Source of the DNA: a virus
Lineage: Duplodnaviria > Caudoviricetes
Reading direction: 5' to 3' (one strand)
IMG/VR virus record: IMGVR_UViG_3300032247_001630
Location: 1-28,806 of that record
Length of the DNA: 28,806 nucleotides
The notes below the pieces were generated by a model. The model did no database searches. It worked only from the letters and a program-made list of their open reading frames with translations, and was not told the DNA's origin. The translations under genes and the position numbers were made by a program. Positions 1 through 28,806 of this stretch are shown here, one piece after another (the stretch's first letter is position 1; every line of letters begins with the position of its first letter).

Positions 1-613
1 ACATGATCCTGTTTTGGAAAGTGGCATCATCATTGTTGCCAGTAAGATCATGACGATCGTGTACCACATCGACCGGAATACGCTCCCAGATATCCAACAT
101 ATAGGCCTGTTGGCTCAACCAAGCATCCGAAATCTGATGTGGGCTGAGATGTCCCATGTGATCCAACCAGGCTCGAGGTGCTATAGGAAATATGCTGTAA
201 GGATGATCGTTATGGGTATGTACTGCTAGTAACTTGAATTCGCCAGTGTGGCTTTCGATCACAGTGTCCCAACCCGTGGTTTCTACAAAAGCATCATCGT
301 TCCAGAAAAACAACCAATCGGCATCGGATGCCAGAGCCAAGGTATTCACATACTCGTTGAGTCTGGTATACCCCAGGGGTTCAAAACTCATGGCAGTATA
401 GTTGATGTCGCGTTCGTCTAGCCAAGGTTGTAGCAGTTCTTCAAAGGCCGCTATGCCTTCGGCATCATCTTGGTCAAAGCCCAACATCAGTTGTACTCGA
501 TCTGGACGGTCGGCCAAGTCAAACAGGCTCTTGACACTGCGTTCCAGTGCGTCAGATCTACCTCGTGTGGGCAATAGCACCGCTATGCCAAATTCGTGTG
601 TGTTATCTGTCAT
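1..613 (-). CDS. GT2/GT-A family glycosyltransferase (3' end runs off the window; absent from the ORF track)
   Basis: Manual translation from ATG at 613 (GAGGA SD upstream): MTDNTHEFGIAVLLPTRGRSDALERSVKSL...LMLGFDQDD...ADWLFFWNDDA... It has the GT2-type N-terminal 'VLLPTRGR' strand and an acidic NDD (DxD-like) motif, and is open to base 1. Confidence 0.8.
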   Translation of the reverse strand, partial: MTDNTHEFGIAVLLPTRGRSDALERSVKSLFDLADRPDRVQLMLGFDQDDAEGIAAFEELLQPWLDERDINYTAMSFEPLGYTRLNEYVNTLALASDADWLFFWNDDAFVETTGWDTVIESHTGEFKLLAVHTHNDHPYSIFPIAPRAWLDHMGHLSPHQISDAWLSQQAYMLDIWERIPVDVVHDRHDLTGNNDDATFQNRIM

Positions 614-671
614 TTTTTCCTCGTGGATTACTGAATGATATTTACTGTGCTATACCCACCGGTGCAATATT

Positions 672-1223
672 TCAAGCAAATAAATCTTCGTTCCACTCTC
701 TATGACCTTCTCTGAAAGCCATGTTTGACTGTGTTTCACGCACTTCCACACGATAGCACCATAGGCGTGCTGCCTCACCTGGACCCCAAAGTTCGGGAAT
801 GTAAACACCATTTACATATCGGTACAGCATGTCGCTGAGCCCTTCACAGCCCAGTCTAGGCAACACCACGATCTTGGCCATATTACGTTCTTGCAACAGT
901 TGGAATGTGGCCATTTCGGGATCATCTTCGGCCACAATAAGTGTATGGTCAAATTGGTCTTCCAAGGTCTTCTTTAATTCTTTTAATCCACCATAGTCGG
1001 CTGCCCAGTTGCGAACATCTAGATCGTTGGTGCCAAAATAAAATTTCATGCTAAAACTGTAACCGTGTATCAAGTTACAGTGACTATCTGCCCGCCACTG
1101 ACGATACGCACACGGAAATGCATCGTGGTATTCCTTGGTACTGGTGTACTTGTATACTACCGGTCTAGTGTTTGGGAAGTTGGCTTCCATGTGACCGATT
1201 AGGTCTTGTGTTGATGATTGCAT
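672..1223 (-). CDS. queD: QueD / 6-carboxy-5,6,7,8-tetrahydropterin synthase (PTPS T-fold family)
   Basis: CNLIHGY resembles the QueD Cx3HGH motif; also DYGGLK, FDHTL, GCEGLS and VEVRETQSN. AGGAG SD at 1231-1235. folE and a dpdA-like gene are in the same region. Confidence 0.85.
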   Translation of the reverse strand: MQSSTQDLIGHMEANFPNTRPVVYKYTSTKEYHDAFPCAYRQWRADSHCNLIHGYSFSMKFYFGTNDLDVRNWAADYGGLKELKKTLEDQFDHTLIVAEDDPEMATFQLLQERNMAKIVVLPRLGCEGLSDMLYRYVNGVYIPELWGPGEAARLWCYRVEVRETQSNMAFREGHREWNEDLFA

Positions 1224-1300
1224 GCTTGATCTCCTATGTTAAATTTTAGCATAGGCTTGCAGAATTTGTATAGCGGGATGAATGCCAGAAAGGCCGCTGG
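1224..1300 (-). ncRNA. Candidate cis-regulatory leader RNA (preQ1-I-like riboswitch architecture) upstream of queD
   Basis: Stem AGCGG(1298-1294)/CCGCU(1276-1272) with a 17-nt loop, then an A-rich tail AUACAAA, then hairpin CCUAUG(1255-1250)/CAUAGG(1238-1233) that covers the SD. A TAAATA motif lies immediately upstream (1306-1311). Confidence 0.5.
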
Positions 1301-1304
1301 ACTA

Positions 1305-1802
1305 CTATTTAGCACTGGGCCCGCCCGAGTCGTCAGGAATCACTCCAGTTGGATCCGAAAAACGGGTTTGCTCTTTGAGCGATTCGGCCTGGGCCACACG
1401 CTGTCTAAGTTCGCTACTCGAAAAACTGTGATCTCGACCGTTAAAGAACAATTCGATACTGCGTTTGTGACAGATCTCACGTCCGGTAAATTCTTTACCT
1501 TCGTACTCAACACCCAGGATACGCACATCAATCGGCAATACCAACAGCAAATCTTCTAGATCTTTTTCGGTATTGTAAACCCAAACTTCGTCCACGTACT
1601 TGCATCCGATCAACTGTAATTGTCGTTCTACTATGCTCTGTACCGGACGATTCTTGCTTGGACGATCCAGGGTAGGATCATTTTGCAAAGCACAGATCAA
1701 GTAATCGCAACGTTCTTTGGCTTCGCGCAACATGCTGATATGACCGGCATGTAACAGATCAAATGTACTGGCCGTAAAGCCAACTCGTTTATTGTTTATC
1801 AT
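1305..1802 (-). CDS. Cytidylyltransferase (TagD/RfaE-like, HIGH superfamily)
   Basis: FDLLHAGH (HxGH), ER...L..CKYVDEV and C-terminal SSSELR motifs. Confidence 0.85.
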   Translation of the reverse strand: MINNKRVGFTASTFDLLHAGHISMLREAKERCDYLICALQNDPTLDRPSKNRPVQSIVERQLQLIGCKYVDEVWVYNTEKDLEDLLLVLPIDVRILGVEYEGKEFTGREICHKRSIELFFNGRDHSFSSSELRQRVAQAESLKEQTRFSDPTGVIPDDSGGPSAK

Positions 1803-2203
1803 TTGGTAGGGTCCTTGTATGAATCTGTTCGGTAGTTGCCTTGTCCGGGTATGGTATTCCTTACTCCACCAACTGGATCCTCGACATCACCCACCTGCCT
1901 CGGAATAAGATGTATGTGTGGCCAGTTCACAGTCTGACCTGCGGCCTCACCGTAGTTCATGCCAATGTTGAAGCCGGCCCATTCACCAGAGTCCACTTTC
2001 TTTTTGCCAAATCTCATGGCATCTTCAAATGCATCACTTAGTACTCCAATGGTGTTGTGCTTGGGCACAAACAGCAAGTGTCCTGGAGTGACCGGATATC
2101 GGTCGTGATAAACAGCCACATGGAAATCTTCTTGGAAGACACTATCCCACGGTGCTGTGCTTTGTTCTATATCATCGGGTATGTTTTCGTAAATTTTGTG
2201 CAT
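1799..2203 (-). CDS. HIT family nucleotide hydrolase
   Basis: DRYPVTPGHLLFVPK, GFNIGMNYGEAAGQTV and histidine triad region HIHLIPR. Confidence 0.9.
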   Translation of the reverse strand: MHKIYENIPDDIEQSTAPWDSVFQEDFHVAVYHDRYPVTPGHLLFVPKHNTIGVLSDAFEDAMRFGKKKVDSGEWAGFNIGMNYGEAAGQTVNWPHIHLIPRQVGDVEDPVGGVRNTIPGQGNYRTDSYKDPTK

Positions 2204-2204
2204 A

Positions 2205-4685
2205 TCAGTCTAAAAATAATCTCAATTCATTCATCACACGGAATTGGCCGTTAGTTAGCACAGTTCCACTCAATCGATACTGTGTGTACTTGTCAATGGA
2301 TTTGTTGTACAGCAATCTAGCGTATCCGGTAACATCACTCTTTACTCCTAGTGTTTGACTAGTATAGTTGATGTTACCAGCGTTGTCAATAGCAGTTGGT
2401 AATTTTGCTTCAACCGATCCTGAAAATACCACCGGCTTTACTCCCATATAAAATCCAAGATCACCAAACTGTTGGTCCGTGTTGTATCTATAACCAGCCT
2501 CGGCCCAGCCACCAGTCATTGGAGCTACGTTAGTGATCAGGCCAGGATTGATTGCGGTAGTCACGTACATGACACTGGCTTTGGCCACAAAGCCTTGATC
2601 ATGGTAAGAAATCACATGGTCAAACACTGTGCTATTGACTACTTCGCCCCAGGCACCAGCAAACCCTATCCAGGGATTGTAATTTAGATTGCTGTATTGC
2701 ATGCCCAGGCTCCAAGCACCATTTTTGTAGTAATCAGGAATGCCGATTGTGTACTGCACAGGTTTGGTCAATAGGCCGTAGCCTTGATCTTCTTTGCCGC
2801 CAATGGTGTTGTAAGGTGTGCGTCCTTCGGCGCCGCCACGCAGACCAAAGCCCAACCCAGTTGGAATAGTGGTCACTGTGCCGTTGATCAAGTACTCGGC
2901 GTGCGAAGTAAGCTCGTATTGGTCAATGTGTTCGGTATTGTTGCCAAACATGTTGTTGCCTTGTGTGACCATGCTGTGTAGATTTGTGTTGAAATATCTA
3001 CCGGTACTGTCAATGGCAATGGTCTGAGTTGAGTCTACGTTCAAGCCTGAAATGGTACCTCGTATGGACTGTAAGCCATGCAAGGTAGGTATGTTTAACG
3101 AACCAATGGGTTGTAATAACGCAGAATCGTCAATGACCGGAATACCGTTCAAGTAAGTGGCGGCAGTCTTGGCCAAGGTCAAGTTGGCCTGGTAGTCGGT
3201 CATGTAGGGCCAGGTCTGTTTGATAAGAGCCACTGCATCGGTAGCAGTGGTCACTGTGGGTGATCCCAACAAGCTGGCATACACTTTTAGTTGTAGATCA
3301 CTGCCGTTCATAAAACTTATTGCAGATACCAAATATAATCGATTGTTGGGATCTCGGATCATGTTCACAGAGCCATATTTGGCTCCGGATCCGTTCATGT
3401 TGTTTATCTGGGACAGATAGTCGGTTAGTACTGTGCCGTAACTGGCCACAAACTTGCCATCTCGGCTTTTGAGCAAAAACTGGCTACTGTTCCCAGTCAC
3501 ATCACTGCCACTGACCAAGATGTCAGTGAGTCCATCGCCGTTGAGATCTAGGAATTTGGGTTGATAAGTTGGCCTGGTATTGGTGTTGTATCCGACCAAG
3601 ATACTGTCGGTTACGTCGGTAAACGTGCCCGAGCCGTTGTTTTTCAAGAATTGTATCTCGGAGTATCGGCTGATGTCTACGCCAGGACTGATACCGGGTT
3701 GACTGAACACCACAGCATCTGGCACACGATCGTCATTGAAATCAAATGCACTGACTCGGATGTTATGACTGTCACGAATGCCCAGAGCTTGCCATTTGGG
3801 CAGATTGAATCGGCTAGTGGGCAAGGTTGCCAGCTCGGTAAAGGTCAGTTGATCATTGGCAATTTGAAATCCCCAGAGCTTTTGTACCTGACCAGCACTG
3901 GTAGTATTGTCAGTGGTGATCAGGGTAGTAGTACCGTTATTCAAAAAGTCTGCCACCGCCACACCGGATCCGGATATGAATGGTCCAGTTGTGGCAGTAT
4001 AAGATCGGAAACCACTGACACGATCGTTGATTGCCAGGGTTGAATTTTTAGAATTCATCTGATCCAAAATGATTAGATCAGTATAGCCGTCGCCGTTTAG
4101 ATCAGCTATTGTTGCTCCGTGTGCTGAAAAATTTGTGCCGATGCTTTGTCGGCTAAAACTGGTGCCGTTGTTGGTGAACACATAGGCAGGTCCGTTGTCA
4201 GGAGTACTGCCATCGGTGTTGGGTGCTATAAACATGCCGGTTCGACCGGTGTGGAAAAAGTCAGCAAAAAACACATTGTCGGTGCCTTGTATGACGTTGA
4301 TGTTGTTGGGAAACCATTGTGCAGTGGTATCAACCAAACTGTTGCCTTGCCAACTGAACATGGAAATCCTGCTTGGTATCCAGTCTTTGTTGGCAGTTGA
4401 ACGTCCAGCAATGATTAAATCTTGTCCTGAGCCTGATATGTTGGCAACAAATGTATCGCCTTCAAACGCCCGAGAACCATTGTTGCCGGTGTTGATCAGT
4501 GGATCAACAGTTCCTACCGTGACCGGCGTTGAGAAAGGCACCTGACTTCTGGCATACGCAGTTGGAGGTGTCGATGGCGTTGAAATCGGTTGGGTGTAAC
4601 TGGGGCTTCCGCCACTACCTCCGCCACCACAGCCATATAGCCCCACGGTGCCAAACATCAGCACATATAATAGTTTTCTTTTCAT
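2205..4685 (-). CDS. Large secreted lipoprotein with FG-GAP/VCBS Ca-binding repeats and a beta-rich C-terminal domain
   Basis: Basic and hydrophobic signal peptide with lipobox LYGC, then a GGGGSGG linker. Repeats DLNGDGYTD, DFLNNGTTT, DFNDDRVPD, DLNGDGLTD, plus FTDVT. The C-terminal ~250 aa has alternating aromatic/hydrophobic strands. Confidence 0.7.
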   Translation of the reverse strand: MKRKLLYVLMFGTVGLYGCGGGGSGGSPSYTQPISTPSTPPTAYARSQVPFSTPVTVGTVDPLINTGNNGSRAFEGDTFVANISGSGQDLIIAGRSTANKDWIPSRISMFSWQGNSLVDTTAQWFPNNINVIQGTDNVFFADFFHTGRTGMFIAPNTDGSTPDNGPAYVFTNNGTSFSRQSIGTNFSAHGATIADLNGDGYTDLIILDQMNSKNSTLAINDRVSGFRSYTATTGPFISGSGVAVADFLNNGTTTLITTDNTTSAGQVQKLWGFQIANDQLTFTELATLPTSRFNLPKWQALGIRDSHNIRVSAFDFNDDRVPDAVVFSQPGISPGVDISRYSEIQFLKNNGSGTFTDVTDSILVGYNTNTRPTYQPKFLDLNGDGLTDILVSGSDVTGNSSQFLLKSRDGKFVASYGTVLTDYLSQINNMNGSGAKYGSVNMIRDPNNRLYLVSAISFMNGSDLQLKVYASLLGSPTVTTATDAVALIKQTWPYMTDYQANLTLAKTAATYLNGIPVIDDSALLQPIGSLNIPTLHGLQSIRGTISGLNVDSTQTIAIDSTGRYFNTNLHSMVTQGNNMFGNNTEHIDQYELTSHAEYLINGTVTTIPTGLGFGLRGGAEGRTPYNTIGGKEDQGYGLLTKPVQYTIGIPDYYKNGAWSLGMQYSNLNYNPWIGFAGAWGEVVNSTVFDHVISYHDQGFVAKASVMYVTTAINPGLITNVAPMTGGWAEAGYRYNTDQQFGDLGFYMGVKPVVFSGSVEAKLPTAIDNAGNINYTSQTLGVKSDVTGYARLLYNKSIDKYTQYRLSGTVLTNGQFRVMNELRLFLD

Positions 4686-4716
4686 GATATCATCTAATAA
4701 TTTACACGATAATACT

Positions 4717-4745
4717 ATTATAGTACAGAGCTATTTTGAGGTCAA
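4717..4745 (-). promoter_or_regulatory. sigma70-type promoter for the lipoprotein gene
   Basis: TTGACC (4745-4740), 17 nt, TATAAT (4722-4717). Confidence 0.8.
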
Positions 4746-4750
4746 ACGGT

Positions 4751-4776
4751 AAAAAAATGTTGTTTTTTCACAACAT
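4751..4776 (-). terminator. Hairpin plus U-tract after folE (intrinsic terminator or palindromic operator)
   Basis: AUGUUGU-GAAAAA-ACAACAU followed by U6, just after the folE stop. The stem is AU-rich, so it would be weak. Confidence 0.5.
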
Positions 4777-4779
4777 CAA

Positions 4780-5529
4780 TTATCTTGGTGCAAAGTCCTG
4801 TTGTAGTTTGATATTGTCCATGAACTCTTTTTTGGTGCCTGGATCCGTGGCAAAACTGCCTTTGAGCACCGTGGTCTGTGTTAAACTACTGTGTGCCATG
4901 ATGCCTCTATTCTCACAGCAACCATGTGTGGCCTGGATGTAGACTCCAACATTTTCTGAATCGGTCGCCCGCATTATTTCTCTTGCAATATCATTGCAGA
5001 GCTCTTCCTGTAGTGTACCACGCCTAGCGCACCACTGAGCAATACGAGTGTACTTGCTAAGACCAATAAGTTTGTTGGCGGCAATGATCCCAATGTAAGC
5101 CACACCAGACACAGGCTGATGATGATGGCTACACATGCTCCGAAGTTCCGAACGCACAACCAACATGCCTTCGTATCTATCCGCTGAATCGTTGGGAAAT
5201 GCTGTTGCATCTGGCGCTGGATCATACCTACCTGCCATGATTTCGTAGAAATACATCTTGGCCAACCTCTTGGCTGTGCCTTTTGAATTTGGATCCGTTT
5301 CTCGGTCGATCAACAATCTGTCCAATACCAGTTCAAATGCTTCAGTGGCTTCTGCAATCAGTTGTTCTCGATCGCCTGCATGCAAGTAATCACTGATGTT
5401 GTCCCCTGCCCAAAATCTTTTGCCATCACGTCGCATTCTAAAGCGGATGGTGTCGGCCAGGTTGGCCGTTTCGTAGCCACCTTCGTCTATGTTGTCAAGC
5501 GATAATGATTCTGTCAATTTGTTCTCCAC
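4780..5529 (-). CDS. folE: GTP cyclohydrolase I (true start possibly TTG at 5517)
   Basis: TAKRLAKMY, SMCSHHHQP, IGLSKYTRI, QEEL and HGCCENRG Zn-binding/catalytic motifs. GGAG precedes TTG at 5517. Confidence 0.95.
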   Translation of the reverse strand: MENKLTESLSLDNIDEGGYETANLADTIRFRMRRDGKRFWAGDNISDYLHAGDREQLIAEATEAFELVLDRLLIDRETDPNSKGTAKRLAKMYFYEIMAGRYDPAPDATAFPNDSADRYEGMLVVRSELRSMCSHHHQPVSGVAYIGIIAANKLIGLSKYTRIAQWCARRGTLQEELCNDIAREIMRATDSENVGVYIQATHGCCENRGIMAHSSLTQTTVLKGSFATDPGTKKEFMDNIKLQQDFAPR

Positions 5530-5539
5530 GTTTTGTATT

Positions 5540-5568
5540 AGTATACGGGGTATTTAGACAGTTGTCAA
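5540..5568 (-). promoter_or_regulatory. Composite promoter for folE: sigma70 plus nested TAAATA
   Basis: TTGACA (5568-5563), 17 nt, TATACT (5545-5540). The spacer contains TAAATA at 5556-5551. Confidence 0.75.
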
Positions 5569-5571
5569 TGA

Positions 5572-6204
5572 CTAGAGTATTTTATAGGTTAAACTGGTTT
5601 CGAGAGATTGCAAACGCTTGCCCGAATAGGTTCCTGGTGTTGTAATCGTGTTGATCACTACACTGTTCATCATGAAGTTGCACCAGTTGGCAATCTTGAC
5701 TGTGTTGTTGGGTTTGCCGGGAAATGACGACCGTACGCCCACGCACACTCCTTGACCTAATTCTGTAAAACACAAATACGAATACGGACTGATGTGACAA
5801 AAATCTCCCACTGCAACTCCGTGACTGAATGTTACATAGTTTGTTATGGTGCAATGATTACCGATCACATTATCGTCAAATATCACATTGAAATTGTTTA
5901 CAAAGGTATTGTGTCCAATAACAACTTGATGGCCTATGATCGAGTTGTCACCAATCACACTGAACCAATGCAGGTTGACTTTGGCCAAACTGTCAATCAC
6001 TTGTTTTTTAAAACCTATGTTGGTTACAGCACACATGAATTGACGTTGGTCAAACCAGGCCTGATCTTTTTCCAACACCTGTTCCACAGTCAAGTGTTCG
6101 CAGGGTCGTTGTGTTCGAAAATATTCGTACAAGGTATGGTTGTGAAAAGTTTGTCCAATAAAACACAACGGCCGTTGTTGATCGTGCATCAGGTGGTATT
6201 GCAC
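5572..6204 (-). CDS. Hexapeptide-repeat (left-handed beta-helix) sugar O/N-acyltransferase, NeuD/PglD-like
   Basis: Repeats IGDNSI, IGHNTF, IGNHCT, VGDFCH, LGQGVC; C-terminal PGTYSG. Confidence 0.75.
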   Translation of the reverse strand: MQYHLMHDQQRPLCFIGQTFHNHTLYEYFRTQRPCEHLTVEQVLEKDQAWFDQRQFMCAVTNIGFKKQVIDSLAKVNLHWFSVIGDNSIIGHQVVIGHNTFVNNFNVIFDDNVIGNHCTITNYVTFSHGVAVGDFCHISPYSYLCFTELGQGVCVGVRSSFPGKPNNTVKIANWCNFMMNSVVINTITTPGTYSGKRLQSLETSLTYKIL

Positions 6205-6932
6205 TATCTGTTCTCCTTGCGATCGTATGCGCCGCGCGATTCATCAAACCAATACAGGCTGCGATGCGGTGTACTGAGTGGACTAGCGTTGCTGGTGTAA
6301 TAAAACATTCTCAATCCGTCTCTGCTGGCGTCCTCAGGACAAGCGATAGGAATCGGATGACCGTGTATCAATCTTGAATCATAGTTCCAGATCAACAATC
6401 GATTGGGCTTAGGACTCACGCGATGCAAGCACTGTTTCTTTTCAAAATCCCAGAATTCCAAGTCCCCGCCCCAGTTGGTATCCCAAGTTTTACTGATGTA
6501 CAGTATCATGCTAAGTGATCGGTTTAGATGCAACTGTTCATTCCAGTTGAAATCGGTATGCAATTGGAGATTATCACCATTTCCACAACGCATGAGTCCA
6601 GCACCAATCAAGTGCGGATCTGGAATAATTTTTTCTATTCCAGTAATTCCCTGCAACCATTCTACAAACTCACCGCTGTTGAAATTCAACACCAGGTCTC
6701 GTATGACGTTGCAATATTTCATGTTGTTGCATTCCAGCATGAAACTGCCGTTGCGAGTGAACTCGCTCCAGATATGGTCAGGAATCTGATCAATTTCCTC
6801 TTGAACTTGAGCCAACAAATCACTAGGTAAAAAATTATCAAACACCAGCCATGGCACCGGAACGCCATGGCTGTAGTCGATGGCATAATCTTTTGGGTCG
6901 TATTTGCTGGTTATTAGTTCTATGTCAATCAT
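6204..6932 (-). CDS. 2OG-Fe(II) oxygenase (prolyl-4-hydroxylase-like)
   Basis: FDNFL, HxD motif LHTDFN, WGGDLEFW, PNRLLI, distal His HGHP, and R..L.MFYY. Confidence 0.85.
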   Translation of the reverse strand: MIDIELITSKYDPKDYAIDYSHGVPVPWLVFDNFLPSDLLAQVQEEIDQIPDHIWSEFTRNGSFMLECNNMKYCNVIRDLVLNFNSGEFVEWLQGITGIEKIIPDPHLIGAGLMRCGNGDNLQLHTDFNWNEQLHLNRSLSMILYISKTWDTNWGGDLEFWDFEKKQCLHRVSPKPNRLLIWNYDSRLIHGHPIPIACPEDASRDGLRMFYYTSNASPLSTPHRSLYWFDESRGAYDRKENR

Positions 6933-7851
6933 GCGGTAAATGTCCTGTTTTTAGATATCGGGCCAGACACAACCTGTTGGTCTGATTGCCGCGATTGTAC
7001 TGTTGATACTGTTGATCACCCAGTCCAAAAATAACGCTGTTACTGGGCACAATACCCAACTGTTGGCAAAACGCCAGTTGCTGATCCGCCCAGGTTTGGT
7101 AATTGTAATCAACACTGTACTGTTCAATTAGATCCAACCCTACTGCAGCACCCAGTCTATTGGTATAGTTGGTTTTTTTGTGTATCAACAGGCTGTCGTC
7201 ATCATCCACTCGGGTCAGGCGCATACCAATACGTAAATTGGCCACTGGAAAAGTTTTGCTCAAACTAAACACGATGTCGGTGATGCAGGGCTGATCAAAA
7301 TCAAACTCAATCTTGGCACAGATGCCTACAAACGCACAATCAATCAAGACCGGTACACCCAGATCGCTACAACGATCAAGAATGCGTTGGGTATCCGCAT
7401 GTATGCTTCCGGTGTCACTGAATGGCAAACTGACAACCACAGCGTCGTTGACATCCAGATCTTGGTCATTGAGATAACACCAATTGGGGAAATAAGTTCT
7501 CCAGCTAGCACCGTGATACATGTATTCACCACGGAAACATCTAAATCTTCTTGCATGATGTTTGAGATAAAATTTATCAAACGATTCGGTAGTACCGTTT
7601 GAATAGGCTCGTACAGGAAACTGATCAAGATTTTGAAATTGATTCAGTTGACTGTTGACAACCCAGGCACTGTAGCGATCTACAAATTGATCCTGGATTG
7701 AGACATTGTCCAGAGCCTGATTGTGTACAGCATTGATAATGGAATCCTGTACAGATCTGGTCATGTCAGGATCAATCACTGCAGATGCTCCGCCGTAATT
7801 TAAAGTTTTGAGATTTTTCAAATGGAAATTGTTTGCTGTATTGGTAGTCAT
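6925..7851 (-). CDS. PLP-dependent fold-type-I enzyme (aminotransferase-like); start taken at ATG 7851
   Basis: NGTTESFD, LIDCAF, and Schiff-base lysine motif FSLSKTF...RIG. TAAGTA at 7862-7857 just precedes ATG 7851. Confidence 0.7.
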   Translation of the reverse strand: MTTNTANNFHLKNLKTLNYGGASAVIDPDMTRSVQDSIINAVHNQALDNVSIQDQFVDRYSAWVVNSQLNQFQNLDQFPVRAYSNGTTESFDKFYLKHHARRFRCFRGEYMYHGASWRTYFPNWCYLNDQDLDVNDAVVVSLPFSDTGSIHADTQRILDRCSDLGVPVLIDCAFVGICAKIEFDFDQPCITDIVFSLSKTFPVANLRIGMRLTRVDDDDSLLIHKKTNYTNRLGAAVGLDLIEQYSVDYNYQTWADQQLAFCQQLGIVPSNSVIFGLGDQQYQQYNRGNQTNRLCLARYLKTGHLPHD

Positions 7852-7855
7852 AAGT

Positions 7856-8815
7856 TTACTTATTGTACCAAGCCCAGGCATGCGTGATTATGTCTTCAAG
7901 ACCGTACTGTGGTTTCCAATCACTCACAGACATGAACTTGCTGGCGTCGGCTGTCAAGGTAGCTGGATCTCCGGATCTGCGTGGGCCAACGTTATAGGCC
8001 AAGTCTCGTTTGGTTACACCAATGGCACCGTGTAGTATTTGTAAATTGCTGTAGCCTTGACAGGTGCCTAGGTTATAAACACCACCGGGTATGGCCCGAT
8101 CTATAGCCCGGATATGTGCCCGAGCAAGATCTTCCACGTGTATATAATCTCTGATGCAGGTACCGTCTTCGGTGGCAAAATCGTTGCCATTTAGCACAAA
8201 TTGATCGCTACCATCACGTATGGCTTCGAGCACTCGAGCAATGATGTGTGTGGCACCAGGTTCTTGTCCGTGCCTGGTACGACTGTCTGCACCACAGGCA
8301 TTGAAATAACGGAACGCAACTGAATCAATGCCATAGGCCTGACCGTAACTGGCCAGCATCCATTCAATCATGAGCTTGCTCTGACCATATGGGCTGATTG
8401 GTTCTGCCGGATCCGTTTCTTGGCACGGAGTCATGACAGGTTCGCCATAGGTAGCGGCGCTACTGCTGAACACAATCCTAGTTGAGGTCATTTTGTTCAC
8501 GATCAAAAAGTCCAGCAGTTGTTTGGTCTTTACAAAATTGTTTTCGTAATAAACAGCAGGAGTAGTCATGCTGGGACCAACCAGGCTTGTACCGGCACAA
8601 TGTATGATAGCATCGGGCTGGAATTGATGTAGGCCAGCAAATGCCAGTTCAGTGGCGTAATCGCCAGTGTGCCACCAAACTCCTGGAGTTTTTAACAAGT
8701 GCTTGGGCGGTATCCGGTTATCAATGCCCAACACCTCGTGGCCTTGATCCACTAGATTCAATAAAGTTTGTCCGCCGATGTAACCTGCGGCACCAGTAAC
8801 TGCGACTCGTGTCAT
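7856..8815 (-). CDS. galE: UDP-glucose 4-epimerase (extended SDR)
   Basis: VTGAAGYIG, FSSSAATYG, SPYGQSK (YxxxK), RYFNACGA, DGTCIRDYIHVEDLA, RRSGDP. Confidence 0.9.
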   Translation of the reverse strand: MTRVAVTGAAGYIGGQTLLNLVDQGHEVLGIDNRIPPKHLLKTPGVWWHTGDYATELAFAGLHQFQPDAIIHCAGTSLVGPSMTTPAVYYENNFVKTKQLLDFLIVNKMTSTRIVFSSSAATYGEPVMTPCQETDPAEPISPYGQSKLMIEWMLASYGQAYGIDSVAFRYFNACGADSRTRHGQEPGATHIIARVLEAIRDGSDQFVLNGNDFATEDGTCIRDYIHVEDLARAHIRAIDRAIPGGVYNLGTCQGYSNLQILHGAIGVTKRDLAYNVGPRRSGDPATLTADASKFMSVSDWKPQYGLEDIITHAWAWYNK

Positions 8816-9807
8816 AGTTGATTTCCTTTTGAAAATTTTAAATTGATTCGATCCACATAGTGCATACCAAATTGGCCACTAAAGAATCGTTCTTGATTGT
8901 ACAGTCTGCGATCTCGGGTCTGTTCGTACAACTTTGACAGGTCTTGTTGCATCAACTGAGCCAGGCTGTCATGCATGCGATCAATCCTGACAACCCAATC
9001 AGACTCCAGATCATACGAATGATCGATGATGTCATCAAATACATCCACTCCCAAATCGCGCAGGTGCTGTATCGTCCCTAAACTGCCCACTATGAAAAAT
9101 AATTGCCCGCTGGCAACAGATTTCCAAGTTTTTTCACTTATAAAAATGGTATCACGCACCATGGTCTCTGTTATGATATTAACGTACGAAGCTTGATATG
9201 CATCGTGTTGTATGTTGTGAATTTCTGGGCCATTCAGTATTTTGGCATCAAGCACGATCGGTATTGATCCTTGTTTGCGTAATTGTTGATATTTTTCCAT
9301 GATATCAGGTGCAGCCATGGTGCCGTCGCCTGGCATATCAAGCCAACTGTACAAAGTAAAATCATAGTTTTTTTCTATCAATCGTAAAAAATTTTGTATC
9401 CTATGCCCATGGGCTCCCCGGTTTAAACAACTGATTTTGTAGATTTTTTCATGATCAAACACCAACGATCGATGATCTTGCCAACGTCGTAATCCAGACA
9501 AATAAAATGTAGGAAAGTAGCATATGGTATCTGTTTCTAACCCAGGGTCTGGACCCAGTATCACATGATTGATCTGACTGCGATCACACACCTGAGACAG
9601 TCGTAATAGAAAATATGGATCGGCAAAGTTTTGAGAAAAATCAAAAACGTTTACTTGATCTTTTGCAATTGGCTTTTGGCATTGAAGTTGTTCAACTGTT
9701 ATGTCAGGTTTGAAAACATCAAGACCTACTCCAGGAATATCTCGCTGGGTTATGTAGTTAAATTTGAAATTGAATAATTGATTTAAATCTACGTACCAAT
9801 TGGTCAT
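8812..9807 (-). CDS. Hypothetical protein, GT10/exostosin-like 'EKTWK' phage family (paralogue 1)
   Basis: SCLNR...HR, VNIITET...FISEKTWK, LRDLGVDVFDDIIDHSYD. The EK motif resembles the GT10 'Y.TEK' signature. Confidence 0.5.
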   Translation of the reverse strand: MTNWYVDLNQLFNFKFNYITQRDIPGVGLDVFKPDITVEQLQCQKPIAKDQVNVFDFSQNFADPYFLLRLSQVCDRSQINHVILGPDPGLETDTICYFPTFYLSGLRRWQDHRSLVFDHEKIYKISCLNRGAHGHRIQNFLRLIEKNYDFTLYSWLDMPGDGTMAAPDIMEKYQQLRKQGSIPIVLDAKILNGPEIHNIQHDAYQASYVNIITETMVRDTIFISEKTWKSVASGQLFFIVGSLGTIQHLRDLGVDVFDDIIDHSYDLESDWVVRIDRMHDSLAQLMQQDLSKLYEQTRDRRLYNQERFFSGQFGMHYVDRINLKFSKGNQL

Positions 9808-11006
9808 TCAATTTTTCTCACATGGTACTTGGCCTGACTCACATGATCACGATAGCGATTGCCTGCACGATTCCAAGTCTCGCCCGTGCCTTCCAAGATG
9901 TCCACAATACGATCCACAGTGGCATCAGTCCAGTCCGAGATTAGGCCTGTGTTGTGATGCAATTCGCCCAGCAAGTTTTCTAACTTGTGATAGGCATCAT
10001 CTATCGACCAAGGAATGTAAAGCCTGTTTGGGTCATCTGCAAAAGTTTCAGGAAAACTGCGATAAGCAGGATATAAAACATTGGCTCCAAGTGTATCTGC
10101 TTCACTGACAGTGTTCGAGACCCAATCCTGTAAAGCACAATTAAACAGCACACGAGTATCGTTAAGGAGAGCATAGTATTCATCTTTCTTTAAGTTTTCG
10201 TAAATTACCAGTCGACCTTCACTTTGCAATACTCTGGCACGAGTGACGTATTCGGGATTGTTACTGCGCAACGGACCACCTTGCATGATAGCAAATTCAA
10301 TGTTGCGATGATGTCCTTGGCTGTGATACATTTCGATCAGGTCCATGAAGAATCCCGGCTGTTTTTCTTGATCAAATCTGGCTGCGAAAGCCACACGCAT
10401 TGGGCGCTGGTCAAATGGTCGGATATTTTCACGACCGCCGATGCGTTCTACGACTTCGTCTTTGTTGAATGCCAAGCCTGATATATTGTAAATTGGCGCA
10501 GTCCAACCGGCAATACGCATATGAGCCACCATCTCTTCATTGGTGGCCAGTACACCTGTTACAAATTGGTTGACCATCTTTTCATACGTCGACATCCAGC
10601 CTGCCATGCCCCACACATGAACGAAATCATCAGGATCAATGGCTTGAGCAAGACAGCGAACATAAATCCTAGGACGCTGAGCAGGATCAACTTGATCGAG
10701 AATGTAAGGTAAGCTCTCGATACCGGGTTGAAACATGTCTTCAAAGTAGATAACATCTTCATTGGTAACTTCTCCATTTCTCATCATCTGCACCAGGTTC
10801 ATCATCTGGCTCATACCGAAGTAACTGCGACCATGTGCGTCCAGCACTTGCCCTACACTGATTGATTGTGTGTTGTCAATGGTGCTTCCGGGAACATAGA
10901 CCACATCTAAGCCACGGCGATCGAACACACGTCGATTCCATTCTGTGAGCTGTAAGGTGTAGCGGGCCTCGTACGATTCAAGTCCCATATAATATAATTT
11001 ACGCAT
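9804..11006 (-). CDS. GT-B fold glycosyltransferase (GT4-like)
   Basis: FAARFDQEKQP (R...EK), Y..LL...RVLFNCALQD...VSEA..LG..VLYP...SFPE, typical of the GT-B C-terminal nucleotide-sugar-binding domain. Confidence 0.75.
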   Translation of the reverse strand: MRKLYYMGLESYEARYTLQLTEWNRRVFDRRGLDVVYVPGSTIDNTQSISVGQVLDAHGRSYFGMSQMMNLVQMMRNGEVTNEDVIYFEDMFQPGIESLPYILDQVDPAQRPRIYVRCLAQAIDPDDFVHVWGMAGWMSTYEKMVNQFVTGVLATNEEMVAHMRIAGWTAPIYNISGLAFNKDEVVERIGGRENIRPFDQRPMRVAFAARFDQEKQPGFFMDLIEMYHSQGHHRNIEFAIMQGGPLRSNNPEYVTRARVLQSEGRLVIYENLKKDEYYALLNDTRVLFNCALQDWVSNTVSEADTLGANVLYPAYRSFPETFADDPNRLYIPWSIDDAYHKLENLLGELHHNTGLISDWTDATVDRIVDILEGTGETWNRAGNRYRDHVSQAKYHVRKIE

Positions 11007-11008
11007 TG

Positions 11009-11236
11009 TTATCCTCGACGGTATCCGGCGAATCTACGGCTGTCTTCGACCCACATGTTTTTGGCGTTTTTGCCTTGGCTGTACTTGTTGTACTGTTGCC
11101 ATGCATAGCTTTTGAAGTTGTAAAGATCTTCTTCTCGGAATCTGTAACCATATTCCACGCAGAAGTCACGAAAAAGATCAAGATCGTCCATGACAGCGAT
11201 CGCTCTTGGATTGGGTTTGTGTTGGGGCTTGCCCAT
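11009..11236 (-). CDS. Small hypothetical phage protein (start ATG 11236, MGKPQHK)
   Basis: AAGGA SD before ATG 11236; own sigma70 promoter; stop lies 2 nt before the GT-B start. Confidence 0.7.
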   Translation of the reverse strand: MGKPQHKPNPRAIAVMDDLDLFRDFCVEYGYRFREEDLYNFKSYAWQQYNKYSQGKNAKNMWVEDSRRFAGYRRG

Positions 11237-11269
11237 GGTTTTTCCTTTTAGATTACGTTGATTAAAGTT

Positions 11270-11298
11270 AGTATACAAGTTTTATACAGCATTGTCAA
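11270..11298 (-). promoter_or_regulatory. sigma70-type promoter
   Basis: TTGACA (11298-11293), 17 nt, TATACT (11275-11270), overlapping the end of the upstream gene. Confidence 0.75.
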
Positions 11299-12019
11299 TC
11301 CATACACGGAATGGTTTGGCGATTTCTTGGGCAAACAACTGATTGCCCAAGATGTTTGGGTGAGAATCCATAAAAAGTTTATGCCTTTCTAAAGTTTTCC
11401 ATAGTTTGAATAATTTATATATCTCATCAACCACTGCCGGTGATGGATCTTGCCCCAGTTCAAATCGTGCTGGAGGTCCTGATTCGGGTATGTATACTCC
11501 TTGTAACCATCTATGTGCAATGTCGGCGGCCCAGCCTGGGAATTGGCTTAGACCCAACTGTTGGCCAAGGAAATTTTGCCAGCTTGGATGTATCACAGTG
11601 ATATTGTGGTGTGATTGGCAAACAACATCAGTGTGTGCTCCGATCAAGGCCACCGGTATTCCGAGAGTGTTCAATCGTTTATAAAATTCCTGTTCGAGAC
11701 TCATGGCTATGTCCACAGGATCACGGCTGACCAAAAAGATCTTGGCCCATTCGACCTCGCCCATGACCGAGTCTAGCGGACCATCGCGCAACGAGTTACC
11801 GATCACAAACACAATCCTAAACGGTGCCAATTCTGCATGCTGTTGCATAAATTGTTGGGCTCTTTTGAATTGATCAAGATTGCTTTGAGCATACAACGCC
11901 AATGAAGTGTAGTTGGACAAACCTAATTCTTGGGCCAGATTGGTTTTCACTGGATCTTCACCAAAAGTTGATTCAAAACTTTGTACCGCCCAACTTGGTC
12001 CAAGATACAGTGTATGCAT
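11282..12019 (-). CDS. SGNH/GDSL-hydrolase-like protein
   Basis: Block I-like YLGPSWA and block V-like DSHPNILGN. Confidence 0.5.
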   Translation of the reverse strand: MHTLYLGPSWAVQSFESTFGEDPVKTNLAQELGLSNYTSLALYAQSNLDQFKRAQQFMQQHAELAPFRIVFVIGNSLRDGPLDSVMGEVEWAKIFLVSRDPVDIAMSLEQEFYKRLNTLGIPVALIGAHTDVVCQSHHNITVIHPSWQNFLGQQLGLSQFPGWAADIAHRWLQGVYIPESGPPARFELGQDPSPAVVDEIYKLFKLWKTLERHKLFMDSHPNILGNQLFAQEIAKPFRVWIDNAV

Positions 12020-12463
12020 TTAGATTTTGATACTGAGGTTAGGGCGAGAAAGTTCATATTTGATCAAGCAGCCATTCTCGCCATCTTCGGCCACTTCAAT
12101 CCAGACAGCTCGATTGGGATATCGATCTGCTATCTGTATATACAAGTCATCTGCGATCATTTCACAACTTTTGAAATCTAGTTCGAGAATGTCCTGGCTG
12201 TAAAGACCTTCTAGCCAGCGTTTGAACTGTATAAACTCAATGTCTCTGTCGTTGTGGAATACATCAATCCAGACCCGGAAATGGAATATGTGTCTGTGTG
12301 CATTAGCCAGGAAGCTGACATCATATTCACCTGGTGTACACAATAGCGGATCGGTAGCCGCCGCAGGATAGCGATGTATGCCTTCGCGACGGAATGTGAT
12401 CCAGATTTTACGTTCAGCGGCTTCGCGAATTCGTTCCGCAGTTTCTCTTTGATTTGATATCAT
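12020..12463 (-). CDS. dpdL: QueD-like T-fold protein, DpdL-like (candidate 7-carboxy-7-deazaguanine decarboxylase)
   Basis: EGIH...FLANAHRHIF (LxxxHRHxF), DIEF, SCEMIA, VAEDGENG: T-fold Zn-site pattern without the QueD catalytic Cys. Located in a folE/queD/dpdA neighbourhood. Confidence 0.6.
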   Translation of the reverse strand: MISNQRETAERIREAAERKIWITFRREGIHRYPAAATDPLLCTPGEYDVSFLANAHRHIFHFRVWIDVFHNDRDIEFIQFKRWLEGLYSQDILELDFKSCEMIADDLYIQIADRYPNRAVWIEVAEDGENGCLIKYELSRPNLSIKI

Positions 12464-12464
12464 A

Positions 12465-13028
12465 TTAATCTATCCTTAGTATGTTTGAAATTGTGCTTGT
12501 GGCAATTCTTTCAAGTTTTTTCATGGCACCGTCGCTCATTCTAAATGCATAAGACGATTTGGTACGTTTTTTCTTTTCGAGATATCCCCATGGACCACCA
12601 TATATGGTATTGCCTCTTTCACCATTTTGCAATTTTGCTTGGCAAGTTTCGTATGTAGTTTTGAGATCTGCCTGTATAAACGGATTTGAAAAGTCATAAA
12701 TTTTGTTTTCTACCACGACATCTTGTTCTGTTTTGATACGATACTGTTGCTGAGATTTTTGATATACCAAGGACTGTTCATAGGGAGTATTGATATATTC
12801 GTCCACTTTCATTGTAGCTATGGTATGCGGACTGACAGCTTCTTTTGCTCGAGTTTTGATCTCGATCTGTTCCACCGGCATATCAACACCGGCACCGTTT
12901 GAAAGTTTATATCCTCGATTGCGGAGTTTTTGTTCGGCATCTCGACCAGAATCCCCTCCAAATCGCGATCCTAATTTTTCTCCTACCAAATTACCTTTGG
13001 TAAGTTGTGTTACTCTTGCTTGTTTCAT
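12465..13028 (-). CDS. Putative PD-(D/E)xK endonuclease
   Basis: G..AE..L...G...GVD......EIKT pattern; basic protein. Confidence 0.45.
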   Translation of the reverse strand: MKQARVTQLTKGNLVGEKLGSRFGGDSGRDAEQKLRNRGYKLSNGAGVDMPVEQIEIKTRAKEAVSPHTIATMKVDEYINTPYEQSLVYQKSQQQYRIKTEQDVVVENKIYDFSNPFIQADLKTTYETCQAKLQNGERGNTIYGGPWGYLEKKKRTKSSYAFRMSDGAMKKLERIATSTISNILRID

Positions 13029-13029
13029 G

Positions 13030-13299
13030 TTAGACTTTCAATAGTTCAATGGTTACAATTCGAGCAATGGCTTGAGGCATATCTGATTCTGAGTCAGGTA
13101 TAATGTGTAAGTTTACACGATCTTCGCATTTGTTGCGATCCCAATGGACGATTTCAACAATGGTTCCGCCTGCAGCCGGTTGCACCTTGAATCTCAATGG
13201 TGTTGGCATTTCAATACAGGGCGGAGAACCAATTGCCAATGTATGATCATTGTATCCATCTGCCCATTGTATTACACGATTTAACCAACGTCGGATCAT
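13030..13299 (-). CDS. Hypothetical protein
   Basis: ORF in operon context, overlapping the upstream stop (ATGA). Confidence 0.65.
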   Translation of the reverse strand: MIRRWLNRVIQWADGYNDHTLAIGSPPCIEMPTPLRFKVQPAAGGTIVEIVHWDRNKCEDRVNLHIIPDSESDMPQAIARIVTIELLKV

Positions 13300-13634
13300 G
13301 GTGCTTTCCTAAATCTAGTGACATCTTCTACAGCGTGATGCAAAGTTGCGGCATAGTTCATGGCCTGTTGTTGGGTCATACCAATCGTGGTTTCACATTG
13401 CACATGGCCTTTTGTTAACAACTGCCACATGTGCGACCAGCGTGTCTTGGACCAAAAGTCAGTTTTGACTGTGACATAGACCTGCACTTCGACACCAGTT
13501 TCGCTGGCTTCAATCCAGACTGTGTGTTCGTGGTCGGGTTGACTGCATTCACAGGTCACTTGATAAGTCATAGCGTCGCCCCAATTGTTCTTTTTTAGTA
13601 TACCTTCAGCCGGTGTTTCGGGTGTAAAATTCAT
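13296..13634 (-). CDS. Hypothetical protein (CxC...H possible metal site)
   Basis: AAGGA SD, tight packing, CECSQPDHEH. Confidence 0.65.
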   Translation of the reverse strand: MNFTPETPAEGILKKNNWGDAMTYQVTCECSQPDHEHTVWIEASETGVEVQVYVTVKTDFWSKTRWSHMWQLLTKGHVQCETTIGMTQQQAMNYAATLHHAVEDVTRFRKAP

Positions 13635-13636
13635 TT

Positions 13637-14068
13637 TTATTCCTTGTGTTGGTCAAGTCTAACGCCGGTCAAGCCGGCCACGGTTTGAAAATGTTGCCAG
13701 GCCAATTTGGCCGCTGGGTTGGTGTTGATCTGGTCATTGGACAACATTGTGTCCAGCCAAATGTAAGGAAGTCGGCTAGGATGTGTGCCAAATTTTCTAG
13801 GTTGATGTAACTTTCCAGACTCCCAAAGTTCTATGCTGACGCTTCTCAGTCGATCCTCATCTTCAGCTGTGTAGCCGATCCATTCAGGACTGCTGAAAGG
13901 ACTGCCCATGGTTTGCCCGCCTCCGTATCCCAGCCAAAGACTGGTCCACTGTTCGTCATCGTGTGGATCAAAGTCGGTGCGACTGATGATCACCAGCACA
14001 TCATCAATGTCGACCGCACCATCCACAATGTCTCGAACACAACGGCTGAAACTCAGTCCAATTTTCAT
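13637..14068 (-). CDS. Hypothetical phage protein
   Basis: GAGG SD, ATGA coupling, MKIGLSFSRCVRDIV start. Confidence 0.7.
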   Translation of the reverse strand: MKIGLSFSRCVRDIVDGAVDIDDVLVIISRTDFDPHDDEQWTSLWLGYGGGQTMGSPFSSPEWIGYTAEDEDRLRSVSIELWESGKLHQPRKFGTHPSRLPYIWLDTMLSNDQINTNPAAKLAWQHFQTVAGLTGVRLDQHKE

Positions 14069-14577
14069 TTTATTACCTCATCTTTAGTATATCGATTCCA
14101 CGCCGTAAAACACTTACGGTCCTGTAACGCATGTACACTGTGACACCAGACTCCAGGATTAGTTGCCGCAAAGTCTCTGTCGTCTAACTTAATTGTAGCA
14201 TTATATCCCAACTGTTGTATATGGGGCAGTTTGACCGAAATCATAGGAACGAAGTTATTGAATTCTGGCAAACGACTCTGGGACACAAATCTTGTGTTGG
14301 CAACATCAAAATCCAACGTGCATTGATATCCTGCTTCCAGACAACGAACGATCATGTGTTCCCAGTCCTGCCATTCGTTCTCATCCATGTCGTATTGTGG
14401 AAAACTTTGGTTGGCACCAAAGTAAATGTGCTCGCACCATTTCTCTCGACACTTTTTTGATATGGTATCCGTGTCTTGAACACCTACTACAAATAAAGTC
14501 TTCATTCCGTATGCCGGTGAGTGTTCTACTTCGGTTCCAACAAAAAAATCTACGTCTTCATGTCCTGCTCGATTCAT
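14065..14577 (-). CDS. Hypothetical protein in the dpdA operon (start ATG 14577, MNRAGHED)
   Basis: ATGA overlap with the upstream stop; motifs GTEVEHSPAYG.KTLFVVG, HIYFGANQSF, ATNPGVWCH. Confidence 0.7.
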   Translation of the reverse strand: MNRAGHEDVDFFVGTEVEHSPAYGMKTLFVVGVQDTDTISKKCREKWCEHIYFGANQSFPQYDMDENEWQDWEHMIVRCLEAGYQCTLDFDVANTRFVSQSRLPEFNNFVPMISVKLPHIQQLGYNATIKLDDRDFAATNPGVWCHSVHALQDRKCFTAWNRYTKDEVIK

Positions 14578-14602
14578 GTTTGTTGTTCCTGTTCCAGTTG
14601 AT
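14571..14602. repeat. Direct repeat copy 1 (32 nt, 29/32 identical to 15473-15504)
   Basis: gattcatg-ttt-gttgttcctgttccagttgat. Confidence 0.9.
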
Positions 14603-15479
14603 TTATAATGTAATTTGCCCAAATCGCATGTCCATCGGCATTTGGGTGTTTAGACTGTTTTTTATAATTTATTGGACTTTGGTCAAGCCAGGCATTTACC
14701 AAATTGGCTCGATCGATATAGGGCAATGCCCAAGATTTATAAATGGTTGAGTCAGTAATTCCCACAATATTGTTGACACTTCCAAACCATTTTTTATCAA
14801 ATATCCACCCACATACCAAATTGGTTCTAATGGGTCTTGGCAAAGCCTGATAGTCTGCCAGTATTTCGATCCAGTTAGAATTACCTAACATGATGTTTTT
14901 ATTTTGTAATTGAGCGTACAAATGATCGTGCCATACAAAATTTTGCCCAACAAAGAATTCAAATCGGCTGTCAGCAACTGCCAACATATTATCAATTCTT
15001 TCAATCCATCCATTTTCACTGTCTAGTAAAACCTGTTCATAAAATTGATTATTGGCTCCGGTTTTTTGAAAACATTTTAAATAATCATACGGATGACTGT
15101 CCGGACTGGTGACATCTCTACCGTTTTCGGTAAGAGTCAACACAACAATGATGCGATTGTAATTGGTATTGGCAACAAGATCCAACAAATACTGACACGC
15201 AACCAAAATATGACTGTTAGACCACCCTTGGCAACCAATGTTGATCCAATCTGCTTTGTACCGAGATGATAACAGTTTTCCATATATTTGTTTTAATCGC
15301 AGTTCAGGGTCAAGACTGCCTCCCCAGGTCCAAGAATCTCCAGCAACAATGACCAGAGTAGGTGATCCAATAATTTCAGAATGGAAAGACCGTTCAAAAG
15401 ATTCATCTCTGCCGAGAAAATTTGTCTGCCACAACTCTAAAAGTTCTGCCCAATTATCAGTGTGCGACTCCGGATTCAT
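14574..15479 (-). CDS. SGNH/GDSL-hydrolase-like protein
   Basis: VAGDSWTWG (block I), NIGCQGWSN (block II), KHPNADGHAIWA (block V). Visibly AT-richer than its flanks. Confidence 0.7.
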   Translation of the reverse strand: MNPESHTDNWAELLELWQTNFLGRDESFERSFHSEIIGSPTLVIVAGDSWTWGGSLDPELRLKQIYGKLLSSRYKADWINIGCQGWSNSHILVACQYLLDLVANTNYNRIIVVLTLTENGRDVTSPDSHPYDYLKCFQKTGANNQFYEQVLLDSENGWIERIDNMLAVADSRFEFFVGQNFVWHDHLYAQLQNKNIMLGNSNWIEILADYQALPRPIRTNLVCGWIFDKKWFGSVNNIVGITDSTIYKSWALPYIDRANLVNAWLDQSPINYKKQSKHPNADGHAIWANYIINQLEQEQQT

Positions 15480-15504
15480 GCCCGTTGTTCCTGTTCCAGT
15501 TGAT
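15473..15504. repeat. Direct repeat copy 2
   Basis: gattcatg-ccc-gttgttcctgttccagttgat. Confidence 0.9.
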
Positions 15505-17041
15505 CCAATGCTGACTCATCTAATTGTACACTATCGTCTGCTTCAGTGTCAACTTCTGCGTCTTCAATATCAAACAGTAAATCAAACATGGGACGACCAC
15601 TCTTGGCTTTTTTACCTTTGAATCCTCTTGTACCAATGATATCCATCCAATAGCGATCATAGTGTTCAATAATGGCTTCGGCTTCAGCACGATCTGGTGT
15701 GGCAAATATGGCATCCACAATGTCTTTGAATCGAGCATGGTCCCCGTTTTCGTTACACATCATGGCCGGCCATGTGCCTGCATCATATTCTCGATTGGCA
15801 CGTTGTACTGCTTCAATGTGCATCCAAACATTGTGCCCCATCAGTAAAGCATAGCTGAAACTGTCCCAGGATGTTTTACCTTCTTTGCCAATCTTGTTTA
15901 GATCGCCTGGCTTGTAGATGCAAATGTCTTTCATCTGTAGTTGTAGGCTGATTGGGCTTTCATCAAAATGCTTGATCAGACCATCCGCAAGCACAGCTGG
16001 TCCAAATGGTCTTGTATCTGTGGCGTACTTCTTGTCATCCACAATAGGACTCATCCGATAACACCATTTTCCTTCGTGCGGCAAATCAATGTGATGATAC
16101 ACCTGTCCATTTGCTGTAGCAAGGAACGGACTGGCACAGTCGAAGCTGATGGTAAAGTTGGGATTTACATACCGGCGAACAGCTCGTTGTATGTCTGTGA
16201 GTAGCACTGCCCATTCCAATTTGCTTGTGCCTAAAAAGTGCATCCAATCATGTATACCCGGTTGTAACAAGTTGTCATGTCTTAGAGCTACCAATCTACG
16301 CAGGACCAAATGTACATCACACATGTTCTGTCCACCCATACTCCAACCATTAAAGTGTGTGTCTGGATACTGGGCAGGATCGCAGTAGTGTTTCATTGTG
16401 TCATACCACCGATCAGCATCCGGGTGATTGGCACCTTGCAAAACGTTCAAGACCTTCATACCGCCGTTACGGATACCCTTACGATGCTTCATGTAAAATT
16501 CATTGTTGAACTTGGTAGCATCCACAGCTTCCTGTAAAGTCTTGATACCACATTTTTCGCTGGCGTTTTTGTCATGTATAACCCAGGTTGGAATATCTAA
16601 TGTCATGCCATAATCACAAATGCCATCCAGCCATTTGACCACGGCTTCTCTACGCTTCTGTGCTTTAGGACAACCTGAATTGGCTTTCCAGTCACCTTCC
16701 CACAAGCCTTTGGCGATCTGGAATCCACCCGAGTCGCCCAGCATGAGCGTGTTGGGATCTCTATTGCGAACCATGTCTTCTGACCAGTCCGGCTTGGCAA
16801 GATCTAGATTGGCATGACCGCCCGAATACAACGACCATTTGTAAGGGAACAGGCCCTTCTGATCATTGAGCCAGTTCATCTGTTCCATGTCTTGAATGCC
16901 TGCAGGCATTCTAGCAGGATCCACATATGGTCCATTTACCGGATCACGTTGCTTGCCCACGAATGTGGCGTAGAAGCCCGAAATAGCCGGCAAGAACACA
17001 GCATAATCGTGTTGTTTGGCAGTTAGATTATCTTGTATCAC
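15476..17041 (-). CDS. dpdA: TGT-fold 7-deazaguanine transglycosylase, DpdA-like
   Basis: TGT motifs in order: DSGGFQ, MTLDIP, VLQG, GWSMGG, HFLG, SFDCASP. Lacks the CxCxxC Zn site of tRNA TGTs. GTGA-coupled to the clamp gene. Confidence 0.8.
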   Translation of the reverse strand: MIQDNLTAKQHDYAVFLPAISGFYATFVGKQRDPVNGPYVDPARMPAGIQDMEQMNWLNDQKGLFPYKWSLYSGGHANLDLAKPDWSEDMVRNRDPNTLMLGDSGGFQIAKGLWEGDWKANSGCPKAQKRREAVVKWLDGICDYGMTLDIPTWVIHDKNASEKCGIKTLQEAVDATKFNNEFYMKHRKGIRNGGMKVLNVLQGANHPDADRWYDTMKHYCDPAQYPDTHFNGWSMGGQNMCDVHLVLRRLVALRHDNLLQPGIHDWMHFLGTSKLEWAVLLTDIQRAVRRYVNPNFTISFDCASPFLATANGQVYHHIDLPHEGKWCYRMSPIVDDKKYATDTRPFGPAVLADGLIKHFDESPISLQLQMKDICIYKPGDLNKIGKEGKTSWDSFSYALLMGHNVWMHIEAVQRANREYDAGTWPAMMCNENGDHARFKDIVDAIFATPDRAEAEAIIEHYDRYWMDIIGTRGFKGKKAKSGRPMFDLLFDIEDAEVDTEADDSVQLDESALDQLEQEQRA

Positions 17042-17763
17042 TTGGTCTGCGCTAGGATAATATAGTCATAAGTGGCCAAGCCAGAGTCGACAGTGATCAT
17101 GGCTGCACCATCATCGCTGATACGAAATGTTTTGTCCCCGGTCAGGTCCAAGATGCTGATCACGGTCTTGATCGGCCACGACCATGTGTGTTTGAGTGTG
17201 CCCGACACTCCGGGTTCAAACACAAAGTTACCGGCATGTGTGCTATGATCTCCAAAGTAAAACTTTAGATTGCCGTTTTCAGTTTTAGTTTCAAAATTGA
17301 CTTCTTCGGACATGGCCTGCGCCTGCATCTTCAAACGCTGGATAGCAGCCACAGTTGGTGTAAATTCCACTGTCCAGGCCGGAACTCGTTTAAATGTCAC
17401 AGTCTTGAGTTTGCCATTTACCAATGCTCCGCTCATGAATCTGTAACTGTTTTTGAAGTCTCCTGTGGCATTTTGGAATTCAACGCCGTCGGGTTCGTTG
17501 CTTGCGTTCTTGGTCAAGCTCAATACTGCATTTTCCTTGTACTCTTGCAGGTTCAACATGATCTTGAGTTTGCCCAAGTTAGGCATACCAAATGTGCCAA
17601 CAAAGTCAGCCACCGGAGTGGCAAACTTGGCTTTTACTACCACACTGCGATCCTCTGCAACTGCGTCAATAGCAGTTTCTGTAGTGGTGCCAATAATTCT
17701 GATTAGGTCAATACAACCTAGGTCATGTGTGTGCTCTACTAAATCTAATAAGTGATCTCTCAT
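17038..17763 (-). CDS. Sliding clamp (T4 gp45/PCNA-like); start ATG 17763
   Basis: About 241 aa; GTFGMPNLGKL (compare the gp45 FGIYDL region); C-terminal beta strands ending YDYIILA. Near the DNA polymerase; AGGAG SD 7 nt upstream. Confidence 0.7.
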   Translation of the reverse strand: MRDHLLDLVEHTHDLGCIDLIRIIGTTTETAIDAVAEDRSVVVKAKFATPVADFVGTFGMPNLGKLKIMLNLQEYKENAVLSLTKNASNEPDGVEFQNATGDFKNSYRFMSGALVNGKLKTVTFKRVPAWTVEFTPTVAAIQRLKMQAQAMSEEVNFETKTENGNLKFYFGDHSTHAGNFVFEPGVSGTLKHTWSWPIKTVISILDLTGDKTFRISDDGAAMITVDSGLATYDYIILAQTK

Positions 17764-17784
17764 TGTCATTCTCCTTGAAGTGTT

Positions 17785-17814
17785 ATTGTAACATGGGTTA
17801 TTTAGAATTTGCAA
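17785..17814 (-). promoter_or_regulatory. Composite promoter for the clamp-dpdA operon
   Basis: TTGCAA (17814-17809), 18 nt, TACAAT (17790-17785) with extended -10 TG; TAAATA nested at 17804-17799. Confidence 0.6.
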
Positions 17815-18769
17815 CAGGTTTTGGTACAATTTTTGCCAGGGTTTGACCGCCACGCAACGAAGTCAAGGTTCCGGGTTTACGCAGTTCTAGCCAGCTACTG
17901 GGTCCGTTGTCGTGCCAAAAAAATTCAATTTCAAAGTCAAGATGTTGCGCCAAGTTCCGTACAAGACCGGCAGGGGTGTAACAGGCATAATTTTGTTCGA
18001 CCAATTTTACTCCGGCAACCCGTTCGCAATCGTTAAAGGTCATGACAAATACCCCACCTGGTTTTAATTTTTCGTAAATTTCTGCTAGATATTTTTTTAT
18101 CATTTCGATTGGTCTAAAATTGAGATAGTTGTAGGCAAAACAAAGACCAAACTGACCGTCGGGAATTTTTTCCAACAGTTCTTGATCAAGCGATTCTTCG
18201 ATCACGTAACAACGCAAGCGGCGCTGATAAGTTTCTTCAAAACGGTCGACCACTGGTTGCAACAGTTCGTGACTTTCGTCTATCAGATACAATGGATCGT
18301 TTGCTACCAGGTAATCTATAAACAGTTCGTTTCCAGGATGTATGATCATGGCTGCATGATGCCAGTCGGCATAGCGTCGCAGTCTAGCAGAAAAAATCTT
18401 TTCAGCGTCAGGATTGAGCGGTACAGGTTGATTTCTCAATTGTTGTGGAAATTCAGCATGTTGCGAGAGACGTTCTCGCAAGGTACGTTCGTACCATTGA
18501 TAACTGCGTTGGAACCAGGCTGTTTCTTCAGCGGCAATCTGGTCCTGCACCTGCTGTTTGATCAAATCTAATTCTTGTTCAAACAGATCAAATGACTCAA
18601 GCACATTTTGATATCGTGTTTTTAACAGTTCAAAGCTGGCCCTATCAAAATGCGCACCGGCACTGTCCAGCACTTTGTCAAGATCCAACTGCGCAGTCAG
18701 CTTGATAGAATTGCTGGATTCATTGCATAACTTTTCCCAAAACAGTACAAGATCTAGAAATTTCATCAT
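17798..18769 (-). CDS. Class I SAM-dependent methyltransferase-like protein with N-terminal coiled coil
   Basis: IPDGQFGLCFA, EIYEKLKPGGVFVMTF; motif I is degenerate (IIHPG). ATGA-coupled to the polymerase stop. Confidence 0.65.
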   Translation of the reverse strand: MMKFLDLVLFWEKLCNESSNSIKLTAQLDLDKVLDSAGAHFDRASFELLKTRYQNVLESFDLFEQELDLIKQQVQDQIAAEETAWFQRSYQWYERTLRERLSQHAEFPQQLRNQPVPLNPDAEKIFSARLRRYADWHHAAMIIHPGNELFIDYLVANDPLYLIDESHELLQPVVDRFEETYQRRLRCYVIEESLDQELLEKIPDGQFGLCFAYNYLNFRPIEMIKKYLAEIYEKLKPGGVFVMTFNDCERVAGVKLVEQNYACYTPAGLVRNLAQHLDFEIEFFWHDNGPSSWLELRKPGTLTSLRGGQTLAKIVPKPVANSK

Positions 18770-21426
18770 GACCAATCAAATAAAGTTTGGAATGTGTTTT
18801 CGGTATTGGTAGCCGAAGCCAAGTCCCAATCCAACACATTCAATAGGTTGTCGATCTTTTGATCGACCACAGTGGCTTCCATCTCCGAGTCATCAAAAGG
18901 CAAGTCCTTGAACCATTGTGGCAAGTGTATCTCATCTGTGGGATACCCAATACTGGTCCAGCCCATGGGATTGTTCTTGAGTTTGCACACGATGGTTTTC
19001 ATGCCGTCTACAATCTGTAGACTGTACCGGTCGCCGTTCATGGTTCGTAAGTTGTTCCAGTTCAAGGCTGCACGCACATGACCGGGCATGTTGGCTTTGC
19101 CTAAGCGTTCTTCTTCCTTGCCATACTTGGTCAAGTTGTTGACACGTTTGGGGCTTCCTTTTTCCCATCCAGGTCGATCCTTGAACACGTACTTGAACTC
19201 GCGGATCTTTTCTATGATTTCATCACGTGTGGCTCCAGTCAGCACATCATCCAGTATTTGGCTTAGAAATTCTTGTATGACCTTGGGTGTATCTGATCGC
19301 TTGAGATCAAGACCCATGGCCTTGACCTTGCCCGGACGGCCATTGACATCTTGCCGTCGGCCTTCTTTGTCAATGATCATGACAGCATAGCGTTTTTTGG
19401 TAATAAACAAGCCTTTGCTGGCTACCACTTCGCGACCGCCACGTATCACTGAGCCCATTTCTCTGGGCACATGGAATGCAGTTTCCATGAATCCTGGAAA
19501 ACTGTCATTGACCTGATCGGCGATTGAGTCATACAACTGTATGGCAATTTCTTTTGACCATGACATGGCACCTGCGTCTATTTCGCTTTTGAGTACCGGG
19601 TAGGCTGTAAAATAACACGAGTCTGTGTCACCATAGATGATTGCGTCACCTACGTGATCATATTTGCCAGTAATGCATTCATTTACATAAGCATCCATGT
19701 GCCGGGCAATCGACCGACCCGTAAGAGTTGTGCTCTGTCCAATACGCTTGTCAAAAAACCTGCAGCCAGGGTTAAGAATAGCACCATACAAGCTATTAAG
19801 ATTAATCTTTTTAACCAGCTGTCGCTTGTCCCAGTATTCTTCGTCGTCCTTGTTGTCGCATTCTTTGAGTCGGGCTTGCATGTCTTTACGTTCAGCATAC
19901 CAGCGTTTGAGAAGTCCTGGAATCACAGCTTCACGTTCGTATGTGAATATGGTGCCGTTGGCCGTGATCATCCAGGGTTGGTTGCTGTCAAAGATCATCT
20001 TCCATACTTCGGCAGCACTATGCACAGTTTCCGCACCGTCTGACCAGTCTATGGTGATTTCGGTGCCACGTTGCTGTTCCATGACTGCGGTGTATTCCAG
20101 GCTTCCAAACAGGCCTTCCCAGGCGGCTGCAAAGCTGGCTCCACCACGCATCTTGTCTGCGATGTAGCGTTCGGTCATGGTTTGACGCAGTTGTCCGATA
20201 ATGGTTTCTGGTCCCATGTTAAGAGCACGAATGGCACTGGGATACAAACTGTTGATGTCGATTGACCCGATATATTCGTGTATGCCTTTTTTGGGATAGG
20301 CCACATAGGCACCTGCGGCCTGTGTGTCTTCGTCTGACAGTCTTTCCTTGCGATTGGGTACCACCATGCCACGTTCGTGTGCTTCGTTGATAATGGCCTG
20401 TTCAGTCAAGGCCACAGCACCCATGGTGGTCTGTAGCAACACTGTATTTTCATGTGCCAGGATATTGGCCAGATCCAGGAATTTCAGTTTCTGATCCAGC
20501 TTGGCCAAGATCATGGTGTCTTGTCTATTGTACTCAATAAATCTCTTGAAGTTTTGATTGTACAATTGATCCAAGGTGCCTTCAAACACAGTTTTGGTCT
20601 CGCCCAGTTCGTATTCGGCAATGGCATCTAGACTGTAACTGTGTCGTTCTTCATAGGTGTATTTGCGATACAGTTGCATATAGTCCATGTGTACACGGCC
20701 AATCAAGTCATAGGTTTGATTTTCTGCACCGAAGCGTTCGAACATGCGCTGTTTGGGAAACTGATCCCACAGACAAAATCTACGTGTGTCATCTTTTGAC
20801 AACACACGAGTCACCCTATTGATAGTATACGGAATATCAAAGCCTTCACTGTTCCAGCCACTCAGTGCGTCAGCATCTTCAATCAAGTCCAAGAAAGTCT
20901 TTAGTAAATCTTCTTCACGTTCAAAAATCATGGTGTTCTCAAACTCACCAGCGATCTCTTCGGCAGTTTCGGGGCTCATGTGTCTGGGCGGAACGACCAG
21001 GGTGACCATCTGTTCCAGCCAACCCAGATACACACTTATGGCCGTGATGGCATTGAATGGATCTGCGGGTGGACTGAATCCGCGGTCGGGGTCAAAGTCT
21101 ACTTCAATGTCAAAGAATGCCACATTCAGCCGGGGAGCGTCTTGTCCTTTGTAGTTTTCTTCCAGGCATCTGAAGATTGGATTGATGTCCGACTCAAACA
21201 GGCGTTTTCCGCTTTGTATGCGAATTTCCTTGCGGAACTCTTTGTTGTTTCTTGTGCTGAATCTGGCCACTGGCGTACCAAAGATGCTTTGGAACTTGCC
21301 CCTGGGGTCATCATAATAAAAGATATAGTTGGCCGGATATTCACGATAATGCCGTTGACCATCTCTGCGTTCAACTATGTGTATGCGATCGTGTTCACGA
21401 TCAAACAGTGCGTCAATATAACTCAA
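18766..21426 (-). CDS. Family B DNA polymerase (T4 gp43-like)
   Basis: Exo I FFDIEV, Exo II GWNSEGFDIPY, Exo III YNRQD; polymerase motifs DINSLYPS, KINLNSLYG, YGDTDS, KKRY. TTG start with GGAG SD. Confidence 0.97.
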   Translation of the reverse strand: MSYIDALFDREHDRIHIVERRDGQRHYREYPANYIFYYDDPRGKFQSIFGTPVARFSTRNNKEFRKEIRIQSGKRLFESDINPIFRCLEENYKGQDAPRLNVAFFDIEVDFDPDRGFSPPADPFNAITAISVYLGWLEQMVTLVVPPRHMSPETAEEIAGEFENTMIFEREEDLLKTFLDLIEDADALSGWNSEGFDIPYTINRVTRVLSKDDTRRFCLWDQFPKQRMFERFGAENQTYDLIGRVHMDYMQLYRKYTYEERHSYSLDAIAEYELGETKTVFEGTLDQLYNQNFKRFIEYNRQDTMILAKLDQKLKFLDLANILAHENTVLLQTTMGAVALTEQAIINEAHERGMVVPNRKERLSDEDTQAAGAYVAYPKKGIHEYIGSIDINSLYPSAIRALNMGPETIIGQLRQTMTERYIADKMRGGASFAAAWEGLFGSLEYTAVMEQQRGTEITIDWSDGAETVHSAAEVWKMIFDSNQPWMITANGTIFTYEREAVIPGLLKRWYAERKDMQARLKECDNKDDEEYWDKRQLVKKINLNSLYGAILNPGCRFFDKRIGQSTTLTGRSIARHMDAYVNECITGKYDHVGDAIIYGDTDSCYFTAYPVLKSEIDAGAMSWSKEIAIQLYDSIADQVNDSFPGFMETAFHVPREMGSVIRGGREVVASKGLFITKKRYAVMIIDKEGRRQDVNGRPGKVKAMGLDLKRSDTPKVIQEFLSQILDDVLTGATRDEIIEKIREFKYVFKDRPGWEKGSPKRVNNLTKYGKEEERLGKANMPGHVRAALNWNNLRTMNGDRYSLQIVDGMKTIVCKLKNNPMGWTSIGYPTDEIHLPQWFKDLPFDDSEMEATVVDQKIDNLLNVLDWDLASATNTENTFQTLFDWS

Positions 21427-21432
21427 AAGTTT

Positions 21433-21496
21433 CTCCGTTTATGGCCGGTCGACCATGATTCATGCTCGTGTGTGAGCGACTCAATGATCATATTTA
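21433..21496 (-). promoter_or_regulatory. Polymerase leader: TAAATA motif, two hairpins, then SD
   Basis: TAAATA 21496-21491; GCUC-ACACAC-GAGC (21477-21464); AUGGU-CGACCG-GCCAU (21456-21441); GGAG 21436-21433. Confidence 0.5.
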
Positions 21497-21519
21497 TTGC
21501 TATCAATGATTGATAAAAT

Positions 21520-22575
21520 TTAATTGTGTTTGCTGGTTGCAATATCAAAAACTTCTGTATAAAAATTATCAATGGTATTATAATAATTTTTTAAAACGCT
21601 ATAATTGTGACGAGCAATTTCAAGTAAACTTGTAAAATTGTATTCCCAAGAATCTTGTACCAATACTTCCAACAAGCGAGTTTGTCGTTGTTGCCATGAC
21701 AAATGATCCAAATTAAGAGAACTGGTGCTGGTCACAAGACCCCAAGATTCAAAATGTCTTGGAATATTTTTTTCTACAAATAACAAATCAATACTTGGTA
21801 GCATTAATGCTCTAGCTACTTTTTCACTGAAAAAACAGCTTGCATCATTGTCGTTTGTGGCATAGGTATCAAGCACTAACGAATATTTTGAATCACATAT
21901 CTTATCCCACAATATGGGATTTTCTTCAAAATTTCTAAAGGGTACCTGTGATCTTAAATTTTGATACGCATCTTCAAAATGAGGTAATTGATTCATACCA
22001 TGTAGCGAATGTAATTGATCAAACAAGTCAATCTCGAGCTGATTTTCATTTTCATAATTATATAACAAAAAAGACACATACCCACGATCTAATAATTTTG
22101 CATTATATAAAAAATAAAACCAACTCTGTCGTGTAGCATCAACTCGATGTATAAAGCAATTGAACAATTTACTAGGACAATGATTTTGAGAAAGACTCTT
22201 ATAACAATCAGGATCAACATGCAAATGTTTCAATCCAACCAGTGCTGGATGCGTTAGAAACGTGATATTTGAAAGGTCTGTCAGATCAATAAAAGAATCA
22301 GTACATACCAAAATTTTTTTTCCACGCTCAAACAGTTGCTGATTAATTGATTCCCAATAGGATCTAGAACCAAACAGTGCATCCTGTATCCAGAACAAAA
22401 TTATGAATTTTGTTCCAGAATCTAATTGCACCGCCTTTTCGAGTGCATGACTTTGATGTCTTCCTATAAACTGAACATTATTTTTTCTGCAGAATTCCTG
22501 CAATTTTTTACTAATATTTTGCCCTGTTGATCTACAATGCTGAAATTCTTTAGAAATATCTACGTGTGATGGCAT
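21520..22575 (-). CDS. Hypothetical protein, GT10-like EK-motif family (paralogue 2); start probably ATG 22575
   Basis: KLFNCFIHR...RQ, SKYSLVLDT, FFSEKVAR, IARHN. Markedly AT-rich. Confidence 0.5.
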   Translation of the reverse strand: MPSHVDISKEFQHCRSTGQNISKKLQEFCRKNNVQFIGRHQSHALEKAVQLDSGTKFIILFWIQDALFGSRSYWESINQQLFERGKKILVCTDSFIDLTDLSNITFLTHPALVGLKHLHVDPDCYKSLSQNHCPSKLFNCFIHRVDATRQSWFYFLYNAKLLDRGYVSFLLYNYENENQLEIDLFDQLHSLHGMNQLPHFEDAYQNLRSQVPFRNFEENPILWDKICDSKYSLVLDTYATNDNDASCFFSEKVARALMLPSIDLLFVEKNIPRHFESWGLVTSTSSLNLDHLSWQQRQTRLLEVLVQDSWEYNFTSLLEIARHNYSVLKNYYNTIDNFYTEVFDIATSKHN

Positions 22576-22582
22576 TGCTAAA

Positions 22583-22843
22583 TTAGAGAGTCTTACCAAC
22601 CGTGGTCAAGATTTGTTCAAGTATCTCATGATCCTGTTGAGCGCGACCAAATTCAGCTTTGTGTGCCAGTTTGATAGCTCGCTTGAGAATAGCTGGCTTG
22701 ATTTCCATTTCTTCGGCAATGGCTTTCACAGTGTCATTCAAACCTTCGGTTAGTGTTTCAATCTCATGAGTGACCTGCATGCCTTCGTTGATGATTTGTG
22801 TTAGTTTGGCAGTTTGTTCTGCGGTAAAGACGCGATTTGTCAT
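22583..22843 (-). CDS. T4 DsbA-like dsDNA-binding protein
   Basis: 86-aa helical protein, IETL...LNDTVKAIAEEMEIKPAILKRAIKLAHK pattern (phage DsbA/GapR-like); AAGGAG SD. Confidence 0.65.
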   Translation of the reverse strand: MTNRVFTAEQTAKLTQIINEGMQVTHEIETLTEGLNDTVKAIAEEMEIKPAILKRAIKLAHKAEFGRAQQDHEILEQILTTVGKTL

Positions 22844-22865
22844 TAGATTTCTCCTTTAAAAACTT

Positions 22866-22894
22866 ATTATACAGCACAACATCTTGTGTGTCAA
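22866..22894 (-). promoter_or_regulatory. Perfect-consensus sigma70 promoter
   Basis: TTGACA (22894-22889), 17 nt, TATAAT (22871-22866). The spacer holds the inverted repeat CACAA-N4-TTGTG. Confidence 0.9.
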
Positions 22895-22896
22895 TG

Positions 22897-23814
22897 TTAT
22901 TTTGGGACAATGATGTCTTTTTGGAACCTAGTGCGTAACTGCTGGATTAGGTCAACACTTTTGGTAAAATGTTCCTGAGCAGTTACTTTGTTGAATTGTG
23001 GAGGGATAAATCCGCTGACTCGTTCAATTTCGTCGCGACCAATTCGTGCTGTGGCCTGTTCCAGTATGTTGGCCAATCTTTTTCTTTTTGTTTCGCTCAT
23101 TTCGATCCTGGCCACAACCACATTTAAAACTGCCGGTGCCCGTATACCTTGCTCGGCCAGAGTTGGAACTTTGGGATACGCGGCCAATCGGCTAGAACAA
23201 CTGACGGCCAACATTTTGAGATTGGGATTCTTAGATTTAAAATTTTCAAAAGCTTCGGCTGTGTCAATGCCAAAGTTAACTCCGTTGTTGCCCACCATGT
23301 TGACCACGGCATCAAAGTTTGATTTGAATGGCACCAACTGCACCCGAACACCATAGCGTTCACCAATCAACAACGCAGTTAAATGAGTAGCATTTCCTGC
23401 TCCCACAGTACCAACTACAATTTCTTGTGCAGAATTCAACCCAGATATGGTTTTATTGGCAGACGCAGTTGACATCACAGTCCAACAGGCATCGCCTAAA
23501 CTCCAAACCGGCACATAGTCTGTGGGGCGGATCCAGCCTGATTCAACGTTTTCCACCCAGGATGCCGCAACAATGGCCAAGTTGGTTTGCGGATCTGAAT
23601 CAATCTGTCTAACAGCAATTACCTGATTGCCTCCTGGCCTAAACTCAAGCACGAACACATAATCCTGTTGTATCTGGTTAGCAGTTTCAATGATCCGTAA
23701 CATGGCCGGAGTCCCACTGTGGCTGGCAGTGTAAGGAGTTTGGATCCGAATGGTTTCCGGCCCGGCCCACGCCCAAGATGATAATGCAATTAATAAGAAG
23801 ATAAAAGTTTTCAT
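22897..23814 (-). CDS. tctC: Tripartite tricarboxylate transporter substrate-binding protein (TctC/Bug family); start ATG 23814
   Basis: Signal peptide MKTFIFLLIALSSWAWA; EFRPGGNQVIA, GTVGAGNATHL, VPFKS, PKVPTLAEQG. Confidence 0.8.
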   Translation of the reverse strand: MKTFIFLLIALSSWAWAGPETIRIQTPYTASHSGTPAMLRIIETANQIQQDYVFVLEFRPGGNQVIAVRQIDSDPQTNLAIVAASWVENVESGWIRPTDYVPVWSLGDACWTVMSTASANKTISGLNSAQEIVVGTVGAGNATHLTALLIGERYGVRVQLVPFKSNFDAVVNMVGNNGVNFGIDTAEAFENFKSKNPNLKMLAVSCSSRLAAYPKVPTLAEQGIRAPAVLNVVVARIEMSETKRKRLANILEQATARIGRDEIERVSGFIPPQFNKVTAQEHFTKSVDLIQQLRTRFQKDIIVPK

Positions 23815-23821
23815 ATGCTTA

Positions 23822-23849
23822 ATTATACAACCAACCCATGCCAGGTCAA
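23822..23849 (-). promoter_or_regulatory. sigma70-type promoter, probably leaderless, for the tctC-like gene
   Basis: TTGACC (23849-23844), 16 nt, TATAAT (23827-23822); ATG only 7 nt downstream and no SD. Confidence 0.6.
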
Positions 23850-23887
23850 ATAAATCGCATTGCATACCCATCAAGATAAGTATTGAC

Positions 23888-24976
23888 ATGAAAAGAGCTG
23901 TGGTGTGTGTGACCGATCCTTGGAACTACTATGACCAATTGCAGGATTGGAGCATAATGACTGTGAATCCCGACAACAGTCCTGTAAGACAGCAATACCT
24001 TTTGGAAAACAGTGATTGGAGCATGATGATCACCGAAAACGGTATTGAGTATCGTGACGGCGGCGATTACCCCGGCGAACGTATTTACGCATACACGTCT
24101 GGCACCACCGGAGACAGTAAATTTTATTCATTCACCCAGGCACAAGTTGATCACTGTGTCAACTCAATCGTGCAATCGTATGAACTCACAGCCAATGATA
24201 GATATGTGGGCATAATGCCGCTATGGCATGCGCACGGACAGGCATTTTATTGGGCCACTCGACAGATTGGTTGCGAAACACATTTTTTATCTGTGGCCAA
24301 TATCAGACACATGCCCGATTACAGTCCCACTTTTATCACTGGCGTCCCTGACGTGTTAAAAACTGTGAGACAGTTGTCTTTTGATCATTTGCGTTTTATA
24401 CGCAGTGCCAGTTCGGCCATGCCCGATTGGTTGTTTCGAGATCTTGGCGACCGGTTCCGGATTCCCATTATTGAAGCATTTGGCATGACTGAAGCATACA
24501 GCCATTGTTTTACCAATCCCTTGCACGGTGAGCAACGCATGGGCACAGTGGGATTGCCTTCGGGTATTGAGGCACGCATTGACAATCAGCACCTGATGAT
24601 ACGCGGTGCCGGAGTTTGGACCAATGACTGGATTGACACGTATGATTTGGCCGAACAAGATGACTGCGGTTATTATCGAATTCTGGGTCGTAGTGTTGAT
24701 CAGTTGAATCTCAAAGGTAAAAAATTCAATCCTGCCAGTCTGGAAGCACAGATTCTAAAACAGTTTGTGGGTATCAAAGAATGTGTGATATTTGGCAACC
24801 AAGAACTCAATTGTTTATATGTGGGCGATGGCCAAGCACAACAGATCCAACAGTTTTTGTTTGGCCTAGATCGGCATCTTAGAGCAACACAAATAACACA
24901 AGTTGAAGAAATACCCACGGTGTACCCTGGAAAAATTTCAAGATCTTTTTTAAAAAGAAAGTTCGATTCTCAATGA
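23888..24976 (+). CDS. AMP-binding (ANL) acyl-CoA synthetase-like enzyme, compact; start ATG 23888
   Basis: P-loop YTSGTTGDSK, MPLWHAHG, EAFGMTEA, TYDLA, ILGRSVD, C-terminal GKI. Confidence 0.85.
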   Translation: MKRAVVCVTDPWNYYDQLQDWSIMTVNPDNSPVRQQYLLENSDWSMMITENGIEYRDGGDYPGERIYAYTSGTTGDSKFYSFTQAQVDHCVNSIVQSYELTANDRYVGIMPLWHAHGQAFYWATRQIGCETHFLSVANIRHMPDYSPTFITGVPDVLKTVRQLSFDHLRFIRSASSAMPDWLFRDLGDRFRIPIIEAFGMTEAYSHCFTNPLHGEQRMGTVGLPSGIEARIDNQHLMIRGAGVWTNDWIDTYDLAEQDDCGYYRILGRSVDQLNLKGKKFNPASLEAQILKQFVGIKECVIFGNQELNCLYVGDGQAQQIQQFLFGLDRHLRATQITQVEEIPTVYPGKISRSFLKRKFDSQ

Positions 24977-25902
24977 GCCAAACAGTCTTTAAATCACAAT
25001 ATCCTATCTTGGAAGCCTGCATGAATCGTGGCTCCACACTGGAACTGGCCGTGGCTGTACACCAAGCCGGAGGGTATCCTAGTCTATGTTCATGGACCTA
25101 CAATCGACGCAACCAGCTTATGCAACAAGATCTGGACTGTTTTGTCAAACAAACTCAGAGCAACCGAATACATTTGAGTTTTGAACTAGATGAATTTGAT
25201 AATCATGCTGTGCATGATATTGTCAAATCACACAGTATTCCTACTATTGAACTGATTTATGGCAAACCAAATTCGCCCAACGGCAAGGAGTCCGAGTCGG
25301 ACCCTGCACTGGAAAAAAGACTATTGCATCTAATTGAACCTTTGAAAGCACAAGGCACACGAATTTTTAAACGCATGTATGACACAGTAGATCAAGCGAC
25401 CATGGACCGTCATTTGCTAGATGGATTTTGCATCAAAGGTCTTGAAAGTGCAGGATATGGCACTTTTGTTCCGGTAAGAGAAACATTTTTACGACAGCGT
25501 GAACTGACTCCTGGCGCCATGTTGATTCCGTATGGCGGAATAGGCACAGCCGAGCAAGTTCAAGACTACATAGAACTAGGTGCTGAAATGATTGCCGTGG
25601 GCACAGTGTTGGCTTTGAGTACAGAAAGCACCATGTCTAAAAAAACCAAACTTGCAGCTATACAAAAAAAATCACAAGACCTAGTTTACCACCCGCGAAA
25701 TTTTGGCGAGATTGAACGCAAACAATCGGCCTTGATATTTGGCAACTATTCGCGATCGGATGATGAGGATGGTACCATTGGGCTGGTGCGTGGTCTACAC
25801 GGCAAAACAGACAGTCAGGTGTATTTTGGTCACGGTATCGATCATGTGACTGAAATATTGCCTTGTCGCGAAATCATACAACGTTTGGTGGCAAAAATTT
25901 AA
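24973..25902 (+). CDS. Nitronate monooxygenase / FabK-like FMN TIM-barrel oxidoreductase
   Basis: YPILEACMN, LAVAVHQAGG, KGLESAG, PYGGIG, GAEMIAVGT, FGHGI. Confidence 0.75.
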   Translation: MSQTVFKSQYPILEACMNRGSTLELAVAVHQAGGYPSLCSWTYNRRNQLMQQDLDCFVKQTQSNRIHLSFELDEFDNHAVHDIVKSHSIPTIELIYGKPNSPNGKESESDPALEKRLLHLIEPLKAQGTRIFKRMYDTVDQATMDRHLLDGFCIKGLESAGYGTFVPVRETFLRQRELTPGAMLIPYGGIGTAEQVQDYIELGAEMIAVGTVLALSTESTMSKKTKLAAIQKKSQDLVYHPRNFGEIERKQSALIFGNYSRSDDEDGTIGLVRGLHGKTDSQVYFGHGIDHVTEILPCREIIQRLVAKI

Positions 25903-26574
25903 ATGTCCTTGTTTAGAAGCGAACTAGATCAATTGCGTACAGCCGGTTATGAATTTGATGAGACCTGGCAGGTGGTAGATCTGTTTGAACAAAAGATCGC
26001 AGGATTTTTTGGTGCGCCTTGTGCTGTGGCCACTGACTGTTGCACTCACGCACTTGAATTGAGTTTGAGACTGTTAAACAGTTTCCAAACCCAGGTAAAT
26101 GTGCCCTTGCACACCTACATGAGTGTGCCCATGATGCTGGACAAAATCAATCACAAATGGCAATTTCAACAAGTAACCTGGCAAGATCAATACTATCTTG
26201 ACCCATTGCCCATTATTGATGCTGCTAGAACGTGGAGGGCACAGTCATATGTACCAGGCACGCTGATGTGTTTGAGCTTTCAGTTTAAAAAACACATTCC
26301 TATCGGACGTGGTGGTATCATACTGACAGACAATCATGAGTGGTATAATCAACTGCAAAAAATGGTTAGAGATGGTCGTGATCGTACCATGCTTTGGGAA
26401 AATGATGATGTTGATTCTGCGGGGTATCACTACTACATGACTCCCGAGGATGCTGCACGTGGAATCATGTTGTTTGATCAATTGCACAACGTGGCCACTG
26501 CCAAGACCTGGTCATGGCAGGATTACAAACCGTTGAATCGGTTATCGGTGTTTAAACATCACCAATACGTCTAG
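25903..26574 (+). CDS. DegT/DnrJ/EryC1/StrS-family PLP aminotransferase (short form)
   Basis: FEQKIA.FFG...AVATDCCTHAL, IIDAA, LSFQFKKHIPIGRGG, GYHYYM. Confidence 0.8.
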   Translation: MSLFRSELDQLRTAGYEFDETWQVVDLFEQKIAGFFGAPCAVATDCCTHALELSLRLLNSFQTQVNVPLHTYMSVPMMLDKINHKWQFQQVTWQDQYYLDPLPIIDAARTWRAQSYVPGTLMCLSFQFKKHIPIGRGGIILTDNHEWYNQLQKMVRDGRDRTMLWENDDVDSAGYHYYMTPEDAARGIMLFDQLHNVATAKTWSWQDYKPLNRLSVFKHHQYV

Positions 26575-27145
26575 CACTAGAACCGGCATATTGACCTGGT
26601 ACCACAATATCTTTGACCACGTTGGTCAATCCTGATACTTCTACCCTATCAACAATCGTTACCTTGTTGGTCACAGTTGATCGTATGTTGAATACACAGT
26701 GATTGCCAACTCGAGATTTGTCAGAAATAATTACTCCTGGTCTAGTGATGCAATTATTACCAAGCTGGCTGTAATGTCCGATCAGGTTGTAGGGTCCAAT
26801 AATGCAGTGTCTACCCACTTGGGCTCCCAATGACACAGTGGAAAATGGAAAAATAAAAGTACCAGCGCCGATCTGTGCCGGTGGTTCAGTTCCTATCAAA
26901 CAGGTATCATGTATGACTGTGACAAGATCAAGATCGTGCTGATCAAGCAGTCCAAGCAACTGTTGGCGTTCCTCAAGGTCAAATGTGACAGACACAATGT
27001 ATTGATATGTGTCATCTGGCACAAAGTTTTTGGGAGAAACCACATCAACTGTGTGTGTTTTTGCAATTTCGTTTACGAACTCTTGTGTCATCGAAGATTC
27101 TGTGTAACCAATGATACGTATGGGTTTGTGATTGCCTACAATCAT
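26552..27145 (-). CDS. Hexapeptide-repeat sugar acyltransferase, NeuD/PglD-like (paralogue of 5572-6204)
   Basis: TVIHD, IGAGTF, VGRHCI, LGNNCI, VGNHCV, VVKDI..PGQYAGSSAR. Confidence 0.8.
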   Translation of the reverse strand: MIVGNHKPIRIIGYTESSMTQEFVNEIAKTHTVDVVSPKNFVPDDTYQYIVSVTFDLEERQQLLGLLDQHDLDLVTVIHDTCLIGTEPPAQIGAGTFIFPFSTVSLGAQVGRHCIIGPYNLIGHYSQLGNNCITRPGVIISDKSRVGNHCVFNIRSTVTNKVTIVDRVEVSGLTNVVKDIVVPGQYAGSSARRIGDV

Positions 27146-28215
27146 GCTAGTCCTTGTAAAAGTTTATAAGTTGCGGAGTTTGATCGTTCACAGATGTCCC
27201 AGAATTTACTGGAAGTGACCAGGTCATAATTGTGCAAGGTACTGTCCAGAGTCATGGCATAAAGGTCTGTTGCAGACCAATAGTGTAAAGATTCGATCAA
27301 TTTGACAATTTTTTCTAGTCTTGTCAAATTGCCCGGATCAAGATCAAAGTCCAAATTTAAATCACCGTAATCAAATTTTAATCCTAGTTCTTGAAACCAC
27401 TGATAGGTATAGGCCTGGCCAACTGGAACAAATGCAGTACGTGACAGCAGACATTTCCAGGTTTTTTCTGTCACAAATGGGCCGGGCTCAATATAGCTCC
27501 TTGTTCCATTAGTCATACCACTGTAGTGATAACTTTCCATGGTAAAATTTAGGGCCGCGGTTTGATAGGCACTGTTGTTGTACGAATGGTCAACAAGGTC
27601 ATCATAAGGCAAATGTATTTTTTTATCATACCACAAGTCTCTAAACATCGTGGTGTAACGATCACAAATTTCATGACCGCTCAACTGCCAGCTGTGAACC
27701 GGATGATCCATTCTCAAGTTGTGTCGTAACGATACCACACAATCGTTTTTGTCCAGCAGGTGTTTGAGAGCCGCAAACACAATGGCTTTGCTTTGACTGA
27801 CTCGGTTGACCAAGGCACTGGCCTTGTGTTGTATACTTTTGACAATGTCATGACGAACAATACCTTGAATTCGTCGATGGGCTGTGTTGTACGGCACATA
27901 CTGTATGCGATCGGTATCAAACGAATCAGGCATGATGGCGCCGGTCAAGTGTATTATTTTACCGTCAACTTGATCGATCACGTGTTCGGGCCAGCCAAAC
28001 ATCAGGCTATCACCGTGTGTGATGTAGTATTCATAACCTGGAGGCGGAGCATCTGGATAACTGCCATCTGGTTTCCAGGCAAGATTCAAAGCCAAATAGA
28101 TGTTTTTGTGTCGAAGATCCGCGATCCAGGGATACCACCAAAGTATTTCTTCAGTGAGTTCGATAGTTCGGATGTCACCAAATACCCGGACAGGAATACT
28201 GGAAGTGGGAAGCAT
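27142..28215 (-). CDS. Hypothetical protein, GT10-like 'EKTWK' family (paralogue 3)
   Basis: SALVNR, ALNFTMES, FVTEKTWK, ELG.KFDY, LHNY. Confidence 0.5.
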   Translation of the reverse strand: MLPTSSIPVRVFGDIRTIELTEEILWWYPWIADLRHKNIYLALNLAWKPDGSYPDAPPPGYEYYITHGDSLMFGWPEHVIDQVDGKIIHLTGAIMPDSFDTDRIQYVPYNTAHRRIQGIVRHDIVKSIQHKASALVNRVSQSKAIVFAALKHLLDKNDCVVSLRHNLRMDHPVHSWQLSGHEICDRYTTMFRDLWYDKKIHLPYDDLVDHSYNNSAYQTAALNFTMESYHYSGMTNGTRSYIEPGPFVTEKTWKCLLSRTAFVPVGQAYTYQWFQELGLKFDYGDLNLDFDLDPGNLTRLEKIVKLIESLHYWSATDLYAMTLDSTLHNYDLVTSSKFWDICERSNSATYKLLQGLA

Positions 28216-28231
28216 TGCATACTTATTGAAT

Positions 28232-28318
28232 AAAAAAGTCCCCTGTTAATAACAATCCGGGTAGCGAATCCAGATTGTCAAGGCCCGGGGAACGGCCATT
28301 CGGTCCTAAGGCCAAATT
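28232..28318 (-). ncRNA. Candidate structured RNA: three stems plus pseudoknot, ending in a U-tract
   Basis: AUUUGG-CCUUAGGA-CCGAAU; GGCC-GUUCCCCG-GGCC; 11-bp UGACAAUCUGG-AUUCGCUAC-CCGGAUUGUUA; loop UCCCC complementary to downstream GGGGA; then U6. G-U pairs occur only on the minus strand. Confidence 0.6.
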
Positions 28319-28806
28319 CTATCGAGTTCCAATCTTCATGTATTGTTCATAAGCGCCATCTGGATCGGTCAACGGCAATACACCTTGGTATGCTGTGCGT
28401 GACAGCGGATATGCACTGTCAAAAGCCTCTAAACTGTCAAATTGATTGGCGGCTCCAGGATCGCGATTCCTGGCTTGTAGCACTGTCCAAGTACCAGAAG
28501 GTATGTGTGTCAGCCACTCAGATCCGTCAATGTTGTGGCAACTCAGATTGACCACCAGGCCGTCGGGGCCCAGTTGTCGATAGTCCAAGTCATTGGCATC
28601 GCCGCGCATGTTTTGGATTTTATGGTCCAAACCCAGGCGTGTCAGACGCTGTTGTCCCTGTTGCAGTGAGCGGCCATTGATGTCCACATTGACGATACGA
28701 TCAAACGAAATGTACCGATCCAGCATGAACAACAACAGGGCCACGTTGCCGTACCAGGATCCTAGTATTTAAATGGTGTCAAACTGGTTTTTGATCTGTG
28801 CTAGAG
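28319..28806 (-). pseudogene. Class I SAM-dependent methyltransferase, 5'-truncated by the window edge, with an in-frame TAA at 28769-28771
   Basis: Frame reads LAQIKNQFDTI*ILGSWYGNVALL...IVNVDIN...GDAN...LVVNLSCHN. The motif I-like ILGSWYG lies upstream of the track's GTG start. Confidence 0.55.

Follow-up and report, generated by a model that had tools for sequence, protein, structure and literature searches.

The window, the whole stretch of DNA that was analysed, is a 28.8-kb virus record (28,806 nt) in which the queD leader lies between two minus-strand ORFs, a cytidylyltransferase-like ORF upstream (1305-1802) and queD downstream (Table 1). The intergenic leader measures 81 nt (1224-1304); an earlier sequence-only reading of this DNA had rightly pointed to a gap before queD but had given its length as 80 nt. 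The letters which that reading quoted were all found in place, namely AGCGG (1298-1294), CCGCU (1276-1272) and TAAATA (1311-1306). The predicted queD product scores under the TIGR03367 cut-off and is 51% identical to the ACP17 protein that Cui et al. list as QueD (PMC10516641). We refer to it as QueD-like, its activity being predicted.

Table 1. Features of the queD locus and related genes in the window (coordinates of the window; all on the minus strand)
Feature	Position	Strand	Remarks
queD-like (PTPS) gene, CxxxHGY motif; candidate regulated gene	672..1223	-	Pfam PTPS E 6.7e-15; PHROG 2389 E 3.5e-35
Shine-Dalgarno (SD) AGGAG	1231..1235	-	7 nt 5' of AUG
P3, anti-SD hairpin CCUAUG/CAUAGG	1233..1255	-	strands 1255-1250 / 1238-1233; C1255-C1254 common with P2
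Embedded sigma-70-like promoter: -35 TATACA, 18 nt, TG-extended -10 TAAAAT	1243..1272	-	putative function
P2 3' strand UGCAAGCC	1254..1261	-	A-U and C-G junction pairs, conserved U.C mismatch, distal pairs
L3: A-rich 8-nt tract with pyrimidine end, then conserved unpaired UC (1263-1262)	1262..1271	-
P1 3' strand CCGCU	1272..1276	-
L2 = UC; C1277 candidate specificity base	1277..1278	-	putative role, by analogy with preQ1-I (PMC10622847, PMC11625349)
P2 5' strand GGCAUUCA, within P1 loop	1279..1286	-
L1: variable base, conserved C, U, then U-rich spacer of varying length	1287..1293	-
P1 5' strand AGCGG; last G pairs C1276, closes predicted pocket floor	1294..1298	-
CTAAATA, candidate phage late-promoter motif	1306..1312	-	7 nt 5' of P1; overlaps stop codon of cytidylyltransferase-like ORF
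folE (GTP cyclohydrolase I)	4780..5529	-	start probably TTG 5517, after GGAG
DpdL-like T-fold protein, LxxxHRHxF; proposed CDG decarboxylase	12020..12463	-	55% identity to PA5oct QCG76199.1
DpdA3-like DNA transglycosylase	15476..17041	-	35% identity over 80% to PA5oct QCG76197.1

The two PA5oct proteins related to the DpdL-like and DpdA3-like products, QCG76199.1 and QCG76197.1, are listed as DpdL and DpdA3, respectively, in the supplement of Cui et al., and that study is also the source of the LxxxHRHxF motif (PMC10516641). Among the relatives of the window that carry the leader element described below are some near-complete records, 353-383 kb in length. DpdL homologues were present in 18/25 and 5/5 long records, and no full-length QueC was found among 30 records, short partial matches being present in 7/25 (best E 1e-6) and 0/5. 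Since DpdL/DpdA3 homologues are present and QueC gives only partial matches, these phages probably use the DpdL/DpdA3 route. QueE is probably present as well, as judged by a match restricted to 35 N-terminal residues (E ~1e-7) in 5/5 records. The predicted route to 7-deazaguanine DNA would therefore probably be FolE-QueD-QueE-DpdL-DpdA3, with no preQ0/preQ1 synthesis of the phages' own. The window also carries a glycosyltransferase-like gene (2-613) among the deazaguanine genes, with epimerase, 2OG-Fe(II) oxygenase and hexapeptide-transferase genes (5572-11006) interleaved with them. Radical SAM matches number 7-19 per jumbo record, many of them clustered (G001, G005, G009, G010, G015).

The leader can be folded into an H-type pseudoknot (P1 + P2) spanning 1298-1254 on the minus strand, and the last two C of the P2 3' strand also begin the anti-SD stem. 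As proposed in the sequence-only reading, this second hairpin buries the SD, covering the first three bases of AGGAG. No terminator was found on the leader strand. Taken alone, the window leader folds no better than its shuffles (z 0.15 and 0.08). A search of Rfam, which includes the preQ1-I riboswitch (RF00522) and which the sequence-only reading had suggested, returned nothing for this leader at the gathering score or at E up to 10, and nothing for 13 related loci. Since the single leader folds like shuffled sequence and has no Rfam match, the support for a real element comes from the comparison of homologues.

Of 80 homologous loci selected by protein similarity, 74 contain the element, and the DNA preceding it on the 5' side is free to vary; among the six misses, four have no upstream DNA and two are degenerate. 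A second finder recovered it in 215/231 protein-selected loci with sufficient upstream DNA, from two QueD subfamilies, yielding 131 distinct aptamers; the conserved-base counts are partly built into the finders, a bias limited by the 93% recall on protein-selected loci. To score pairing, 145 distinct aptamers were aligned with MAFFT. P1 was 98.9% paired, with changes on both sides at pairs 1-3 of its 5 pairs, and its closing pair was G-C in 145/145 (in part a consequence of the finder). P2, with 1286-1279 set against 1261-1254, was 74.9% paired, length variants being misaligned in this count. For the two stems together, pairing reached 84.4% and the covariation score 0.264, compared to at most 0.075 when the register was slid. 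With P2 anchored at the junction and no fitted gaps, positions 4-6 were paired in 125, 119 and 128 of the 145 aptamers (shuffled maxima 74, 81 and 88, respectively), and partner-swapped controls reached the energy observed for P2 in 0/200 shuffles. The junction pair of P2 was A-U in ~1600 and G-C in ~280 cases in scans of the viral collection (estimates from partial scans), with A.C in 3 and G.U in 1 (full scans). These four mismatches include just one real leader, and the ORF downstream of it is truncated after 39 aa.

We also selected loci with a DNA pattern that leaves out the P1 5' strand. P1 was still present in 120/120 matched loci, of which 113 precede a QueD-like ORF by BLAST and 3 more do so with another start codon; these QueD-like ORFs (at least 116/120) are of 30-97% identity. 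On a tree, P1 pair 3 shows 27 changes of the whole pair and 27 of each single side, counts which are not clean independent events because leader labels are scattered over the QueD tree, with 41 changes of platform for 134 rows. A DNA-only element, such as a promoter or operator, was rejected, as two interleaved stems covary. Lack of covariation in homologous leaders was what the sequence-only reading had set against its own proposal; both stems do covary. Taken together, these comparisons make it virtually certain that a conserved H-type pseudoknot exists.

The same reading had placed the pseudoknot in another register, between UGGCAU (1287-1282) and AUGCUA (1252-1247). This duplex is possible in the window sequence (-6.1 kcal/mol), but across homologues the register is just 38.7% paired, against the 74.9% of the true P2, and the pairing was given up. 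It is 6/6 complementary in just 13 of 66 AUGCU-bearing leaders, and partner-swapped controls reach its observed energy in 12/200 shuffles. AUGCUA is part of the hairpin stem and of an extended -10 promoter-like motif of one leader family only, and its constancy in this family, that of the window, would be explained by the predicted internal promoter. The broader proposal of a riboswitch-like pseudoknot competing with an SD-burying hairpin holds up in that the knot is conserved, its ligand being probably other than preQ1.

Beyond the paired positions, several bases are conserved. Among the 131 protein-selected aptamers, the first base of L1 is variable (A55/U45/C31), the second is C in 131/131 and the third U in 130/131, the finder awarding a bonus for CU. 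L2 reads UC in 81, AC in 20, CC in 13 and takes 3-nt forms in 17, and its final base is C in every aptamer found (partly by construction). The U.C mismatch within P2 is kept in 130/131. These unpaired positions (L1 C/U, the final C of L2, the A residues and terminal UC of L3 and the U.C mismatch) cluster at the P1/P2 junction.

The element is widespread in uncultured jumbo phages, and cellular genomes are without it, bar seven phage-like MAG contigs among 79 pattern matches. A model search identified a single strong copy per genome in 21/21 long records, and ~1900 stored viral stretches match two exact patterns. These 79 matches, from GTDB genomes, comprise 72 without the element and 7 with it. 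The 7 carriers are short MAG contigs with phage-like neighbours, 6 with the element before a QueD-like ORF and 1 cut at the start codon, and are read as mis-binned phage DNA. The queD leaders of the cultured phages ACP17, Paride and Phosso gave no real match to the element, weak model hits lying inside other genes.

QueD subfamilies only 30-50% alike share the same leader. Near-identical leaders front different subfamilies (L081 and L175; L044 and L165), which suggests that coding regions have been swapped behind a fixed leader; in L044 the element heads a tandem pair of QueD paralogues. At three loci (L155, L166, L571) it stands before other genes, a cupin-like ORF, assigned by eye, and two unidentified ORFs, and at L185 before a distant QueD-like ORF, also assigned by eye; all four may have been inserted at the head of the operon. 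Some queD homologues, a minority, are without the element (L739, L740, L750, L757, L761, L764, L773) and mostly have a sigma-70-like promoter near the start codon instead.

Promoter-like motifs flank the element closely. Among 158 distinct upstream regions, TAA[AG]TA, a candidate phage late-promoter motif by analogy with that of T4, lies at most 14 nt from P1 in 82, compared to 19/158 in a slice further upstream. A sigma-70-like promoter ends at most 12 nt from P1 in 44/158; both motifs occur in 4 regions and neither in 36, so that the element is directly 3' of one or the other in 122/158. Because these motifs end just upstream of P1, the element likely begins the transcript. Within the window, CTAAATA itself occurs about as often as expected (3 against 2.5).

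A second promoter-like signal lies inside the leader. In the window's leader family, L3 contains a hexamer similar to a -35 box, and the loop of the hairpin contains a TG-extended TAnnnT at a spacing of 17-18 nt; TAnnnT is present in 63/66 and a -35 match of 4-5 out of 6 in 63/66, although common ancestry within the family may have raised these counts. Leaders of family 2 match the -35 at 1-2 of 6 positions in 30/31 cases. As predicted from its sequence, such an internal promoter would start a short mRNA near the SD, without the switch, and in the window's family would thereby circumvent the switch at an early stage of infection. Its conservation within the hairpin (63/66) would also suit an element with no sensor at all, in which the knot is constitutive or depends on temperature or Mg2+ and promoter choice sets the timing, through a T4-style SD hairpin and internal-promoter bypass. 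P2 is long (7-8 bp), sufficient to form unaided, and might indeed form without ligand. We nevertheless hold a sensor-free leader to be very unlikely: knot and competition are kept in 79/145 leaders, of other designs, without a full internal promoter, the U.C mismatch and the UC that follows L3 are conserved although neither serves pairing, and the link to two consecutive pathway genes would be left unexplained.

The pairing of the P2 3' strand bears on the direction of a ligand-operated switch. In the window, C1255-C1254 pair either with the loop GG, in P2, or with the SD GG, in P3. The P2 3' strand pairs the SD/AUG region in 138/145 leaders, which fall into at least three unrelated designs; the other leader designs have different sequences, with the P2 3' strand paired to the start codon or the SD. 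In a set of 245 distinct leaders, the aptamer segment that chiefly pairs with the ribosome site is the P2 3' strand in 180 and the L3-UC end in 37 (217/245). Formation of the aptamer lowered the computed cost of opening the ribosome-binding site (RBS) from 7.2 to 3.7 kcal/mol over these 245 leaders, a drop that is partly trivial as removing pairing partners lowers the cost anyway; for the window it is smaller (6.3 to 4.7 kcal/mol). In the free fold, the cost was 7.2 compared to 6.5 kcal/mol for a shuffled-upstream control, which 143/245 leaders exceed. Since the same competition has been redesigned repeatedly across leader designs, we read it as an ON arrangement, in which formation of the knot likely would free the ribosome site, as modelled here.

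A sister element was found in 55/80 protein-selected folE loci. Its parts are a short stem, a loop with UCC-[AU]C at its end and, ahead of the SD, a tail that closes with AAC-UC. A folE DNA pattern gave 120 matches, with a stem of at least 3 bp in 85 and 77 located before FolE; 3 further matches precede an ORF that is apparently just before folE. Its P1 covaries, the second pair being A-U in 30, U-A in 24, G-C in 2 and C-G in 2 (n = 58), and its P2, formed by UCC with the SD GGA, is invariant across loci. The closing pair is reversed, C-G in 54/58 folE elements versus G-C in queD, while the A-Y-U-C end of L3 is common to both elements. We link the two because the span from the L2 C to the UC is nearly equal in a mini queD form (8-9 nt) and in the folE form (9 nt in 42/49). 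Judging solely by complementarity, the folE knot would bury the SD and act as an OFF switch. Both elements occur together in 7/19 folE-holding records (8 with one variant), and the sister element is absent from the window's own folE leader.

Several further observations concern folE leaders. The folE-type element also stands before an ORF of 120-130 aa and unknown function, apparently directly before folE (L437, L443, L464, L525). The promoter region of the window's folE (5517-5570, minus strand) shows sigma-70-like -35 and -10 boxes with CTAAATA nested within the spacer, a layout common among many folE relatives. In another FolE clade (35% identical; L551/L552, records G015/G020), the leader has a long-stem hairpin whose 6-nt loop is identical in both cases; an A-rich tract comes next, and this is possibly a third motif.

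We find it fairly probable that the queD element is a small-molecule ON switch and, if so, a pterin-type ligand is somewhat favoured. The reading that combines both, an ON riboswitch for queD translation sensing 7,8-dihydroneopterin triphosphate (H2NTP) or a related reduced pterin or folate, is our working model and is put forward tentatively, on sequence grounds. Without ligand, C1255-C1254 would pair with the SD and queD translation would be low. A ligand bound at the P1/P2 junction, with C1277 and U1263 as candidate contacts, would stabilise P2 and draw C1255-C1254 off the SD, so that queD translation would rise. H2NTP, the FolE product, would feed both host folate synthesis and QueD. With folE OFF and queD ON, the ligand would be this shared intermediate or a pterin or folate that tracks it, and closing of the folE knot together with opening of the queD leader by its knot would direct pterin to 7-deazaguanine DNA modification only in surplus. 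A valve of this type, served by an essentially phage-only H2NTP or reduced-pterin riboswitch class in jumbo phages, is conceivable, with greater reserve than the queD switch itself. By analogy, the cytosine in L2 would match a guanine-like face, and pterins present such a face too. In terms of the modelled ON wiring, the downstream deazaguanines preQ0, CDG and 7-deazaguanine fit poorly, H2NTP or a related pterin better.

The L2 cytosine, the G-C floor and the preQ1-I-like plan (PMC10622847, PMC11625349) are also what one would expect if a guanine-like base, whether guanine set free through DpdA base exchange, 7-deazaguanine, CDG or a preQ-type base, stabilised the knot and opened the SD. The phages have DpdA3-like and DpdL-like genes, and switching on by released guanine would presumably match supply to demand. 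An end product should rather turn queD off, whereas the predicted wiring is ON, and it is difficult to see why a guanine or GTP signal should close folE and open queD. The uridine in L1 and the terminal adenine of L3 that would read preQ1 are absent, and the 30 records hold no full-length QueC. A guanine-like ligand is thus unlikely.

Phage leaders bound by the phage's own proteins are well known, as in the pseudoknot of T4 gene 32. A phage or host protein (FolE, QueD, DpdL, a RegA-like repressor or ribosomal S1) might likewise bind or unfold the knot and set folE and queD translation, and the conserved loop bases would suit protein contact equally. One and the same leader before QueD subfamilies 30-50% alike argues against autogenous binding, however; opposite wiring of folE and queD is simpler with one metabolite, and the conserved unpaired bases gather at the helix junction. 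We therefore consider a protein operator distinctly unlikely, and retain the pterin-sensing ON switch as the preferred reading in the comparisons that follow.

The element resembles preQ1-I riboswitches as a small H-type pseudoknot with a 5-bp P1 that has a closing G-C pair, a UC or AC leading into the P1 3' strand, an A-rich L3 and a site before a 7-deazaguanine pathway gene. This bears out the preQ1-I layout put forward in the sequence-only reading (5-bp stem, loop-ending C, A-rich tail); the initial U of the loop, whose absence that reading had noted, and the terminal L3 A of preQ1-I are missing. In preQ1-I, a U (UU in types I/III) directly 3' of the P1 5' strand reads the minor-groove edge of the ligand (PMC10622847, PMC11625349); our element has A/U/C then CU at this place. 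Its L3 ends in Y-U-C instead of an adenine next to P2, and its P2 has 7-8 bp with a conserved U.C mismatch, the SD lying outside P2. It is predicted to be ON, whereas the bound preQ1-I knot buries the SD or favours a terminator, and it is phage-borne, located before queD and without Rfam match. On these sequence features, it is a putative aptamer of preQ1-I shape and not a preQ1-I member.

THF-II (the folE motif of Rhizobiales) turns folE translation OFF and binds the pterin ligand class proposed here. According to PMC9881143 and PMC6800512, C22 and U44 read the pterin ring, and the ligands include dihydroneopterin, H4-biopterin, DHF and THF, but also 7-deazaguanine. The conserved unpaired C1277 and U1263 of our element resemble this C-plus-U pattern and may play a similar role; because THF-II binds 7-deazaguanine too, such a pocket cannot separate pterins from purines. 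The architectures differ, THF-II having two stacked helices, an internal-loop pocket, the RBS in P1 and no pseudoknot, and no THF-II sequence match was obtained in the Rfam scans of the window leader and 13 related loci. No ON form of THF-II or link to queD was found in the accessible parts of PMC6800512 and PMC9881143.

Among anonymous phage RNA candidates, DNAVirus_1239 and DNAVirus_406 lie at most 25 nt upstream of folE (Fremin et al. 2023, PMC10690425) and, judged by their table entries, may be the folE sister element. The Fremin table, as far as accessible, has no candidate before PTPS/QueD; our element ends ~30 nt from the AUG and could fall outside it. No description of the element was found in a literature search that took in few subscription papers. 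The dDG system of Cui, Hutinet et al. 2023 (PMC10516641) has the same set of FolE, QueD, QueE-like, DpdL and DpdA3 without QueC. In this system QueD, whose gene the element would govern, is the second step, and the accessible text describes no RNA-level control.

Riboswitches are described as rare in phages, PMC9004378 naming switches of the glutamine type and one putative psbA switch. The queD element displays what generally characterises a riboswitch, a covarying conserved structure, placement in 5' leaders of linked genes and a computed expression platform. As far as its sequence can tell, it is an uncatalogued, phage-specific RNA pseudoknot with predicted riboswitch wiring. If our model is true, an RNA valve would divide a single intermediate between the folate of the host and 7-deazaguanine modification of DNA, and the smallest forms of the element (~25 nt) would rank with the smallest aptamers in nature. 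Were the element to bind pterins, phages would meter DNA-modification flux against host folate and, in relation to the known systems, the element would found a new class of aptamer built on the scaffold of preQ1-I and wired both ways on consecutive enzymes.
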